Shown piece by piece: positions 1 to 64,000 of a DNA stretch of 64,000 nucleotides. The notes under the pieces were generated by a model that was given only the letters and a program-made list of their open reading frames with translations, searched no databases and had not been told where the DNA came from. A program made the translations under genes and the position numbers. The DNA is taken from contig JBMNIF010000002.1 in NCBI GenBank assembly GCA_050950765.1, positions 544,001 to 608,000 on the forward strand, read 5' to 3'. Source of the DNA: Bdellovibrionota bacterium (GTDB lineage Bacteria; Bdellovibrionota_C; UBA2361; JAAYZI01). Position 1 is the first letter of the stretch, and each line of letters begins with the position of its first letter.

Positions 1-211
1 TCAGGGATGGATGTTCGTGAATCACATAGCAATACAGTGGAGCTATGAAATATTAAAAACAATAAAAAAACATAAACTTTCGACTTCAATATCATTAGAA
101 GATGCTATCAGAAGGTTATCTGAAATTAAAAAAGTTAGGCTTGGGGACTCTTGGTATTTAGCCGAGCAAACTAAAGCAGAGCTAAAAATAGCCGAACTGT
201 TACTTACTTAA
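1..211 (+). CDS. C-terminal part of a DDE transposase (IS4/IS1634-like), truncated by the window edge
   Basis: The frame is open from the window start (QGWMFVNHIAIQW...LSEIKKVR). This parallels the C-terminal GKLFVGFLALIL...LQKIKVI segment of the IS1634 transposase at 57016. Confidence 0.6.
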   Translation, partial: QGWMFVNHIAIQWSYEILKTIKKHKLSTSISLEDAIRRLSEIKKVRLGDSWYLAEQTKAELKIAELLLT

Positions 212-237
212 CATACGTAAAAAGGGGAAAGTTTGGG
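1..237 (+). mobile_element. Right end of an insertion sequence
   Basis: The transposase stop is followed by GGGGAAAGTTTGGG (224-237), which resembles an IS4/IS1634-type terminus ending in GG. The left end is outside the window. Confidence 0.45.
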
Positions 238-370
238 ATCTAAAAAACAGCCCCCCTCTTTAACTCTAAGATACGTTTTTTTATTTTTACCTTAATTAAA
301 TTTTACCTCAAAAAAGGCTTTTTTCATAACCGTTAAAGGCTCTGTTAAAGTGGTTATCCTTGTGAGTAGG

Positions 371-826
371 TTAAATTCCTAGCTCGGAAAAAGCTTTTTC
401 ATAACCGACTAAACGTCGCGGCTCAGCTAACTTTCTAACCTCTGCCACGCTACACCACCGCCAATTCATCAACTCCTGATCGTAACGATTAAGGGTGATC
501 TCTGCGTCAGAACCCAGATATTCAAGAACAAAAAATGTTTGGACTTGACCTCTCCACTTTCCGAGATAGTGGGCGGGGATAGGGTCTGAGAACTCATATT
601 CATGTTGCGCTAAAAGGTGCTGCAAGATTTTAAAGTTTTTTTTAGGCACCCCTAGCTCTTCGTGCGCTTCCTTAATAGCAGCCTCTGCGGGGGTCATGCC
701 CTGCTCTATTCCACCTTGTGGAAGTTGCCAAATACCAGGACAGCCGAACCTTTCAGCGAGAAAGATCTCCCGCTCTTTATTTAAAATAATAAGGCAAACA
801 TTGGGACGAAGCGGTATCTCTGACAT
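371..826 (-). CDS. rppH: RNA pyrophosphohydrolase (Nudix)
   Basis: RPNVCLII, WQLPQGGIE, Nudix box (G..EQGMTPAEAAIKEAHEELG) and RGQxQ are RppH-type motifs. Confidence 0.85.
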   Translation of the reverse strand: MSEIPLRPNVCLIILNKEREIFLAERFGCPGIWQLPQGGIEQGMTPAEAAIKEAHEELGVPKKNFKILQHLLAQHEYEFSDPIPAHYLGKWRGQVQTFFVLEYLGSDAEITLNRYDQELMNWRWCSVAEVRKLAEPRRLVGYEKAFSELGI

Positions 827-852
827 CTTAAATCCGTTTTTATATGAAACAT

Positions 853-2430
853 CTATGCCTCTTTTTGGGCTTCTCTCAACAGGAATAGCTCATATGAATC
901 AATCAATGCTGCATAACTAGCATCTATAATATTGTGAGAGACTCCAACTGTTGACCACCGTTCTTTTCCCAAAGCAGCTTCAATAGTTACCCTTGTGGTA
1001 GCACCCGTAGCTCGATCAGGATCAAGGATACGCACCTTGTAATCAACTAAGCTAACATCTTTTAAGGTTGGGAAGTGAGAGAGGAGGGCTTTTCTCAAAG
1101 CTTGATCAAGAGCATCCACAGGTCCCACCCCTTCACCGACCATATGAATAATCTCAGCACCTATCTTCAATTTTACCACCGCTTCAACGGTAAACATGGT
1201 GTTTCTGCGACATTCAGAAACCACCATCATATCAATCTTTTCAAAGGGTGGCTTATAATCGGGGCTATCTTTTCTTAGCAACAGTTCGAAGGTGCCTTCA
1301 GCATTTTCAAATTGAAATCCTTTATGCTCAAGCTCCTTAATTTTATCCAAAACTGCTTTTTCATTTCCTTGCAACTTTAATCCCAACTCAGCTGCACGAA
1401 TTCTGATATTACCACGTCCTGAAAGCTCAGAGATTATAAAGGTACGTTTATTACCGACTAGCGCAGGTGCGATATGTTCATAACTACTACTCTCTTTTTC
1501 AACTGCTGCTACATGAATTCCGCCTTTATGTGCAAAAGCAGAGGATCCGACGTAAGGTGCCTGCTTATCAGGATTAAGATTAGCAATACCACTGACCTTC
1601 AACGAAAGGTCTGTCAACGAACTTAATCCCTCCGGCGTTAAGCAATCAAACCCCATCTTCAATTGCAAGTTCGGAATTATCGAGATGAGATCGGCATTAC
1701 CGCAACGCTCACCGTATCCGTTAATTGTTCCCTGTACGTGGTCACAACCAGCTGCTACCGCAGTTAATGAGTTAGCAACAGCCAAACCGGAATCGTTATG
1801 AACGTGTACCCCCAAGTGGCAAGAGATATTTTTTTTAGCTTCAGAGACGATATCATTTATCCGCCACGGTAGAGATCCGCCGTTTGTATCACATAAGGTG
1901 ACGGTATCAGCACCTGCTGCACACGCCGTCTTGATCGTTAAAAGAGCGTATTCAGGATTGGCGATATAGCCGTCAAAGAAGTGTTCGGCATCAAAAACAA
2001 CCTCCTTACCGTGCTCTTTCATCCACTTAATACTCTCGGAGATCATGTTTAAGTTTTCTTCTAAAGTTGTCCGCAAAACTTCCTTTACATGAAAATCCCA
2101 TGTTTTTCCGACGAGTGCTACAACAGGCGTATTGGCTTGTAAAAGCAACTTTAAATTTTCATCATCTTCTACATCGATAGAGTGTCTACGCGTACTCCCG
2201 AAAGCCGCCATCTTGGCGTGTTGTAAGCCTAGCTCTAAAACTCGTTCGAAGAATTCACAATCTTTCGGATTAGATCCCGGCCATCCCCCCTCGATATAAT
2301 CGAAGCAAACACTATCAAGGAGTGTTGCTATCTTTAATTTATCTTCAACAGAGAAACTGATCCCACGCCGCTGGCTCCCATCTCGCAAGGTCGTATCATA
2401 TAATTGAATATGTTTTGTTTTTTCCGTCAT
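853..2430 (-). CDS. cimA: Citramalate synthase (LeuA/CimA family)
   Basis: DTTLRDGSQ, IEGGWPGSNPKD, FDAEHFFDGY, HVHND, GYGERCGNA and SAFAHKGGIH motifs. Confidence 0.9.
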   Translation of the reverse strand: MTEKTKHIQLYDTTLRDGSQRRGISFSVEDKLKIATLLDSVCFDYIEGGWPGSNPKDCEFFERVLELGLQHAKMAAFGSTRRHSIDVEDDENLKLLLQANTPVVALVGKTWDFHVKEVLRTTLEENLNMISESIKWMKEHGKEVVFDAEHFFDGYIANPEYALLTIKTACAAGADTVTLCDTNGGSLPWRINDIVSEAKKNISCHLGVHVHNDSGLAVANSLTAVAAGCDHVQGTINGYGERCGNADLISIIPNLQLKMGFDCLTPEGLSSLTDLSLKVSGIANLNPDKQAPYVGSSAFAHKGGIHVAAVEKESSSYEHIAPALVGNKRTFIISELSGRGNIRIRAAELGLKLQGNEKAVLDKIKELEHKGFQFENAEGTFELLLRKDSPDYKPPFEKIDMMVVSECRRNTMFTVEAVVKLKIGAEIIHMVGEGVGPVDALDQALRKALLSHFPTLKDVSLVDYKVRILDPDRATGATTRVTIEAALGKERWSTVGVSHNIIDASYAALIDSYELFLLREAQKEA

Positions 2431-2643
2431 TCATTACCTTTTCTTTTAACGTTTATCTTTTATACTGTCTGCTATACTATCCGCTTCGAAAAATTTATTT
2501 AAAAAAAACAATACCTCTTATCAAGAGATCTGATTTTCCCTTGCTCTTAGCAAATTAGCAATATAACGTACACGTTGGAGTGCCATCTTGTACACCGTTA
2601 AGATAATCAGATGGTATAAAGTTTTCAAGATATTGAAAGTATT

Positions 2644-3771
2644 ATGCGCACACCATTCCCTTATTTTGTCTATTTTCTTATCTCTTTTGCTCTGTGCGGT
2701 TGCAGTGCCAAAGAGGATCTTCCGCCGTCATTTCTCGCCAATATGGATGACTTTAAGAAGCATGATATAGTTCCCGATTTTTACCTCTTAAAAACGCCGC
2801 AAACTCCAACTACAAAATATCATAGTGTAATTATTGAAACTCCGTTACTGTCTCTAAACAGGGAGCAGAGATATTATTATGCCGATCCTTCATTTTTAAA
2901 GTTCGTGACCGATCTTTTACGAGAACAGGTTGCCCTTAGTGTAGGTAATGATTTCAAGATAACTGAATCCCCTTCTCCGAAAACTTTCAGGCTACGCCTT
3001 GCTATCACAAACGTCACCCTCCCCGATCATAAAACACTCCTCACGGCAAGGCACGGCGGTTTAGTGCCGATTAGCCTTGATGATACGATTTTAGAGGCGT
3101 ATTTTGAAGATTCCTTAAGTGGGGATCTTTTAGGTGGGGTAAGAGATTTAAGGATAGGAAAGGTACGAAATCCCAAACTTATTCAAGGTTTTTCATCTCC
3201 TCTTTATCTTAAAAGCACCTTCGCCGCATGGAGCGGTGAATTAAGAGCGATCCTTTATGAGATATGCGTTCCCCCTACACATAAAAAAGATAAGGTGCAT
3301 TCTAATAAAAAAAGAGAGCTTAAAGAGGGAGAGAGAAAATTCACTTCCAGCACAACAGGAGATATTAAAGATGGTGAGGAAAAATTTAACTCCAATACAA
3401 CAGAAGAGCTTAAAGAGGGAGAGAGAAAATTCACTTCCAGCACAACAGAAGATCTTAAAGACGGTGAGGAAAGATCGTATTCTAATGCAAAAGGAAAGCT
3501 TAAAGATAGAGAGAGGAAATTCACTTCCAGCACAACAGAAGATCTTAAAGATAGAGAGGAAAAAACTTCTTCTAATGTAACAGGAGGTCTTAGAGAGGAA
3601 AGCAACAAGATAATGCCCTCCTTGCCTATCTTTATTGATAACGAACTATTTATTGATAACGAACGAAGAGGTTTTAATTCAGGAAGTGCGTTTAAACCTC
3701 AATCTAAAGAAGCGCCTCTTTTTAATGGTGTAGAGAAGAACGAGGATAAAGCTATAAAGAAGGTGCTTTAG
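2644..3771 (+). CDS. Putative lipoprotein (DUF3313-like N-terminal domain) with a repetitive charged C-terminal tail
   Basis: Signal peptide with lipobox-like LCGC, an FRLRLAITNV...EAYFEDSLSGDLLG pattern and 15-aa repeats. Confidence 0.55.
   Translation: MRTPFPYFVYFLISFALCGCSAKEDLPPSFLANMDDFKKHDIVPDFYLLKTPQTPTTKYHSVIIETPLLSLNREQRYYYADPSFLKFVTDLLREQVALSVGNDFKITESPSPKTFRLRLAITNVTLPDHKTLLTARHGGLVPISLDDTILEAYFEDSLSGDLLGGVRDLRIGKVRNPKLIQGFSSPLYLKSTFAAWSGELRAILYEICVPPTHKKDKVHSNKKRELKEGERKFTSSTTGDIKDGEEKFNSNTTEELKEGERKFTSSTTEDLKDGEERSYSNAKGKLKDRERKFTSSTTEDLKDREEKTSSNVTGGLREESNKIMPSLPIFIDNELFIDNERRGFNSGSAFKPQSKEAPLFNGVEKNEDKAIKKVL
3316..3600 (+). repeat. Coding tandem repeat, 45-bp (15-aa) unit x~6, alternating A/B (90-bp higher-order unit)
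   Basis: ELKEGERKFTSSTTG / DIKDGEEKFNSNTTE / ELKEGERKFTSSTTE / DLKDGEERSYSNAKG / KLKDRERKFTSSTTE / DLKDREEKTSSNVTG. Confidence 0.9.
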
Positions 3772-3939
3772 TTAGGGTAAGGGAGAACCGAGCTTCTGAA
3801 AATGTAGATTTAAAGAGAAGGAAGTAGATAAAACTATAAATAAGGTACCTTAGGGTAAGGGAGAACTGAGTTTCTGAAAATGTAGATTTAAAGAGAAGGA
3901 AGTAGATAAAACCATAAATAAGGTACCTTAGGGTAAGGG
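3772..3939. repeat. Intergenic tandem repeat, 78-bp unit x2.2
   Basis: TTAGGGTAAGGG starts at 3772, 3850 and 3928 with near-identical intervening sequence. The unit resembles the last codons of the upstream gene. Confidence 0.9.
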
Positions 3940-4067
3940 TTTAGACCTTAGTTTTTTCCTATTCTCTTTTACCGAGTTATAGAAAGTTACACGGCAGATC
4001 AGTTTAAACCTTAACTTTATCTCTACCTTCTTTTATCTATGTTACGTTCTCTAGTGTTGTATCTAGA

Positions 4068-5057
4068 TCAGAGACACTTTCCGTCTTTATTCGGTGCGGA
4101 TAGCATCTTTCCATCTAAAATTGTACGAGGCACTGCTTTTAAAACCAATTCAGATCCGCCGCCGTAATCGTTATATTCCACCGTTATCTTATGTTTCCCA
4201 GGAGTGATAACCGTTGTTGCATTTTTCATAAGAAATGAATGCGCTCCCCAGTTATTGATAATAATTTTATCATCTATCATTAACCTTGAGCCGTCATCAG
4301 AGCCTAATTCAAAATTAACTTTGAGATCTTCCTTCGTTTCAATACAACTTTCAAAACGCACGGAGAAGGAGGGGGTAACTCCACTTACCCTTCTTAACTT
4401 TGAGCGATTTTTTAAAGAAACTATCTTCTCTGTGGATTTAATTTTAGGCTCTCCTGCTAGATCGGCATTTGAAAAATAAGAGACGCGCCACGGATTAGGT
4501 ACGCAGAGATTCCAAACGATAGCCACACAGATCATAACGGCACAGATAGAAACAAGATAAAGAGCTGCCGTTTTACGTTTATCATCAAAAAAACTTCGAT
4601 TAAACCTCTTATCAAGATCCGCATTAGCTTTAGCCAATACATTTCTAAGGGTTAGATAGTGATCTTGCAAACAATTTGAGGGTAAACTTTCTGGGATAAA
4701 ATCAGAGTGTAGCGCCGTTTGAAAAATTGAAAGGTGCTGATACAGATTTTCCGATGTAACCGTTCCAAAAAGCTCCACCTCTTGCAGATCAAGCACGATA
4801 TTATCGGGGTCTGGTGTATTTTCACCGTTTAAATACGACTGAAAGATCGCAAAATTATACCAAGCTTTCAAAAGGAGAAGGGCTTGTTCTTTCTCCGAAC
4901 CGTAAACCGCTACCGCAATATTATCGATACATTCAAGGCTTTTTTGCAAAGAGAGTAAGAGATCCTTTGCCTTTTCGTATGTTACCTGCGCTTCAACGGA
5001 ATCTTTTTTTTTCGCCATTATCTCCCTCGTTATTAAATGCCTCGATCTGTTATTCAT
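4068..5057 (-). CDS. Single-pass membrane protein with a C-terminal PA14 (carbohydrate-binding) domain
   Basis: A TM helix (LYLVSICAVMICVAIVW) is followed by FSVRF...FELGSDDGSRLMIDDK...GKHKITVEY, the PA14 signature. Confidence 0.8.
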   Translation of the reverse strand: MNNRSRHLITREIMAKKKDSVEAQVTYEKAKDLLLSLQKSLECIDNIAVAVYGSEKEQALLLLKAWYNFAIFQSYLNGENTPDPDNIVLDLQEVELFGTVTSENLYQHLSIFQTALHSDFIPESLPSNCLQDHYLTLRNVLAKANADLDKRFNRSFFDDKRKTAALYLVSICAVMICVAIVWNLCVPNPWRVSYFSNADLAGEPKIKSTEKIVSLKNRSKLRRVSGVTPSFSVRFESCIETKEDLKVNFELGSDDGSRLMIDDKIIINNWGAHSFLMKNATTVITPGKHKITVEYNDYGGGSELVLKAVPRTILDGKMLSAPNKDGKCL

Positions 5058-5240
5058 CCTAACACGATTTTTTTCTCGGCAATACCCGTATTTTACCTAT
5101 GAAAAGGTGGTATTACTAATAATTATTCGTAGATAGAGAAGAAAAATCTCTTTATTTTACACCAAAGATGAAGCAACATCCTTATTTTTACAGATCTGCT
5201 ATCACAATAATTGAAGGTTTATTTTTAGAGAGGTTGCGCT

Positions 5241-6155
5241 ATGAGTAATATAGCTTATGCCTATAACGATGACGAAACTGTTAACGAAGAATATAGGAAT
5301 CACGCCAAAGAATTAAAATTGATGTACGGCTTTAATGACGGGAGCCCAAGTATAATTAGTGCCTTCTGCGGCCTTTTAAAGGGAGCACTTTTACTTGTAA
5401 TGGTACTGGCGATATTTTCAATCGCCATCTTGATTATTTACCTCAGTCAACATCAAGAACAGATCCCTGCTTTTAGAGCAAAAGTCACAAGTATTATCTC
5501 CACCTACTCCGGCTTATCATTCGGCGAAATAGAAGAGATGCGTCAAAATGTTTCAAGCTCCTTAGAAAAAACAATTCCTCAGATAAAAGATCTGGCGCTT
5601 TCAGAAACGTCACGCAGCGCTGTCTCTGCTTCTGAAGCAGACCTCGCTCTTCTAAATAGTAAAGTTGATATGAGCGAGCCTATCGTAAGAGCGCTCTACA
5701 ATTCAGGGGTAACGGAGCCTGCAAAACTGATTAACGCTGGTATCGTTATTAAAGAGAGTAGATCCCAAAAGGTCGACCCATTACTAGCGCTTGCAATCGC
5801 AATGCGTGACAGTAAACTTGATGCTTCATCAAAAAGCTTACGTGGTTTTGGACTTTTTAAGATTAGTAGCAGCAAGATCCCCAATTTAACCAAGTCACTC
5901 AATATGGCAACACTTACGGAAGAAGCTCTCCTTATTCCCGAGATCAATGCCAAGATAGGTGTTAAATATATTGCGTTACTCGGTGAAAAATTTCGTAACG
6001 CCCAAGAGTCAATAATTTACGGCTACTATCTTGGTGCTAAACCGTACCTTGCAACACTACTAGGAAAAGAAACACTCTCAGAAGACGCTATTAATTACGC
6101 ACACACTGTTTCAGGCAATTACCTCTCCCTATCAAAGAGAGTACGCCCTAACTAA
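5241..6155 (+). CDS. Membrane-anchored SLT lytic transglycosylase-like protein with degenerate motifs
   Basis: N-terminal TM helix; VDPLLALAIAMRDS, GFGLFKI, LLIPEINAKIGVKYI and YGYYLG align with SLT motifs. Confidence 0.7.
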   Translation: MSNIAYAYNDDETVNEEYRNHAKELKLMYGFNDGSPSIISAFCGLLKGALLLVMVLAIFSIAILIIYLSQHQEQIPAFRAKVTSIISTYSGLSFGEIEEMRQNVSSSLEKTIPQIKDLALSETSRSAVSASEADLALLNSKVDMSEPIVRALYNSGVTEPAKLINAGIVIKESRSQKVDPLLALAIAMRDSKLDASSKSLRGFGLFKISSSKIPNLTKSLNMATLTEEALLIPEINAKIGVKYIALLGEKFRNAQESIIYGYYLGAKPYLATLLGKETLSEDAINYAHTVSGNYLSLSKRVRPN

Positions 6156-6305
6156 ACAGCTATAATTTTTTGACCCTCATAAAAATCTAGCTGATTCGGT
6201 TTTTAGTCGCAGCCCGCTCAATTATCACTAGAGGAAGGGTCGTCCCTAAAAAGCTCAAAACCGTCTCTGCTAACATCTTGATATTATTAGCTATTACAAT
6301 TTTAG

Positions 6306-7931
6306 CTAGAGATAGCCTCTTAGGTTTTCCATAACGGAGGTGATGTTTTGGAAATCTACATATTCACGCTGCACCTTAAGCTCTTGCGGTAGCACCTCCT
6401 GTTTAGAACCTTTATTATCAAGTCTAATAACGAAGAGGGATATTTTATCGGCGCACTTTTCATATTCATCTATAAGATCCTGTATACCATCCCCCTTTGT
6501 GATCGGAGTGTCCGTTATAACGATTACAGAACGGTTAAACTTAGCCTCTACTGCACAAACTTCCTTTAGCGCTTGAGTGATAGCACGACCTCCGCCGCTT
6601 GGCGCTCCTATATCAGCACGATCTGTTTGCAGACCTTTACCTTTACTTTTACTTTTTACCTTACTTTTTTGCATCAGATGCAGAGCGTCACTTACCTTAC
6701 TTTTATCTCCGACCTCAATCACACTATTTTTAGGAGACCCACCGTCTGCAACAATCAGGTGTAAAACATCTTCATTTTTAGGAGTAAGCCAAAACTTTCC
6801 CTCCTCATTTTTCGCAATATCTGCGAAGGCTTCTTTTAATTCAGCACTAAAACTATCTCTTAGCCCCATCTCCGCATTTAAAACAAATACTGCATAGCTC
6901 GGCTTTCTTAAAAACTCCTGATACCGTCCTAAAAACCTATTTAATTGAAACTTATTTAAGCCGCTCCGCGTTGAAGCCTTTTGCAAGGGGCTTAAACCTC
7001 GCCAACTTTCAGAATCGTAATACTTACCGAAAGGAGTTCTGAAAAATGCACCTGCTAACCTTTTTTGTGCAGTCTTTCCCGTTAAGTAACGTTTAATATC
7101 TCTCACAAGTTTTTGTCTCTCCTTATCGCCTTTATGGAGATAAACAAGTTGTGCACTTATCCCATAAGGAGCTTGTGTAAAGTAGAGTACATCTCTCGGG
7201 ATGAGCCCTTCTTGACGCATCTTTTTATTAAATCTAGCTGCCATGCGTTCTGTTACAATAACAGCATCATAGTTGGGGTCTTCAAAAACCCCTCTAAAAT
7301 CAAGGGGATTAGGAGAGATAAAAGCTGCATTAGCTATAAAACGTTTTAAACTTTTTCTTAATTCTAACGGATTTTTTTCCGTTCCTTTTTTTTCTGCTAG
7401 TTTTAGAACTCCCAGATAAGTAGATAACCCGACGGGATGGTGCGTTGGCGTTAAAAAAGCGTATTTTAAACCCCCTTTTAAAGTTTCCTCAAAAAAAGCT
7501 TCCGCCTTTAAGGTACGATGAAATCCGTCTTGAAACGGCTTCCCCTTATCCTTATTAAACGCCACAACTATGGGGCTAAACATAATCTGTTTTATCTCAA
7601 GAGCAAGTCTTGTCGCTGCGGAAAGTTGTAGCCACTCTATGGAGGGCATCAGCACGATATCTGGATTTTGCAAAAGGTCTTCCTGCTGTAACGTTTGTAA
7701 GATCTCCGTGCTGGAGAGGTAGCGCACCCTAAAATCGTATTTATGATCCTTACGTTGCTTAGCGTAGATAAATTCAGTAATTGTATTTCCCAACTCGTGC
7801 AGATCTGGTGTGGCGATTATCTCAAAGGTGGGACGTTTTATTACGTTATCACTTTGAAGGTGTCTAAAGACAATTCCGAGTGACACGATACAGATTATAC
7901 ATAAGGTTAAAAAAAGGAGCTTCTGTCTCAT
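6306..7931 (-). CDS. Exported solute-binding-like domain plus degenerate vWA domain protein
   Basis: N-terminal TM/signal, an IMFSPIVVAF...AGAFFRT SBP-like region, then RKPSYAVFVLN and SVIVITD in a vWA-like C-terminus. Confidence 0.55.
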   Translation of the reverse strand: MRQKLLFLTLCIICIVSLGIVFRHLQSDNVIKRPTFEIIATPDLHELGNTITEFIYAKQRKDHKYDFRVRYLSSTEILQTLQQEDLLQNPDIVLMPSIEWLQLSAATRLALEIKQIMFSPIVVAFNKDKGKPFQDGFHRTLKAEAFFEETLKGGLKYAFLTPTHHPVGLSTYLGVLKLAEKKGTEKNPLELRKSLKRFIANAAFISPNPLDFRGVFEDPNYDAVIVTERMAARFNKKMRQEGLIPRDVLYFTQAPYGISAQLVYLHKGDKERQKLVRDIKRYLTGKTAQKRLAGAFFRTPFGKYYDSESWRGLSPLQKASTRSGLNKFQLNRFLGRYQEFLRKPSYAVFVLNAEMGLRDSFSAELKEAFADIAKNEEGKFWLTPKNEDVLHLIVADGGSPKNSVIEVGDKSKVSDALHLMQKSKVKSKSKGKGLQTDRADIGAPSGGGRAITQALKEVCAVEAKFNRSVIVITDTPITKGDGIQDLIDEYEKCADKISLFVIRLDNKGSKQEVLPQELKVQREYVDFQNITSVMENLRGYL

Positions 7932-8004
7932 AACAGAATGATTCTATTTAAGTGCCCCTCACGTCAAGAGAGAGAATATCTAACAAAGCATAATCTTCTT
8001 TAAG

Positions 8005-8100
8005 AACTTATAAAGGTGCCCCTACCTGTGTCAATAAGGGAGGCACTACCTGTATCAACTGTAAACTTATAAAGGTGCCGCCCGCATAGATTGGTAAAGA
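8005..8100. repeat. Degenerate intergenic copy of 8313-8393 (near the 3' end of the TadG-like gene)
   Basis: ACCTGTATCAACTG(T/C)AAACTTATAAAGGTGCCGC...ATAGATTGGTA is shared at an offset of ~299 bp. Confidence 0.85.
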
Positions 8101-8151
8101 TATGGTAGAGATAGAGATCGGTAAAAATAGAGGTGGGGTATTTAACTCCCC

Positions 8152-10053
8152 CTACTCAATCTCAACTATCTGATACGGATTAACCCCCACTACATAATCA
8201 TCCATAGCATCTTTAATCTGCTGGGCTTGCGTTCTGCAATCCGTAGTTACCAACTGACCGTAACGTGTTCGATCACATTGATTTTTGCGCCATTCAGCTC
8301 CATCACAGATCTCCCCCACCTGTGTTAGTAAGGGAGCCCAGACACCACCTGTATCAACTGCAAACTTATAAAGGTGCCGCATAGATTGGTAGAAAGGCTT
8401 AGAGGCGGTTTTGTTATTAAATACACCTTCACAATCACTACCAAAATCAGAACACCCTGAGCTCCCTCTTACAAAATCATATATACCGGTTTTATTTTTT
8501 GAAGACCTAAACTCAGCATCAGTAAAACACGTCCCCGTCTCAGTATTTTCTAAAGCAACCCAGTGTGGTCCCACATCCTTACCAACAGGAAAGATGTGTA
8601 GAGGGATATTGTTGGCTACCATAGTATTAACTACCCTCTGCAATTCATTCATGCCGTTTACATAGTAATTATAATCGCTTGCATTGCAATGTACTCCTGT
8701 AGTATCTCCATCCCAACAAGTTTGTAAACCATCAGTAAAAAGCACCACTGCATTAGAAACGTTTTCAGAAGCCCCCTCACTATCAGCAAGTAACCTCTGA
8801 ACCGCCTCTTCAAGCGCCTGCTTTATATGTGTTTGCCCCCTATTCGCTTGCGGACGTTTATTTATATCTACACTATCAAACATAGGGATTAAACCGTACC
8901 TAACAGCACGCTCTACACCAGCACTTACATTTGAAAAAGGATCACGCGTATTAATATCATCACTATCAAAGATACAGCCCTCTTCATCTGTATCTCCATC
9001 AGAGTAATCGGTAAAATTTATTAGTTGATCTAACTTATCGGTTAAGACCGTCATCCTTGGCCAGAAGAGACCGTTTGAAAACATTATAACTCCCGCCTTA
9101 TCTCCCGCTACGCTACGCGCCTTAAAAGCTTTTAAGGCGTTATGAATACCGTCATAGATATCAGCTAACGGTTGAGGTCTCCCTTTAGTGCCTACTCCCC
9201 TATAAGCATAAACATGGAAAGACTCTCTACTGCCAAAGTTATATCTTTCATCTCCGATCTCTCTAGTAAATTTATCTTTACACGGATCAGCTGTGCTTGG
9301 GCAAGGGTGGAGATCTCGAAGCTCGTTACAAGTAAAATTATTATAATCGTCATCACCAAGTACAAACTTCTGTTTGTAGTGCTTTGTATCTTCTCCAAAA
9401 GAAGTAAGCCTAAAAGTATAACAAGTATCACTTATCACATAATCAGGGCAATTATACTCAAAATTAAAGGTATCTTGTGTAGTAGAGAAAGAGGTATCAA
9501 CTAAAAAATAGATATGCCTCGGCACCACCATAGCCGTAGCTTTTACATAGGGGGCGATCTCTTTTATACCGAAGAACCTTCCAAAAGACATCTCCGTATC
9601 TCGTACATAGTTACCTGAGATACGTACGGCGTTAGGAGTGGTGCAATCTCCTGTCTCATCCGGAGTAAAAACCTGCTTTCCTAAGCTCTCGTCTCTCTTC
9701 CAACACCCCAACTCTAAACGAAAGAGGCTTTCTTCACCTAAACCAACTGCCCTTTGAGCAGACGCAGCATCTTCACTTTTAGGATCGTTATCATTTAATA
9801 ACTTATTTACAGCCTCTACGGCTGCCTCTTTTGCCGCTTCTTTAGTTTCGTTAAGTGCCCTCGCTGAAACGTACTCTTCTAAAGCTCTTAAAGTTGCAAG
9901 TTTGGTATTTTGTCTCGCTTTTTCAGCGTCGTTCATCATACGACTAACATCGATAACTATGGCAGCGAGACCAAAAATAACTATCATCGAGATACAGAAA
10001 AGAACCATAAAACCGCCGTTTTCTCGCTTCTTCATTAGCACCTTCCTTTTCAC
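8152..10053 (-). CDS. TadG-like minor pilin / tip adhesin with a vWA domain
   Basis: Pilin-like N-terminus RENGGFMVLFCISMIVIFGLAAIVID, MIDAS motif FLVDTSFST, and VVLFTDG. Confidence 0.85.
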   Translation of the reverse strand: MKRKVLMKKRENGGFMVLFCISMIVIFGLAAIVIDVSRMMNDAEKARQNTKLATLRALEEYVSARALNETKEAAKEAAVEAVNKLLNDNDPKSEDAASAQRAVGLGEESLFRLELGCWKRDESLGKQVFTPDETGDCTTPNAVRISGNYVRDTEMSFGRFFGIKEIAPYVKATAMVVPRHIYFLVDTSFSTTQDTFNFEYNCPDYVISDTCYTFRLTSFGEDTKHYKQKFVLGDDDYNNFTCNELRDLHPCPSTADPCKDKFTREIGDERYNFGSRESFHVYAYRGVGTKGRPQPLADIYDGIHNALKAFKARSVAGDKAGVIMFSNGLFWPRMTVLTDKLDQLINFTDYSDGDTDEEGCIFDSDDINTRDPFSNVSAGVERAVRYGLIPMFDSVDINKRPQANRGQTHIKQALEEAVQRLLADSEGASENVSNAVVLFTDGLQTCWDGDTTGVHCNASDYNYYVNGMNELQRVVNTMVANNIPLHIFPVGKDVGPHWVALENTETGTCFTDAEFRSSKNKTGIYDFVRGSSGCSDFGSDCEGVFNNKTASKPFYQSMRHLYKFAVDTGGVWAPLLTQVGEICDGAEWRKNQCDRTRYGQLVTTDCRTQAQQIKDAMDDYVVGVNPYQIVEIE

Positions 10054-10176
10054 TATTATTTAATCGATAACATTACTTTTTCTCGAGCTATTAAGATTAT
10101 AAATTTAACTCTACTATTTAAGTATTACGTAACACTTACTTCTTAAGATATCTAAAACTTATTACTAATAAGGTAG

Positions 10177-10218
10177 AGAGAAGGATTATAAAGTTACTCG
10201 CTATCATAATCCTTCTCT
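10177..10218. terminator. 13-bp stem hairpin between the giant TadE and TadG-like genes
   Basis: AGAGAAGGATTAT-N16-ATAATCCTTCTCT. Confidence 0.5.
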
Positions 10219-10239
10219 GCATTTTTTAATTATTCTTCC

Positions 10240-13200
10240 TTAACCTTGCTTGCTACGCACAACCCACTCACTTGTCGTTTCCATATAGTCACACCCAGCT
10301 ATCTTTGTAATATCTCCGCAATTTTCGATCTCAGATTCTGTCATACATACTTTTTTCTCACCTATGGTAACTTCTTTTTTACCACTTTCACAAACGCACA
10401 CACACTCACCTTTACTATTTCTTGAAGCAACAAGGCTTTGATGCCCACATTGAATTTTTGTCTCATCACATCCGCAAGCGCACTCATCGGCGTAATACCT
10501 TTCATCTTCTCCACAGCCGATATTTATTTTAGAATTACCCTTAAGATTTCCATTATCATCGTACTTACAGACACAAGTATTGTCTTCTACAATCTCGTTC
10601 TCGCCGCAACTTACACACTCTTCATTTTGCATTACAAACCCTGAATTGCAGATACAATCACCTACTTCTTCATCCCATACTGAGTTTTCAGTACACGTCT
10701 GACATTCACAATAAGAACCATTCATAACGAGGTGTTGGTTCTCTCCTTGACAGAAATCTCCTAGGTTTGCAGCACCTGCCCCGTCTTTTTTCTTAGCACG
10801 TCCTGTTAATGAGTCTCTATCATAGATACAAGCACACTGCGTATATATAGATGCAGAACTACTTCCACTATGCGGCACAAGTTCTGTCCCATCAGGGCAA
10901 AAATCACAACTACAATTAGTCGTATCTATTAAATATTGCCCCTGCTCATGACACTTTTCTTCACTAGTTGTTATATCATCATCACCATCAATCCCAGTTG
11001 TACAGTCGCAACCAGTACCATCTTCATTTCCAACAAAAACTGTGCCATCTTCTGCGCAATCAACACATTCACAAGATGCTTCCTTAAATTGTTTACCTTC
11101 ATGAGCGCACTTTTCCTTTACAAGCGCTTGAACTTCTTCACTACACTCACAATTTAGTGACTTGCTATCAGTTGGTGTTTGAGAATCTTCAAGGGTGTTC
11201 GGAGTGCCCGCTCTATAATTACCGTCACAGATACACCCCGACCCATCTTCAGATAATCTTTGATTGGGATTAGTAGTGCACGTCACACACGCACACTCTG
11301 CATAATCAAAGTATTCATCGTCGTTGTCACATTCTTCTTCGAAGTGTTTTCCACCTTCTTCACTATACTTACACTCTTCACAGTTTAACTTTGTTATATC
11401 TGAAGACTCACCTAACTTATGATAAGAATCGCACGCACAAGCTTCTACTCCGACCCCTCCAGTACTTGTAGTATTCTCTCCGCAAGAGAGGCAGTCACAC
11501 TTTTCATAATCGAAGTATGTACCTTCAGGACATTTAGTACCATCACTACCAAATGCAGCGCCGTCTACGTCTGAAGCATATTTACAAACGCAATCTCCTA
11601 TCTCTTCACCTTCAGTAGATATAGTTTGATATGGAGTACAACAACTGCACTGAGTTATACTAAAGTTTCTTGAGTCCTTAATACAGGCTTCGTATTTGGT
11701 TTTAGTCTCTCCCTCTGTTATATTACAGGAACAGGTGCTACCTTTTACCGCTACACTATCTTCACATTTACAATAAGCAGCGTTACCTTCTCTAATAAAC
11801 GTACCACCTGTTTTTTCGCATAACTCTTCAAGCGTAGCAATATCAACATTATTAGGTCCAGCACCGGAGCTATTGCCCTTACCGTCGCCACCGCCGCTAC
11901 CACCTTTTCCGCACTTTGCAGAATCTGTACAGGTACAACTTAAGCCGTCACCTTTATAGCCGTTAGTAGTATCACAGACACAAGTTGTACCATTAAAAGT
12001 TGCTCCCGTAGCAGTACAACACTTCTCCTCCTTGCAGGAACACGATCCCTTTTCACTGTAATAACCTTGTGAGTTGTCGCAGACGCAAGTATGGTTACCT
12101 TGTGCATCAGTACCTGCCGCATAACCTTTCTTAGAATCACAAACACAGTTCCCATTAGCATCTTGGAAGGTATTGGCTATACAAATACACCCTGCTTCTG
12201 TTGCTTCTCTAAAATCTTGATTTCGACAAACACAGTTATCTGTCCCTGCTTCAAACTCATTACTGACACAGGTGCAACTACCATTTATCAGTGAACGATT
12301 GTTTTCACAGACACAGTTTCCGCCGTATGCCTTAAAGTATTTATTCTCATCACAGACACAGATACCGTCTTTCCTTATATAATTATTACGGCAGACGCAG
12401 TTAGGCAGCTTAACAGAAACGCCCTCTATTGTCTCAGTTTTATAACTCAATACCTCATTATTCGAACAACTTCCTATACCACCACAATCACAAGTATCTT
12501 CGCTAAATGGATTATAACCATGATCCTTACACCAAGCAGAGATCTCTCTTTTTTGAGCTTCTGTATAATTACATTCACACCTTTCAGTAGCAGAATTGTA
12601 AGTTTTATTTCTATCCCTACATTCGCAATCGCAGGTAGCTTTATTAAACTTTAAACCTCGATCACTACACCATTTTTGCACTGCCGTTTCATTACAAGAG
12701 CCGCCACCGCCGCCACCTGCTAGATCTCCAGCAGCTACTCCACCTCCTGTAATACCATCAGAGATATCACAGCTACAGATCTCAGTGTAATACGCCACCT
12801 TTTTATCGTAGCAGTATTGTTTAGAATTTGGTGTATTAGCCTCCTCATCATCACACTCACAGGCACAGGTATCTGTATTTAACTTACCAAGCCCGTTCTT
12901 TGTTATACAATCTTCAGGGGTAAGGGGGCACTCACAAACCATACTCCCCTCTTCCTCTGTAACTACAAAGTTCTCAGGACAGACACACTCATAATACCCT
13001 TTTTTAGTCTCTTTTACCGTCCAAGCTCCACTTCCACAAGAATCACAGGAGCAGGTCTCTGCGTTAAAGATAGAAGCTCCTTGCCTAGTACAATCATCTT
13101 GAGAATCCCTATATTTAGGACATTGACATTCACAATAATACTTCGTCTCTTTTTTTTCATTTATAGTTATAGTTTTAGATTTTTTACTAGGTACCTTATT

Positions 13201-14901
13201 CCCCTTACATCCATTAGGATCACAACTAAGCTCACATGTATATTTATCGTTATTTTTAATAAGGTGTGCTTGGAGCATTTTATCTCCATCTAATCCACCT
13301 AGCTTTGAAACATCACATTCGCACATACAGTTATCTTGATTAACTTTCTGATGGTCAGGATCGTAGCAGTTACTATTCTCTTTAAAATATTCTTTTAAAG
13401 TATATATTTTGTAACAATCACAACTATCACGTGCCGTTCTTCCCTTTTTAGCTGGATCGCTACAAGCACAATATAAAGATGAAGAGTTAGCACTTCTCTC
13501 AGTGCCTTCAGGACAATCGACACAAGTCCAGTGCCCATCGATTACTTGTACAGTTTGATTATCTTCACAATCACAATCACAAGTTGGAATTTGGCTTGAA
13601 GGTGTCAAGCTTTTACAAAGCCCTTTTTCACATTCGCACCATTCATTTCCTGCCCCATCACTCTTTTTAACAGAGCCTCGATTACATATTTGACAATTAC
13701 CGCTGGCATTTTTTACATAATTATCATTACAAACACACTCTAAACCATCTTCAGAGGCGTGCGCATTAGATCCGCACTGTACGCACTGACAGGCACTATT
13801 AACTACTGTTTTACACCCTTCAAAAGTTGCCTCATCAGTAGGTTTAAGATCTGTTGGTGTAGGATTAGCACTATTGTCGCAACAGATACTATCACCAACC
13901 TCCTTCCAAACTAGCTTTGAATAATCGCAGACACAACTGTTATCTTCTGCGCTATACTCTTGATTCTCCGCACAGTTATTACAGTAACAGCCGCCACCTG
14001 TCTCGTAAGTGCCGACTACGCCTGCACACACAAAGCCACTCCCCTCGATATCATAGAGGCATCGACATCCACTCCCTTCTTCATCTGTATACAACACCTC
14101 ATTTGGTCCACAATTTGTTGTATTATTTACACATGCACAGACTCCACGCTCATCTCTAATAGCGACCTGATAGGCGGTATTACAATTAATCAGTTCAGGC
14201 TTACAAAGACACTTTCCATCTTCATCCTTTTCACACTCTAATAACGGCGGCATATTTGATTTCGTACTAAGCTCTCTATAAGCAGAAGCTTTAGCTGTAA
14301 AAACAAAATCAGGTATCCACGGTGAAAGTGTTTTATACTTGGTGTGGACTGTCACTTCTATTGGGATTCTAGTTAGACCGTCTCTTAACGATTTCGATTC
14401 CTCAGTAGCTTCACCCTCAAGAGCGTACTTAGCTCCTTGAACGGGGAGTTTAATCTCTATTATTCCTTTATCTGTTGCTTTTCCTTGCTCGTCATCTCTT
14501 ACAGCTAATAGCTGCACAACCCCTTTGTCATTAACCTTTCTCTCTTCAATCTCTTTATCGTTTAGAGTTCCGATTAAAAAACCCTCCATATACTTATAAG
14601 CACGGTCTCTAATGCTTATCATCGCAGGTGCATTTTCTTGAATACCAACTTCACTACACTCTTCCTGACCAGTATTCATATTCACTACGCAAAGATCTTT
14701 GACCACATCTTCAAGATCCGGCACAACAGCTGCCAGTTGTGCAGCCTGTTCTGCTGCATTTTGGATGGTGGTCTTAGCATAAAGCGCAAATGAAAAGTCT
14801 ATAATTCCTAAAATTAGGATTAGGAATATCGGTATTCCTATGGCGAACTCAACCATCGTTGCACCACAATTTCTTACGTTGTTATTTTTAATAGTAGTCA
14901 T
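10240..14901 (-). CDS. Giant TadE/TadF-like pilin with a ~1300-aa cysteine-rich (CXC/CXCXC, EGF-like) C-terminal region
   Basis: G|ATMVEFAIGIPIFLILILGIIDF and NAAEQAAQLAAV give the TadE signature, followed by dense Cys motifs. The start is refined to the ATG at 14901 after a GAGG RBS (ORF track: 14928). Confidence 0.85.
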   Translation of the reverse strand: MTTIKNNNVRNCGATMVEFAIGIPIFLILILGIIDFSFALYAKTTIQNAAEQAAQLAAVVPDLEDVVKDLCVVNMNTGQEECSEVGIQENAPAMISIRDRAYKYMEGFLIGTLNDKEIEERKVNDKGVVQLLAVRDDEQGKATDKGIIEIKLPVQGAKYALEGEATEESKSLRDGLTRIPIEVTVHTKYKTLSPWIPDFVFTAKASAYRELSTKSNMPPLLECEKDEDGKCLCKPELINCNTAYQVAIRDERGVCACVNNTTNCGPNEVLYTDEEGSGCRCLYDIEGSGFVCAGVVGTYETGGGCYCNNCAENQEYSAEDNSCVCDYSKLVWKEVGDSICCDNSANPTPTDLKPTDEATFEGCKTVVNSACQCVQCGSNAHASEDGLECVCNDNYVKNASGNCQICNRGSVKKSDGAGNEWCECEKGLCKSLTPSSQIPTCDCDCEDNQTVQVIDGHWTCVDCPEGTERSANSSSLYCACSDPAKKGRTARDSCDCYKIYTLKEYFKENSNCYDPDHQKVNQDNCMCECDVSKLGGLDGDKMLQAHLIKNNDKYTCELSCDPNGCKGNKVPSKKSKTITINEKKETKYYCECQCPKYRDSQDDCTRQGASIFNAETCSCDSCGSGAWTVKETKKGYYECVCPENFVVTEEEGSMVCECPLTPEDCITKNGLGKLNTDTCACECDDEEANTPNSKQYCYDKKVAYYTEICSCDISDGITGGGVAAGDLAGGGGGGSCNETAVQKWCSDRGLKFNKATCDCECRDRNKTYNSATERCECNYTEAQKREISAWCKDHGYNPFSEDTCDCGGIGSCSNNEVLSYKTETIEGVSVKLPNCVCRNNYIRKDGICVCDENKYFKAYGGNCVCENNRSLINGSCTCVSNEFEAGTDNCVCRNQDFREATEAGCICIANTFQDANGNCVCDSKKGYAAGTDAQGNHTCVCDNSQGYYSEKGSCSCKEEKCCTATGATFNGTTCVCDTTNGYKGDGLSCTCTDSAKCGKGGSGGGDGKGNSSGAGPNNVDIATLEELCEKTGGTFIREGNAAYCKCEDSVAVKGSTCSCNITEGETKTKYEACIKDSRNFSITQCSCCTPYQTISTEGEEIGDCVCKYASDVDGAAFGSDGTKCPEGTYFDYEKCDCLSCGENTTSTGGVGVEACACDSYHKLGESSDITKLNCEECKYSEEGGKHFEEECDNDDEYFDYAECACVTCTTNPNQRLSEDGSGCICDGNYRAGTPNTLEDSQTPTDSKSLNCECSEEVQALVKEKCAHEGKQFKEASCECVDCAEDGTVFVGNEDGTGCDCTTGIDGDDDITTSEEKCHEQGQYLIDTTNCSCDFCPDGTELVPHSGSSSASIYTQCACIYDRDSLTGRAKKKDGAGAANLGDFCQGENQHLVMNGSYCECQTCTENSVWDEEVGDCICNSGFVMQNEECVSCGENEIVEDNTCVCKYDDNGNLKGNSKINIGCGEDERYYADECACGCDETKIQCGHQSLVASRNSKGECVCVCESGKKEVTIGEKKVCMTESEIENCGDITKIAGCDYMETTSEWVVRSKQG

Positions 14902-14931
14902 AATAATTACCTCATTAAATACCAACACTTC

Positions 14932-15600
14932 CTAGTTTCTAATCAGATATGGAGTAGTCTCCGTTATAGTAACGTCAGCCTTACCTCCTATAAACACCGC
15001 GAAATTAAAGATACTTTTATACGGCACCGAGACCTCTACCTTCACACGAGTGACTGAGGAAACTGAATAAACAACATCCTCTGTATTATCATTTTTTTCA
15101 GCACACGGTTTGTACTCATCGCCACACAAGGTTTCAACTTTTCTAATAGATCCCTCTGGCTCAATATAATTCGAATATCCCGCCCATCTAGGCGGTTTTT
15201 GTCTTCTTAAAAGTGAATTAACCCTATCTAATACAGCGTACTGCGCAACGTTACTGCCATCTATAACAGAAGAACGCTCTCCATTCCCCACCTCCGTAGC
15301 ATACCCCTTTCCGATACTCGGTCTCGAAGCAGCAAACCTAGCACCTTCATAAGCGATACTTTTTAATTTGAAGTATTCGTTCAAATAACAGGAGACTTCA
15401 AAGATGCCGACCAATATCAGTAGCATCACAGGAGCAACCAGCGCTAACTCTACTAAAACCAATCCACGCTCTTTTATATTTTTCCTGCTCGTGCTTTTAG
15501 AAGAGGGGAAAAGGTGAGATAACCCTCTGTAAAATTTTGTCCTTTCTGTTTTTTCTGAAGCACTAAGCATAATTAAACCGAAAAAACTTATAACAACCAC
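14932..15600 (-). CDS. TadE/TadF family minor pilin
   Basis: ERG|LVLVELALVAPVMLLILVGIFE and AYEGARFAAS. The start codon is uncertain. Confidence 0.85.
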   Translation of the reverse strand: MVVISFFGLIMLSASEKTERTKFYRGLSHLFPSSKSTSRKNIKERGLVLVELALVAPVMLLILVGIFEVSCYLNEYFKLKSIAYEGARFAASRPSIGKGYATEVGNGERSSVIDGSNVAQYAVLDRVNSLLRRQKPPRWAGYSNYIEPEGSIRKVETLCGDEYKPCAEKNDNTEDVVYSVSSVTRVKVEVSVPYKSIFNFAVFIGGKADVTITETTPYLIRN

Positions 15601-16074
15601 ATAAAAACTGCCGCCTTTCTCTTAAGAAAGGTCACTACCGAACAGACAAGAGAGAACGTGGTACCTAAAAAACGGTACTCACAACTCACGCAAAAAAACG
15701 TACTTAGGGAGTCTGCAAGAAACGATCCTTATTTATATTTAAAAAAACTCCCTTTGTTACCGTTTATTCAATAACTAGCAATTTCTTGTAGATGCAGATC
15801 ACTTCAAAAAAGATCTTTTTATTTTATTATGAATAGAGCACCCCTATGCTCCTCCAACGCTCTATTCTAGGCAAGAGTAAAAGATTACGGGATAAAGCGC
15901 TGAATATCATTCATAAAAAGGGGAATTACTCAACACAAAGAACGTTAGGCGCCCCCTTTCACTTAACCTTAAAGGTAAAAAGAATCACTATTTTCTGAAT
16001 CCTCACCACCAAACCTCTAATCTATGAAAGGTGCTGTCTTTTCATTTTAATATTTTTAAGGATGCTTTTTTAAG

Positions 16075-16656
16075 GTGCTAAGCATGTTTAACATTACTAA
16101 TCTTTTTCAAGATTTTTCCCTCGAACTCTTCTTCTGGATCTGCGCCATAATAGGTACATTGATCTTTTCCATCCGCCTTTTTATGACGATTTCAGGGCTC
16201 GGTGGTGATGATTTAATCTCAGAAGGTGTAGATGATATCGATGCAGATAGCGGATTAAACCTCATCTCTCTTACAACTGTTGTCGCCTTTATAATGATGT
16301 TCGGCTGGGTCGGTATCGCCAGTCTAAAAGCAGATAATGTCGGCGCTGGATTTTCAATATTATTTGCCACCGTCGCCGGTCTCTTGACTATGGTTCTTAT
16401 CGCTTACCTTTTTAAGTGGATCTTCTCTCTGACAGAGCAAGGTGATGTTTTTCAACCTTCCGACGCTCTAGGAAAAACTGCTGAAGTTTTTGAAAAGATC
16501 TCAGCAGGGGGTAAGGGTATGGTCTTTTTAAATATGCAAGGTCATAGAAGAGAGTTTACAGCCACTTCCGAAGATGGCGAGGAGATCCCCTCTTTTACTA
16601 AAGTAGTTATTCAAAAGATCGTTGATCAATCTTCAGTTGTAGTAAAAAAACTTTAA
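16075..16656 (+). CDS. NfeD-like membrane protein (flotillin partner)
   Basis: Three TM helices plus a C-terminal OB-like GKTAEV...GKGMV...REFTA region, directly upstream of flotillin. Confidence 0.8.
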   Translation: MLSMFNITNLFQDFSLELFFWICAIIGTLIFSIRLFMTISGLGGDDLISEGVDDIDADSGLNLISLTTVVAFIMMFGWVGIASLKADNVGAGFSILFATVAGLLTMVLIAYLFKWIFSLTEQGDVFQPSDALGKTAEVFEKISAGGKGMVFLNMQGHRREFTATSEDGEEIPSFTKVVIQKIVDQSSVVVKKL

Positions 16657-16676
16657 CCCTATTTAAGGAGCATACT

Positions 16677-18230
16677 ATGCCAACAGCTTTTGCAATTATC
16701 CTAATTATCCTATTTTTAATAGGCTTTTCAGTGATGCTGACGATCCCGCGCATCTATGTGCGCTGCCCCTCTAATAAAGTATTGGTAGTTTGGGGTAAAG
16801 TGAAGGGAGGAAGCGCAAAGTGTCATTTAGGCGGAGCACATCTTATTATTCCTATTTTTCAGGATGCAGCTTTTCTGGACTTAACTCCGATGACGATCAA
16901 TATTCCACTGCGAGGGGCACTCTCAAAGGAAAATATCCGTGTAAATGTACCCAGCACATTTACCATTAAGATCGATGCTCGTCCTGATTCTGTAGGTAAC
17001 GCCGCTACCTCACTACTCGGTTTAGCACGCCATGAAATAGAATCTATGGCGACAGAGATCTTAACAGGACAACTTCGTTTGACGGTAGCATCTTTAACTA
17101 TTGAAGAGATCAATCAGAACAGAGAACGGTTCTTAGAAGTTATCCGTGACAATATCCAGCCGGAGCTGCAAAAGATCGGCTTAAGTCTAATTAACGTTAA
17201 TATTACAGATATCACCGATGAATCAGGTTACATCGAAAGCATCGGTAAAAAGGCGGCTTCAACAGCTCTTAACCAAGCTAAAATTGATGTTGCTCAACAA
17301 GAAAAACTTGGAGAGGTCGGTAAGGCTCAAGCTGATAGAGACCGTCGTATGCAAGTTGCACAACTTAACGCAGAAGCGGTTGAAGGTGAAAATGTTGCAG
17401 CAGCTAAGATCGCTTCCTTTAATGCAGATTTAGCAGAAAAAAATGCAGAAGCGCAGCGTCGTTCTGAAATTGCAGCACAGATTGCAGATGCTAAGATCCA
17501 AGAAGAGCGCGCTAACGCTGAAAAAGCCAGACTCCTCGCCGACGAAGTTGTTCCGAGAGAGATCGCAAAACGTAAACTTGAGATCGATTCTGCTGCTCGA
17601 GCAGCACAGATGAAGATCGAAGCCGAAGGTCGCTCTTCTCAATTACAGATCGACTCCTCAGCACGCGCTGCACAGATGAAGATCGAGGCTGAAGGTAGAG
17701 CGGCACAGATGGAGATCGAGGCTGGTGGTAAATCAGCGCAGATGAAGATCGAGGCTGAAGGTAGAGCGGAGCAACTTCGGGCGGAAGCAGCAGGTCAAGC
17801 TGATGCTATCATCTCCGTACAAAGTGCAGAAGCTGAAGGTCAATACAAGGTGCTTGTTTCAAAAGCACGCGGTTATCAAGACCTCGTAAAGTCCTGCACC
17901 ACCGCACAAGATGCCACAACTATCTTATTAGTTGAAAAGATGGAAGACCTTGTAAAACTTCAAACAGAAGCTATCAAAAACATCAAGATTGATAAGATCA
18001 CAGTTTGGGATAGTGGCAACAACGAAAAAGGTAGCTCAACTGCTAACTTTATGAGTAGTATGGTTAAAAGCTTACCAACATTGCACGATGTAGCAGGTAT
18101 GGCGGGAGTTAATTTACCTGCTTACTTAGGTGATATAAAACCTATCGCCAAGCCTCTGCCAAGCGCTCAAGGTGGTATCCCAACTCAATCAACAGAGAAA
18201 AGCACTCCACCAAGTGCACCTGCTAAATAA
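16677..18230 (+). CDS. Flotillin/SPFH family protein
   Basis: SPFH domain (YVRCPSNKVLVVWG, ALSKENIRVNVPSTFTI, GQLRLTVASLTIEEIN) followed by an Ala/Glu coiled coil. Confidence 0.9.
   Translation: MPTAFAIILIILFLIGFSVMLTIPRIYVRCPSNKVLVVWGKVKGGSAKCHLGGAHLIIPIFQDAAFLDLTPMTINIPLRGALSKENIRVNVPSTFTIKIDARPDSVGNAATSLLGLARHEIESMATEILTGQLRLTVASLTIEEINQNRERFLEVIRDNIQPELQKIGLSLINVNITDITDESGYIESIGKKAASTALNQAKIDVAQQEKLGEVGKAQADRDRRMQVAQLNAEAVEGENVAAAKIASFNADLAEKNAEAQRRSEIAAQIADAKIQEERANAEKARLLADEVVPREIAKRKLEIDSAARAAQMKIEAEGRSSQLQIDSSARAAQMKIEAEGRAAQMEIEAGGKSAQMKIEAEGRAEQLRAEAAGQADAIISVQSAEAEGQYKVLVSKARGYQDLVKSCTTAQDATTILLVEKMEDLVKLQTEAIKNIKIDKITVWDSGNNEKGSSTANFMSSMVKSLPTLHDVAGMAGVNLPAYLGDIKPIAKPLPSAQGGIPTQSTEKSTPPSAPAK
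17576..17775 (+). repeat. 11-aa (33-bp) coding repeats in the flotillin coiled coil
   Basis: RAAQMKIEAEG-like units recur about five times. Confidence 0.75.
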
Positions 18231-18265
18231 CCTACTAGGTAATGCTTTAAATAACATTACTACCT

Positions 18266-18304
18266 AAGAGCGGGCTGTTTAAAAAACAGAACCCGCTCTT
18301 TTTT
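18266..18304 (+). terminator. Intrinsic terminator between the convergent flotillin and PFOR genes
   Basis: AAGAGCGGG-CTGTTT...AAACAG-AA-CCCGCTCTT followed by a T run. Confidence 0.7.
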
Positions 18305-18327
18305 AATCCTTATACACTACAATTTTT

Positions 18328-21300
18328 CTACATCGCTGCTAATTTCTGATAGTAAGCAAAACGATCCGTTACATTCTTCTGTAACTTCTCCAGTAGAAGT
18401 GCAGCACGCTCAGGATTCTTAGTCCTTAAAATATTAAAGCGATTTTCGCCGTAGATATAATCTGTAAGGGGCAAAGTCGGCTCTTTAGAATCAAAGATAA
18501 GTGGATTCTTACCCTCTTTTGCCAAATCAGGATTATACCGATACAACAACCAAGAACCGCTATTAACTGCTTTCTTCTGCTCTTCCAGCCCCTTCTTAAG
18601 ATCAATGCCGTGCGCAATACAGTGCGAATAGCAGATAATCAGAGATGGGCCATCATAAGCTTCGGCTTCCTTAATCGCCTTCACAGCGTGCTGGTCATTA
18701 GCACCAAGCGAGATACTAGCAACATAAACGTGCTTATAACTCATCGCCTGTAAGCCGATATCTTTCTTGTTCATTGTTTTACCAGCAGCAGCAAAGAGCG
18801 CGACAGCTCCTGTCGGTGTAGATTTTGACATCTGTCCACCTGTATTTGAATACACTTCAGTATCCAGCAATAACACATTAATGTTCTCACCTGATGCTAA
18901 AGCGTGATCCAATCCGCCGTAACCGATATCATACGCCCAGCCGTCACCACCGATAATCCAGACACTCTTCTTAGAGAGGTAATCAGCCAAAGAAAGTAAA
19001 GACTGCGCCTCAAAGGATTTGTTATTAGCTATGGCAGCCTTTAGTTGTGCAATCCTCTCTCGTTGAGCTTTAATCTCTGACTCATCATGCTCTGTGGCGT
19101 TTAAGATATCGTTAGCTAAACTCTCACCGATTTCAGCCTTCAACGCACTTACTAACTCTCTAGCCTGTTCAGCTTTTTTATTCACTGTTAAACGGAAGCC
19201 TAAACCGTATTCGGCATTGTCTTCGAAAAGTGAATTTGACCAAGCAGGACCACGCCCCTCTGCATTCTTACAATACGGAGTGGTCGGTAAATTACCGCTA
19301 TAAATTGAAGAGCACCCCGTTGCATTAGCCACAAGCATTCTGTCGCCAAAAAGTTGTGTTACGAGTTTAATGTACGGAGTTTCTCCACAACCGGCGCAAG
19401 CACCTGAGAACTCAAAAAGAGGTCTAAGCAACTGAGAGCCTTTAACGGTTGCTTGGTTAACAGCCGAACGGTCAGTATAATCAAGCGTCTCAAAGAACTC
19501 CCAATTCTTAACTTCACGCTCTCTAATCGGTACAAACGGTACCATGTTAATAGCTTTCTGCCCTTCAACCTTTTTGCTCTTAACAGGACAAGCATCGATA
19601 CAGATTCCGCAACCGGTACAATCTTCCGTAGAGATCTGTAAGATGAATTGTGTTCCTTCCGGAAAATCTTTGCCCTTTGTTGGAGCTGACTTAAAGCCTT
19701 GCGGTGCAGATTTTAACTTTGCACCTTCACAAGTTTTCATCCTGATAACTGCGTGCGGACAAACAATGGAGCACTTACCACACTGAATACACGCTTCAGG
19801 ATCCCACTCCGGAACTGTTAATGAGATAGCACGTTTTTCCCACTGCGTGGTGGCAGTCGGATAAGCACCATCGGCAGGCATCTGACTTACCTTCAAAGCT
19901 TCGCCCTCATCAATCATCATCGGAGCTAAAACTTCCTTAACGAACTTAGGCGCATGCTCAGGCACAGCACTCTTACGACGGATTGTGCTAGTTGGTGTTG
20001 CCGGAACAGGGATCTCATGCAAATTACTCAGAGACTCATCAACAGCCTTGAAGTTTTTCTGAACGACATCTTCACCCTTACTACTGTAAGATTTTTTAAT
20101 AGCACCTTTAATCTTCTCAATCGCCTCTTCTCGCGGAAGGATATTAGCGATAGCAAAGAAACAGGCTTGCAGGATGGTATTTATTCTGCTGCCCATACCG
20201 GTCTTCTTAGCTACTTCATAAGCATTGATTGAATAGAACTTGATCTTCTTTTCGATAATTGTTTGTTGAATCTCATAAGGTAACTTGTCCCAAACTTCAT
20301 CCTTAGAATACGGTGCATTCAAAAGGAAGGTTGCTCCAGAACACGCTTCTTTTAAGACATCTAATTTTTCCAATAAGCTGAACTGATGACACGCTACAAA
20401 GTTGGCGTGGTCGATCAGATAGATTGAACGGATCGGATCTTTACCAAACCTTAAGTGCGATTTTGTTAAACCACCCGATTTTTTAGAGTCATAAACAAAG
20501 TAGCCTTGTGCATGGTTATCAGTCTCTGTACCGATGATCTTAATGGAGTTTTTATTAGCACCAACTGTGCCATCAGAGCCGAGTCCGATAAAAACACCGC
20601 GGAAGGAGTTCTCGTTTTCAGTTCTAAAGTCTACATCATAAGTAAGGCTGGTATGAGAAACATCATCATTAATACCAACAGTAAAGTGATTCTTCGGATC
20701 ATCTTTTTTAAGTTCATCAAAAACCGCCTTGATCATAGCCGGTGTAAACTCTTTGGAAGATAAGCCATAACGTCCGCCGATAATCTTGGCATGTCGTCCT
20801 GCTTCTGCAAAGGCAGCAACAACATCAAGATAGAGCGGCTCACCAACACAACCTGACTCTTTAGTTCTATCCAAAACTGCTACGCTCTTTACAGTAGTTG
20901 GGATAGCAGCCATAAGATCTTTTATTGAGAAAGGACGGTATAAACGCACCTTCAAGACACCGACCTTCTCACCCATCTTCTTAGTCATATAATCTACAAC
21001 TTCAGAAGAGGTTTCAGCGCCGGAGCCCATCAAGATCAGTAAACGCTCGGCATCAGGAGCGCCATAATAATCAAAGAGGTGATACTCACGTCCCGTTACC
21101 TTAGCAAACTCTTTCATAGCAGTTTTAACGATCTCAGGAGTAGCTGCATAATACGGATTACAAGCTTCTCTAGACTGGAAGAAGGTGTCTGGATTTTGTG
21201 CGGTACCTCCGATCCTCGGTTGTTCAGGACGCAAGCCGCGCTCTCTATGAGCGATCACATCTTTAATATCGATCAAACTCTTCATCTGATCTTGCGTTAA

Positions 21301-21855
21301 CTTTTCAATCTTCATCAACTCGTGCGAAGTTCTAAAACCATCAAAGAAGTGAAGGAATGGAACTCTAGCTTTTAACGTTGACATATAAGCTATCATCGCT
21401 AAGTCCATCGCCTCTTGCACTGAATTAGAAGCAAGCATGGCGAACCCTGTCTGACGACAAGCATAAACATCGCTATGGTCGCCAAAGATTGAGAGGGCGT
21501 GAGTCGCTAAAGTACGCGCTGCTACATGGAAAACAGTTGAGGTCAACTCACCTGCAATCTTATACATATTAGGGATCATTAAGAGCAGACCTTGAGAGGC
21601 AGTAAAAGTCGTACTTAAAGCACCTGCTTGTAAGGCTCCGTGTACAGCACCTGCAGCACCTGCTTCACTCTGCATCTCATAAACTTTAGGAGTAATGCCA
21701 AAGATGTTCTTCATATTTTTGGCACTCCAACTATCTGAGTATTCACCCATCGGAGAAGAAGGGGTGATCGGGTAAATCGCGATAACCTCACTCAAATTAA
21801 AACCAACATGCGCCGCAGCTTCATTGGCATCCATAATAACTTTTTCAGTAGTCAT
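18328..21855 (-). CDS. nifJ: Pyruvate:ferredoxin (flavodoxin) oxidoreductase
   Basis: YPITPSS, EMQSEAGAAG, two CxxCxxCxxxCP ferredoxin motifs, FSGACAGCGE, and GGDGWAYDIG (TPP binding). Confidence 0.97.
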   Translation of the reverse strand: MTTEKVIMDANEAAAHVGFNLSEVIAIYPITPSSPMGEYSDSWSAKNMKNIFGITPKVYEMQSEAGAAGAVHGALQAGALSTTFTASQGLLLMIPNMYKIAGELTSTVFHVAARTLATHALSIFGDHSDVYACRQTGFAMLASNSVQEAMDLAMIAYMSTLKARVPFLHFFDGFRTSHELMKIEKLTQDQMKSLIDIKDVIAHRERGLRPEQPRIGGTAQNPDTFFQSREACNPYYAATPEIVKTAMKEFAKVTGREYHLFDYYGAPDAERLLILMGSGAETSSEVVDYMTKKMGEKVGVLKVRLYRPFSIKDLMAAIPTTVKSVAVLDRTKESGCVGEPLYLDVVAAFAEAGRHAKIIGGRYGLSSKEFTPAMIKAVFDELKKDDPKNHFTVGINDDVSHTSLTYDVDFRTENENSFRGVFIGLGSDGTVGANKNSIKIIGTETDNHAQGYFVYDSKKSGGLTKSHLRFGKDPIRSIYLIDHANFVACHQFSLLEKLDVLKEACSGATFLLNAPYSKDEVWDKLPYEIQQTIIEKKIKFYSINAYEVAKKTGMGSRINTILQACFFAIANILPREEAIEKIKGAIKKSYSSKGEDVVQKNFKAVDESLSNLHEIPVPATPTSTIRRKSAVPEHAPKFVKEVLAPMMIDEGEALKVSQMPADGAYPTATTQWEKRAISLTVPEWDPEACIQCGKCSIVCPHAVIRMKTCEGAKLKSAPQGFKSAPTKGKDFPEGTQFILQISTEDCTGCGICIDACPVKSKKVEGQKAINMVPFVPIREREVKNWEFFETLDYTDRSAVNQATVKGSQLLRPLFEFSGACAGCGETPYIKLVTQLFGDRMLVANATGCSSIYSGNLPTTPYCKNAEGRGPAWSNSLFEDNAEYGLGFRLTVNKKAEQARELVSALKAEIGESLANDILNATEHDESEIKAQRERIAQLKAAIANNKSFEAQSLLSLADYLSKKSVWIIGGDGWAYDIGYGGLDHALASGENINVLLLDTEVYSNTGGQMSKSTPTGAVALFAAAGKTMNKKDIGLQAMSYKHVYVASISLGANDQHAVKAIKEAEAYDGPSLIICYSHCIAHGIDLKKGLEEQKKAVNSGSWLLYRYNPDLAKEGKNPLIFDSKEPTLPLTDYIYGENRFNILRTKNPERAALLLEKLQKNVTDRFAYYQKLAAM

Positions 21856-22354
21856 GACCTTTACTTCCCTTATTTAAATTAAGTAGGGGTGTCTGTTCTT
21901 CCCCCATCTCTTGCAATTTACTAAAGATTTTAACGTCGAACAGGATAAACGGATAAACTTAAAAAAGTAGCGTGGCGAACAGAATAAGCCCCTTCCTTCT
22001 TCTCCCCCCTCTTAAAAGTTATACCTTATTATTACGTGTATTATTTTAAGATACTCTCAAAAAAGGAACTCCGCTCTAACCCCTCATTAACAATGAAGAA
22101 TTTACACCGGTTACGACGCCCGTATACTATTACAGACAGACTAAATCCACAAATACAAGAATTGCTTCTTATTTGGTAAAAGCTTCGCATTGATAAAGGA
22201 GCAGGTTTTGCTGCAATACTCCAAAAATTAGGGTAAGTATCAATAAAGACTAGACGATATCTTTTATTTGATCACTTCATTACCGTTTTTTTTACATTTT
22301 TTAGATGAAAAAAAGAAAAAAATTATAAAAAACACCTTTATTTAAAAATTTCAC

Positions 22355-22382
22355 TAAAGCTTTTCCTAAAAGATACCGACCC
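22355..22382 (+). promoter_or_regulatory. Putative sigma28 (FliA)-like promoter
   Basis: TAAA-N16-ACCGACCC just upstream of 22410, with a second candidate TAAG-N15-GACGATAT at 22234-22260. Confidence 0.35.
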
Positions 22383-22409
22383 ACCTTCTAGGGGAATAAG
22401 AGGGGTTGT

Positions 22410-25400
22410 ATGCAGAAGTTTACCTTAAGAACCTTGAAATTAGTTGTGCTGTTTAGCTTTTTCTGTGGCAGTCTGGCAGGTGCGGAAACTTTTTTGCCAA
22501 CCACTCAAAATTATAACTATAATTTCAACATCCTAAACAACTTATCAACACCGCCTACTGCACAAAACTTTAATATTAAAAACTTCTCTCTCTTCTCTAC
22601 CTTAAAAAAATCACTCCCCTTTAGAAGAGAGTTCTTTGGAAATCCTCCCCCTTATCTAGCAGCGCAAGTAACCTCCATCTCTATGGGCTACTTTCACGCC
22701 TGTGCTATTGTAGGAGGGCGTCTCTATTGTTGGGGGCTTAACTCCTCCGGTCAACTCGGGATTAACAGCACTGACACCACAACAACTCCAACTTTAACTT
22801 ACGACCCTAGCACAACCTCTTTTACAGGTTTATTAGGTGGTCAAGGTGTCTCTTCTGTTTCTGCTAATGGTTATAACACCTGCGCTATCAACGCAGACGG
22901 TAAACTTTACTGTTGGGGAGAAAATGACTCTGGTCAAGTCGGGAATGGAACTCTAGGATTTGATTGTAAGTATCCAGTATTAATTGAAGATCCAAGTACA
23001 CTTTCTTGTAGTGGTCTTCTAGGTTCAGAAACAGTTATCGCCGTTTCAGTAGGTGCTTCGCCCAACGACACTCCTGAAGGAGAGAGCTCCGGTAGAACTC
23101 ACGTTTGCGCTATAAATGCAGATGATAAACTTTACTGTTGGGGAGATAACACCTTCGGACAATTAGGCGACGGACAAAGCGGAGGGTCTTTACCGCGTCT
23201 TGTAGGGGATAGCGGAACTTTAAATGGAAGAGGTGTTGTTCAAGTTTCAGCAGGATACAGTTTTACCTGTGCTATCAATACAGAGAGTCTCCTTTTTTGT
23301 TGGGGCAAAAACGATTACGGACAGTTGGGGATTTATTCAACAGAAAATACCACCTCCCCCACACCTATATATAATGCAGATCCAGAAAAAGTTGGTGGAC
23401 TTGGAACTGGAAACGATCCAGCGGTTATGTCAGTTTCAGCAGGTACAACTCACACCTGTGCCATAGAGAGCGGATATCTTTTCTGTTGGGGAGATGGTAG
23501 TTATGGAGCGCTTGGAAATGGTGATGGAACAGATAGAAGTTTTCCAGTCGCTATCAATAAAGGATCTCCACCAGGTCAATTAGACGGAAGTATTGTTCTA
23601 TCTACCTCTTCAGGATCTGGTTTTACCTGCGCTATCAACGAGATCGGTGAAATTTATTGCTGGGGGAAAAATACTGATAAAAAACTACTCGGGATTAGTG
23701 GAGTAGATACTAGATTTCCCCAGCTTGTGGCAGGTTCAGATAGTAATCCCAATCCTGGCTTACTAGGCACATATACTGTAAATGCCGTTTCTTGTTCAAA
23801 CTCCGGTCCCTCCTATCAATCGATCTGCGGCATAAACTCACAACATAATCTTTATTGCTGGGGAGATAGTAACTTTGGTCAATTAGGACAAAACTCTACC
23901 ACTACCAATACAACACCGACACAAACACTCTTTAATGAAGACTCCACTTGTAACGGTATCGATGATGATGGTGATGGATTAACTGATGAAGATTACGTTT
24001 CTGTATCTTGTAACACAGGGCTACACGGTTTATGCGCAGCAGGAACAACATCTTGTAACGCCGGAAGTGTAGTTTGTAATCAGACAAATTCTCCTACAAC
24101 TGAGATCGCTTGTAATAATATCGATGATGACTGTGACGGTATAACTGATACTGATGCTGCAGGTTACGGAGCTGCTTGTAATAACGGGCTACTCGGTGCG
24201 TGTTACAAAACAGGCACGATGTCAGTTTGTGATGGAGGAGTTTTAACGTGCTCTGCTCCAAACGTTGAACCTACAACTGAAGTCGCTTGTAATAATATCG
24301 ATGATGACTGTGATGGAGTAACTGATACTGATGCTGCAGGTTACGGAGCTGCTTGCAATAACGGGTTACTCGGTGCGTGTTATAAAACAGGCACGATGTC
24401 AGTTTGTGATGGAGGAGTTTTAACGTGCTCTGCTCCAAACGTTGAACCTACAACTGAAGTCGCTTGTAATAATATCGATGATGACTGTGATGGAGTAACT
24501 GATACTGATGCTGCAGGTTACGGAGATGCTTGTAATAACGGACTACTCGGTGCGTGTTATAAAACAGGCACGATGTCAGTTTGTGATGGAGGAGTTTTAA
24601 CGTGCTCTGCTCCAAACGTTGAACCTACAACTGAAGTCGCTTGTAATAATATCGATGATGACTGTGATGGAGTAACTGATACTGATGCTGCAGGTTACGG
24701 AGCTGCTTGTAACAACGGACTACTCGGTGCGTGTTATAAAACAGGCACGATGACTCTTTGTGAAGGAGGGGTTTTAACGTGTTCTGCTCCAGATGCAGAT
24801 CCAGTAAGTGAAATTTGCGGTAACGGCATTGATGATGATTGTGATGGTGAAACTGATGAAGATTGCAATGCAGAAACTCCTACCCCTACCCCTCCAGCGC
24901 CTTTTGTAGATGCTTGTCCTACCGACCCGAATAAAACTGAAGCAGGAGTTTGCGGCTGCGGTATAGCCGATAGCGATCATAACAATAACGGCATAATTGA
25001 TTGCCTTGACCCGAAGTGGCCGACAACAAAAATAGATAGTATCGTTACACCAAACACCAAACCTGTCACTCCACGGGTAGATGTAGTAAAGAAAAAGGTC
25101 GTCGTTTATATGCAACGTTTTAAACGTGCCGAGCTACTGAAAAAATTACGTAACGTAGTTAACTATGCCAAAAAAAATAAAAGGAAAAAAATTACCTTTA
25201 GGTATGAAGTTGTTCTAAGACAGGTCTCTACTAAAACAACGTATAAAAGTATCACGAAGAAAAAGATTCAATCTCGGATCTCAAAACGTAATAAAGTAAT
25301 CTTTAAGAAACAGCGGCAAGGAACTTACAAAATTAAGTACAGAGTTAAGATCTATAAGAACGGTAAACTTGCTAAGAACACGAAGTGGAGCGATTCTAAA

Positions 25401-25424
25401 ACTGTTACAGTTTCGAAAAAGTAG
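22410..25424 (+). CDS. Secreted RCC1/BLIP-II repeat protein with MopE-type metal-binding repeats and a basic C-terminal domain
   Basis: Signal peptide, ~7 (H/T)xCAI...LYCWGxNxxGQLG repeats, CNNIDDDCDG motifs, CPTDPNKTEAGVCGC, a PTP linker and a Lys/Arg-rich C-terminus. Confidence 0.85.
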   Translation: MQKFTLRTLKLVVLFSFFCGSLAGAETFLPTTQNYNYNFNILNNLSTPPTAQNFNIKNFSLFSTLKKSLPFRREFFGNPPPYLAAQVTSISMGYFHACAIVGGRLYCWGLNSSGQLGINSTDTTTTPTLTYDPSTTSFTGLLGGQGVSSVSANGYNTCAINADGKLYCWGENDSGQVGNGTLGFDCKYPVLIEDPSTLSCSGLLGSETVIAVSVGASPNDTPEGESSGRTHVCAINADDKLYCWGDNTFGQLGDGQSGGSLPRLVGDSGTLNGRGVVQVSAGYSFTCAINTESLLFCWGKNDYGQLGIYSTENTTSPTPIYNADPEKVGGLGTGNDPAVMSVSAGTTHTCAIESGYLFCWGDGSYGALGNGDGTDRSFPVAINKGSPPGQLDGSIVLSTSSGSGFTCAINEIGEIYCWGKNTDKKLLGISGVDTRFPQLVAGSDSNPNPGLLGTYTVNAVSCSNSGPSYQSICGINSQHNLYCWGDSNFGQLGQNSTTTNTTPTQTLFNEDSTCNGIDDDGDGLTDEDYVSVSCNTGLHGLCAAGTTSCNAGSVVCNQTNSPTTEIACNNIDDDCDGITDTDAAGYGAACNNGLLGACYKTGTMSVCDGGVLTCSAPNVEPTTEVACNNIDDDCDGVTDTDAAGYGAACNNGLLGACYKTGTMSVCDGGVLTCSAPNVEPTTEVACNNIDDDCDGVTDTDAAGYGDACNNGLLGACYKTGTMSVCDGGVLTCSAPNVEPTTEVACNNIDDDCDGVTDTDAAGYGAACNNGLLGACYKTGTMTLCEGGVLTCSAPDADPVSEICGNGIDDDCDGETDEDCNAETPTPTPPAPFVDACPTDPNKTEAGVCGCGIADSDHNNNGIIDCLDPKWPTTKIDSIVTPNTKPVTPRVDVVKKKVVVYMQRFKRAELLKKLRNVVNYAKKNKRKKITFRYEVVLRQVSTKTTYKSITKKKIQSRISKRNKVIFKKQRQGTYKIKYRVKIYKNGKLAKNTKWSDSKTVTVSKK
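24093..24791 (+). repeat. 177-bp (59-aa) near-identical coding tandem repeat x~4
   Basis: CCTACAACTGA starts at 24093, 24270, 24447 and 24624; the unit is PTTEVACNNIDDDCDGVTDTDAAGYGAACNNGLLGACYKTGTMSVCDGGVLTCSAPNVE. Confidence 0.95.
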
Positions 25425-25539
25425 GTGTATGTTTTTATACACCCTATTTTTTAAATGTTGGTAGCCTACCCATTCCACTTTTACAGAAATTTATATTTCT
25501 ATTGAAGTATCTTTGAAAAATAACGAAAAGAGAGTCCAC

Positions 25540-26505
25540 TTAGGAAAGTTCCAGCAAGTCAGAACCTCCATTAGAATCTGCCTTATCAAAATCTACTTCA
25601 TTAAGGCTTCCAGCAGGACCTCCATCGCTGCCTCTCGATTCAAGAAAGTCATCGAGGGATTGGTCTACACGTTCTCCCATTGTTCTATGAAAGTCTTCTT
25701 CAGGAACATGTTCAATAAAATTTTCTATCCTTTCTATCCTTTCTTTTAAAGTGTCTGCTATTTCAGGACCACACTCTTCTGCTAAGCGCTTAATTTCCTT
25801 AAGATAAGAAGAAAGGTTCCTAGGATCTCTATCTTTAACTTGTTCTTCAGAGATTTTTAAATAATTGTCAATACACCTCTTCCTTACATTTTGGTAAGAA
25901 TCTTTAAGTAATTGTGCATCATCTTCAGACAATTTAATATTTGCCTTTTCATAAGAGAACTTAATATCTTCTATTAAGCTATCGGCAAAAGCTACATCAT
26001 CTTTATTTACTCCCTGCTTTTCTACTATTTGTTGCAAATGATACTTTAAAGAGGAAATTGAGTTCTCACAACAACGCTGTAAAAATTCATCGAGCAGCTC
26101 ACTTTGATATTTTTTAATTTTTTCAATTGCTCCACTTGCAAACGAGACACTACCACTTGCAGCGTACTCCTCCAAACATTGCAAATAGTGCTGAATACCG
26201 TTTCTTCGTGCTGAGAGTAAACAAGATTGCAGCTCTCCAAGCTCTTCTGCACTAAACAGATTAGTATTAGAAGAACCAACTTTAGCTTTACGCATCTCAT
26301 CAAAGACCTTATCTGCTCTAGCAACAGCCCCATACTTGGCATAAAATTTTAAGCGCCACAGGAAAAAATCTTTGGAGACACTTGGACTGAGAAAAGACGC
26401 TTCTTCTAGTGGAGGACTTTCGGAACCCTCTTTAGGATCTATGCCTTGACGATCTTGACGAGTTCGTTTTTGATATGACGGATTATCTGATTTTATTGGC
26501 GGCAT
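25540..26505 (-). CDS. Hypothetical helical-repeat protein with PPR-like motifs (paralog A)
   Basis: Disordered-looking N-terminus and LKFYAKYGAVARADKVFDEMRK; clear paralogy with 26758-27588. Confidence 0.6.
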   Translation of the reverse strand: MPPIKSDNPSYQKRTRQDRQGIDPKEGSESPPLEEASFLSPSVSKDFFLWRLKFYAKYGAVARADKVFDEMRKAKVGSSNTNLFSAEELGELQSCLLSARRNGIQHYLQCLEEYAASGSVSFASGAIEKIKKYQSELLDEFLQRCCENSISSLKYHLQQIVEKQGVNKDDVAFADSLIEDIKFSYEKANIKLSEDDAQLLKDSYQNVRKRCIDNYLKISEEQVKDRDPRNLSSYLKEIKRLAEECGPEIADTLKERIERIENFIEHVPEEDFHRTMGERVDQSLDDFLESRGSDGGPAGSLNEVDFDKADSNGGSDLLELS

Positions 26506-26525
26506 TAAAAACTTATTTTTACTAC

Positions 26526-26643
26526 TTTACTACAACTATCTGATTTTAGCCCGCCCCTCCTACCTCGTCAATTTTACTAAAAAATAATGCTTTATCAGAC
26601 AGTTGCGCACAAAAAAGCGCTGTTAAAAACGGTCTCGCCCTCT
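26526..26643. repeat. 118-bp duplicated upstream block (copy at 27603-27720)
   Basis: Near-identical copies (one visible mismatch), offset by 1077 bp. Confidence 0.95.
26543..26571 (-). promoter_or_regulatory. Sigma70-type promoter of paralog A
   Basis: Minus strand TTGACG-N17-TAAAAT. Confidence 0.7.
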
Positions 26644-26757
26644 TTTTCTTAGCTTCTAAGCCTAAAGCTAGAGGCTGAAGAAAAGCATCAAAGGCACTTT
26701 TTAAAACGCTTTGCTTTTAAAAAGTGTATCTCTGTATCTATCCACTCGTCCTATCCT

Positions 26758-27588
26758 TTATTTTAAAGTGTCTACTATTTTAAGACCACATTCTTCTGCT
26801 AAGCGCTTAATTTCCTCAAGATAAGGGGAAAGGTTCCTAGAATCTCCATCTTTAACTTGTTCTTCAGAGATTTTTAAATAAATTTCAATACTCTTTTGCC
26901 TTACACTTTTGTAAGAATCTTTAAGGAATTGTGCGACCTCTTCAGGCATTTCACGCTTTGCATATACATAGTAGAGCTCGAGATCATTTTTAAATTGATC
27001 AGCATCAGCGATATACGCTTTTAATACATTAACAACATCTAGATCGATATTTAGATCTATTTCATACTTTTTTAATTTGGCGGCATAATTTTTTAATATT
27101 TCAACATCACTTAGTTTTACTATCTTGTTCAATTTATACTTAGCAGAAGGAATCGCTACCGCCAAACATTCCCTAAAAAGTTCATCAACCCACTCCTGAG
27201 TAGCAGGAGCCTTTTCAGTACCCAGAACTTTTTCATATTGTGTAATTTTATTAAGTGTTTTTAGTGCAAGCCCAACATCACCACCTTGAGCGTACTCCTT
27301 AAAGCATTGCAGCAAGTGCTGAATACCGTTTTTTCGTGCTGAGAGTAAACAAGATTGCAGTTTTTCGAGCTCTTCTGCACTAAGTAGATCGTGCTCACGT
27401 AATAAGTCAAAGTACCTATGAGTCCTATCAACATTTCCGATCTTGGCATAAAATTTTAAGCGAGCTAATAGATCATCTACATTAGGTAAAGACGCTTCCT
27501 CTAATGGAGAACTTTCGGGGGAACTCCCTTGAGAGGGATTAGAACCTTGAGAGTGGTTAGGAGGTGTGGAGCTTAAGTTTATCGACAT
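26758..27588 (-). CDS. Hypothetical helical-repeat protein (paralog B), C-terminally truncated relative to A
   Basis: Shares blocks PLEEAS, LKFYAK.G, SAEEL..LQSCLLSAR.NGIQH and LKISEEQVKD with paralog A. It ends DTLK* where A reads DTLKE (GAA>TAA). Confidence 0.6.
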   Translation of the reverse strand: MSINLSSTPPNHSQGSNPSQGSSPESSPLEEASLPNVDDLLARLKFYAKIGNVDRTHRYFDLLREHDLLSAEELEKLQSCLLSARKNGIQHLLQCFKEYAQGGDVGLALKTLNKITQYEKVLGTEKAPATQEWVDELFRECLAVAIPSAKYKLNKIVKLSDVEILKNYAAKLKKYEIDLNIDLDVVNVLKAYIADADQFKNDLELYYVYAKREMPEEVAQFLKDSYKSVRQKSIEIYLKISEEQVKDGDSRNLSPYLEEIKRLAEECGLKIVDTLK

Positions 27589-27619
27589 TATTAAAACTTC
27601 GTTTTACTACAACTATCTG

Positions 27620-27648
27620 ATTTTAGCCCGCCCCTCCTACCTCGTCAA
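27620..27648 (-). promoter_or_regulatory. Sigma70-type promoter of paralog B
   Basis: Identical TTGACG-N17-TAAAAT. Confidence 0.7.
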
Positions 27649-27727
27649 TTTTACTAAAAAATAATGCTTTATCAGACAGTTACGCACAAAAAAGCGCTGT
27701 TAAAAACGGTCTCGCCCTCTCTTCCCA

Positions 27728-28828
27728 TTAAACATTAAAGAGGAACTCTACAACATCACCGTCTTCCATCACGTAATCTTTTCCCTCTGTGCGTAACACA
27801 CCCGCTGTGCGACACGCTGCCACACTTTTGTATTGGAGATAATCTTCATACTTAATGACCTGTGCGCGGATAAAGCCACGTTCGAAATCAGTATGAATCA
27901 CACCGGCAGCTTGTGGAGCCTTCCACCCTTTTTCTATCGTCCAAGCACGCACCTCTTTCGGACCTGCTGTAAAAAAACTTTGCAAACCGAGGGTGTCGTA
28001 TCCGATCCTCGTTAAGCCTTGTAAGGCGCTCTCTTTTAAACCGTATTCCTGTAAAAGCTCTGCCGCTTCTTGATCTGAAAGTCCGATCATATCCTCTTCG
28101 ATCTTAGCGCAGATCGTAACACACCCAGCCTTAGACTTTTCAGCGTGTGCCTTAACAGCCTTAACATAACTGTTCTCTTTATTGATCTCATCCTCTCCGA
28201 TATTCATAGCGTAAACTACACGTTTATCAGTTAAGAAGGAGGACTGCTTTAAAAAGAATTCGAAGTCGGCGTCATCGCGCTGTCCAAATGAAGATACGGG
28301 ATGACCTGTATTTAAGTGTTCAACTAAAGCATTAACAATCTCCACTAGTGGTAGCAATTTTTTGTCGCCTTTGGCTTGCTTCTGCACCCGCTCAAGTTGT
28401 CTTTCGATACTCTGCAGATCAGCTAAGATTAACTCCGTTTCAATCACCTCAATATCTCGTAACGGATCAACACTACCATCAACATGAACTATATTTTCAT
28501 CATCAAAACACCTGACTACATGCAAAATAGCATTAGCTTCTCTGATATTTGCTAAAAACTTATTTCCCAAACCTTCACCACGACTAGCACCTTTAACAAG
28601 CCCTGCGATATCTACAAAATCAACTGTGGCATAAATAGTTTTTTGTGGTTTTACGAACTCACTTATTAGATCAATACGAGGGTCTTTTAGAGGAACCGTT
28701 GCTTTATTCGGTTCTATCGTACAAAAAGGATAGTTAGCGCTCTCTGCATTTTGCGCTCTTGTTAAAGCATTAAAAATCGTTGATTTTCCAACATTCGGCA
28801 GTCCAACAATTCCGATATTTAGTCCCAT
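27728..28828 (-). CDS. ychF: Ribosome-binding ATPase YchF
   Basis: [44 protein letters not shown]. Confidence 0.97.
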
Positions 28829-29075
28829 AGCACACCGCTCTCAGATAGAAATGATAAATTAAGGTGCAGAAGCGCATTCAAAAACAGATCAGCCCGTTAA
28901 GCGGCGTCATTTTAGCCCATATCAATAAAATAACAATATCACCTTTTCTATCCTGACAAATCAATTAATCTCACGTATTGTCAAGAGATACTCACATTGT
29001 AGCCGCTCCTTCAAAACCCTTACTGTTATAATCGAGGTTGAGGTCTAAGGATAATTTTTATACATTGCTATCACC

Positions 29076-30809
29076 ATGCGCCTTTCTTTTTTTAATAAGT
29101 TTAAACAGATACCTTTCTTTAAAATTTTCTTACTAATCTCTGTCTGTTCTTACGGATTCCTTGCTTGGAAAACCGTAGCTCCTTTCTGGTTTAATCTCTC
29201 TTATTCAACTAACGACGCCTATCAACAGGTTTATCCGTTTCACAAAGTATTAAACCCGCTCCTATTTAAAGATGATGTCATTACTGAATATATGCAGCTC
29301 TACCTGCCGCCCCTGCACTATCTAATCTGTTCCGTAATAACTTGGCTCTCTTCTAACGTTATTTTAATGTCTCACATCGTGACGCTGCTTCAGATCTCGT
29401 TACTAATACTCTTTATGTTTTTAGGAGTTCGCCGTGCGGCAGGTAGCAGTGCTGCCCTATTTGCTACACTCTGGCTTTTACACACACGTAGCATCCTCGA
29501 TCGTGCCACAGGCGGTTTGGCGCGTGGCTGGCTAGCGGTAATCATTGCCTGTTTTTTATACCTACTTGTCAGTAAACGGCACCGATCTATTATCTTCCTT
29601 TTGTTTTTCGGATGTCTTCTAAATCAAGTAGGCACATTTGTTAGCGCTTTCAGTTATGGTCTTTTCTTGTGTTGTAAAATTTTATCTCGTAAAAGTCGTA
29701 AAGAATATCTACCGCACCTTATCAGACTTGGCATTGCTGCACCCTTTATAATTTTACTTACCTTTATTACCACTCAAAAACCTGCCGAGATAGGAGAGAT
29801 GGCAACTCTAAAAGAAGCCTCCACTCTAAGCACATTCAGCAAAACAGGACGTTTTCCACTTCTTCCTTTTAAAAGCATTACAAGTGAAATAACTGATTAT
29901 GCGCTGTCACCTTTTAACACCAAAAAAGTTTGGTACAAACCACCAGAGATTGTCCGCAAAGCAACTCTTCCCTTTGTGATACTCCTATTTTTGGGGCTTT
30001 ACTTAATGGCAGCATTTAAAAAACAGAAGAGCTTAATAGTAGAAGCGCTATCTTGTTTTTCAGCCTCTTTAATGGCTTATCTTTTAGCAAGACACTTTGC
30101 CTTTCGCCTTTTTGTACCGAATAGGTATCTTCTTGTTCCGATGGGACTTTTCTCTATTTTCTTCGTTTCCGCGATAGGTTTTAACGTATTTAAAAATATA
30201 AAAATTAAACCTTTAAACTTAGACGGCTCTGTTATCTTTGCCTGTTTTATGGCGTGCGCTATCCTTCTATTTTCAGGGCATGGCTTGTACGGTCACGGTA
30301 GGTTTGATGTAACAAGTACAAAAAGAGAAAACCTCTGGAAGTGGCTTAAGTTAAACACTCCCCACGATGCTCTTTTTGCAGGGCACCCTTCTTATATTAA
30401 TGGTTTGCAATTATGGGCAGAAAGAACAGCTTACATCACAACAGAAACGGCGCACCCCTTTTATTCAGAGTATCGTAAAGAATCAGAACGTCGCTTAGCA
30501 AACTCCTTCAAAGCGTATTACGCCACAACACCACTCGCCTTTACTGAAGTGCTAGAGAATGAAGGGATCGATTATTTCATCTTTAATAAAAAAGATTTTT
30601 CAGATGCAGCTATCAAGCGAGCAACTTACAGAGACCCTATTAGGGAAGTGGTGCAAGAATTATGCAAAGATAAAGTTGCAGCGGATTTTCTTTATGCAAA
30701 GTTTTCTAATGCCGAATCTCCATTATCGCAAAGTGTAGCTTACGAAGATCAAGATTCTCTTGTTGTCGATCTAAAGCACCTCCTTAAAATAAGCCAAGTA
30801 ACAAATTGA
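29076..30809 (+). CDS. Polytopic membrane protein, possibly GT-C-like (glycosyltransferase) fold
   Basis: About 10 hydrophobic segments, an LFVPNRY motif and a soluble WLKLNTPHDALFAG...EGIDYF tail. Confidence 0.5.
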   Translation: MRLSFFNKFKQIPFFKIFLLISVCSYGFLAWKTVAPFWFNLSYSTNDAYQQVYPFHKVLNPLLFKDDVITEYMQLYLPPLHYLICSVITWLSSNVILMSHIVTLLQISLLILFMFLGVRRAAGSSAALFATLWLLHTRSILDRATGGLARGWLAVIIACFLYLLVSKRHRSIIFLLFFGCLLNQVGTFVSAFSYGLFLCCKILSRKSRKEYLPHLIRLGIAAPFIILLTFITTQKPAEIGEMATLKEASTLSTFSKTGRFPLLPFKSITSEITDYALSPFNTKKVWYKPPEIVRKATLPFVILLFLGLYLMAAFKKQKSLIVEALSCFSASLMAYLLARHFAFRLFVPNRYLLVPMGLFSIFFVSAIGFNVFKNIKIKPLNLDGSVIFACFMACAILLFSGHGLYGHGRFDVTSTKRENLWKWLKLNTPHDALFAGHPSYINGLQLWAERTAYITTETAHPFYSEYRKESERRLANSFKAYYATTPLAFTEVLENEGIDYFIFNKKDFSDAAIKRATYRDPIREVVQELCKDKVAADFLYAKFSNAESPLSQSVAYEDQDSLVVDLKHLLKISQVTN

Positions 30810-30942
30810 ATATCTTAGTGTTGTAAGTAGATGATCTATAAATTGATTGCACCGTGCTTAAGCGTTTGTCATAATTTAATACCTTAAATGCGAAATATCC
30901 TATCGCCAAAGATAGACTTTAGTTTTTTATGGATCTTAAAAT

Positions 30943-31362
30943 ATGAACCTTCTTTTATTAGCTATGTCTTCAACTTTTATTTTAGTAGGTAGCGCGCTTT
31001 CTCAAAATAACTCGTACGATAAATACGGCAACAAAACAGGTTCTTATCACACGAACTCAAGTGGTGACATCACTTCCTATAATAAATACGGAAGTAAGAT
31101 CAAAACTTATAACAAAACTTCCGATGGCTATAATATCTACGATAAGTATGGGAGTAAAAGCGGAACACTCAGAAAAACAACAAACGGATATAACACTTAC
31201 GACAAATACGGTAGCAGAACAGGTAGCTTCAAAACAGATTCGAACGGTACTACTACACACTATGATAAATATGGAAATAAAACAGGCACTTTTAAAAAAG
31301 ATTCAACAGGTCGCATAACTCATTACGATAAATACGGACATAAAATTAAAAGCTATAAGTGA
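30943..31362 (+). CDS. Small secreted protein made of YDKYG repeats
   Basis: Signal peptide followed by six Y(D/N)KYG motifs spaced about 19-21 aa apart. Confidence 0.75.
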   Translation: MNLLLLAMSSTFILVGSALSQNNSYDKYGNKTGSYHTNSSGDITSYNKYGSKIKTYNKTSDGYNIYDKYGSKSGTLRKTTNGYNTYDKYGSRTGSFKTDSNGTTTHYDKYGNKTGTFKKDSTGRITHYDKYGHKIKSYK

Positions 31363-31488
31363 ATACCTTACGGCGTAAAGATATGCTTATGATAAAAAAG
31401 GGGTGGGTGCTGCTTAGGCTTTTTTTGAATAATTTTTTAGATAAGAATCCTGCACAATTGATTGATGCTAAATTTATGGAGTTTTATT

Positions 31489-32523
31489 ATGCATAAAAAA
31501 ATCGTTAGTTTATTTTCAGGAGCAGGTGGCTTGGATAAAGGCTTTGAAAAAGCCGGATTTGATATTGTATGGGCAAATGAATTTGATCCTACAATTTGGG
31601 AAACTTTTGAACACAACTTCCCTAACACCTATCTAGACAAAAGAAGCATACGGGATGTTCCGTCAAATGATATTCCGGAGTGTATTGGTATTATTGGTGG
31701 ACCTCCGTGTCAAAGTTGGTCGGAAGCCGGTTCATTACGAGGCATCAACGACTCAAGGGGACAACTCTTTTATGAATTCATAAGAACCTTAAGAGATAAA
31801 AAACCACTATTCTTTTTAGCTGAAAATGTTGAGGGGATGCTTGCACAAAGACATGCGCAAGCTTTAGCCAAGATAAAGTATCTGTTTAAAGAGTCAGGCT
31901 ATAATCTAAGTTTTAAATTGATTAATGCAAATAATTACAACGTCCCTCAAGATAGGAAGCGTGTAATTTTTATAGGATATAGAGATGATTTAAATTTAAC
32001 TTTTGAATTTCCAAAAGAATCTAACTACAAACCTGTTCTGCAAGATGCCATTTGGGATTTAAAAGATTCAGCGATACCAGCGAAAGAAAAGAATTACACG
32101 AATGGAACAAAATGTATTGTTCCTAATCATGAATATATGATCGGTGGATTTTCAACGATATATATGTCAAGAAACCGAGTTAGGGCTTGGGATGAACCGT
32201 CTTTTACAATTCAAGCAGGCGGCAGGCACGCCCCCATACATCCACAAGCACCAAAGATGACATTCATTGAACAAAATAAACGTGAATTTGTAAAAGGAAA
32301 AGAGGACTTGTATCGTAGGCTATCGTTACGTGAATGTGCGAGAATTCAAACTTTCCCAGATGATTTTATCTTTAAATATGACAATCTGATAAATGGTTAC
32401 AAGATGGTTGGAAATGCTGTGCCTGTAAACATGGCGTACATTCTCGCAACTAAAATAATGCAAGATCTGTCAGCAATCTTAAATTTTGAAGATATACAGG
32501 AAAAGAGATCGGTTAATTTTTAA
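31489..32523 (+). CDS. C5 DNA cytosine methyltransferase, M.HaeIII-like (probably GGCC)
   Basis: [25 protein letters not shown], target-recognition region [22 protein letters not shown], and YKMVGNAV. The start is refined to the ATG after a GGAG RBS (ORF track: 31462). Confidence 0.92.
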
Positions 32524-33238
32524 TGGCTAAAACCTCTGCTCTTTGAGCGCCTTTTAGATCTCTAATGGCATAGAGGGTGATTGTTGAACTTACGCCCCGC
32601 TTTCTCAAATCCTTAACATATTGCAGAACCTTTTCTTGGTCGCCACGCAGCACATCCTTAAGACACCAACCTACCCCTTTTCGTACGAGATCCTCCTTGT
32701 CTTTAAGTAAGTTTTCACATAACGCCAAGGCAGGCTTAGTGAACTTACCACTCTCGCCACATTTACGAGTAAAAGCTACTACACTTGCTCGACGCTTCCA
32801 CATATTTTTAGACCTGTTCCAGTTGCTAATCAATTTCAAGACCTCTTGGGGATACCTATTAAGAAGGGGTTGTAATACATCGATGCAAAAATCATCAATA
32901 GTAGACCAACTATTAAAATAGTTTAAAGCTCTATCTAAAAAAGCTAAGTGATCTACGCCGAGAGAATCGATATTAGTTTGTAAGATAAAATTTCCTGCTA
33001 GAACTGTTTCCTCTACTCTATCACGATAAAAAAGAAGTGCTAACGCCACACTGTCTTTGCAAGAAAGCGCACTAATGCGGCGTTTGTATGATTTAAGAAT
33101 CCGGTCACGCACGGAGGTCTTCACACCGTAAGAACGATACCCGTCGTACTTATGATACCTTGCGCTATCTTGAGCTACTTTTTTATCAGCAGCACAAAGC
33201 AACTCATTCTTAATCTCTTGATATAAACTTTTTATCAC
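32513..33238 (-). CDS. DNA alkylation repair protein (AlkD family)
   Basis: [37 protein letters not shown]. Confidence 0.85.
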
Positions 33239-33289
33239 TTTAGTTCCTTAGTGAGTCGGATAGTTGAATATCTTAGTCTGATCTAATGA

Positions 33290-33407
33290 TAGCAACGGAG
33301 TGATTATAACAGAACTTTTTTATCACCACCCTTGTAGCAACGGAGTGGTTACAACAGATCTTTTTTATCACCACCCTTGTAGCAACGGAGTGATTATAAC
33401 AGAACTT
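33290..33407. repeat. 45-bp tandem repeat x2.6
   Basis: AGCAACGGAGTG starts at 33291, 33336 and 33381. Confidence 0.9.
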
Positions 33408-33449
33408 GTCTTACCGACACCTACTTAATATCGATGCCAAAATAAAAGT

Positions 33450-33538
33450 TGGCGGAGAGAGGGGGATTCGAACCCCCGGTAGGGGTAACCTACACACGCT
33501 TTCCAAGCGTGCGCCTTCAGCCACTCGGCCATCTCTCC
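33450..33538 (-). tRNA. tRNA-Ser(GGA)
   Basis: Anticodon arm CACGC-TTGGAAA-GCGTG, long variable arm, GTTCGAATC, encoded CCA. Confidence 0.95.
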
Positions 33539-33622
33539 ATTAAGACGGTAACGGTGCAACTCTATCGACGAGCACCTTTTTTAAAAACAGATAAAAAACC
33601 ATCTTTCAAGGTGTAAAGAGAA

Positions 33623-33709
33623 CGGAGAGGAAGAGATTCGAACTCTCGGTACAGTTTCCCGTACACACACTTAGCAGGCGTGCGCCTTCAGCCACTCGGC
33701 CACCTCTCC
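33623..33709 (-). tRNA. tRNA-Ser(GCT)
   Basis: Anticodon arm CACGC-CTGCTAA-GTGTG, long variable arm, no encoded CCA. Confidence 0.95.
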
Positions 33710-33813
33710 AAATCAGAATACCTTTCTCTCAAAAAAGGCTCTTCTTGGTTTTTATCACTTTTTTATAGCATAAAAAATAATATGTTTAATAATATCAATT
33801 GATAAACAACAAT

Positions 33814-33900
33814 CGGTGGGAAAGGGATTCGAACCCCCGGACCCCTTTCGAGATCTCTGGTTTTCAAGACCAGCGCCTTCAACCACTCGGCCATCCCACC
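33814..33900 (-). tRNA. tRNA-Ser(TGA)
   Basis: Anticodon arm CTGGT-CTTGAAA-ACCAG, long variable arm, no encoded CCA. Confidence 0.95.
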
Positions 33901-34181
33901 ATATTTTAAACGCTATAAGGTGCGTAGAGTAGGCAGAAACGGTAAAAATGGCAAGTCTCTAAACGCTTTTTCCTAATATAGTTATAAGTTTTAGTTAAAG
34001 CTTTTAATTCACTAGCTAGAATAAAAATCGCACGCGGCTCTAAACGCTTTTTCCTAATACTCCTAACTACTTTTCAAAAGAGATCACCTTTAAAGCATCT
34101 ACTTTGTAACGTTTTTTATGCTCTAAAATATTTCTTCAAAAGACTCCCAAAAAATCTTCCTTTGTGTAAAAATGCGCTTGT

Positions 34182-34258
<77 letters not shown>

Positions 34259-34304
34259 CTTCTTACACCTCTTTCTTTTTCTTTTCATCTTGAGTTAACT
34301 CATT

Positions 34305-34775
34305 GTGATAACTAAAAAAACTCCTGATTTTTTAGATATGCTTATGCAGGAAGCTCTGCAGGAGGCTCGTATGGCCATGCAAGCAGGGGATGTTCCGATA
34401 GGGGCTGTCATAGCGCTAAAAGGAGAGATTATTGCGCGCGCGCATAATGAGATAGAGCGTTTAAAAGATGCTACAAAACACGCCGAGCTAACAGCTATTC
34501 AACGTGCTTCGCAAGTTTTAGGAGATTGGCGGCTTTCTGAAACAACTCTGTGCGTTACCTTAGAGCCGTGTCCGATGTGTGCCGGAGCTATTAGACAGGC
34601 ACGGATCGGAACAGTTGTTTTTGCTGCTCACGATGAAAAACGGGGAGCGCTGGGATCTCTCTTTGATCTCTCTCTGGATAAACGCTTAGGAGCACTTCCC
34701 CGTGTTATTAGTGGCATCAGAAGTGCTGAAGCAATAACGTTGTTACAAGATTTTTTTAAAAATCACAGATCTTAA
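34305..34775 (+). CDS. tadA: tRNA adenosine(34) deaminase
   Basis: HAE and TLEPCPMC motifs, plus DVPIGAV. Confidence 0.92.
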   Translation: MITKKTPDFLDMLMQEALQEARMAMQAGDVPIGAVIALKGEIIARAHNEIERLKDATKHAELTAIQRASQVLGDWRLSETTLCVTLEPCPMCAGAIRQARIGTVVFAAHDEKRGALGSLFDLSLDKRLGALPRVISGIRSAEAITLLQDFFKNHRS

Positions 34776-34777
34776 CT

Positions 34778-35065
34778 TTAAATGCCGAGCTCTTTAATAA
34801 AGGCGACTGAGATCTCTTCAGAGGTCGGGCGATACGCTCCGCTTTCAATCTGAGACGAGATGCGCTCTATCTTAGCTCGACGTTGAGCCTGCTCGCTTTC
34901 TTCGGCTTTACTATTATAAAGTGAAGAGTCTACCGTGACAGCATCATCATTAGCAAAAGATGCTACCTTGTTTGTATCTGTCTGAATTTTTTTTGGTCCT
35001 GAATATAATTGATGGGCAGGATTTCCCAATGCTGTAATAAGTCTGTCTAATTTTTCTGTTCGCAT
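34778..35065 (-). CDS. flgM: Anti-sigma-28 factor FlgM-like protein
   Basis: DAVTVDS followed by RRAKIERISSQIESGAYRPTSEEIS matches the FlgM C-terminal pattern. Confidence 0.7.
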   Translation of the reverse strand: MRTEKLDRLITALGNPAHQLYSGPKKIQTDTNKVASFANDDAVTVDSSLYNSKAEESEQAQRRAKIERISSQIESGAYRPTSEEISVAFIKELGI

Positions 35066-35203
35066 GATTTTACCTCATCCATGAATAGATAACTCCGAGT
35101 GGTACTGCATCAAAGAAACTGCGCTTCACAACTAGCCCCGTCCTTAGGCATTATAAAAATGCGTCTATACAATCCTGACGCAGAGAATCCATTCTAAGTT
35201 TAA

Positions 35204-35231
35204 TTGTCGTCCAAGCTACAAATATCCTTTA
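35204..35231 (-). promoter_or_regulatory. Putative sigma28 promoter of flgM
   Basis: TAAA-N16-GACGACAA (consensus TAAA-N15-GCCGATAA). Confidence 0.5.
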
Positions 35232-35334
35232 GTGGTTTTTTTAAATTTGTAAGAAAATTCCTAAAAAATATAAAATAGGTAACAAAATCAGGGTGTTGCA
35301 CTACGCATTTTTTACACTTTTTGCTATGGAGCGC

Positions 35335-35530
35335 CCTCTCTAAGAAGGTAAAAGGTAGTGACTGTGTGATTGATATTAGTGAGAATGTTTTTACCCCCTT
35401 TACTACAAAGCACTTCCTCTAAAAAAGTAAAAAGTAGTTACTGTGCGATTGATATTAGTGAGAATGTTTTTACTCCCTTTGTCACAAAGCACTTCCTCTA
35501 AAAAAGTAAAAAGGCATTTACTGTAATTGG
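35335..35530. repeat. 79-bp intergenic tandem repeat x~2.4
   Basis: GATTGATATTAGTGAGAATGTTTTTAC and CTTCCTCTAAAAAAGTAAAAAG recur at a 79-bp period. Confidence 0.9.
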
Positions 35531-35705
35531 TGTCAAAGAAAAATATTTTTAAAAAGTGTAAGAGATCTTACAGCAAATTAGAAAAAAATTTGAACGTAAC
35601 TTAAGAGCTAGCTATGGTTTATCACACTTATTAAAATTATCACCTTTACAAAGGTAAAAGATTTATTACGAACGTTGAGATTATCAGAGTAAGGTAAAAT
35701 TTATT

Positions 35706-36164
35706 ATGAACATTGAGATCTTTAGCTTTACAAAGGTAAAAGATTTAGTAGAGGCAGAGCTTCAATATCTTAAACGGCTACAAGGAGACCTATCGCTAAA
35801 GGTGACTGTACTTTCTCAATCAAAGATAAAAGCTACTCCTACTCTTATTCTTGCTGATGAAGCGAAAGAGCTACTCTCTCACTTAAGGCCGACGCAGTAC
35901 CTTATTATTCTGGATGAATACGGATCGCAGATGACTTCAAAAGGTTTTGCGGAGTTGTTGCAAAAGCATCGTAATCAATCAACAGGAGAGTTAGTGTTTG
36001 CTATCGGAGGACCTTACGGCTGGGATGATTCTATTAGAAAAAGGGCGAATGCTACCTTTTCACTATCGAAACTAACCTTCCCTGCGCACGTCGCTAAGTT
36101 TTTATTGATTGAACAACTTTATCGAGCGATGACTATTATTAACGGACATCCGTATCATAAATAA
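35706..36164 (+). CDS. rlmH: 23S rRNA pseudouridine-1915 methyltransferase
   Basis: SPOUT motifs LDEYG, FAIGGPYG, SLSKLTFPAH and EQLYRAMTI..GHPYHK. Confidence 0.93.
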   Translation: MNIEIFSFTKVKDLVEAELQYLKRLQGDLSLKVTVLSQSKIKATPTLILADEAKELLSHLRPTQYLIILDEYGSQMTSKGFAELLQKHRNQSTGELVFAIGGPYGWDDSIRKRANATFSLSKLTFPAHVAKFLLIEQLYRAMTIINGHPYHK

Positions 36165-36251
36165 GTCGCACTCTTTTTCAGTTGTCCTAAATTGACAACA
36201 GATAATAGGCTTTTATACTTTTAGAGACCTTTTATTAAATACTATTTTCTT

Positions 36252-37619
36252 ATGAAACAACCACAGAAGAGAGGAAAAAATTCTTCATGCTTGGAAGTTA
36301 GTACAGCAGCAGAGAGAACTTCTCCTAATAAGATCGCTGAACAGAAGAGGAAAAAAAATTCTCTCTGTTTGGGAGAACGTGTCCGCGTCCACTTTAAAGC
36401 GTTAGCGCACGGCGGCACCTGTATCGGAGACATTACGGAGGGGGCGGCTAAAGGTGTAAAGGTTTTTGCTGCGGGGGTAATTCCTGGAGAAGATGCAGTT
36501 ATCACTATTAAAGAGAATAGAGGTAATTTTTGTGAAGGAGAGTTATCTGAACTTTTAAGCACGGCACCAGCAAGGGTAACTCCCCCTTGCCCTTATTTTA
36601 CACAACCATTAAATGGGTGTGGTGGTTGCGATCTGCAACACATTGAGGTTAAAACTCAACGACAACTAAAACTCGCTTTAGTTCAAAATACGATCTTACA
36701 TCAAGGAGGAGCTTCGGCAAAGAATGGTGCTTCTGATGCTTCAGATGGACTTCCTCCTTTTCACTATCGTCACAGAGTTACGTTACACACTGATAGTAAC
36801 GGTAAGGTTGGCTTCTATAAGAAAAAAAGTGGAGAGTTAATTGAGATTGAACGGTGCTTACTTGTTACAGATGAGATCAATTTAGTTCTTCCTTTTGTTA
36901 AAGAGTTTGTAAAAAAACACCCTGCTTTAATAAGTGGAGTGGTGCTTGAGTTTCATGAAGGAGAGCACTTTTTATTATTAAAGATTGTAAAAGGTAAGGT
37001 GACGGCTTGGGATAGTTGGTTAACGGAGTTAAAACCACATTTTCACAGTATTAAACTTGAAAGTGATGGCGTTCAACTTTTTCAATATAAAAGAAGGGAT
37101 AACACCATCCCTTTTGGACATTTTTCTCAAGTTAATGAAGAAGCAAACGTGCGCTTGGTTAACCTTGTCTGTTCTGAGATAACGGGGAGTGTTATCACGG
37201 AGCTCTACGCCGGTGCTGGAAACTTTAGTATTCCGTTAGCTCAGATGGGAAAAAAGGTTACAGCGGTTGAACTAGATCCTGAATTAACAAAGTATGGCAC
37301 TCTTTTAGCATCTCAGAAAAATATCGCTCCTGAAGATCTGCACTTTATCAACTCTTCTGTTGAACGGTATTTAAAGAGAGCGTCACTTGCAGAAAGTGTT
37401 TTACTTGACCCACCACGTTCAGGTGCGCGCGTTGTAGCGGAAGTTTGTGACCCGACAAAGCAGAGAGAGATCGTGTATGTTAGTTGCAATCCAGCTACTT
37501 TAGCACGTGATATAAAAATCTTTACAACTAACGGTTTTATCTTACAAAAAATAATAACCTTAGATATGTTTTCACAAACTCAACACATTGAGACGGTCGC
37601 TTTACTTTCAAATAAATAA
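36252..37619 (+). CDS. 23S rRNA m5U methyltransferase, RlmD/TrmA family
   Basis: TRAM domain, CPYF...CGGCDLQH, FSQVN, ELYAGAGNF, LDPPRSG, YVSCNPATLARD. Confidence 0.88.
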   Translation: MKQPQKRGKNSSCLEVSTAAERTSPNKIAEQKRKKNSLCLGERVRVHFKALAHGGTCIGDITEGAAKGVKVFAAGVIPGEDAVITIKENRGNFCEGELSELLSTAPARVTPPCPYFTQPLNGCGGCDLQHIEVKTQRQLKLALVQNTILHQGGASAKNGASDASDGLPPFHYRHRVTLHTDSNGKVGFYKKKSGELIEIERCLLVTDEINLVLPFVKEFVKKHPALISGVVLEFHEGEHFLLLKIVKGKVTAWDSWLTELKPHFHSIKLESDGVQLFQYKRRDNTIPFGHFSQVNEEANVRLVNLVCSEITGSVITELYAGAGNFSIPLAQMGKKVTAVELDPELTKYGTLLASQKNIAPEDLHFINSSVERYLKRASLAESVLLDPPRSGARVVAEVCDPTKQREIVYVSCNPATLARDIKIFTTNGFILQKIITLDMFSQTQHIETVALLSNK

Positions 37620-37636
37620 TAACGAGGTGATATAGA

Positions 37637-38755
37637 GTGAACGAAGATCCGTTTAAGGAATATATCAAAGAATCCGAACCAACAAAAAGAGATAAAGGTT
37701 ACGCTTGGCATACAGCCATTGGTCTGCAGGCGATAGACGGACTAAAAACATCACAATATCTGGCGCATACTGCCGTTCGAAACATTGAAGGTGAGATCTC
37801 TTTTGAAGAGGTTAATACACTTTTGCACACCTACTATAAGGAAAACCCTACCCGTGATGCGACAGACCGCACTGAAGAAGCTGACAAGGTCTCAGCTCGA
37901 ATCGTTGCACTCCTTTCCGAACGTGCCTTCACCTTTACGCCTAATGAGTACCTTTCCATTCACAAAAAATTATTTACAGGTATTTATCCCCATGCTGGAC
38001 ACCTTCGGGATTACAACATCACAAAAAAAGAATGGGTCTTAAATGGTGCGACCGTACTTTACGGCAGCGCTGCAGAGCTGCGGGCAACACTGAATTACGA
38101 TTTTTCTAAAGAGAAAAAGTTCTCCTACAAGAATCTTTCGATGGATGAGATTATCCATCACCTTGCTGTATTTATCTCCAAGTTGTGGCAGATCCATGTC
38201 TTCGGTGAGGGCAACACCAGAGCGACAGCGGTCTTCTTCATCAAGTACCTGCGCACGCTAGGCTTTGATATGACAAATAACACTTTCGCCGAGAACGCAT
38301 GGTATTTTCGCAATTCACTGGTTAGAGCAAACTATAACGATCTTAAAAACGGCATTCATGAAACAACGGAGTACCTTGAATTGTTCCTGCGTAATCTCCT
38401 TTTGAATGAGAACCATCCACTGCATAACAGAACATTACATATCAGCGGAAAATTCAAAGAAGTAGAAAAAGTGAACATTGGACCTGAAAAAGCGAACATT
38501 GAAACACAAAAAGTGAACATTGAAACACAAAAAGTGAACATTGAAACTCTATTCACTGCAAAGACCGCTTCTCATATTCAGAAATTAAGAGAGACTTTAG
38601 GCGATAACAAAACATTTGGGAGGTCCGACCTTCAAAAAATACTTGGGTTAAAGTCAACAAGGAGTTCTGCACTGCTACGCGAAATGAGAGCACACGGAAT
38701 TATAGAGCCTGTCTACGGACACGGAAAAGGAAAGTATCGTTTTTCCAACTTCTAA
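37637..38755 (+). CDS. Fic family protein with C-terminal HTH
   Basis: Fic motif HVFGEGNTRA, N-terminal AIGLQAIDGL, and a GHGKGKYRF wHTH end. Confidence 0.88.
   Translation: MNEDPFKEYIKESEPTKRDKGYAWHTAIGLQAIDGLKTSQYLAHTAVRNIEGEISFEEVNTLLHTYYKENPTRDATDRTEEADKVSARIVALLSERAFTFTPNEYLSIHKKLFTGIYPHAGHLRDYNITKKEWVLNGATVLYGSAAELRATLNYDFSKEKKFSYKNLSMDEIIHHLAVFISKLWQIHVFGEGNTRATAVFFIKYLRTLGFDMTNNTFAENAWYFRNSLVRANYNDLKNGIHETTEYLELFLRNLLLNENHPLHNRTLHISGKFKEVEKVNIGPEKANIETQKVNIETQKVNIETLFTAKTASHIQKLRETLGDNKTFGRSDLQKILGLKSTRSSALLREMRAHGIIEPVYGHGKGKYRFSNF
38467..38548 (+). repeat. 21-bp (7-aa) coding repeat x~4 in the Fic linker
   Basis: KVNIGPE KANIETQ KVNIETQ KVNIET. Confidence 0.85.
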
Positions 38756-38767
38756 GTTGTTTAGAAG

Positions 38768-38797
38768 TTTTTTAAAAGCTGCCAAGCTTTTAAAAAA
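38768..38797. terminator. Inverted repeat between the convergent fic and topA genes
   Basis: TTTTTTAAAAGCT-GCCA-AGCTTTTAAAAAA. Confidence 0.5.
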
Positions 38798-38832
38798 GTG
38801 TCTGGGCTTATCTTAGGATAGTGCAACTTTTA

Positions 38833-41463
38833 CTACTCTTTTTTAGCTTTCGACTTACGTGTTGTTTTCTTTTTCTCTTCCACTTCCTCACTATCTTCTA
38901 CTTCCGCAACTTTAGTTGCACGTAACTCCAAAAGATTAACTGCATCATCTAAAGTCAGAGCTTCAATGTCTGCTCCCTTAGGTATAGAAGCATTGATCTT
39001 ACCATCAGTCACATAAGGACCAAAACGACCACTACGAAGAGAGATCTCTTTCTCTGTCGTTGGATGCTTTCCAAGAGCCTTTAATTTTAAAGGACTACTT
39101 CCGCCACGTCCACGCCTCTTAGGCTCTGCCAAGATCTCTAAAGCCCTCTCAAGTGTAATCGTTAAAGGAGAATCGGTTGCTGCCAAACTACGCGTATCAC
39201 TACCACATTTGATATAGGGACCGTAGCGACCGTTAGCTGCTATAACCTCTTCACTGTTTTGCGGATTACTACCTAACGACCTCGGCAAGGCGAGTAATTT
39301 TAAAGCAAGCTCAAGGTCAACCTCTTCAAGTGTCATCCCTGCTAATAATGAAGCTGTTTTATTAGGATTCTTTTTATCGTTCCGACTCTCTCCCAACTGT
39401 ACATACGGACCGAACGGTCCATTTTTAATAAAGAAAACTGGCTCATTCGTTTCTGGATCCGTTCCTAAATTTTGAGGCCCCTCACTAGCAGACTTTAAAA
39501 GCTCTTCTGCTTTTTCAAGGGTTAACTCATCAGGTGGTAATAACGGCGGCACACCAGCTCTATTTGTGCCGTCTGTTAAGAAAGCCCCGTAGCGCCCGAC
39601 GCGAACTTCTATCTCTGCACCTTCTGCCGTTTTTGCTAACGGCATGCCACAAACTAAACGGGGATCAATATTTTTTTCACCGTCTTCAACCATACCCTTT
39701 AAGCCAAGATGTCCGTTACCGTAATAAAACGTTTTTAAATACGTTAAATTATCCGCCTCTCCGCGAGAGATTGAATCTAAATTATCCTCAAACCCCGCCG
39801 TAAAACCGTAATCAACAAGGGTAGCAAAGTTTTTTTCCATTAAAGATGTTAAAATCATCGCTAAAAAGGTCGGAACTAAAGCCGTCCCTTTTTTAAAAGC
39901 GTATTCACGCGATTGAATTACTCCAACTATTGAAGCCCAAGTGCTCGGTCTACCGATACCCAACCTTTCCAGCTCTTTAATTAAACTACCTTCAGTATAA
40001 CGCGCCGCCGGTAGTGTTGTATGTTGTAACGCTTCAAGGTGTTTAATACTTAAAGGATCGCCCTGCTTTAAAGGTGGAAGGATCTTCTCCTGATCTGCTA
40101 ACTCGGCATCAGGATCATCAGAGCCTTCTACATAAGCTCTTAAAAATCCCGGAAAAGTTATGGTTTTACCAGAAGCTCTAAAACGAGCGTCGTCACATAA
40201 AATTGATGCTGTGATCCGCGTGCCGTGCGCATCAGTCATCTGCGAAGCGATCGTTCTCTTCCAGATCATCTCATAAAGTTTAAACGCCTCAATCCCGAAA
40301 CGTGCTTGCACTTCAGAGAGTGGTACAAAATGCTCTCCAGCGGGACGGATCGCTTCATGCGCTTCCTGCGCATTTTTTACCTTTGTTTTATAAAGACGTG
40401 GGGATGCGGGTAAGTATTCTTTTCCAAAATCACGCTCAATTAAAGTTCTCGATGCACGCAGAGCTTCTTCAGAGAGATTGGTTGAGTCAGTTCTCATATA
40501 GGTTATTAAACCGTTTTCATAAAGCGTCTGTGCAATCTTCATCGTACGTTGTGCTGTAAAGCGCAACTTTCTACTAGCTTCCTGTTGCAAAGTGCTTGTT
40601 GTAAAAGGTGCCGCTGGTTTATTGGTAAACGGCTTAGACTCTACGGAGCTAACTTTTATATCTCCATTTTTTAACTTAGAGCAAAGCTCTTCAGCGCTCT
40701 TTTTATTAAGGAACACGACCGCTTCAGGCTTATCAAGCTTTCCTGTTAATGGGTTAAAATCTTTACCCTCAGCTATCCTTTTTTCTCCAACGTGCGTTAA
40801 CTCCGCTTCAAAGAGGGCATTATCTTGCGTTTTAAAAACTCCTTTTAATCCCCAGAAATCAGCACTTTTAAAAGACAAACGCTCTCTTTCTCGTTCAACT
40901 AAAAGCCGCATGGCAACGCTCTGCACACGTCCAGCACTTAAGCCACGCTTAACTTTTTTCCAAAGAAGTGGACTGACTTCATATCCGAATAAGCGGTCAA
41001 CGATACGCCGCGTCTCTTGAGCACGCACCAACGCCATATCGATCTCCCTAGAAGATGAGATCGCTTTCTGAATGGCATCTTTTGTAATTTCATGAAAAAC
41101 CATCCGACGCACTGGAACTTTCGGTTTTAAAACCTCCACTAAGTGCCAACTGATCGACTCCCCTTCGCGGTCACCGTCAGTCGCCAGTAAAAGTTCAGAG
41201 GCATCTTTTATCAATTTTTTTAATTCAGTAACGTGTTTCTTCTTTCCGTCAGGAATGACATAGATCGGTTCAAAATTATTCTCTACATTAACACCGAGAC
41301 TCGCCCACTTCTCCTTTTTATACTTTAACGGCACCTCTGCTGCATTATTAGGCAGGTCTCTAACGTGCCCAAAAGAAGATGCAATTGTATAATTATCGCC
41401 CAAAAAGCGTTTAATTGTTTTCGCCTTTGTTGGCGACTCCACTATCACAAGTCGATTAACCAT
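38833..41463 (-). CDS. topA: DNA topoisomerase I with Toprim C-terminal repeats
   Basis: IVESPTKAKTI, DGDREGE, SAGRVQS, catalytic ITYMRTD, and GR(Y/F)GPY repeats. Confidence 0.97.
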   Translation of the reverse strand: MVNRLVIVESPTKAKTIKRFLGDNYTIASSFGHVRDLPNNAAEVPLKYKKEKWASLGVNVENNFEPIYVIPDGKKKHVTELKKLIKDASELLLATDGDREGESISWHLVEVLKPKVPVRRMVFHEITKDAIQKAISSSREIDMALVRAQETRRIVDRLFGYEVSPLLWKKVKRGLSAGRVQSVAMRLLVERERERLSFKSADFWGLKGVFKTQDNALFEAELTHVGEKRIAEGKDFNPLTGKLDKPEAVVFLNKKSAEELCSKLKNGDIKVSSVESKPFTNKPAAPFTTSTLQQEASRKLRFTAQRTMKIAQTLYENGLITYMRTDSTNLSEEALRASRTLIERDFGKEYLPASPRLYKTKVKNAQEAHEAIRPAGEHFVPLSEVQARFGIEAFKLYEMIWKRTIASQMTDAHGTRITASILCDDARFRASGKTITFPGFLRAYVEGSDDPDAELADQEKILPPLKQGDPLSIKHLEALQHTTLPAARYTEGSLIKELERLGIGRPSTWASIVGVIQSREYAFKKGTALVPTFLAMILTSLMEKNFATLVDYGFTAGFEDNLDSISRGEADNLTYLKTFYYGNGHLGLKGMVEDGEKNIDPRLVCGMPLAKTAEGAEIEVRVGRYGAFLTDGTNRAGVPPLLPPDELTLEKAEELLKSASEGPQNLGTDPETNEPVFFIKNGPFGPYVQLGESRNDKKNPNKTASLLAGMTLEEVDLELALKLLALPRSLGSNPQNSEEVIAANGRYGPYIKCGSDTRSLAATDSPLTITLERALEILAEPKRRGRGGSSPLKLKALGKHPTTEKEISLRSGRFGPYVTDGKINASIPKGADIEALTLDDAVNLLELRATKVAEVEDSEEVEEKKKTTRKSKAKKE

Positions 41464-41744
41464 AATTCACCTGAGTTGTTGAACTTCAATAAAATACCTC
41501 CGAAGCATACCTATATTTGCACACGGTGCAAGAAGCAAGGGGAAAAAGCTCCCCTCTCTTTATTCCCTTGATAAAGATAACTACTTTATTTTTTTAATAT
41601 ATTACTCTCTAAAGGAAAGTTTTTTCTTTTAGGAAAAGTCTTCTCCATTTTTTAGTTAGGGGTCTAATACTTCTAAGAGACTATCAGGTTGGGCGCAGAT
41701 ATAATTTTTTAAAACGTACCTCCATTAAGGTTTTAATATAAAAA

Positions 41745-41940
41745 ACAATGTGCCGCTTTAACAGGTAAAAAATTCGCCGCAAGGAAAAAGCACGCGGTTT
41801 TAGTAGAAAAAAACTTTACCATAAGAAAAAAATCATGCGGTTTTAGGAGGAAAAAGCTTTACTATAAAAATAATATGCGGCTTTAGTAGGTAAAATTCGC
41901 CGTAAGGAAAAAATCATGCGGTTTTAGGAGGTAAAAAATC
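41745..41940. repeat. Degenerate ~41-bp tandem repeat x5 (81-bp dimer)
   Basis: GCGG(T/C)TTTAG at 41794, 41837, 41877 and 41918; AAATCATGCGGTTTTAGGAGG occurs twice, 81 bp apart. Confidence 0.8.
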
Positions 41941-42019
41941 TCTATACTTTCAAGTTGTTCCAAATTAGCTACAATGATTATATATTGAGCAAGCGGGTTT
42001 CTCCATAGGAAATATCATT

Positions 42020-43078
42020 ATGAAATACGAATTCGGAAAAGCGGAAGATGCTTTAGGAGCAGAACGTTTACAATATCAAAAATTAAGGAAAAGACACTCT
42101 AGTTTAAAAAAATGGTCTTTTTTTATATCTCTACTCTTACTTGTCGGCGTCGGCTACTGGTATTTTTATGTTTCTTCTCAACAACGTTTTCCCAAATTAC
42201 CAGAGGGATCTTATTTAGGTAGGATTTATGAGATCTTTCCTGATGAGCCCTCAGGGGTACAATTTTTTGTTGAGAGCTTACCGACGGAGGAATTGCTTTT
42301 TTCTTTGCAGCACCCAAAATGGAAACAGCAACGGGTAACAATGGTGCTAGGAGATAGTCAAGGCAACTGGTTGCATCCGATAGTTATTGTTGGAAGTGAT
42401 ACGAAGTTAAAGTTTATCGGAAAGAGTAACGGGGGTATCTATCAAGGGAGCGTAGCAACACAAGATGGGAGTAAAAAAGGGCGTTGGGAGCTCACTATGA
42501 TCTCATCCCCCGATCACAACGCCCTTGAAGACCTGACTAAACTGGAAGAGTGGTTAACTTTAAAGTTACAATCTGAACGTCTCTCTCAAGAAATTTTAGC
42601 CTCTAAAAGATCGGTTTCTGAACAAAATAAAGAGATCACGAAGTTGACTAATTTCATCACTGATGTTGATAGCCTTAAAGCTCGTGCTGAAAAAAAGTTT
42701 CGTGAAGTTACGGAAAAGATCACTGAGGAGGAAAAGGTTTTAAAGCAGAAAGAGAAGGAGGCGCAAGTAGTAGAAAATCAACTGGTTTTAGCGCAAGTAG
42801 TAACAGACATGGGAAAGTTAGTCTCGTTATCAAGACAAACTCTTGAACGTGAAAATCGATGGATTGATTCTGTCTTAGGTAGCGCCCTACCCCCACTCGG
42901 AGAAGATTTTCAATTAGCTGTTGAACAGGCAAAAAAAATCATCGGTGTAAAAAAAGCCATCGCCGAAGAGGAGGAGTATATCAATCACCTACGTAGTTTA
43001 ATGCAGGGCGGAGCGCCGCAAGCTACGCCTCCACCACCACCGACTACTTTTGGATCTTTGTGGGGGAATGCGCAATGA
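42020..43078 (+). CDS. Hypothetical single-pass membrane coiled-coil protein
   Basis: One TM helix, a beta-rich domain, a long coiled coil and a poly-Pro tail. Confidence 0.65.
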   Translation: MKYEFGKAEDALGAERLQYQKLRKRHSSLKKWSFFISLLLLVGVGYWYFYVSSQQRFPKLPEGSYLGRIYEIFPDEPSGVQFFVESLPTEELLFSLQHPKWKQQRVTMVLGDSQGNWLHPIVIVGSDTKLKFIGKSNGGIYQGSVATQDGSKKGRWELTMISSPDHNALEDLTKLEEWLTLKLQSERLSQEILASKRSVSEQNKEITKLTNFITDVDSLKARAEKKFREVTEKITEEEKVLKQKEKEAQVVENQLVLAQVVTDMGKLVSLSRQTLERENRWIDSVLGSALPPLGEDFQLAVEQAKKIIGVKKAIAEEEEYINHLRSLMQGGAPQATPPPPPTTFGSLWGNAQ

Positions 43079-43926
43079 AACGAGGTATTATCTTTTTTGC
43101 TCTGATTTTTTTAGCACTATTAACTTGTAGCAGTAACGCCTTTACTCAAGAACAAGTTATTGAGGTTGTAGTTAGTAGGTTAGTTAAGACCTCCTTTGAG
43201 CCGAAGGAAGCTTTTTTTATACTTAATCTTAACGAAGAGGTACAAAAAGTTCCTGTAAAACTTTGGATTACAGATCCTAATGATACAAAAACGGAAGGGA
43301 GTGATCTTTACAGATATTTTGGCACTTTATTTAAACTTCCTGCTACTCAAGAAAGTTTTCAAGAAGCTCTTCTAATTCTTGGCAACAATGGAGAAGGTGA
43401 ATTTTTCCCGTTTAAAACTCATCAAACAGCAGATGATGTTGTTTCGAATGAAGAGCTTTTAAATCTCCTTCAAAAACAGAAAGAAGCTATTGAAAGTTGG
43501 CGGGTGCAATTACGAGTGCAATCAGAAAGTTTAGAACGTTTACGTTCTGATGCTGAAATTATCGGCAACTTAGGAAAGATTGCAGAAAAAACCACAGAGC
43601 TACAACGTATGAAGATACAACGCCGCAACCTTGATCGTGATATGGAGAACTTAAAACGTTTTATCAAGATCGCTGGTAAAACTCCAAAGCCACACAATTT
43701 TACACGCCGTCAAAATATGTTGACTGAACAGTTAGAGGAGATCGCTAAAGCTGCTAAAGCGATGGAGGCGGGAGAGAGAGATCGTAAGAATCAGAGCGAA
43801 AGCGAGTTGCAACAACAGCTGCGCATGGTAGAAGAAACTAGAGACGAAGATTATGATGCTCTAAGAGAAAGGCTTAAAGCACTTAGACAAGAAAAAGTTG
43901 CACTTGAAGATTCTTATATGAGGTAA
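43075..43926 (+). CDS. Hypothetical exported coiled-coil protein
   Basis: ATGA overlap with the upstream stop, signal peptide MKRGIIFFALIFLALL, coiled-coil C-terminal half. Confidence 0.65.
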   Translation: MKRGIIFFALIFLALLTCSSNAFTQEQVIEVVVSRLVKTSFEPKEAFFILNLNEEVQKVPVKLWITDPNDTKTEGSDLYRYFGTLFKLPATQESFQEALLILGNNGEGEFFPFKTHQTADDVVSNEELLNLLQKQKEAIESWRVQLRVQSESLERLRSDAEIIGNLGKIAEKTTELQRMKIQRRNLDRDMENLKRFIKIAGKTPKPHNFTRRQNMLTEQLEEIAKAAKAMEAGERDRKNQSESELQQQLRMVEETRDEDYDALRERLKALRQEKVALEDSYMR

Positions 43927-43936
43927 AAGGTATATT

Positions 43937-44239
43937 ATGACGGAGTCGCTATCAAACACCGCTGACTATCACCGTTTAGCTCAGTTGGTGTGCGATCGAG
44001 GCTTGGCGGCTCCAGCAGTATTTTTTCTTGAAATGTATAAACCTGTTTCTACATTAATCGGTTCTGGAGCTCTCCTCTGCGAACCCCTCTTAAAGATCTT
44101 CTTTACAGGTGAGGCAACAGCAACAGCTATTGATTTTTTACAATCAAGGGAAAACATAGAACGTTTAATCTACGAGATAGAAGAGATAAGTCGCCTTAAT
44201 AAAGCGCAGAATAGAGAAAAGACTCAAAATTTATCTTAA
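43937..44239 (+). CDS. Small hypothetical protein
   Basis: Operonic spacing; RGLAAPAVFFLEMYKP...SRENIERLI pattern. Confidence 0.6.
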   Translation: MTESLSNTADYHRLAQLVCDRGLAAPAVFFLEMYKPVSTLIGSGALLCEPLLKIFFTGEATATAIDFLQSRENIERLIYEIEEISRLNKAQNREKTQNLS

Positions 44240-44327
44240 TAAATTCAATATATTACAAATAGGAGATCTCCATCAAAGCCGCATAACATATTAGGTTTAT
44301 TGTTATTTTTACCTATCTGGACAAATC

Positions 44328-44390
44328 CAAACTTAAACTTTGACATTGTCGAAGTTTAAGTTTGACATTGCCAAAGCTGTAAAGTATATT
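44328..44390 (+). promoter_or_regulatory. Sigma70 promoter with an overlapping long palindrome
   Basis: CAAACTTAAACTT-N11-AAGTTTAAGTTTG (44328-44364); TTGACA(44362)-N17-TATATT(44385). Confidence 0.65.
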
Positions 44391-44396
44391 TGTCTT

Positions 44397-45605
44397 ATGT
44401 ACTACATCCGTGACATTACAGATAGGCTTAAAGAATTAGCAAGCACATTTAATGTTGTAATCGTTACAGGTGCAAGACAGACAGGAAAGACCACATTACT
44501 TAAAGAGGTATTCCCTAATTATGAATACATCTCCCTTGATCTTCCCAGTGTAGCTGAACAAGCTGAAAAACAACCGCAGGATTTTTTTTCAAGACACTCT
44601 GAATATCTTATTATTGATGAGGTGCAATACGCCCCCTCTTTGTTTAGACACATCAAGTATCTTGTCGATGAAGATAGACAAAAAAAAGGAAGATATATCC
44701 TTTCCGGATCGCAAAAATTTAATTTAATGAAAGAAGTTTCAGAAAGTTTAGCAGGACGGTGTGCCGTCCTTAATTTAGAAACATTCTCTTTTTCTGAAAT
44801 AAAGAGTCATAATCGCTTTAAAAGTGTCTTAGATTACCAAACAATGCTTATGAAAGGCGGTTTTCCTGAACTTTGGGAGAACAGAGATCTTAAACGACAA
44901 GATTTTTTTTACAGCTATTTATCGACATACCTTGAAAGAGATGTCAGACAACTTCTCGGAATCGCAAGTCTAAGAGATTTTGAAAGATTTATCCGTCTCT
45001 GTGCTTCAAGAAATGCACAATTACTGAATAAAACCGAACTCGCAAAAGATGTTGGCGTCTCTGCTACAACCATTAACAACTGGTTGTCTGTTATGGAGGC
45101 TTCAAACCAAATAGTCTTATTGGAGCCGTATTATGAAAACTTGGGAAAAAGAATTATTAAGACACCCAAATTGTATTTTTGCGATACGGGATTACTGACA
45201 TACCTACTCGGCTTACAAAGCCTCTCAAAAACCCCTTTTACTGGAATGATTTGGGAAACATTTATTTTTTCTGAATTAAGAAAATATCTACATAAGGCTA
45301 CTTCAGGATCTTCTTTGTGGTTTTATAGAGATAAAAACGGCACAGAGGTGGATTTTGTAATCATACAAGGGGCTGAAGTTACCCTCTTTGAATGTAAGTG
45401 GTCCGAGCTACCTGTAAAGCAAGATGCCGCAGGACTACTTAAGGTAGGATCTTACTTTAAAGAAAAGAAGCCGATCCCTTTCGAAGTTAAACAGAATTTT
45501 ATCGTTTGCAGAACGGAGACCCCATTCCCTATCGCACACGATGTTACAGCCATAAACGGATTTAATTTAGCTGAAGATATGAAAAGACACTTTCAAGATA
45601 CTTAA
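44397..45605 (+). CDS. AAA_14/DUF4143 ATPase with a C-terminal PD-(D/E)xK-like motif
   Basis: GARQTGKTT, IIDEVQ, LSGSQ, ESLAGR, GGFP, KTPKLYFCDTG, EVDF...ECK. The start is refined to the ATG at 44397 (ORF track: 44340). Confidence 0.88.
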   Translation: MYYIRDITDRLKELASTFNVVIVTGARQTGKTTLLKEVFPNYEYISLDLPSVAEQAEKQPQDFFSRHSEYLIIDEVQYAPSLFRHIKYLVDEDRQKKGRYILSGSQKFNLMKEVSESLAGRCAVLNLETFSFSEIKSHNRFKSVLDYQTMLMKGGFPELWENRDLKRQDFFYSYLSTYLERDVRQLLGIASLRDFERFIRLCASRNAQLLNKTELAKDVGVSATTINNWLSVMEASNQIVLLEPYYENLGKRIIKTPKLYFCDTGLLTYLLGLQSLSKTPFTGMIWETFIFSELRKYLHKATSGSSLWFYRDKNGTEVDFVIIQGAEVTLFECKWSELPVKQDAAGLLKVGSYFKEKKPIPFEVKQNFIVCRTETPFPIAHDVTAINGFNLAEDMKRHFQDT

Positions 45606-45921
45606 ATCAGAGAAAAGACAAGTGTTTTTTCGTTTCGAAGAGATATAAAAGAACCTTCTAAAAAAACAATTTTAAATTCGCATAATAACCTAAATTGATT
45701 ATACTTATTCTTATATTTTAGACTAACTTTAGGATACTTGACCGAATCTGGTGGCGGCGGCGTCTATTTACGCAGCAGAAACTCACTCCTTACAAAAGGA
45801 AGTAAAATTTGCTATAGACTCGTCCCCTTATTACTATCAGTATCTAAGTTTACTTTAGTTTTACATTAGAAGTGTAACCTTAACCGTGTATGCAGTTTTA
45901 TAAATTAACTTAGGAGGATCT

Positions 45922-47430
45922 GTGGCTATTATTATTGATGACATATCTAGAACTTTCCAAGAATATCTACTCCTACCTGGGTTAACGAAAAAGGAAAATA
46001 TCCCATCTAATGTTAATTTAAAGGTTCCCATTCAACGCTTAACTAAAGATAGAAAGCAGGGGTTATCCGCAAATATACCGATCGTCTCTGCTGCAATGCA
46101 GGCAGTAACAGGTTCTGATTTAGCGATCGCTTTAGCCAGAAAGGGTGGTATCGGATTCGTCTATTGCTCACAATCCGTTGAAGAAGAAGCTAAAATCGTA
46201 CGCAAAGTTAAGGAACATAAGGCGGGCTTTGTGGAGTCAGATTCAAACCTTGCACCTGATGCTACCTTAAGAGATGCACTTAAGTTAAGGGAAAAAACGG
46301 GGCACTCCACGATAGCAATTACGCAAGACGGCACCGCTCATTCAAAATTATTAGGCATTCTAACCGGCAAAGATTTTTGGGAGTTTAAAGACGACCTCTC
46401 TAAACCTGTTTCAGAATACTACACCCCACTAGATAAGTTAGTCTACGGCGAAGAGGGTATCTCGTTGCAGGAGGCAACAGAAAAGTTGTGGTTAAATAAG
46501 AAAGAGTGCCTACCGATCGTTGATAAGACAGGGCGGCTTTCTGCTCTCGTTTTCAGAAAAGATTACTTTGATCATAAATCAAACCCTTATGAATTATCTG
46601 ACGCAAAGAAGAGACTTATTGTCGGTGCTGCTCTCAACACTCACGATTTTAAAGTGCGTGGTCCAGCTATGTTTGATGCCGGTGCAGATTGTGTCTGCTT
46701 GGACTCTTCTGATGGCTATGGCGAATGGCAAAAAGAGGCTGCGCACTGGTTACGTAAAGAGTGTGGCAGTGATGTAGTTATCGGCGGCGGCAATGTGGTA
46801 AGTGGCGACGGTTTTCGTTATTTAGCAGAAGAAGCGAAGCTTGATTTTGTTAAAGTCGGTATCGGCGGTGGTTCGATCTGTATTACACGCGAACAGAAGG
46901 GGATCGGGCGTGGACAGGCATCGGCAGTTTTAGATGTGGCGGCAGCACGTGATGCTTATTACGCAGAAACTGGGAATTATGTACCGATCTGTTCAGATGG
47001 CGGATTATTAAATGATACTCATGTAATCTTGGCACTCGCTATGGGAGCCGATTTTGTAATGATGGGACGTTATTTTGCTATGACAGAAGAGAGTCCAACT
47101 CCGAAGATCACTTATAAAGGAAGGATGTATAAGCCGTACTGGGGAGAGGGTTCAAACCGTGCTCGCAACTGGCAACGTTATAAACAATCAGAGAGAGAGC
47201 AACTTATTTTTGAAGAAGGTGTTGATGCTTACGTACCGTTTAGCGGAACTCTTTCAGAAAAGATTGATGTTACTATCGCAAAATTAAAATCAACGATGTG
47301 CAATATAGGTGTAACAACTATTAAAGAGCTACATCAGAACGCTCGCTTAACGCGAGTCTCTCCGATGACCTTAGTAGAAGGTGGCACTTCACACGTTGAA
47401 AATTTAGATAGAACACAATCTAATCAGTAA
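45922..47430 (+). CDS. guaB: IMP dehydrogenase
   Basis: PIVSAAMQAV, CBS pair, KVGIGGGSICITRE, ICSDGG, YWGEGS, EEGV. Confidence 0.95.
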   Translation: MAIIIDDISRTFQEYLLLPGLTKKENIPSNVNLKVPIQRLTKDRKQGLSANIPIVSAAMQAVTGSDLAIALARKGGIGFVYCSQSVEEEAKIVRKVKEHKAGFVESDSNLAPDATLRDALKLREKTGHSTIAITQDGTAHSKLLGILTGKDFWEFKDDLSKPVSEYYTPLDKLVYGEEGISLQEATEKLWLNKKECLPIVDKTGRLSALVFRKDYFDHKSNPYELSDAKKRLIVGAALNTHDFKVRGPAMFDAGADCVCLDSSDGYGEWQKEAAHWLRKECGSDVVIGGGNVVSGDGFRYLAEEAKLDFVKVGIGGGSICITREQKGIGRGQASAVLDVAAARDAYYAETGNYVPICSDGGLLNDTHVILALAMGADFVMMGRYFAMTEESPTPKITYKGRMYKPYWGEGSNRARNWQRYKQSEREQLIFEEGVDAYVPFSGTLSEKIDVTIAKLKSTMCNIGVTTIKELHQNARLTRVSPMTLVEGGTSHVENLDRTQSNQ

Positions 47431-47440
47431 TTGTTAAGAG

Positions 47441-48034
47441 ATGGATTGCAAAGATAATCAGGTGGTTCGTGAGCTTATCTTAGCCTCTGCTTCAGAGATG
47501 CGTAGTGAACTACTTAAGGTGTGCGGTGTTTCCTTTAAAGTCTGCCCTGCCGATATAGATGAAACGACTTTCCCTGAAGAAACTCCACTAGATGCCATTA
47601 AACGTTTAGCCTTAACAAAGGCCAAAGTTATTAGCGCTAAGTATCCTGACGCTTACGTTATAGGCGCAGATACAGATGTGGTTATTGATGGTGAGGTCTT
47701 AGGGAAACCGTTATGCGCCGAACGTGCAGAGGAGATGTTGCACCGTTTACAGGGACGAGAGCACTCTGTCATCGGATCTTTTGCCATCGTCTGCAAAACA
47801 AAGCCTCTTGAGGTGGTGGAATCAAGCGTTACAAAAGTTAAGTTTTTACCGATGACACCTGCGGAGATACGTGGCTATGTTGAAACAGGCGAGCCTCTTA
47901 ATAAAGCAGGAGCCTGTTCCATTCAAGGTTGCGGCATGCAATTTATAAGTGAAATCTGCGGCTCTTACAGCAATGTGATCGGATTAGACGTTGCAGCTTT
48001 ATTAAAAAAGATGAAAACTCTCTCCATTATATAA
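47441..48034 (+). CDS. maf: Maf family nucleotide pyrophosphatase
   Basis: LILASAS..R, IGADT, LGKP, KAGACSIQG, SNVIGL. Confidence 0.9.
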   Translation: MDCKDNQVVRELILASASEMRSELLKVCGVSFKVCPADIDETTFPEETPLDAIKRLALTKAKVISAKYPDAYVIGADTDVVIDGEVLGKPLCAERAEEMLHRLQGREHSVIGSFAIVCKTKPLEVVESSVTKVKFLPMTPAEIRGYVETGEPLNKAGACSIQGCGMQFISEICGSYSNVIGLDVAALLKKMKTLSII

Positions 48035-48058
48035 ATAGCATTAAAGCGTTATTTAAAT

Positions 48059-48754
48059 ATGGAAACTCTTATTTCACGCTATCTAAATATTATTACAAAC
48101 TTAAACTCAATAGCCTCCCGCAAAGGGCTTTCTGCGCCAACCCTTGTCGCCGTTTCAAAATACCAAGCGGTGGAGCAGATGCGGATTTTGGCTGATTTTT
48201 TAATCTCTAAAGGTGAATTAGCGTTTTTTGGAGAAAGTTACATTCAAGAATATCGCGCCAAACAAAAGCTTTTACCTCCGCACCGCTCACACCTAATCGG
48301 TCGCTTGCAACGGAATAAAGCGCGTGAAGCAGTGGAGCTTTTTGATGTGATAGAAAGCGTGCACTCACTCCCCCTAGCGGAAGCGTTACAACGAGAAGCA
48401 GAGAGATGTAATAAAATACAGGATATCTTCTTACAAATTAACGTTTCAGAAGAGGAGGGTAAGGCCGGTTTTTATAAAACTGACCTTCCTGCTGTGCTAA
48501 AGGAGGTTTTATCTTTTACAGCATTAAAACTTTGCGGTGTAATGACTATCACAAGGTATTATAAAAATCGGGAAGAGGTTAGACCTGATTTTGCTAAAAT
48601 GAAGAACCTAGCCGATATCATACAGGAAAAGCACCCTTCTTTAAGCAAACCTTTTCAGATCAGTATGGGCATGTCTGCTGATTATGATATCGCCACAGAG
48701 GAGGGCGCAACCTTTGTAAGGGTCGGTAGCGCTCTTTTCGGAGAGCGTTACTAA
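48059..48754 (+). CDS. yggS: PLP homeostasis protein YggS
   Basis: LVAVSKY, FGESY.QE, HLIGRLQRNK, SMGMSADY, VRVGSALFG. Confidence 0.92.
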   Translation: METLISRYLNIITNLNSIASRKGLSAPTLVAVSKYQAVEQMRILADFLISKGELAFFGESYIQEYRAKQKLLPPHRSHLIGRLQRNKAREAVELFDVIESVHSLPLAEALQREAERCNKIQDIFLQINVSEEEGKAGFYKTDLPAVLKEVLSFTALKLCGVMTITRYYKNREEVRPDFAKMKNLADIIQEKHPSLSKPFQISMGMSADYDIATEEGATFVRVGSALFGERY

Positions 48755-48988
48755 CCACCTCTAAAGCTAATTGTTTTTAAATATTTTAGCGGTATCTTCT
48801 AGGTAATTTTTAGGCAGATGTGCCCTTAGTTACAGGTTGGCTAAAGATAAGCTAAGGATATTTTACTGGTATCTTTTAGCTAATTATTAGGTAAAGGGAT
48901 CGCTCTTTACAGTATGGTATGTTTTATAAAGTTTTTGTAAACTCCGTAATATCTATAAACAGTGCACTTTTAAGCAGGCGGTGATATT

Positions 48989-49663
48989 ATGAAACATTTA
49001 TTTATCCTTACTTTAATACTTATCACTTCTATGACTACTTCTTGTAGTCCCAGATGGCCCCACAGATACGATACCTTAGCGCCGCGCGCACCATTTCACG
49101 GCTTTGGAAAAGTTGTGGTCTTAGTACGTGATAATCGTGCTGAAGTTTTAAACGGCTTAAGGAACCCGCAAGATGTCGGTACTGTCGAATCAATGGGCAA
49201 AACATTTCCGATTGAGATAGCAACCGGTCACGCCTTTGCTCAAGATGTAGGAGTTTCCGTTTGTAATTCTCTGATAGGTAAAGGCTTTGAATGTGTCCCC
49301 CTTGTATCCGGCAGATCTGAGATTGCAGAAGAGTTAGATTACATTAAAGAAACGCAAGCTCCTGTCAGAACTTTATTTGTCACCGTTGAAGAGTGGAATG
49401 TTGAGGTCTTTGTTAAAACCCGTGTTCAATACAACTTTGCATTAAAAGTTTTTAATGCAAATGGAGAGACAAAGGCCTCACTTAACACGGCAGGAGAAGA
49501 GCAGCTCGGGAAAGTTACAACTCTCAACCCAGCTAAAGCAGCGAGTAGAAGCGCACCTGCGGTGCTAAACAACGTCTTAAGCTCTCTCTTAAGCCATTCT
49601 CAAGTAATTTCAAGTATGAATATGGTGCGTGATATCGATGTGCTGGGATCGCGTTATAAATAA
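48989..49663 (+). CDS. Putative lipoprotein
   Basis: Hydrophobic signal ending TTSC, followed by VVLVRDNR. Confidence 0.6.
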   Translation: MKHLFILTLILITSMTTSCSPRWPHRYDTLAPRAPFHGFGKVVVLVRDNRAEVLNGLRNPQDVGTVESMGKTFPIEIATGHAFAQDVGVSVCNSLIGKGFECVPLVSGRSEIAEELDYIKETQAPVRTLFVTVEEWNVEVFVKTRVQYNFALKVFNANGETKASLNTAGEEQLGKVTTLNPAKAASRSAPAVLNNVLSSLLSHSQVISSMNMVRDIDVLGSRYK

Positions 49664-49684
49664 TTTTTTTATAGGTTATACAAA

Positions 49685-50887
49685 ATGTCACTACAACTTT
49701 CGCAGCGAGCGTGCAATACGCCTCCCTCACCGATCAGACGGCTAGCGCATTTAGCAAAACAAGCTAAAGCAGCGGGTAATAAAGTCTACTCTCTTAATAT
49801 CGGACAACCTGATATTAAATCTCCAGAGGTTTTTTTTGAAGGATTACGTCACTACCAATCTGATGTACTGGAGTATGAAGTTTCTGAAGGAAACCGCATC
49901 TTACGTGAAGGATTAGCCGCTTATTTTAGCCGCACCTTAGATCTTGAACTCGTTTCTTGGCAATTTTTAATTACCACTGGTGCTAGTGAAGCTCTGATCT
50001 TTATATTTATGATCTGCTGTGATCCAGGTGACGAAGTTATGATCTTCGATCCGACCTATGCTAACTATATGGGTTTTGCTTCTATCTGCGGTGTTAATTT
50101 AATTTCACTTGTCACAAAGATGGAGAACAACTTTGCACTACCACCAGCTGAAGAGATAGTTAAGCGTATCACACCACGCACTCGGGCAATTTTATTATGC
50201 AGCCCCAACAATCCAACTGGTACTGTTTATAGTCGTGACGAGTTACGGATGCTACTTAACATCTGTGAGGAGCACGATATATTTTTAATTGTTGATGAAA
50301 CGTATCGAGAGATTATCTTTGACGGGTTAATGCCTTTTTCAATTTTACACCTCGGTGCACGTAACGATCGTGTAATTGTAGTTGATAGTCTATCTAAACG
50401 TTTTAGCCTTTGTGGCGCACGTATCGGATGCTTAATTACCAGTAATCAAGATGTTTTAGCGAAAGCTCTAAGTGTTGCACAAGCTCGTTTAGCAGCTCCA
50501 ACGATTGAACAATTTGCCGCTGCTTATATGTTAAAACACCTCCCCAATAACTACGTTGAAGGTATAAAAACAGAGTATGCCAAAAGACGTGATATCTTGT
50601 ATGAAGCCTTATGTAACCTCCCTGGGGTTTCTGCGTTTAAGCCACAAGGAGCTTTTTACACCTTAGTGCAACTACCTGTGGATGATGCTGAGAAGTTTGC
50701 TTCATTTATGCTTTCTCAATTTTCGTATGAACATGAAACTGTTTTTGTAGCCCCTGGAACAGGTTTTTATATGACAACGGAAGAGGGGCGCAATCGAGTG
50801 CGCTTAGCTTGTGTTTTAAATCCTGAAGATATGCGGAGATCGATTGAGGTCTTAGGAAGAGGTCTTATCGCTTATCAAAATATGTGA
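49685..50887 (+). CDS. PLP-dependent aminotransferase class I (aspartate aminotransferase-like)
   Basis: LNIGQPD, CSPNNPTG, VDETY, DSLSKRFSLCGARIG. Confidence 0.92.
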   Translation: MSLQLSQRACNTPPSPIRRLAHLAKQAKAAGNKVYSLNIGQPDIKSPEVFFEGLRHYQSDVLEYEVSEGNRILREGLAAYFSRTLDLELVSWQFLITTGASEALIFIFMICCDPGDEVMIFDPTYANYMGFASICGVNLISLVTKMENNFALPPAEEIVKRITPRTRAILLCSPNNPTGTVYSRDELRMLLNICEEHDIFLIVDETYREIIFDGLMPFSILHLGARNDRVIVVDSLSKRFSLCGARIGCLITSNQDVLAKALSVAQARLAAPTIEQFAAAYMLKHLPNNYVEGIKTEYAKRRDILYEALCNLPGVSAFKPQGAFYTLVQLPVDDAEKFASFMLSQFSYEHETVFVAPGTGFYMTTEEGRNRVRLACVLNPEDMRRSIEVLGRGLIAYQNM

Positions 50888-50926
50888 GCACTAGACACCG
50901 AACATAAAAAAGAGAGGTGCCTTTCT

Positions 50927-51904
50927 ATGCCGTTAGGACGTGATATTTTTGCAGAACGGATGATTCAAGCAGAGGCAAACCCTGTGCTTTTACTTGCTCC
51001 TATGCAAGGGATTACCACACCACTTTTTCGTAATGCCGTTATAAAACTTGGTGGTGTTGATTTAGTAGCAACGGAGTTTGTACGGATCGGGCAAGAGAAT
51101 CAGAAGGTACCCCCATTTGTCAGACACTCCGTGCCGCTACAAATTCAATTTATGGCAAAAGACCCTCAAGTTTTAGCAACGGTTATCCATAAAATGCAGC
51201 CGGAACAGATTAAGCCCGATGATTGGCTGGATTTAAATGCAGGGTGTCCCTCAAAACGTGTTAATTCACACGGCGCTGGCGCAGCCTTATTGTGCGATCC
51301 TAAAAAACTACGTCTGATGTTGGAAGAGATTAGAGGTGTTTGGCAAGGAGTTTTGTCTGTAAAGATTAGACTCGGTTTTAATTCAGTTACTGAATTTGAT
51401 ACTTTGCTAGAGGTTTTAAAAGACGCTCCTCTTGATTTTATCACTATCCATGCCAAGACAAGAGCTGCCGCAACTTTAGATTCAAGCGCTATCCATAAAG
51501 AGCTTTTAGCGCAAGCTACTCAAGTGCTACCGTTTCCTGTGATCGGTAATGGCGAGATCTGGAGTGCAGCAGAAGCTTTAACTTTAATAAAAGAGTGTGG
51601 TTTGCGCGGAGTTATGTTCGGACGACCTGCTATTGCTAATCCCTTTATCTTTAAAGAGGTTCGAGATCTATTAAATGGCTTACAACCATCTTCTAATGAA
51701 GAGCGTAAAAAGCAACTACTCTCTTTTATCAGATCTCTACTTAAAGAGTTTCAAGCTTTAAATAACCGTTCCCTTTGTGGCGCTTGGAAAGAGTTGTGTT
51801 TCTGGTTTTCAAAAAATCCCCTCCTCGATCTGACCTTATTTGAGAAAACAAAACGTCTTACTACCCTAACTCAATGTGAAGAGGTATTGTTAGATTTTGA
51901 TTAA
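50927..51904 (+). CDS. tRNA-dihydrouridine synthase family protein
   Basis: LAPMQG, DLNAGCP, SVKIRLG, IHAKT, IGNGEI, GVMFGR. Confidence 0.88.
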   Translation: MPLGRDIFAERMIQAEANPVLLLAPMQGITTPLFRNAVIKLGGVDLVATEFVRIGQENQKVPPFVRHSVPLQIQFMAKDPQVLATVIHKMQPEQIKPDDWLDLNAGCPSKRVNSHGAGAALLCDPKKLRLMLEEIRGVWQGVLSVKIRLGFNSVTEFDTLLEVLKDAPLDFITIHAKTRAAATLDSSAIHKELLAQATQVLPFPVIGNGEIWSAAEALTLIKECGLRGVMFGRPAIANPFIFKEVRDLLNGLQPSSNEERKKQLLSFIRSLLKEFQALNNRSLCGAWKELCFWFSKNPLLDLTLFEKTKRLTTLTQCEEVLLDFD

Positions 51905-52023
51905 AGTTTAATCTCTTTTAGATAAGAAATTGAACTTGCTTTTTACTACAAAAGAACATAATTCTTCTGACTCTCTTTTTTTTAAACAGATAGACGGTAT
52001 TAAAATAATTATAGTTATAAGAT

Positions 52024-52953
52024 ATGGAAAAACACGCAAAAACTATTATTCTCGGATCGGGGCCTGCTGGGCTAACGGCAGCTATCTATGCTGCTAGGGG
52101 TCGCCTAAAACCCCTCCTCTTTGAAGGTCCTCAAATAGGAGGGCAACTTGCCGCCACCTCTGAGATAGAAAATTTCCCTGGTTTCCCTGACGGGATTTCT
52201 GGTTATGACCTCTCGGAGCTTTTTAAAAAACAGGCTCTTAAATTTGGAACTGAGATAGTTTCAGACACAGTCACGGCTGTTGATCTTTTAACTCATCCTT
52301 TTACCATACGCACCACTACTGACACTACCTTTAGTTGCGATTCATTGATTATAGCTTGCGGATCAGGCAAGCGGCTCTGGGGCATTGCAGGAGAAACTGA
52401 ACTTTTCGGTTACGGAGTTTCAACGTGTGCTACATGTGACGGTGCTTTCTTTAAAGATGTGCCTGTGGCTGTGATAGGAGGCGGTAATTCTGCTTGTAAG
52501 GAAGCTCTCTTCTTAACCCGTTTTGCTTCAAAAGTTTTTATTATTAATCAAAGTGATTCATTTGAAGCTTTACCTGATACGCTTCATAGTATCAATGAAA
52601 ATAGTAAAATTGAACCTATTTTTGAGACACGTGTCACAAAAATAAACGGCACCAAAGCCGCAGGGGTGACATCAATTGAGGTCGTAAACGACAAGTTAAA
52701 GAGCACTAAAACTTTGGAATGCGCCGCTGTTTTTATTGCTAGCGGTTATAAACCGAATTCAGAACTTTTTATAAATCAACTGGAACTTGATGAAAAAGGG
52801 TATATTATTACAAAGCCTGACTCCACAGCTACTAATATAGATGGCGTTTTTGCTTGTGGTGATATCCGCCTTGCTAACCTTCATCAAGTAGCAACAGCAG
52901 TTGGAAGCGGCTGTTTAGCTGCACTTGAAGTTGAAAAGTGGTTAAAACACTAA
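52024..52953 (+). CDS. trxB: Thioredoxin reductase family flavoprotein
   Basis: GSGPAGLTAAIYAAR, IENFPGF, CATCDG, GGGNSA, GVFACGD. The HRRD motif is replaced by NQSD. Confidence 0.88.
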   Translation: MEKHAKTIILGSGPAGLTAAIYAARGRLKPLLFEGPQIGGQLAATSEIENFPGFPDGISGYDLSELFKKQALKFGTEIVSDTVTAVDLLTHPFTIRTTTDTTFSCDSLIIACGSGKRLWGIAGETELFGYGVSTCATCDGAFFKDVPVAVIGGGNSACKEALFLTRFASKVFIINQSDSFEALPDTLHSINENSKIEPIFETRVTKINGTKAAGVTSIEVVNDKLKSTKTLECAAVFIASGYKPNSELFINQLELDEKGYIITKPDSTATNIDGVFACGDIRLANLHQVATAVGSGCLAALEVEKWLKH

Positions 52954-52977
52954 TAGGAAATTGATAGCAAATTACGA

Positions 52978-53011
52978 AGGTAGCCAAAGCATTTTTTTAC
53001 TTTGGCTACCT
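52978..53011. terminator. Hairpin between the convergent trxB and atpE genes
   Basis: AGGTAGCCAAAG-N10-CTTTGGCTACCT. Confidence 0.65.
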
Positions 53012-53046
53012 AAGTAAAGAGATACAACTTGTATCTTAATCGTATC

Positions 53047-53361
53047 TTATAATTTTATGAAAGCTATAACGAATCCGAGAATAACTAGGGATTCAACTAA
53101 CGCCAAACCTATAATCATAGCCGTTTGAATTTTGCCTGCGATAGACGGGTTTCTCCCCATAGCTTCTACACTGGCAATAATAGCACGCCCCTGTGCATAG
53201 GTACCACTAATGATAGCTATACTCATTAACCCCGCGATAGCAAACGGTGTCGTCCAGTCGGGACTACTTTCAGCAGCAGTTTCAGCCTCTGCTAATGCTA
53301 ACGGTGCAAACGTCAACAAAGCGGTTAAAGAAGCAACAATGCCTAAAAGATATTTTTTCAT
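53047..53361 (-). CDS. atpE: ATP synthase F0 subunit c
   Basis: AQGRA...GRNP...GLALVESL. The start is refined to MKKYLL (ORF track: 53418). Confidence 0.9.
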   Translation of the reverse strand: MKKYLLGIVASLTALLTFAPLALAEAETAAESSPDWTTPFAIAGLMSIAIISGTYAQGRAIIASVEAMGRNPSIAGKIQTAMIIGLALVESLVILGFVIAFIKL

Positions 53362-53414
53362 CTTCAATCCTCTATTCATAAAAAACCCCTCCGCTTTATT
53401 GCGACGGGAAAAAA

Positions 53415-54131
53415 TCATTCCTCTTCAGAATGTTGTACAGCAAGTTGTATATAAATCATTGTCAGCGTTGTAAAAACAAATGCTTGAACAAACGCTACAA
53501 AGGCACCAAGAAAATACGCCGCTACCCCTAGTAATGGATATATCTCCATAAAAACTGACATGATAATATGATCAGCAGAGATGTTCCAGTAAAGACGTAA
53601 ATTCAAAGTTAAAACTCTTAAGCAGGTACTAATAGCCTCGATCACAAATATCAATGGCGCTAATGCTAAAATCGGTCCACCAAAGTGTTTTAAATACCCG
53701 ATTAATCCGTTTACTTTAACTCCGAGATAATTAAAGTAACAGAAAACGACTAGCGCCACGCCGATATTAACTGCAACTGTTGTTGTAATCGCCGCCATAC
53801 CGGGGATAAGACCGAGTAAATTAGCTGAAAGTAAAAAGAGAAAGACACTGCCGCAAAACGGAGCGTACTTTCTATTTTCAACACCTAAGATAGTGTCTTG
53901 ATAGTGAACGAAGGTTTCAACAAAAAAATCAAAAAATCCGACAAGTGAAAATTTTTTTGGTACAATATACCTTTCTCTTTTTGATACACTTGAAACACGA
54001 CCATAAGCGAGAGCTGCCATAAGAAATAAAAACAGCGCCAACAAAACAGCAGAGACAAACTTCTGCCTGATAGGATCGTCAATAATAGTACCTATAAAAG
54101 TAAAATGATCGTGCATAAATTTCTCAACCAC
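53415..54131 (-). CDS. atpB: ATP synthase F0 subunit a
   Basis: NLLGLIPG, LRVLTLNLRLYWNISADH, QAFVFTTLTMIYI. Confidence 0.9.
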   Translation of the reverse strand: MVEKFMHDHFTFIGTIIDDPIRQKFVSAVLLALFLFLMAALAYGRVSSVSKRERYIVPKKFSLVGFFDFFVETFVHYQDTILGVENRKYAPFCGSVFLFLLSANLLGLIPGMAAITTTVAVNIGVALVVFCYFNYLGVKVNGLIGYLKHFGGPILALAPLIFVIEAISTCLRVLTLNLRLYWNISADHIIMSVFMEIYPLLGVAAYFLGAFVAFVQAFVFTTLTMIYIQLAVQHSEEE

Positions 54132-54943
54132 TACAACTTAGTAGATTCAGAAACTAGCCAAAAAACCGCAAAAACAACATTAACTAATATTTCCGAGACA
54201 CTAATTTTTATTAACGGTATAACACCAAAAACAAGCTGGCACATGCTAACAAATTTAATATCTTAGATAAAGGCTAGTTTTTTATAAAAGGGTGTAATTA
54301 TAACAATGTTACAAAAGAAAAAGAGCGCTTCCTTTTGCCTTTGTAAGTAATCAATTTTATAAATTTTACCCTTTCCTTTTTCGCTTTTGAGGGATCCCTT
54401 ACTTTAGGTAACTTGTAGTAAGTTTTTTTTTCTTTTCATAAACGCTTATTTTTAATAGCAATGCCGTGCGGATAATTTTTTTTTTCAAACTAACCCTTGT
54501 TTTTTAATTTTCTAATACGATAAATACAAAAGTCTGCGCCTGAATAGATAACAGGTTATAAAAAATTCTCTTAAGTAGAATAGAACTAATTTTTATTATG
54601 TTTTTGTGTTCACGTTTTTATATTTGGGTCGGGTGTGGCAGTCGGATCATTTTATGACGTTACATTAGACGGGTAAGATAGTGTGGCGTTTCATATCTTC
54701 GTGTTTTGTTTTTACTGTTTTTACATAACGTAGTTGGTAACAGATTTTTAAGATATTTTTAAAACAAAGAAGATCCGTAGCTGCGAGAAAGTTATATGTA
54801 TTTAGGCTGATCTAATCTGCTTTACTTATTAAAGGGGAAAATCACCTTTAATCTAGCAACACTATTTTGCTGTAATATCTGGTTGTGAGGTTTTGTTGTA
54901 ATATTATTTGAAGATTGCTTGGTCATAAATAACTATAACTTTA

Positions 54944-54991
54944 AGTGTATAAGGGGGGGGGTTATCCCTTAGTGTTAGGCTAAGTGGATAA
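54944..54991 (+). promoter_or_regulatory. DnaA-box-like sites and a G9 tract in the dnaA leader
   Basis: AGTGTATAA (54944), G9 (54953-54961), TTATCCCTT (54962), AGTGGATAA (54983). Confidence 0.5.
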
Positions 54992-55010
54992 TTTAAAGGA
55001 GTAATTAGGA

Positions 55011-56432
55011 ATGAAGGGGTCAAGCATCAGTTTAGCACTGGATCTGTCTGCACCGAGTTGGCCTGCTCAATGTTGGGAAATGGGGTTAGCTGTTTTAAAA
55101 GCAGAGTTAGATCCTCAGATCTTTGCTGCTTATATTCAACCACTTAAATTTAGTTCCTACGATGAAAAAACTTTTGAATGCACCGTTCTTGCTCCGTCTA
55201 AATTAGTTTGTAGACACGTTATAGATAATTTTAAAGATAAAATTACGCAGGCACTCTCTGCTCAGTCAGGAATTCCAGATCTAGTTATAAATTTTACAGT
55301 TGATGATTCGGCAACGCTCTTTGACTCTAACACTCGCACTAGCCCCTATGTTGTTGTAAAACGTTATAAGGCAAAGGAGGACTCTAAGCCTATTGTTAAC
55401 CCAACGCCACTAACGATAGATCCGAAATATACCTTTGATAATTTCGTGGTCGGAAACAGTAATCAGTTTTGTCACGCTGCTGCCATGCGAGTAGCTGAAG
55501 CCCCTGGGTGTCATTACAATCCCCTCTTTATATATAGCGGTGTAGGTCTCGGTAAAACTCACCTCCTACACGCTATCGGAAATGCAGTCTTAAAAAAGAA
55601 TCCTAGTGCTAAAGTTTTGTATACATCTTCTGAAGCGTTTACAAATGAACTGATTCAATCGTTACGACTTGGAACGATGGAGCTCTTTAAAAATAAGATG
55701 CGCGGTATGGATCTGTTACTAATAGACGACATCCAGTTCTTGTGTGGCAAAGAGCGTACTCAAGAGGAGTTTTTCCACACCTTTAACGCCTTATACGGAG
55801 CTAAACATCAGATAGTTATTACATCCGATAAGTTGCCACAAGAGATCCCAGATTTAGAAGAGCGCTTAAGAACTCGCTTTTCTTGGGGCTTAACTGCAGA
55901 TTTACAAGCTCCTGATTTTGAAACGAGAATGGCGATTTTAAATAGAAAAGCAGCCGTTGACGGCTTTACATTACCGATTAATGTCAGCGCTTTAATTGCA
56001 GAACGGATCTCTTCAAACGTAAGAGAGCTTGAAGGCGCTTTAACACGTTTAAACGCTGTAAGTAGTTTACGTAATGTACCGATTACGGAAGACTTAGCAT
56101 ATTCTGCTTTACGTGATTTATTGGAACCTAAATATATTAACCTTAGTGTTGATGATATTAAAAAAGCTGTTTGCACTCACTTTAATTTAAAAGTTTCAGA
56201 TCTTGTTTCAAAACGAAGAACTAGAAACATCGCATATCCACGTCATATCGCCATGTTCCTTTGTAGAAAACACACCCCCGCCTCTTATCCTGAGATAGGT
56301 TCTAAGTTCGGCGGAAGAGATCACTCCAGTGTTATTCACGCTACAAATGTGATTTCAACCAAGATACAGAGCGATCATGAAACAAAAACCGCCGTTGAAG
56401 GTATTGAGAAAGCGTTGTTGGGAGTAAGATAG
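55011..56432 (+). CDS. dnaA: Chromosomal replication initiator DnaA
   Basis: YTFDNFVVG.SN, YNPLFIYSGVGLGKTHL, LLIDDIQF, SNVRELEGAL, FGGRDHSSVIHA. Confidence 0.98.
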   Translation: MKGSSISLALDLSAPSWPAQCWEMGLAVLKAELDPQIFAAYIQPLKFSSYDEKTFECTVLAPSKLVCRHVIDNFKDKITQALSAQSGIPDLVINFTVDDSATLFDSNTRTSPYVVVKRYKAKEDSKPIVNPTPLTIDPKYTFDNFVVGNSNQFCHAAAMRVAEAPGCHYNPLFIYSGVGLGKTHLLHAIGNAVLKKNPSAKVLYTSSEAFTNELIQSLRLGTMELFKNKMRGMDLLLIDDIQFLCGKERTQEEFFHTFNALYGAKHQIVITSDKLPQEIPDLEERLRTRFSWGLTADLQAPDFETRMAILNRKAAVDGFTLPINVSALIAERISSNVRELEGALTRLNAVSSLRNVPITEDLAYSALRDLLEPKYINLSVDDIKKAVCTHFNLKVSDLVSKRRTRNIAYPRHIAMFLCRKHTPASYPEIGSKFGGRDHSSVIHATNVISTKIQSDHETKTAVEGIEKALLGVR

Positions 56433-56550
56433 TTTTTCACTAAAGAAGGAAGTTATAAAGTCTTTAACACCGTATACAAAAGCGTGTGTTAAGGCTTTAC
56501 GCCCCTTTAAATTACACCCTTTACAGGCAAGGGGAGATCTGCTGCTTTTT

Positions 56551-56681
56551 TTACCTCACACTAAACCTAACAAAAAGGGCTCCTCTCACTCCTCGCAATA
56601 ACCTTACTGCCTTGCCTGAGCTTTTTACCTTACACTAAACCTAACAAAAGGGCTCCACTCACTCCTCGCAATAACCTTCCT
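56551..56681. repeat. Duplication of the last ~56 bp of the RCC1 gene, placed downstream of its stop (74-bp period)
   Basis: TTACCT(C/T)ACACTAAACCTAACAAAA(A)GGGCTCC(T/A)CTCACTCCTCGCAATAACCTT at 56551 and 56625. Confidence 0.9.
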
Positions 56682-56867
56682 ACCCTGTTTTAACGTAACC
56701 CTATAACGCACCTGATAAAGTCCTCTAAAGACCTTGCTTTTATAACGTGGATGTAAAGTTTTCAGCTCTATCGTTTTTAAAATATCTCTATTTGAAAATC
56801 TTTTTAAGGTTAGTTCATAAATAACTTTAACTTTAGCAGGCTTAAACTTAGCATCATCAATCTGCAA

Positions 56868-58695
56868 CCTAAATTCCGCAATTTTTATCTTTTCTCCATT
56901 CCAGAAATAAGCCACCGTATTTTTTATTGATATTTTAGTTAGTTATATATTTTTCTATATTGACATTTCCTGTTTGTATGGTATGATTGCCCTATACATA
57001 TTAGGGAGGTTTTTTATGAAAAAAATAACTAAAAAAGTTGACTTACCAGATAGGCAAATTGCTCGTAAGAAAAACAAAAATGGGACTACTTATATCTATT
57101 ACAGGATGAACTTTCGTCGTGAAAATGGAGAGCCTACGTTTGATGAAATAGGTATAGGGAAGCTAGATGAAAGCGGTAAGAAATTAATTCCTAATAGAAA
57201 TTACTATGATTTGTTTCCAGATGATTCTAATAGATATGTTATTAGCAATAAATCTTTTGGTCTTACTTATGTTTTAAATAAGATTGTAAAAGATTTAAGG
57301 TTAGACAAGACATTGCTTTCAATTTTTGGAAATGACACATACGAGATTTTAACTTTAGCGTTTTATATTCTAGCAAATGGAAATGTAGTATCACATGCTT
57401 CAAGTTGGATAGATGATAGTGTCTTACCATATGAAATTTCTGAATTAACAAGTCAAAAAATAAGTCGTCTTTTTGAACGTATTGACTACGAGAAAAGACT
57501 TAATTTTTTTAAGAAATGGACGAAGCGATATTTAGCTCAAGAATGTTGGTATTATGACGTAACTTCCATATCTTCTTATAGTAAAAAAATAAGCATATTG
57601 GAGTTTGGCTATAATAGGGATATGGATAAATTGCCGCAAATAAATATAGGTATGTGCTACGGCTCTACAACGAAGCTTCCTTTATTCTATCAAGTTTATA
57701 ATGGCAGCATTACAGATAAGACATATTTTAGTTTTCTTTTAAGAGACTTTCCATTTATTAGTCTTAATAATCGTATTAACCTTGTTACGGATCAAGGTTT
57801 TGTGACGCAAGATAATTTAGCGGAAGTAGCAAATGAAGAAGGGCAAAAGTTTGGACTACTTTGTCCTTTGCCACTATATTGGAATGACGCTAAAAGAATA
57901 TTAGAAAATCACACTGCACTTATTAAGCAAGATGCTAATTATATAAAAGGAACCTCTACTTTTGGTTGTTCTGTAATAGATACTGTTATGGGACAACCTG
58001 TAAAGATTTATGTTTATTACAATATGGGAAAGGCGCCATATGAGATAGTTCAATTTTACGAGAAAATTTCTAGAATGGAAGAAGAGTTAGAAGAACTGAA
58101 AAAATTAAAATACTCTTTGCTGGATCGTAAAAAATATAGGAAATATTTTGATATTAAAATAAATGAAGATGGTTTCACTTATGAAAAAAAATCAGAAGCT
58201 ATAGATGAATACTTGAGAAATTGTGGCTTCTTAATTTTGATTGGTATTGGTTGTGATTCAAATCCGAGTGAAGCACTTTTTCGTTATCGTCAAAAAGATG
58301 TAATTGAAAAACAATTTTTCCAGCTAAAAAATGAAATTGATTTTAGAAGACTTAAAACACATAATCTTCAAACCACAGAAGGAAAACTTTTTGTTGGATT
58401 TTTAGCTCTTATACTTAGAAGTTATATTCTTAATTTACTTAAAAATGATACAAGGCAAAAAAAGTTTAATATACCTGATGTCATTAAAGAGCTTCAAAAA
58501 ATTAAAGTTATAGAAACTAAAAATGGCAGTAAATTAATGGTTCCGTTAACAAAAAAACAAAAGGATATTTTGAAAATTTTCAATATTGAAGAAGATGACT
58601 TTCTAAAAAGTATTTTTAAGAAAAAGTAAGATTATACCGCTCGAAAGCTACCTTTAAAAACACGTTTGTATGGTATAATTTCGCGGGAATTCAGG
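56868..58695 (+). mobile_element. IS1634-family insertion sequence (1828 bp)
   Basis: Termini CCTAAATTCCGCA / GCGGGAATTCAGG form an imperfect inverted repeat; 6-bp TSD CTGCAA at 56862-56867 and 58696-58701; more AT-rich than the flanks. Confidence 0.92.
57016..58629 (+). CDS. IS1634 family transposase
   Basis: YDVTSISSYS, FGYNRD..KLPQINIG, GSITD, VTDQGF, YRQKDVIEKQFFQLKN, GKLFVGFLAL. ATG at 57016 follows GGAGG (ORF track: 56974). Confidence 0.93.
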   Translation: MKKITKKVDLPDRQIARKKNKNGTTYIYYRMNFRRENGEPTFDEIGIGKLDESGKKLIPNRNYYDLFPDDSNRYVISNKSFGLTYVLNKIVKDLRLDKTLLSIFGNDTYEILTLAFYILANGNVVSHASSWIDDSVLPYEISELTSQKISRLFERIDYEKRLNFFKKWTKRYLAQECWYYDVTSISSYSKKISILEFGYNRDMDKLPQINIGMCYGSTTKLPLFYQVYNGSITDKTYFSFLLRDFPFISLNNRINLVTDQGFVTQDNLAEVANEEGQKFGLLCPLPLYWNDAKRILENHTALIKQDANYIKGTSTFGCSVIDTVMGQPVKIYVYYNMGKAPYEIVQFYEKISRMEEELEELKKLKYSLLDRKKYRKYFDIKINEDGFTYEKKSEAIDEYLRNCGFLILIGIGCDSNPSEALFRYRQKDVIEKQFFQLKNEIDFRRLKTHNLQTTEGKLFVGFLALILRSYILNLLKNDTRQKKFNIPDVIKELQKIKVIETKNGSKLMVPLTKKQKDILKIFNIEEDDFLKSIFKKK

Positions 58696-61600
58696 CTGCA
58701 AACAAGATCTCCTTAGCGCCGCTACATTAACTTTATTCATCTTGATGGTAGTGCGTCTTCTTTTGACAGAAACCCTTAAAGCAAGGTTAAAACACTCTTC
58801 ATCACTTGTAGGCGTAGGAGAAACCGTCGGCGTTGAAGTCACACTCGGAGTTTCTACGGGAGTTGAGGTAATGCTCGGAGTCGGTGTAGGAGAAGGTAAA
58901 GGATCGATCACACCGTCTTTACAATTTACAATGCCATCTTGATCATAATCACCGTTACAGATGTCATAAATAGGCACTCCGGCGATCTCTCCTATTTTAC
59001 AACTATCGGTATCTCTCTTCGGATCTCCTGCTAAATCTGTAAAGTTACAACCACACACTCCCTCTTCTGTCCTTAACGGATCTTCAGGGCACTCCTCTTC
59101 GCAATCGTTTGCTCCATCTCCATCTTCATCGATCCCTTCATCAGTAAGCCCGTCACAGTCGTTATCTATTTCATCACAAATTTCTACTCCTTGCGCATCC
59201 CAATTTATCTCTGCATTACAGACGACCTCACTTGAATGACTCTCACCATCGCAGATATATACCCCTTGAGAAGCACAAGCGCCTTTTCCCACAGAGCAGA
59301 CGTTTCCTAAATCTTCGTATGCAGGAAAAACTGCATCACTTGAACAAGGCGGAGGATCTGCCTCACACGTTGAAGCTACAAGTCCGGCATTTTCGCAGTG
59401 AAAGTGAGGCTCGCAATCGAGATCGTCTCTACACGTTACACAATCAACTTGAGGCGTACCACCATCTGCGCAGAGCCCCTGCGCTAAAAAATTAGCGGTT
59501 CTAGCGCCCCGTACAACTCCACTTAATACACTCTCTTCTTCTCCTTGTACCTTAAATGATAAGCCGCTTTTTTTAACTTTTATCGCATAAGGCTTGCCAT
59601 AAGGAGCCATAATTGAATACCTTCCATTTGCAACAGTTATCATACCTCCTAAAGTATCGGCAGAAATTGTTGCTCCCGAGATAGGGGTCATCCCATCCGC
59701 TGCTAAAACAAGCCCTGATATCTCATAAGGTCTCGGCACTAGCTCCGGCGCTGGAACGATATAATCTGGCTTTCCTGTTTGTCCATAATTATCACTTCCC
59801 CAACAATAAACTTGATTATGAGCGATAGCACAGGTATGCCCCGATCCACATCCAACATCACTTACATTTATTAACTTATCTTCACCATTAGGACCGATTA
59901 CTGTTACAGGGATAGTGTTACTATTAGTAAATGTACCATTCCCGAGTTGCCCATAAGTATTGCTGCCCCAACATTTTAAAATATTTCTTCCCGTCTCTTC
60001 TACTATGGCACAATAATGACTATCGCCTGCTGCTATTTTTTTTACATTTGTTAATCCAGCAACAGCAACAGGCCGTCTATTGGTGTTACCAAAAGCAACA
60101 ACCGTTCCATCTTCTTTTAAAGCAATGGTCGCATTGTTACTCCCTGCTGCTGCTATCTCTTTTACATTTGAAAGAGGCGTTGCATCATTATCAACAATAA
60201 TAGTTGCAGGACGTAGACTCCCTTTAACGTTATTATCATCTGTTTGATTGCCTAAGTAATATTCGGAATTGCCCCAACACTTCACTGTTTTATCATTCAT
60301 CAGAGCACAGGTGTGCCTTGAACCTTTTGATACAGAAAGAGCACCCTTTAAAGGGTTTTCAGGATCTAGATAACTAGCTCTATCTTGAACTAAAACAGGA
60401 ACTGCCGATCGTCTATCAGAAGTTGATATCTCTCCTTTTTCGTTAGGTCTATTTCTAAACCCAAACTCTTGATTGCCAAGTTGCCCATACATATTACGAC
60501 CCCAGCACGCTATTTTCCCTTCATCACCAGATAAAATAACGCAGCTGCCAGTATGTGAACTTTGCCTAGAAATATGGCCTTCAAGTTTTTGAGTTTCCCC
60601 ACCTATCCCTTTTGCATAAACGGGATATGAATAAGAAATGCCCCCGTCGTTTCCAAGCTCGCCATACGTACCACAACCGAAACAAACGGCATGGTTAAGT
60701 TCTTCTTCTTCACCTATTTTAAAACACGGACTTTGCCCAGCTCCTGCACCTTTGATATTTGAAAGCTCTCCAACTCCTTCAAAACCCTTTACGTAGATAG
60801 CGCGACTAATAGTTTCGCAAAAAGATCCAAACGCTATCCCCTTACTTTCATTTGTAAGTAAAATTGTAGAGCTTTGTCCTGCAAAGATCTTTTTTGGAGT
60901 ACTATTTCGTAAATAATAATCATTAGGAAGGGTAGCAAGCTTAGGATAGGGACTCGTAACATAATCCCCATTTGCAAGCTCTCCTGAATTATTATTTCCC
61001 CACGCATAAAGCCAACCATCCTCTGTAATTGCAGCATAACTTCCATTTGATTCTTCAAGGTCGATGATATTAGTGTTCTCAGGAAATGCTATCTCCGTAT
61101 CATCAGAATTTAATACTCTGCCATCCAAAGTAAGAAAAATCGGTGCCCCGCTACCACCACTTGCGGCAATGTCTTTTATATCGCTTTTAACAGGTACCAT
61201 CTGACGATTCATGCCCCAAACAGCCACCTGATTATTATTTTTTAATGAGGTAAAAAGATTAACACTTCCGTTGCCATAGATTTTTGCGTGTCCTGAACCA
61301 AGTGCAGTAGCAAGACTGGGTAAAGGGTTGATAGAATTATTAGATGTATAAACACCATTTCCAAGATAGCCGTGTATCCCATTCCCCCAACAATAAATAT
61401 TAGTATCACTACCTATCGCACACGTTGTGCTAGCTCCTGCTGTCGCTATATCAACAATATTTGAAAGGTTCTCATCGGGTGCAAGAGATCTCTTTACAAT
61501 TACAGGAACTTGGCTTCTTGTGGTCGTACCATCTCCTAGTTGTCCAAAATTGTTAAACCCCCACGCATAAACATTGCCAGTGTTAGTTAAAGCAACTACA

Positions 61601-62202
61601 TGATAATAACCACTGGCAGATAATTTTAAAAACCTATGACTCCCTGCAAAGAGTACCTTTACTGCTTTTCTTGATGTTACATTACTATTATTACCTAGTT
61701 GTCCATAATAGTTATATCCCCAACACCACACTTCATCTTCGCTTGCTTTCTCTACAATTGCACAAACATGACTTACCCCTGCGGAGATATATTTTACATC
61801 TGTAAGTAATGAGGTTGTGCCTGTTACAAGTACATCTACCGGCACAGATGATAATTGCTTGTTAGTACCATCGCCTAATTGTCCGTAGTTATTGGCACCC
61901 CAACACTTAACACTTCCTCTGGCACGCTCATCAAGATAACCATTAGTTGAAATGAGTGCGCAAAAATACGAGCCTCCCCCTGAAACTTGTACTACATTTG
62001 AAAGCGCTGTTTCAGGAGTTTGAGAAAAAGCAAGATTGGTAAAAAAGACATTGGTAAAAACTAGAGAAAGTAAAATAAAAAATTCTCTTAACCTATCTCC
62101 TTGTTTATTTAAAATATCTTTCCACTTAGAAAGACCATTACTAAATGCTATTGTTGTATTTGTTAAATCTCTGTTATTCATCAAAATCCTCGCCACCCCT
62201 AA

Positions 62203-62229
62203 GATTCGGCTATATAATGAAAATACTTA
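62203..62229 (-). promoter_or_regulatory. Putative sigma28 promoter of the RCC1 gene
   Basis: Minus strand TAAG-N15-GCCGAATC, ~20 nt upstream of the ATG at 62181. Confidence 0.45.
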
Positions 62230-62359
62230 ACCTATTTTAATTTATCTTGATAGATCTTTAAGATGCTTACCATGCCTCTCATGAAAGTTGTCTTTAACTT
62301 ATCACCATACTCTCTACTTAAACAGGAGCTTTTTCTCTTATTAATTTTTAATAAATTTA

Positions 62360-62745
62360 CCTTGTGGATGTTGTAAAAGTTTTCCCAGAATGCGATAAAT
62401 CTCGGTGCAAAGTTTCTCACTCGCATTCAATTTATAAGAGATGCACGCTGTTAATAACAACAGGAGGTGTTTCCTTTTTCTGTGGATATCGTATCCAACT
62501 CGTTGTTTATACTCAATATTTTTCGGTAAAAGCTGTTGATAAGTTATTAACTTTTTGGGTAGAGTTGTAAAAGTTTGTATACGTTTTGTCTCAGTTTGGT
62601 AAAAAGTGCTTTTTTAAAGACAACTTATTCCACATTATTTACAAAGACATTTTCTTTTATTTATAAATCGTTATGGTAGTTATAAACAGTTTTTTTGTGT
62701 ACTACTACTATTACTATATATATCTATTAATATAATAATAGGAAG
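62360..62745. other. Putative chromosomal origin oriC (DnaA boxes, DnaA-trios, AT-rich DUE)
   Basis: Degenerate boxes TGTGGATGT 62363, TGTTAATAA 62449, TGTGGATAT 62481, TTATACTCA 62507, TGTTGATAA 62534, TATTCCACA 62626 and TTATAAACA 62680. These are followed by TACTACTACTATTACTA (62700-62716) and an AT tract, just upstream of dnaN. Confidence 0.8.
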
Positions 62746-62926
62746 GAGGGTTGTTTTTTAAATAGAAAAAAATTTGTTAGTAAGAGTAAATTATTACCTT
62801 TATAGATTCTAAATAATGTAAAAATATTTGGTTTATAAAAGAGATTATTTTTACTTGAATTTATACCCCTCATGTATGTAAAACTAATATGTTCTAAATG
62901 TATTAACTTTTTAAGTGCGAATAATT

Positions 62927-64000
62927 ATGGATATCTGTATTTCTAAATCGGAACTCAGCAAAGCCCTTTCTTACACTCAGAGAATTGCAGAATCAAAAAC
63001 TACTATGCCGATTCTTGTTAATGTTCTGTTATCAGCTTCAAGGAATGAGTTAAAGATCTCCGGTTCAGACTTGGAGATTACAGCAATTGCCAGAGCTGAA
63101 GCCGATGTGGCACAGGTTGGCAGTATAACAGTTAACGCTAAAAACTTTAGTGATATCGTTAGAGAGCTTCCTGATGGTATGGTTCATATTACAGTTAATG
63201 AGGCAGCTAGAGTTAAGATTACAGCCGATTCTACCGTTGTAAATATGATCGGTGTTAGCGCAGATGAATATCCGACCTTAAACGGAATTGGGATTAATGT
63301 TGTTAATAAAATAAATAGCGCGCATCTCTTAGAGATGATTTCAAAAACTATTTATGCCGTTTCTCTTGATGATACCCGTTTTAATTTAACAGGTGTCTGT
63401 TTTAAGATTGAAAAAGGTGCGAAAGGGGAAAAGTTCCTTAAAATGGCAGCAACTGATGGGCACCGCTTATCAGTGATTACAAGACCTGCAGGAGAGGTTG
63501 ATTTTGAAGGGTCTTGCATAGTGCCAAGAAAGGGATTGGGCGAGCTACGACGCATTTTAGAGACACAAACAGATGCTTTTGTAGGACTTACCATACAAGA
63601 TAACTTTTTAGTGGTAGACACTGAAAATGTTAAGATGTCTGCAAAGTTGATTGATGGTGAATTTCCTGATTACAGCCAAGTCCTTCCAAGCACAAAAGGT
63701 GTTATGGCAGTTTTAAATAGTGGTGCCCTATCACAAGCATTAAAGCGTGTCTCTCTAATGGTAAGTGAAAAAGATAAAAAGGTGCGCTTTGAGTTTTCCG
63801 AAAATTTATTAAAAATCTCAAGCTCTTCACCTGAGTTAGGTGATGCTAAAGAAGAGTTAGAGATAACTTATTCTGGAGAACCTATCTGCGTAGGATATAA
63901 TGCAAGGTATGTTTTTGATATAGCTTCTTCTCTAAAAGAGGATCAAAATATAGTGATAGAAGTGCATGGACCTATTGGACCAGGAAGATTTTACGCAGAA
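62927..64000 (+). CDS. dnaN: DNA polymerase III beta clamp (runs off the window; absent from the ORF track)
   Basis: Manual translation: MDICISKSELSKALSYTQRIAESKTTMPILVNVLL...GSDLE...DTRFNLTGV...AATDGHRL...KLIDGEFPDY...GYNARY. Confidence 0.95.
   Translation, partial: MDICISKSELSKALSYTQRIAESKTTMPILVNVLLSASRNELKISGSDLEITAIARAEADVAQVGSITVNAKNFSDIVRELPDGMVHITVNEAARVKITADSTVVNMIGVSADEYPTLNGIGINVVNKINSAHLLEMISKTIYAVSLDDTRFNLTGVCFKIEKGAKGEKFLKMAATDGHRLSVITRPAGEVDFEGSCIVPRKGLGELRRILETQTDAFVGLTIQDNFLVVDTENVKMSAKLIDGEFPDYSQVLPSTKGVMAVLNSGALSQALKRVSLMVSEKDKKVRFEFSENLLKISSSSPELGDAKEELEITYSGEPICVGYNARYVFDIASSLKEDQNIVIEVHGPIGPGRFYAE

Follow-up and report, generated by a model that had tools for sequence, protein, structure and literature searches.

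The locus

Three co-oriented open reading frames for Tad minor pilins lie on the minus strand at positions 8152-15600 of the window, the 64-kb stretch of DNA analysed here. They encode a small TadE, a giant TadE and a TadG with a vWA domain (Table 1). The real start of the small TadE gene is probably downstream of the ORF start, and its prepilin site falls after G46, before LVLVE, with the glycine and the glutamate at +5 invariant among 12 aligned relatives. The giant gene reads as 1562 aa from a GTG or 1553 aa from the ATG at 14901. A GAGG ribosome-binding site stands at this ATG, which is most likely the start and agrees with the length of about 1550 aa given in the original prediction. Its prepilin site lies after G22, before ATMVE (ORF numbering), E+5 is invariant in aligned relatives, and the single hydrophobic segment is N-terminal. 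Prepilin-type N-termini had been claimed for all three genes, which is borne out by motif and Pfam match in both TadE proteins but not in TadG, whose N-terminus lacks the Glu+5 of a typical prepilin.

The TadG gene likely starts at ATG 10035, and its product reaches 16.2 bits against Pfam Tad, under the cut-off of 22.3. Its MIDAS is intact, as had been proposed, with D186-x-S188-x-S190, T408 and D441; the D, the first S, the T and the D are invariant across 14 aligned relatives. With an N-terminal pilin helix followed by a vWA domain with this MIDAS (DxSxS...T...D), the protein has the makeup of a TadG/CpaL vWA tip pilin. The fourth gene has a paralogue after a second cassette in the same genome (25% identity, E 4e-31) and, with the window's copy as query, was found only in this genome among 124. 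NCBIfam offered no name above cut-off for any of the three cassette proteins. A profile search of the window gave no Flp, T2SSE, T2SSF or RcpC match, in line with the reported lack of flp, tadABC and rcpA. A GC3 of 0.29, against 0.35+-0.04 for the genome, gives no sign of recent transfer.

Table 1. Features of the minor-pilin cassette in the window, and Tad genes elsewhere in its genome (G000; contigs C1, C2 and C3)
Feature	Position	Strand	Basis or content
Small TadE-type minor pilin	14932..15600	-	222 aa ORF; Pfam TadE 39.5 bits (cut-off 22.9)
Giant TadE-type minor pilin	10240..14928	-	Pfam TadE 54.4 bits (cut-off 22.9)
Mature pilin domain: long N-terminal helix and beta-sheet head	14236..14862	-	AlphaFold2 model
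Cysteine-rich tail, about 1330 aa	10243..14235	-	158 Cys, 57 CxC, 38 C-x(9-14)-CxC units
Gly-rich linker 1	12697..12747	-	Residues 728-744; sequence
Gly-rich linker 2	11857..11904	-	Residues 1009-1024; sequence
CxC-x(10-12)-CxC short-hairpin array in tail	11929..12438	-	DUF5874 match; predicted two-strand hairpins, pLDDT about 80
C-terminal cap, with Cys-x-aromatic-x(3-7)-Trp/Tyr close to the terminus	10243..10377	-	Sequence pattern
TadG/CpaL-type large minor pilin with vWA and complete MIDAS	8152..10053	-	633 aa; Pfam VWA 34.9 bits (cut-off 23.8)
Fourth gene: membrane-anchored SBP_bac_11 protein, weak vWA C-terminus	6306..7931	-	Pfam
Tad core operon 1	G000:C1:143940-149650		CpaE-like, Flp-like ORF, CpaB, CpaF, TadB, TadC
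Tad core operon 2	G000:C3:605969-612818		CpaE-like, two CpaB, CpaF, TadB, TadC
Further Flp genes	G000:C1:386741-387322		
Second cassette	G000:C2:389343-398189		Four-gene order same as the window's
Third cassette	G000:C3:173025-176329		Two plain TadE genes and TadG

The giant pilin and its cysteine-rich tail

In the AlphaFold2 model of residues 10-245 of the giant TadE (pLDDT 69), the helix at 11-59 is the best-defined part, with a pLDDT of about 90. Foldseek found no match to this model in the PDB at E<=0.001, and in VIA the type IV pilins, at Z 3.5-4.4, stand below unrelated rows that reach 5.6, a weak fold match.

The mature pilin domain spans about 210 residues, and the tail that follows was described as CXC and CXCXC units broken by Gly linkers. 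All seven hexamers quoted for it are present and there are two such linkers, but CxC prevails and CxCxC is a minority. The CxC count of 57 compares with 16.4+-3.6 in 300 shuffles (maximum 28), and C-x(9-14)-CxC occurs 38 times against 2.9. The 7 copies of CxCxC, against 1.8+-1.5, only equal the shuffled maximum of 7, so this motif alone is borderline. The tail has a net charge of -109.

The tail was also likened to silk and EGF proteins. BR3P repeats are defined as CX10CXCXC or CX10CXC in the available text of PMC10328876; strict copies of these number 1 and 6 in the tail, and a relaxed form occurs 13 times against 0.7 in shuffles. While this motif grammar supports the comparison with silk, the window protein itself matches neither Pfam CXCXC (PF03128) nor EGF, whole or in 9 fragments. 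Among 35 relatives scanned, the long or Cys-rich ones taken from the best 150 profile matches, 6 pass the CXCXC cut-off. One relative scores 26.2 against cEGF, under the cut-off of 26.6. Pfam DUF5874 (PF19202), a domain with no known function and no mention found in our literature search, covers residues 831-1000 at 44.5 bits (cut-off 27.1). Termini of the cap type end 15 of the 73 CxC-class proteins, compared with 0.4% of random internal cuts, for a pattern drawn after inspection of the termini.

Residues 745-1015 were modelled by AlphaFold2 as helix-hairpin units followed by serial two-strand hairpins (pLDDT 74, pTM 0.47); at this pTM an extended shape goes beyond what the model supports. 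Foldseek against the PDB gave no match at E<=0.001, the top rows being tandem-EGF proteins (NELL2, Pfs25 and uromodulin) at E 5e-3 or worse and with a query TM-score under 0.2. In VIA the best row has Z 3.5 and the best EGF row Z 3.0 (rmsd 3.5, 73 residues aligned), and phmmer of a tail segment against the PDB returned a single row at E 0.12. Self-BLAST showed no internal repeat in the tail of either the window protein or its giant paralogue, and tail segments matched relatives weakly (best 47 bits; reversed control 36.6). The top matches of an Atlas feature search (0.83 and 0.82; DUF5874 in 42% of members) were set aside because shuffled proteins often score as high.

Integrity of the giant gene

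Contigs from four runs of other studies match the giant gene, and within it no substitution, indel or joint is listed for them. Run X7 covers 30/30 bins of the gene, and the junction between pilin and tail is bridged by X7 (14054-15029) and X10 (13995-14855); such contigs of independent origin indicate that the fusion is not a chimera. A chimeric or decaying ORF could still be read from the two single-contig loose ends of run X8 within the tail (10541 and 11265), and from a word-indexed homologue search with the pilin domain, over proteins of 859-2734 aa, in which the protein matched itself alone among 818 candidates. A profile search recovered the family that this search had missed, with relatives of up to 1206 aa, and the same genome encodes an intact paralogue of the same design, with 1732 aa and 70 CxC (G000:C2:389933-395131), which leaves an artefact or a decaying gene exceedingly improbable. 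Two metatranscriptomes have three identical contigs each, placed on the giant gene (X19 13860-14858; X20 12233-12471) and TadG (X20 9658-9978). Since these runs were chosen because they contain the stretch, and the comparison includes no silent control, we do not take the RNA contigs as proof of expression.

A family with inherited tails

Pilin fusions to Cys-rich tails, whose search in related genomes had been advised, do exist. A profile built from 11 middle-pilin domains, whose last columns favour the CxC class, has matches in 49 of the 124 phylum genomes (threshold E<=1e-12) and gives 501 matches at E<=1e-10 among 1.84 billion representatives. The best 150 of these, seed rows included, comprise 69 CxC-rich, 44 other Cys-rich, 17 Thr/Pro/Ser-rich and 4 CGNG-type tails, 12 short proteins and 4 others. 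The median CxC-type protein is 531 aa long; among the matches listed, the two giants of this genome (1553 and 1732 aa) are the longest, and the next has 1206 aa. Gene order was counted at 47 locus-derived middle genes: a TadG-like gene lies directly downstream in 31/32 loci with room, and a small TadE upstream on the same strand in 35/42.

In a FastTree phylogeny of 190 pilin domains, 68 of the 73 CxC-tailed proteins, both giants among them, fall into one clade of 71 rows with support 99. Tails within this clade are between 148 and 1543 aa long, and the long ones recur in several subclades. Over 144 labelled rows the tail class switches 6 times, compared with 52 after shuffling, so the tails are inherited and free swapping was ruled out, a point that weighs against the tip stalk proposed below. 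Judged from this tree, the CxC tail is an old inherited trait of the subfamily, increased in length repeatedly. Sister clades carry Thr/Pro stalks, most of the 66 ending in a knot of 4-10 Cys (7 have no knot), or CGNG/DUF4215-type repeats; these tails would be as expected for alternative spacers.

Relatives of CpaF stem from MAGs of Bdellovibrionota, Bdellovibrionales, Oligoflexia or Deltaproteobacteria. One of them, L177, with 69% identity in CpaF, is listed in the available part of PMC8103865 as Bdellovibrionota_B, class UBA2361. By this relative the window's organism probably belongs to UBA2361 as well, which would also be the class across which the cassette order is conserved. The lineage is uncultured, with no cultured member, and the metagenomes containing the stretch come from anaerobic digester, biogas and bioreactor samples.

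Tad machinery elsewhere in the genome

The cluster was called an orphan, which holds within the window but not for the genome (94% complete). The core Tad genes to be sought elsewhere are present as two operons, on C1 and C3, alongside Flp pilins, two further cassettes and one A24 prepilin peptidase (C2:803497). The C3 operon, flanked by PP2C, FHA and kinase genes, continues into an SctV-like gene. With CpaF of this operon as query 79 loci were fetched, 20 of them without enough downstream sequence, and of the other 59, 53 have an SctV-like gene no more than 3.5 kb downstream of CpaF. A second SctV-like gene is found beside SctJ-like and FliN_C genes (C1:16922-21096), and the flagellar FlhA is separate. 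Both SctV-like genes score below the NCBIfam equivalog cut-offs.

A Tad secretin was not found. PF13629 has no match anywhere in the genome and passes the cut-off in 0 of the 124 genomes of the phylum, and a two-sequence secretin profile detected none of the KilC/CpaC/RcpA type in this genome. All 43 near-complete genomes of the order show one or two PF00263 secretins and none a third, and those of the present genome lie in PilQ and GspD loci. A very divergent secretin could be missed by such queries. Export of the pilus to the surface is thus unproven, and of the claim that the extension is displayed on a pilus tip, the tip cassette stands while display outside the cell does not yet.

Comparison with known Tad tips

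The assignment to a Tad minor-pilin tip cassette is supported by the Pfam TadE matches, the MIDAS, the conserved three-gene order and the core Tad genes of the genome, the last two being features of a Tad Tip. The closest layout is that of the Myxococcus xanthus Kil Tips (KilL/KilM/KilN, Tip1-4), a likeness drawn from cassette layout and published descriptions. As far as the accessible text describes them, these too come as several cassettes of three TadE/F/G-like genes, located away from the core Tad genes; a short, an extended and a large pilin make up the set, and disulfides are predicted (Herrou et al., 2025, PMC12075869). According to the same source, the Myxococcus genome also encodes a type III export apparatus that lacks the needle; the SctV-like genes, below equivalog cut-offs here, might correspond to it. 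In Myxococcus, however, it is the large KilN that varies and lies distally, and the KilL extension wraps the trimer (PMC12075869, available part). Here the middle pilin bears a repeat tail, of up to 1540 aa in this family, the large pilin has the vWA and MIDAS, SctV belongs to the Tad operon, and the searches detected no secretin of the KilC type. According to the available text of PMC13200544, up to 81% of Bdellovibrionota genomes carry Kil systems.

Caulobacter crescentus CpaJ/CpaK/CpaL, too, consist of two TadE-like pilins and a pilin-vWA, with proposed roles in pilus priming and at the tip; a CpaC secretin is present there, and no long tail on CpaJ or CpaK is described in the part of the source available (PMC13170226). 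With Balbiani ring 3 protein and the silk homology domain of VEGF-C, the tail shares the C-x10-C-x-C(-x-C) grammar, as given in the accessible part of PMC10328876; it differs in its single strict CX10CXCXC, the lack of a PF03128 match and loops of 9 to 14 residues.

Our literature search found no description of a CxC stalk of variable length, up to 1540 aa, on a middle pilin; supplements of PMC13200544, the Kil survey, and PMC12075869 may bear on the Tips and Tad secretins of the class. The system had been proposed as an undescribed adhesion system. Since the cassette would work like a known Tad Tip, its kind is already known, and it is a variant of that design, not a separate new system. What appears new is the CxC stalk, variable in length, on the middle pilin; the window protein is an extreme member of an unnamed class-wide family.

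A proposed stalk on the pilus tip

On balance we think it somewhat probable that the three minor pilins form one pilus-tip trimer, and that the Cys tail of the middle pilin is a chain of disulfide-closed hairpins, making a long acidic stalk toward other cells. The genome supplies prepilin motifs, the conserved gene order, Tad motor and platform genes, Flp pilins and one prepilin peptidase. By analogy with Caulobacter CpaJKL and Myxococcus KilLMN, the cleaved pilins would bundle three helices and prime the Tad pilus, and TadG-vWA would be a metal-dependent binding head whose MIDAS would bind a ligand. In the periplasm, DsbA and VKOR would oxidise the tail so that every CxC staples one hairpin to its neighbour. 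The product would be a slender acidic stalk held together by disulfides, hinged at the two Gly linkers and ending in a small cap. Tail length, varied across the clade, would set the reach. At the rise per residue of an EGF array, the window's tail, if extended, would measure roughly 80-100 nm. Binding specificity would come from fast-diverging loops or from the C-terminal cap. The tenfold length range and the Thr/Pro stalks at the same position favour the stalk as a spacer; binding by the stalk itself may also occur. Least certain are the last steps, in which the pilus would exit via a borrowed PilQ or GspD secretin and, on touching prey or host cells, would act together with the SctV-type export gate. 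It is the link to SctV that suggests such contact, and the earlier idea of host or prey contact fits this genomic context.

Disulfides, metal, glue or an internal pilus

Whether the tail would be stabilised by disulfides or by metal had been left open. Disulfides are favoured over metal by four points. The Cys count is even in 46 of 60 mature CxC-class proteins and odd in 14 (p 4e-5; the other 13 of the 73 have no locatable cleavage site), CxxC shows no excess in the tail (12 vs 14.4 shuffled), His makes up 1%, and the genome encodes a VKOR-DsbA fusion and DsbA-like genes. Both giants have even mature counts (160 and 202), while a cruder count of tails only is weaker, with 47 even and 26 odd overall and 5/11 even in the locus-derived subset with the window protein. 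A metal-thiolate fibre akin to metallothionein, binding Zn, Fe or heavy metals under anoxia, would suit the anoxic habitat, and CxC is common in metallothioneins. Neither CxxC nor His is enriched, as a Zn finger or metallothionein would have it, and the regular 9-14-residue loops between CxC motifs, the even parity and the exported location with Dsb/VKOR present make such a fibre very unlikely. The anaerobic digester habitat does weigh against the disulfide stalk that we prefer, since oxidative folding there needs an electron sink. Sludge in bioreactors, together with the BR3P-like grammar (its definition again from the available text of PMC10328876) and the strong acidity of the tails in 73/73 CxC-class proteins, would fit a silk-like glue that cross-links molecules to one another or to the floc or granule matrix for general biofilm attachment. 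We think this quite unlikely, as even Cys counts suit intramolecular pairing, a minor pilin occurs in few copies at the tip instead of forming a bulk fibre, and the Tad core with SctV, kinases and FHA recalls the predation machine of Myxococcus.

The trimer might also stay inside the cell, as the tip or scaffold of a periplasmic endopilus beside the SctV-type gate, with the tail spanning the periplasm or binding secreted cargo. The missing RcpA/CpaC, in this genome and in the class, would be explained by this, as would the fusion of the Tad core with SctV in most loci and the SctJ-like and FliN_C genes beside the second SctV-like gene. Yet a tail of 1330-1540 aa, if extended, would far exceed what the periplasm needs, surface adhesion is indicated by the Flp pilins and by a vWA tip pilin that has a MIDAS, and a very divergent secretin could have escaped detection. 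Thr/Pro stalks, moreover, are typical of exposed proteins. We therefore regard an endopilus as unlikely, if the most serious of these alternatives.

The exposed tip stalk can be carried further, to a doubtful proposal that bacteria of the UBA2361 type possess a hybrid machine of Tad pilus and type III export gate without a secretin of its own. Its reach would be adjusted by exchanging the tip pilin, with the eukaryote-like disulfide stalk serving as a molecular ruler. In the present digester species that stalk would have lengthened to 1300-1500 residues so as to get past the capsule, sheath or floc matrix around a prey or host cell. On this view the species would be a candidate predator of anaerobic habitats, and its Tad tip pilins the longest seen. 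The locus also raises the question of how a Tad pilus exits without a recognisable Tad secretin. The idea of an adaptable Tad tip would extend beyond a variable TadG head to a middle pilin whose stalk varies in length, in a bacterial family predicted to be built of BR3P/EGF-like disulfide hairpins. Two giant paralogues and a plain cassette in one genome offer expressible proteins for studying cell contact in a possibly predatory digester lineage.

The Tad Core Operon and Secretins

One Tad core operon of G000, the genome to which the window belongs, includes an SctV-like gene, and its arrangement is kept in 53 of the 59 related loci with room for it. No secretin adjoins the small non-flagellar type III-like cluster of the same genome. 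An RcpA/CpaC-type secretin was not found in G000 or in 123 other genomes of the phylum, and near-complete genomes of the order show at most two secretins each.

Features outside the giant cassettes (C1–C3, contigs of G000; L-numbers, fetched loci with their own coordinates)
Feature	Position	Content or context
Tad core operon (L003)	G000:C3:601265-616592	PP2C-FHA-kinase-CpaE-CpaB x2-CpaF-TadB-TadC-SctV-kinase
Type III-like cluster (L198)	G000:C1:16252-22554	Sigma factor, SctJ-like, FliN_C protein, SctV-like, TPR, FHA
SBP_bac_11 (+/- vWA) membrane protein	window 6306-7931; L001:11123-12190	After each giant cassette, both copies
Membrane protein (presumably NfeD-like, from its sequence) and flotillin/Band 7 genes	window 16075-18230	Upstream of window cassette, divergent
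Solitary pilin-like gene (TadE-like), 650 aa	L005:2350-4302	No cassette around
Solitary pilin-like gene (Tad-like), 459 aa	L007:2386-3765	No cassette around
Secreted proteins, near-identical to each other	G000:C3:2634-8078; C2:1241165-1252138	Long Cys/Asp CPxDPxKTxPGICGCG repeats
Very large secreted proteins	G000:C2:783734-793831, C2:774805-780123, C1:116023-121572; window 22410-25424	RCC1 repeats, Cys-rich modules, Thr/Pro stalks

Surroundings of the Cassettes

Used as the query, the SBP_bac_11 protein had no match in the 123 other genomes. The short intergenic element at window 6221-6305 shows many loose ends in all four sequencing runs aligned and looks like a dispersed repeat of G000. One of these runs, X8, has single-contig loose ends at 10541 and 11265, inside the giant TadE tail, and leaves 10676-11009 uncovered, possibly because of a chimeric contig or a tail variant between strains. 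The small TadE gene of one relative (L041:9982-10521) is transcribed in the direction away from the gene with the cysteine-repeat tail instead of lying in line with it.

Flagellin and Cysteine-Rich Proteins

Flagellin_N matches occur nine times in G000, at nine places, and part of them are probably FlgL or fused forms. Genes for the CPxDPxKTxPGICGCG-repeat proteins, whose N-terminus appears from its HEYxH motif to be an M4-type metalloprotease, lie at contig ends adjoining Flp-like genes, with one copy split at C2:1244184-1244275. Eukaryote-like Cys-rich surface proteins are abundant in G000.

Follow-up and report, generated by a model that had tools for sequence, protein, structure and literature searches.

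On the minus strand of the analysed window (the whole stretch of 64,000 nucleotides), a FlgM-like anti-sigma28 protein of 95 amino acids is encoded by a gene, here termed flgM2, that stands alone between a deaminase gene on one side and a SPOUT methyltransferase gene on the other (Table 1). The protein matched the Pfam FlgM model with an E value of 3.6e-5 and 24.3 bits against a cut-off of 25 (25.1 bits with neighbouring residues included), and it scored 20.6 against a cut-off of 40.75 with TIGR03824, a model matched by 19 of 19 flgM2 orthologs. A profile of 19 flgM2 orthologs matched the solved FlgM chains 9wsf_B and 1rp3_B with E values of 5e-8 and 4e-7, respectively. We infer that FlgM2 inhibits FliA.

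The sequence upstream of the gene has the features of a sigma28 promoter, namely a TAAAG/TTAAG box, a fixed spacer and an NNCGA -10 box, and fliA is present in the genome. The same -35 box, 15-nt spacer and -10 pattern also precede at least two flagellin genes and a second flgM paralog of this genome. In most flgM2 orthologs, hairpin 1 starts approximately 7-12 nt past the -10 octamer, and the transcription start predicted from the conserved promoter lies upstream of all hairpins, which answers an objection foreseen in the earlier note, a start site downstream of them. Exact contig pieces from four RNA-library runs covered only positions 34742-35153 (gene and leader), with none in 35154-36200; the runs were chosen with the same region and their contigs show neither start nor strand, and they were therefore given no weight. 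The region 34000-36500 yielded no site resembling a terminator. Upstream of the promoter, the intergenic sequence (35309-35551) is filled by a 79-bp unit repeated approximately 2.6 times, of which the genome holds no second copy. Beside the deaminase gene lie four tRNA genes (33453-34255, three with long variable arms, minus strand), near which a 45-bp tandem repeat is found (33290-33407); a 177-bp tandem repeat of approximately four copies at 24093-24884 has coding potential rich in cysteine and aspartate.

Table 1. Features of the flgM2 leader and gene in the window (positions counted from the first letter of the window)
Feature	Position	Strand	Remark
sigma28 (FliA)-type -35 box	35227..35231	-	read from sequence
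sigma28-type -10 box	35204..35211	-	15-nt spacer from -35 box
Predicted transcription start	35195..35197	-	inferred from -10 box spacing
Candidate CsrA-type site 1, AGA-AUGGAU-UCU hexaloop hairpin at 5' end	35184..35195	-	buried in free fold
Inserted hairpin, 6 bp, 11-nt AGGA-containing loop	35160..35182	-	traps remnant of anti-SD linker
Candidate CsrA-type site 2, GCCU-AAGGACG-GGGC hairpin	35135..35149	-	sole GGA exposed in free fold
Fourth GGA, helix strand rather than loop site	35094..35096	-	without ANGGA context; paired in ensemble
Distal strand pairing with site 1 (35194-35187), closing a long rod just upstream of SD	35083..35090	-	MFE and sampled ensemble
Candidate CsrA-type site 3, UUC-AUGGAU-GAG	35072..35085	-	overlaps Shine-Dalgarno GAGGU (35076-35072)
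flgM2, standalone 95-aa FlgM-like anti-sigma28 gene	34778..35065	-	ATG at 35065

CsrA/RsmA proteins recognize an ANGGAN motif in a short hairpin loop. Five GGA triplets occur in the leader (35190, 35175, 35143, 35096 and 35080), as the earlier note had stated along with the promoter-like sequence on the minus strand, but only three are ANGGAN sites in short hairpins with stems of at least 3 bp. The loops of these three are closed by A-U at site 1, by U-G around a 7-nt loop at site 2 and by C-G at site 3, the last of which fits the site consensus U-C-ANGGAN-G-A. The hexaloop CANGGANG is quoted for CsrA targets in the accessible part of PMC4894983 (all papers are cited here from such parts). As judged from sequence, CsrA presumably binds the leader at these sites. 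The proposed loop ACTCGGAGT had to be discarded, because it has no A two bases before the GGA, its drawn stem needs a 1-nt loop and its local fold amounts to -0.3 kcal/mol. The element CATGGATG cannot close as drawn (2-nt loop) but has a valid form, UUC-AUGGAU-GAG, with its hexaloop over the Shine-Dalgarno (SD) sequence. A GGA near the place of the fourth triplet is found in 16 of 36 relatives.

Taken alone, hairpins 1 and 3 have folding energies of 0 kcal/mol, hairpin 2 of -4.6 kcal/mol and the inserted hairpin of -6.9 kcal/mol. In the equilibrium fold of the whole leader, a long rod is predicted (z -1.7; 9 of 200 shuffles fold as well), in which the GGA at 35143 is exposed, with a probability of 0.88 of being unpaired. 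This probability does not exceed 0.06 for the GGAs at 35190, 35175 and 35096, and the GGA at 35080 is mostly paired; site 1 has a value of at most 0.02. The earlier statement that most GGAs lie in loops is thus false for the free RNA at equilibrium. The number of GGAs is unremarkable, as 35 of 1215 intergenic leaders of the genome and 330 of 5000 dinucleotide shuffles have five or more. None of 1883 other leaders and none of 5000 shuffles, by comparison, contained three ANGGAN hexaloops closed by at least 3 bp, a test that used crude ORF starts and a feature picked after looking. Beyond such chance counts, the main support for the element is its conservation across related sequences.

Order-wide conservation of the flgM2 leader

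Orthologs of flgM2 were gathered by protein search to a total of 69 loci; the seed alignment of 19 proteins was partly picked by eye with the leader in view, and later loci were taken by protein score. Four rows were dropped, L112 and L117 because they proved to be flgM1, and G009 and G025 because their leaders were cut by contig ends. A promoter of the form TTAAG/TAAAG-N15-NNCGA lies upstream of 64 of the 69 orthologs, and two of the misses are contig-end cuts. Of the 67 complete leaders, 38 come from outside genus g10, and among these 37 contain site 1, 36 site 2 and 33 site 3; in the 29 leaders of genus g10, the counts are 16, 19 and 21, respectively, and several of these leaders are devoid of the whole element. 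The three GGA sites are therefore kept across the order, as the proposal of conserved GGA loops upstream of flgM orthologs had required.

The spacing between the first and second GGA is 20-24 nt in 34 of 36 leaders, the two exceptions being due to insertion (47 nt in the window, 104 nt in G044). Invariant positions are the A and the GGA of the ANGGAN loops, with the N positions free; in site 2, all 36 aligned leaders share the loop A and the GGA. In 54 of 67 leaders, site 3 and the SD overlap; site 3 was lost, with sites 1 and 2 and the helix described below retained, in four genomes of three families. An extra GGA follows site 2 at a distance of 8-25 nt in 25 of 36 leaders. In most members, site 1 begins directly at the predicted start or no more than a few bases from it; five genomes (G011, G039, G058, G047 and G053) have a long insert between the two.

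An exact pattern of the 5' block gave 19 matches in the genome collection, 19 of 19 before flgM2. A pattern with an unconstrained linker gave 103 metagenome matches, of which 86 were read and 13 precede flgM2; the promoter was present in 13 of these 13 versus 1 of the 73 others, some of the matches being duplicates of genomes already in the set. Strong matches of a covariance model were confined to the order, one per genome, at flgM2, and each of three genomes whose flgM2 leader had not been seen previously had a match before flgM2. Further matches of the model comprised a weak second one in G050 and one in G072 away from flgM2; five weak matches outside the order and a second match in G028 were none of them before flgM-like genes. 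The sequence motif was not found in 33 class-level genomes outside the order, and the element was absent from 19 other flgM-like paralog loci that were read (a twentieth, L172, proved to be flgM2). The motif-bearing records are mostly labelled as belonging to Bdellovibrionota, Bdellovibrionales or Oligoflexia, some to Deltaproteobacteria, Pseudomonadota or just to a bacterium. Rfam gave no match for the window leader or nine related loci, and the literature searched, with most subscription papers outside its coverage, held no description of the element or of an activation of flgM by CsrA. The leader thus represents a cis-regulatory RNA, apparently undescribed and distributed across the order, that precedes one sigma28-driven flgM paralog.

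In four flgM2 loci of genus g10 (L084, L103, L104 and L105), the promoter is positioned 48-63 nt before the ATG, and the element and a recognizable SD are gone although csrA is present. Loss of the element does not go along with csrA loss, as the genomes with site-less leaders keep csrA.

The linker-SD helix and modelled CsrA binding

The linker that follows site 1 (consensus UCUCGUC-N-UUGGC) is complementary to GUCAA-G-GACGAG, the segment holding site 3 and the SD. The resulting helix has 11 pairs, formed in 89.6% of the 396 cells of the 36-leader alignment; percent paired and covariation score exceeded those of all 500 shuffles, and slid registers reached 33-54%. In the fixed alignment, only 2 of the 11 pairs (5 cells) change on both sides, a pair count not above shuffles (127/500). 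Cognate linker-SD duplexes had a mean energy of -13.5 kcal/mol versus -11.6 kcal/mol for swapped ones, in a comparison among kin that are not independent. With pairs fitted by duplexfold in 55 leaders, a procedure that leans toward pairing, matched changes were observed in several lineages: G-C in 37 and U-A in 6 leaders at GGA+3, U-A in 25 and A-U in 10 at -1, and C-G in 39 and G-C in 2 at +1. Such matched changes occur in families f9, f11 and f18, and the metagenome leader L207 has another two-sided change.

One end of the linker doubles as the 3' arm of hairpin 1 and the other as the 5' arm of hairpin 2, so that helix and hairpins compete. The purine arm of hairpin 1, which has no role in the anti-SD helix, is kept as well (A/G with U in 36 of 36 leaders, G-C in 35 of 36). 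The hairpin stems showed no covariation above shuffles, and RNAalifold returned no consensus pairs on the gappy full alignment. G001, the only relative of the window genome in the same family, has a shifted helix that competes with hairpin 2, which indicates that the logic survived a change of register.

In typical relatives, a helix sequestering the SD is present in the modelled free RNA. Binding of CsrA was modelled by a constraint that held loops 1 and 2 open, with at most three closing pairs, in a set of 51 leaders, from which 16 leaders missing a regex match to site 1 or 2 had been left out. With both sites clamped, 33 of the 51 leaders gained >1 kcal/mol in ease of opening of the span -15..-4, and in 3 opening became harder; the corresponding values were 27 of 51 and 4 for -20..+13, and 25 of 47 and 4 for -16..+3. 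When a random 12-nt block was forced open, opening was easier in 4 of 49 leaders and harder in 17. The family means of the clamping gain exceeded 1 kcal/mol in 12 of 15 families; the median modelled gain was just 1.4-1.8 kcal/mol, and approximately a third to half of the leaders had no gain. Compared with a shuffled linker, the native one locked the SD more strongly in 32 of 51 leaders and less strongly in 1, and the median lock was 7.0 kcal/mol in the free state, 5.1 kcal/mol in the clamped state and 5.1 kcal/mol with shuffled linkers. Eleven leaders flagged as being without upstream sites, ten of them from one genus and four merely 16-31 nt long, had weak locks (median 3.2 versus 7.0 kcal/mol).

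From these models, the following course of events is proposed. In CsrA's absence, the linker would pair with GUCAA-G-GACGAG including the SD, and translation would be low. One CsrA dimer would bridge the two 5' hexaloops 20-24 nt apart and hold the linker ends in hairpins 1 and 2, whereupon the SD would be freed and FlgM made. Site 3 over the SD may serve as a second, off-acting site at high CsrA. We give an even chance to this reading of the leader as a conserved two-state cis-regulatory RNA through which CsrA activates FlgM translation. A link between CsrA, FlgM and FliA, as suggested earlier, is likely; the repressing sign given to it is probably the opposite of the true one, because the conserved anti-SD helix of the relatives is incompatible with the two upstream CsrA hairpins and points to activation.

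The window copy is an atypical, rewired member of the family. The GGAs of its sites 1 and 2 are 47 nt apart, divided into 15 and 32 nt by the inserted loop; the spacing given for one CsrA dimer is 18-21 nt (PMC4894983, in part). The inserted hairpin was seen only in the window genome, and none of the 35 other aligned leaders has it at the corresponding position (that of G044 carries a different, longer insertion); within the full leader, it refolds into the rod. The best linker-SD duplexes of this copy are weak (-5.6 and -1.6 kcal/mol), and instead of the classical anti-SD helix, which is absent, there stands the rod ending just upstream of the SD. In the modelled fold, site 1 would be buried in the rod, whose base would lie over the upstream edge of the ribosome footprint. 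Clamping of site 1 made the narrow SD span (-15..-4) harder to open (from 3.9 to 4.9-5.2 kcal/mol), and a gain was seen in wider spans only: the opening cost fell from 8.0 to 5.4 kcal/mol for -20..+13, from 8.6 to 7.5 kcal/mol for -25..+5 and from 13.8 to 8.5 kcal/mol for -35..+5. Shuffling of the middle region matched this gain in 6 of 400 cases, and the free state was no more locked than in the shuffles (191/400). CsrA on site 1 could still open the rod, if less cleanly. The covariance model of the 5' block misses this copy (E 3.1), and a protein search of metagenome contigs yielded no close relatives, so that the rewired fold rests on a single sequence. All three sites are kept despite unalignable spacers. 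The window copy may be a rewired on-switch or a derivative capable of repression only.

CsrA, FliW and flagellar genes of the lineage

The search for csrA, fliW and fliA that the earlier note had called for was positive, and the objection that a csrA homolog might be missing fails. In the window genome, csrA and fliW are located side by side behind an flgL-like gene, fliA scored above the cut-off and nine Flagellin_N matches were obtained. Of 91 genomes of the order, 87 gave a csrA match; the search for fliW covered 41 genomes and was positive in 37. CsrA of the window genome comprises 123 amino acids with a long C-terminal tail and has an asparagine at position 55; the exchange N55D in CsrA blocks FliW binding in B. 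subtilis, according to the accessible text of PMC6529632. SD hexaloops are present on two flagellin leaders of the genome. With fliW beside csrA, N55 in CsrA and an SD site on flagellin leaders, the genome has the marks of a FliW-CsrA homeostat. The leader of csrA itself (L001, upstream of csrA at 446584 on contig C1 of the window genome) contains the hairpin GCC-AAGGAA-GGC just before the start codon, a sequence that suggests autorepression of csrA. A FliD-like gene, named from sequence reading (contig C3, 40364, plus strand), is preceded by a sigma28-type promoter, and its leader contains two candidate ANGGAN hairpins.

Four flgM-like genes occur in the window genome, and many other members of the order likewise have three or four; a literature search for multiple flgM paralogs found nothing relevant. 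The canonical flgM copy sits between flgJ-like and flgN-like ORFs (names from sequence reading). The three loci other than flgM2 are L049 (C1:309519), L050 (C3:210215), which has its own sigma28-type promoter without the element, and L051 (C3:222237), of a short class with a conserved W-L-x-E-R motif. A repeated palindromic box of the TGTACA/TGTGCA type overlaps the sigma28-like promoters of other flgM-like paralogs in relatives (L156, L158, L159 and L147-L152) and is possibly the operator of a DNA-binding regulator. In a FlgM tree, flgM1 was separated (12 of 12, support 0.98), as was the fourth paralog class (10 of 10). The flgM2 proteins did not form one clade in this tree, which held 44 of the 69 in a short alignment, and the label flgM2 therefore rests on profile score and promoter context. 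The leaders of flgM1 (L049 and nine others) are rich in SD-covering ANGGAN hexaloops, which occur in 9 of the 10 versus 73 of 1538 background ORFs, with a 5-bp stem in L049 of the window genome; they are likely conventional CsrA repression sites, to judge by their sequence.

Probable direction and possible meaning of flgM2 control

Activation of flgM2 by CsrA would be physiologically sensible, because CsrA is freed at flagellin build-up, when a brake on sigma28 is wanted. Accumulating flagellin frees CsrA from FliW (PMC6529632 and PMC13443453, accessible parts). In the lineage studied here, unsecreted flagellin would likewise titrate FliW and leave CsrA free; cytoplasmic flagellin would then stop flagellin translation by the known route and, by a new one, turn FlgM on and shut sigma28 transcription.

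The most serious rival is plain CsrA repression, which we consider unlikely: dimers on the upstream hairpins would bridge to site 3 and block the ribosome as on flagellin mRNAs, and the linker-SD helix would only tune basal output or be stabilized by CsrA as for Pseudomonas psl. The fit of site 3 to the consensus U-C-ANGGAN-G-A and its frequent position over the SD speak for it, as does its resemblance to the SD hexaloops on the two flagellin leaders, the csrA leader and the flgM1 leaders, whose enrichment over background would fit a simple repression of the flgM genes of this lineage by CsrA. The first G of site 3 is kept though usually unpaired in the helix, which also fits repression; the extra GGA after site 2 could partner site 3; the window copy has all three sites without a classical anti-SD helix; and gel shifts with the CsrA of C. 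jejuni show binding to flgM mRNA (PMC4894983, accessible text). A leader activated in the manner of ymdA should bear no repressing CsrA site on the SD itself, but site 3 overlaps it here. Repression leaves unexplained, however, why a conserved, covarying helix should hide the SD and site 3 in the absence of CsrA. Moreover, site 3 is less well conserved than the upstream sites and alone was lost in four genomes, the helix has competitors in hairpins 1 and 2, so that binding should weaken rather than stabilize it, and less FlgM during a flagellin pile-up would raise flagellin transcription. Both modes may coexist: flgM2 may be repressed at high CsrA, and conventional repression of flgM may exist in the lineage.

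Sponge RNAs such as CsrB and RsmXYZ carry several GGA motifs in short hairpins. The earlier note had also envisaged titration of CsrA, and an improbable second rival accordingly holds that the sigma28-made leader acts as an mRNA-borne sponge, titrating CsrA as C. jejuni flaA mRNA does and so relieving flagellin repression. With two 5' hexaloops spaced for a dimer, it is similar to the flaA leader, which has two hexaloops 21 nt apart (PMC4894983, in part), and an additional AGGA loop was acquired by the window copy. Against a sponge, there are only 3-4 usable sites, most of them buried in the free fold with one GGA exposed at equilibrium; the region 34000-36500 holds no terminator-like site; strong model matches are single-copy in each genome and tied to the flgM2 start; the seven or more flagellin genes are likelier sinks; and a sponge has no need of the anti-SD helix. 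Unlike CsrB/RsmXYZ, the leader is no free-standing sRNA but has few sites, is fused to a coding sequence and has no Rfam match.

Equally improbable is stability control, in which CsrA at the extreme 5' end would shield the transcript from nucleases and affect translation secondarily. Protection of the 5' end of E. coli flhDC by CsrA is a precedent (accessible part of PMC7652899), and site 1 lies at or near the predicted start in most members; the long insert between the two in five genomes and the anti-SD helix, needless for protection, argue against it. In Salmonella, translation of class 3 flgM mRNA is reportedly FlgN-dependent, and the rearranged window copy is missed by the family model, yet a non-CsrA input (an sRNA or another protein, for instance FlgN or FliW) or a decayed, functionless remnant in the window is very improbable, given the invariant A and GGA among free N positions and the survival of three sites between unalignable spacers.

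Activation is best compared with the E. coli ymdA leader, where CsrA activates translation through two leader sites by destabilizing an SD-sequestering helix (PMC7492729, in part); the flgM2 element shares the two sites and, as modelled here, the destabilized helix. It differs from ymdA in a long-range helix closing a variable insert of 30-120 nt, in hexaloop hairpins whose arms are the switching strands, in a third site over the SD, in its target, an anti-sigma factor, and in its conservation across an order, with activation being modelled only. CsrA/RsmA also remodels SD/anti-SD pairing in P. aeruginosa phz2 and psl and in E. coli moaA, with phz2 and moaA going up and psl down; in psl, the bound loop lies inside the SD hairpin, which binding stabilizes, whereas the bound hairpins of the flgM2 element compete with the SD helix (PMC7652899, accessible part). 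The C. jejuni flaA leader has two GGA hexaloops approximately 21 nt apart like the flgM2 element, and CsrA binds flgM mRNA there, but flaA is repressed and acts as a sponge, and the available text of PMC4894983 mentions no anti-SD switch or FlgM-level effect. The window genome resembles the B. subtilis Hag-FliW-CsrA system in a csrA-fliW pair within a flagellar cluster, in N55 of CsrA and in leaders of the sigma28 type whose SD is covered by GGA hairpins; the B. subtilis CsrA and FlgM limit flagellin as two parallel, independent factors, whereas here CsrA would act directly on FlgM synthesis (PMC6529632, accessible part).

As a more tentative extension of CsrA activation, the leader might be a protein-sensing, riboswitch-like RNA with a band-pass response, in which a dimer on the 5' hairpins unlocks a second FlgM and a dimer on the SD site closes it again; such a design would have been kept through several independent rewirings, including that of the window copy, and may recur in other phyla with FliW-CsrA. 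Few cases of translational activation by CsrA have been worked out, and the flgM2 element offers dozens of natural variants with compensatory changes, site losses and rewirings. The short leader would suit testing in a B. subtilis csrA fliW deletion chassis (PMC13443453, in part). If the activating reading is true, a transcriptional shut-off would be added to the FliW-CsrA flagellin homeostat; a band-pass element would wire this flagellin sensor to sigma28 and give a delayed transcriptional shut-off when filament export slows. If the element works as modelled, a whole bacterial order would join two brakes, in that the sensor of unsecreted flagellin would turn on an anti-sigma factor.
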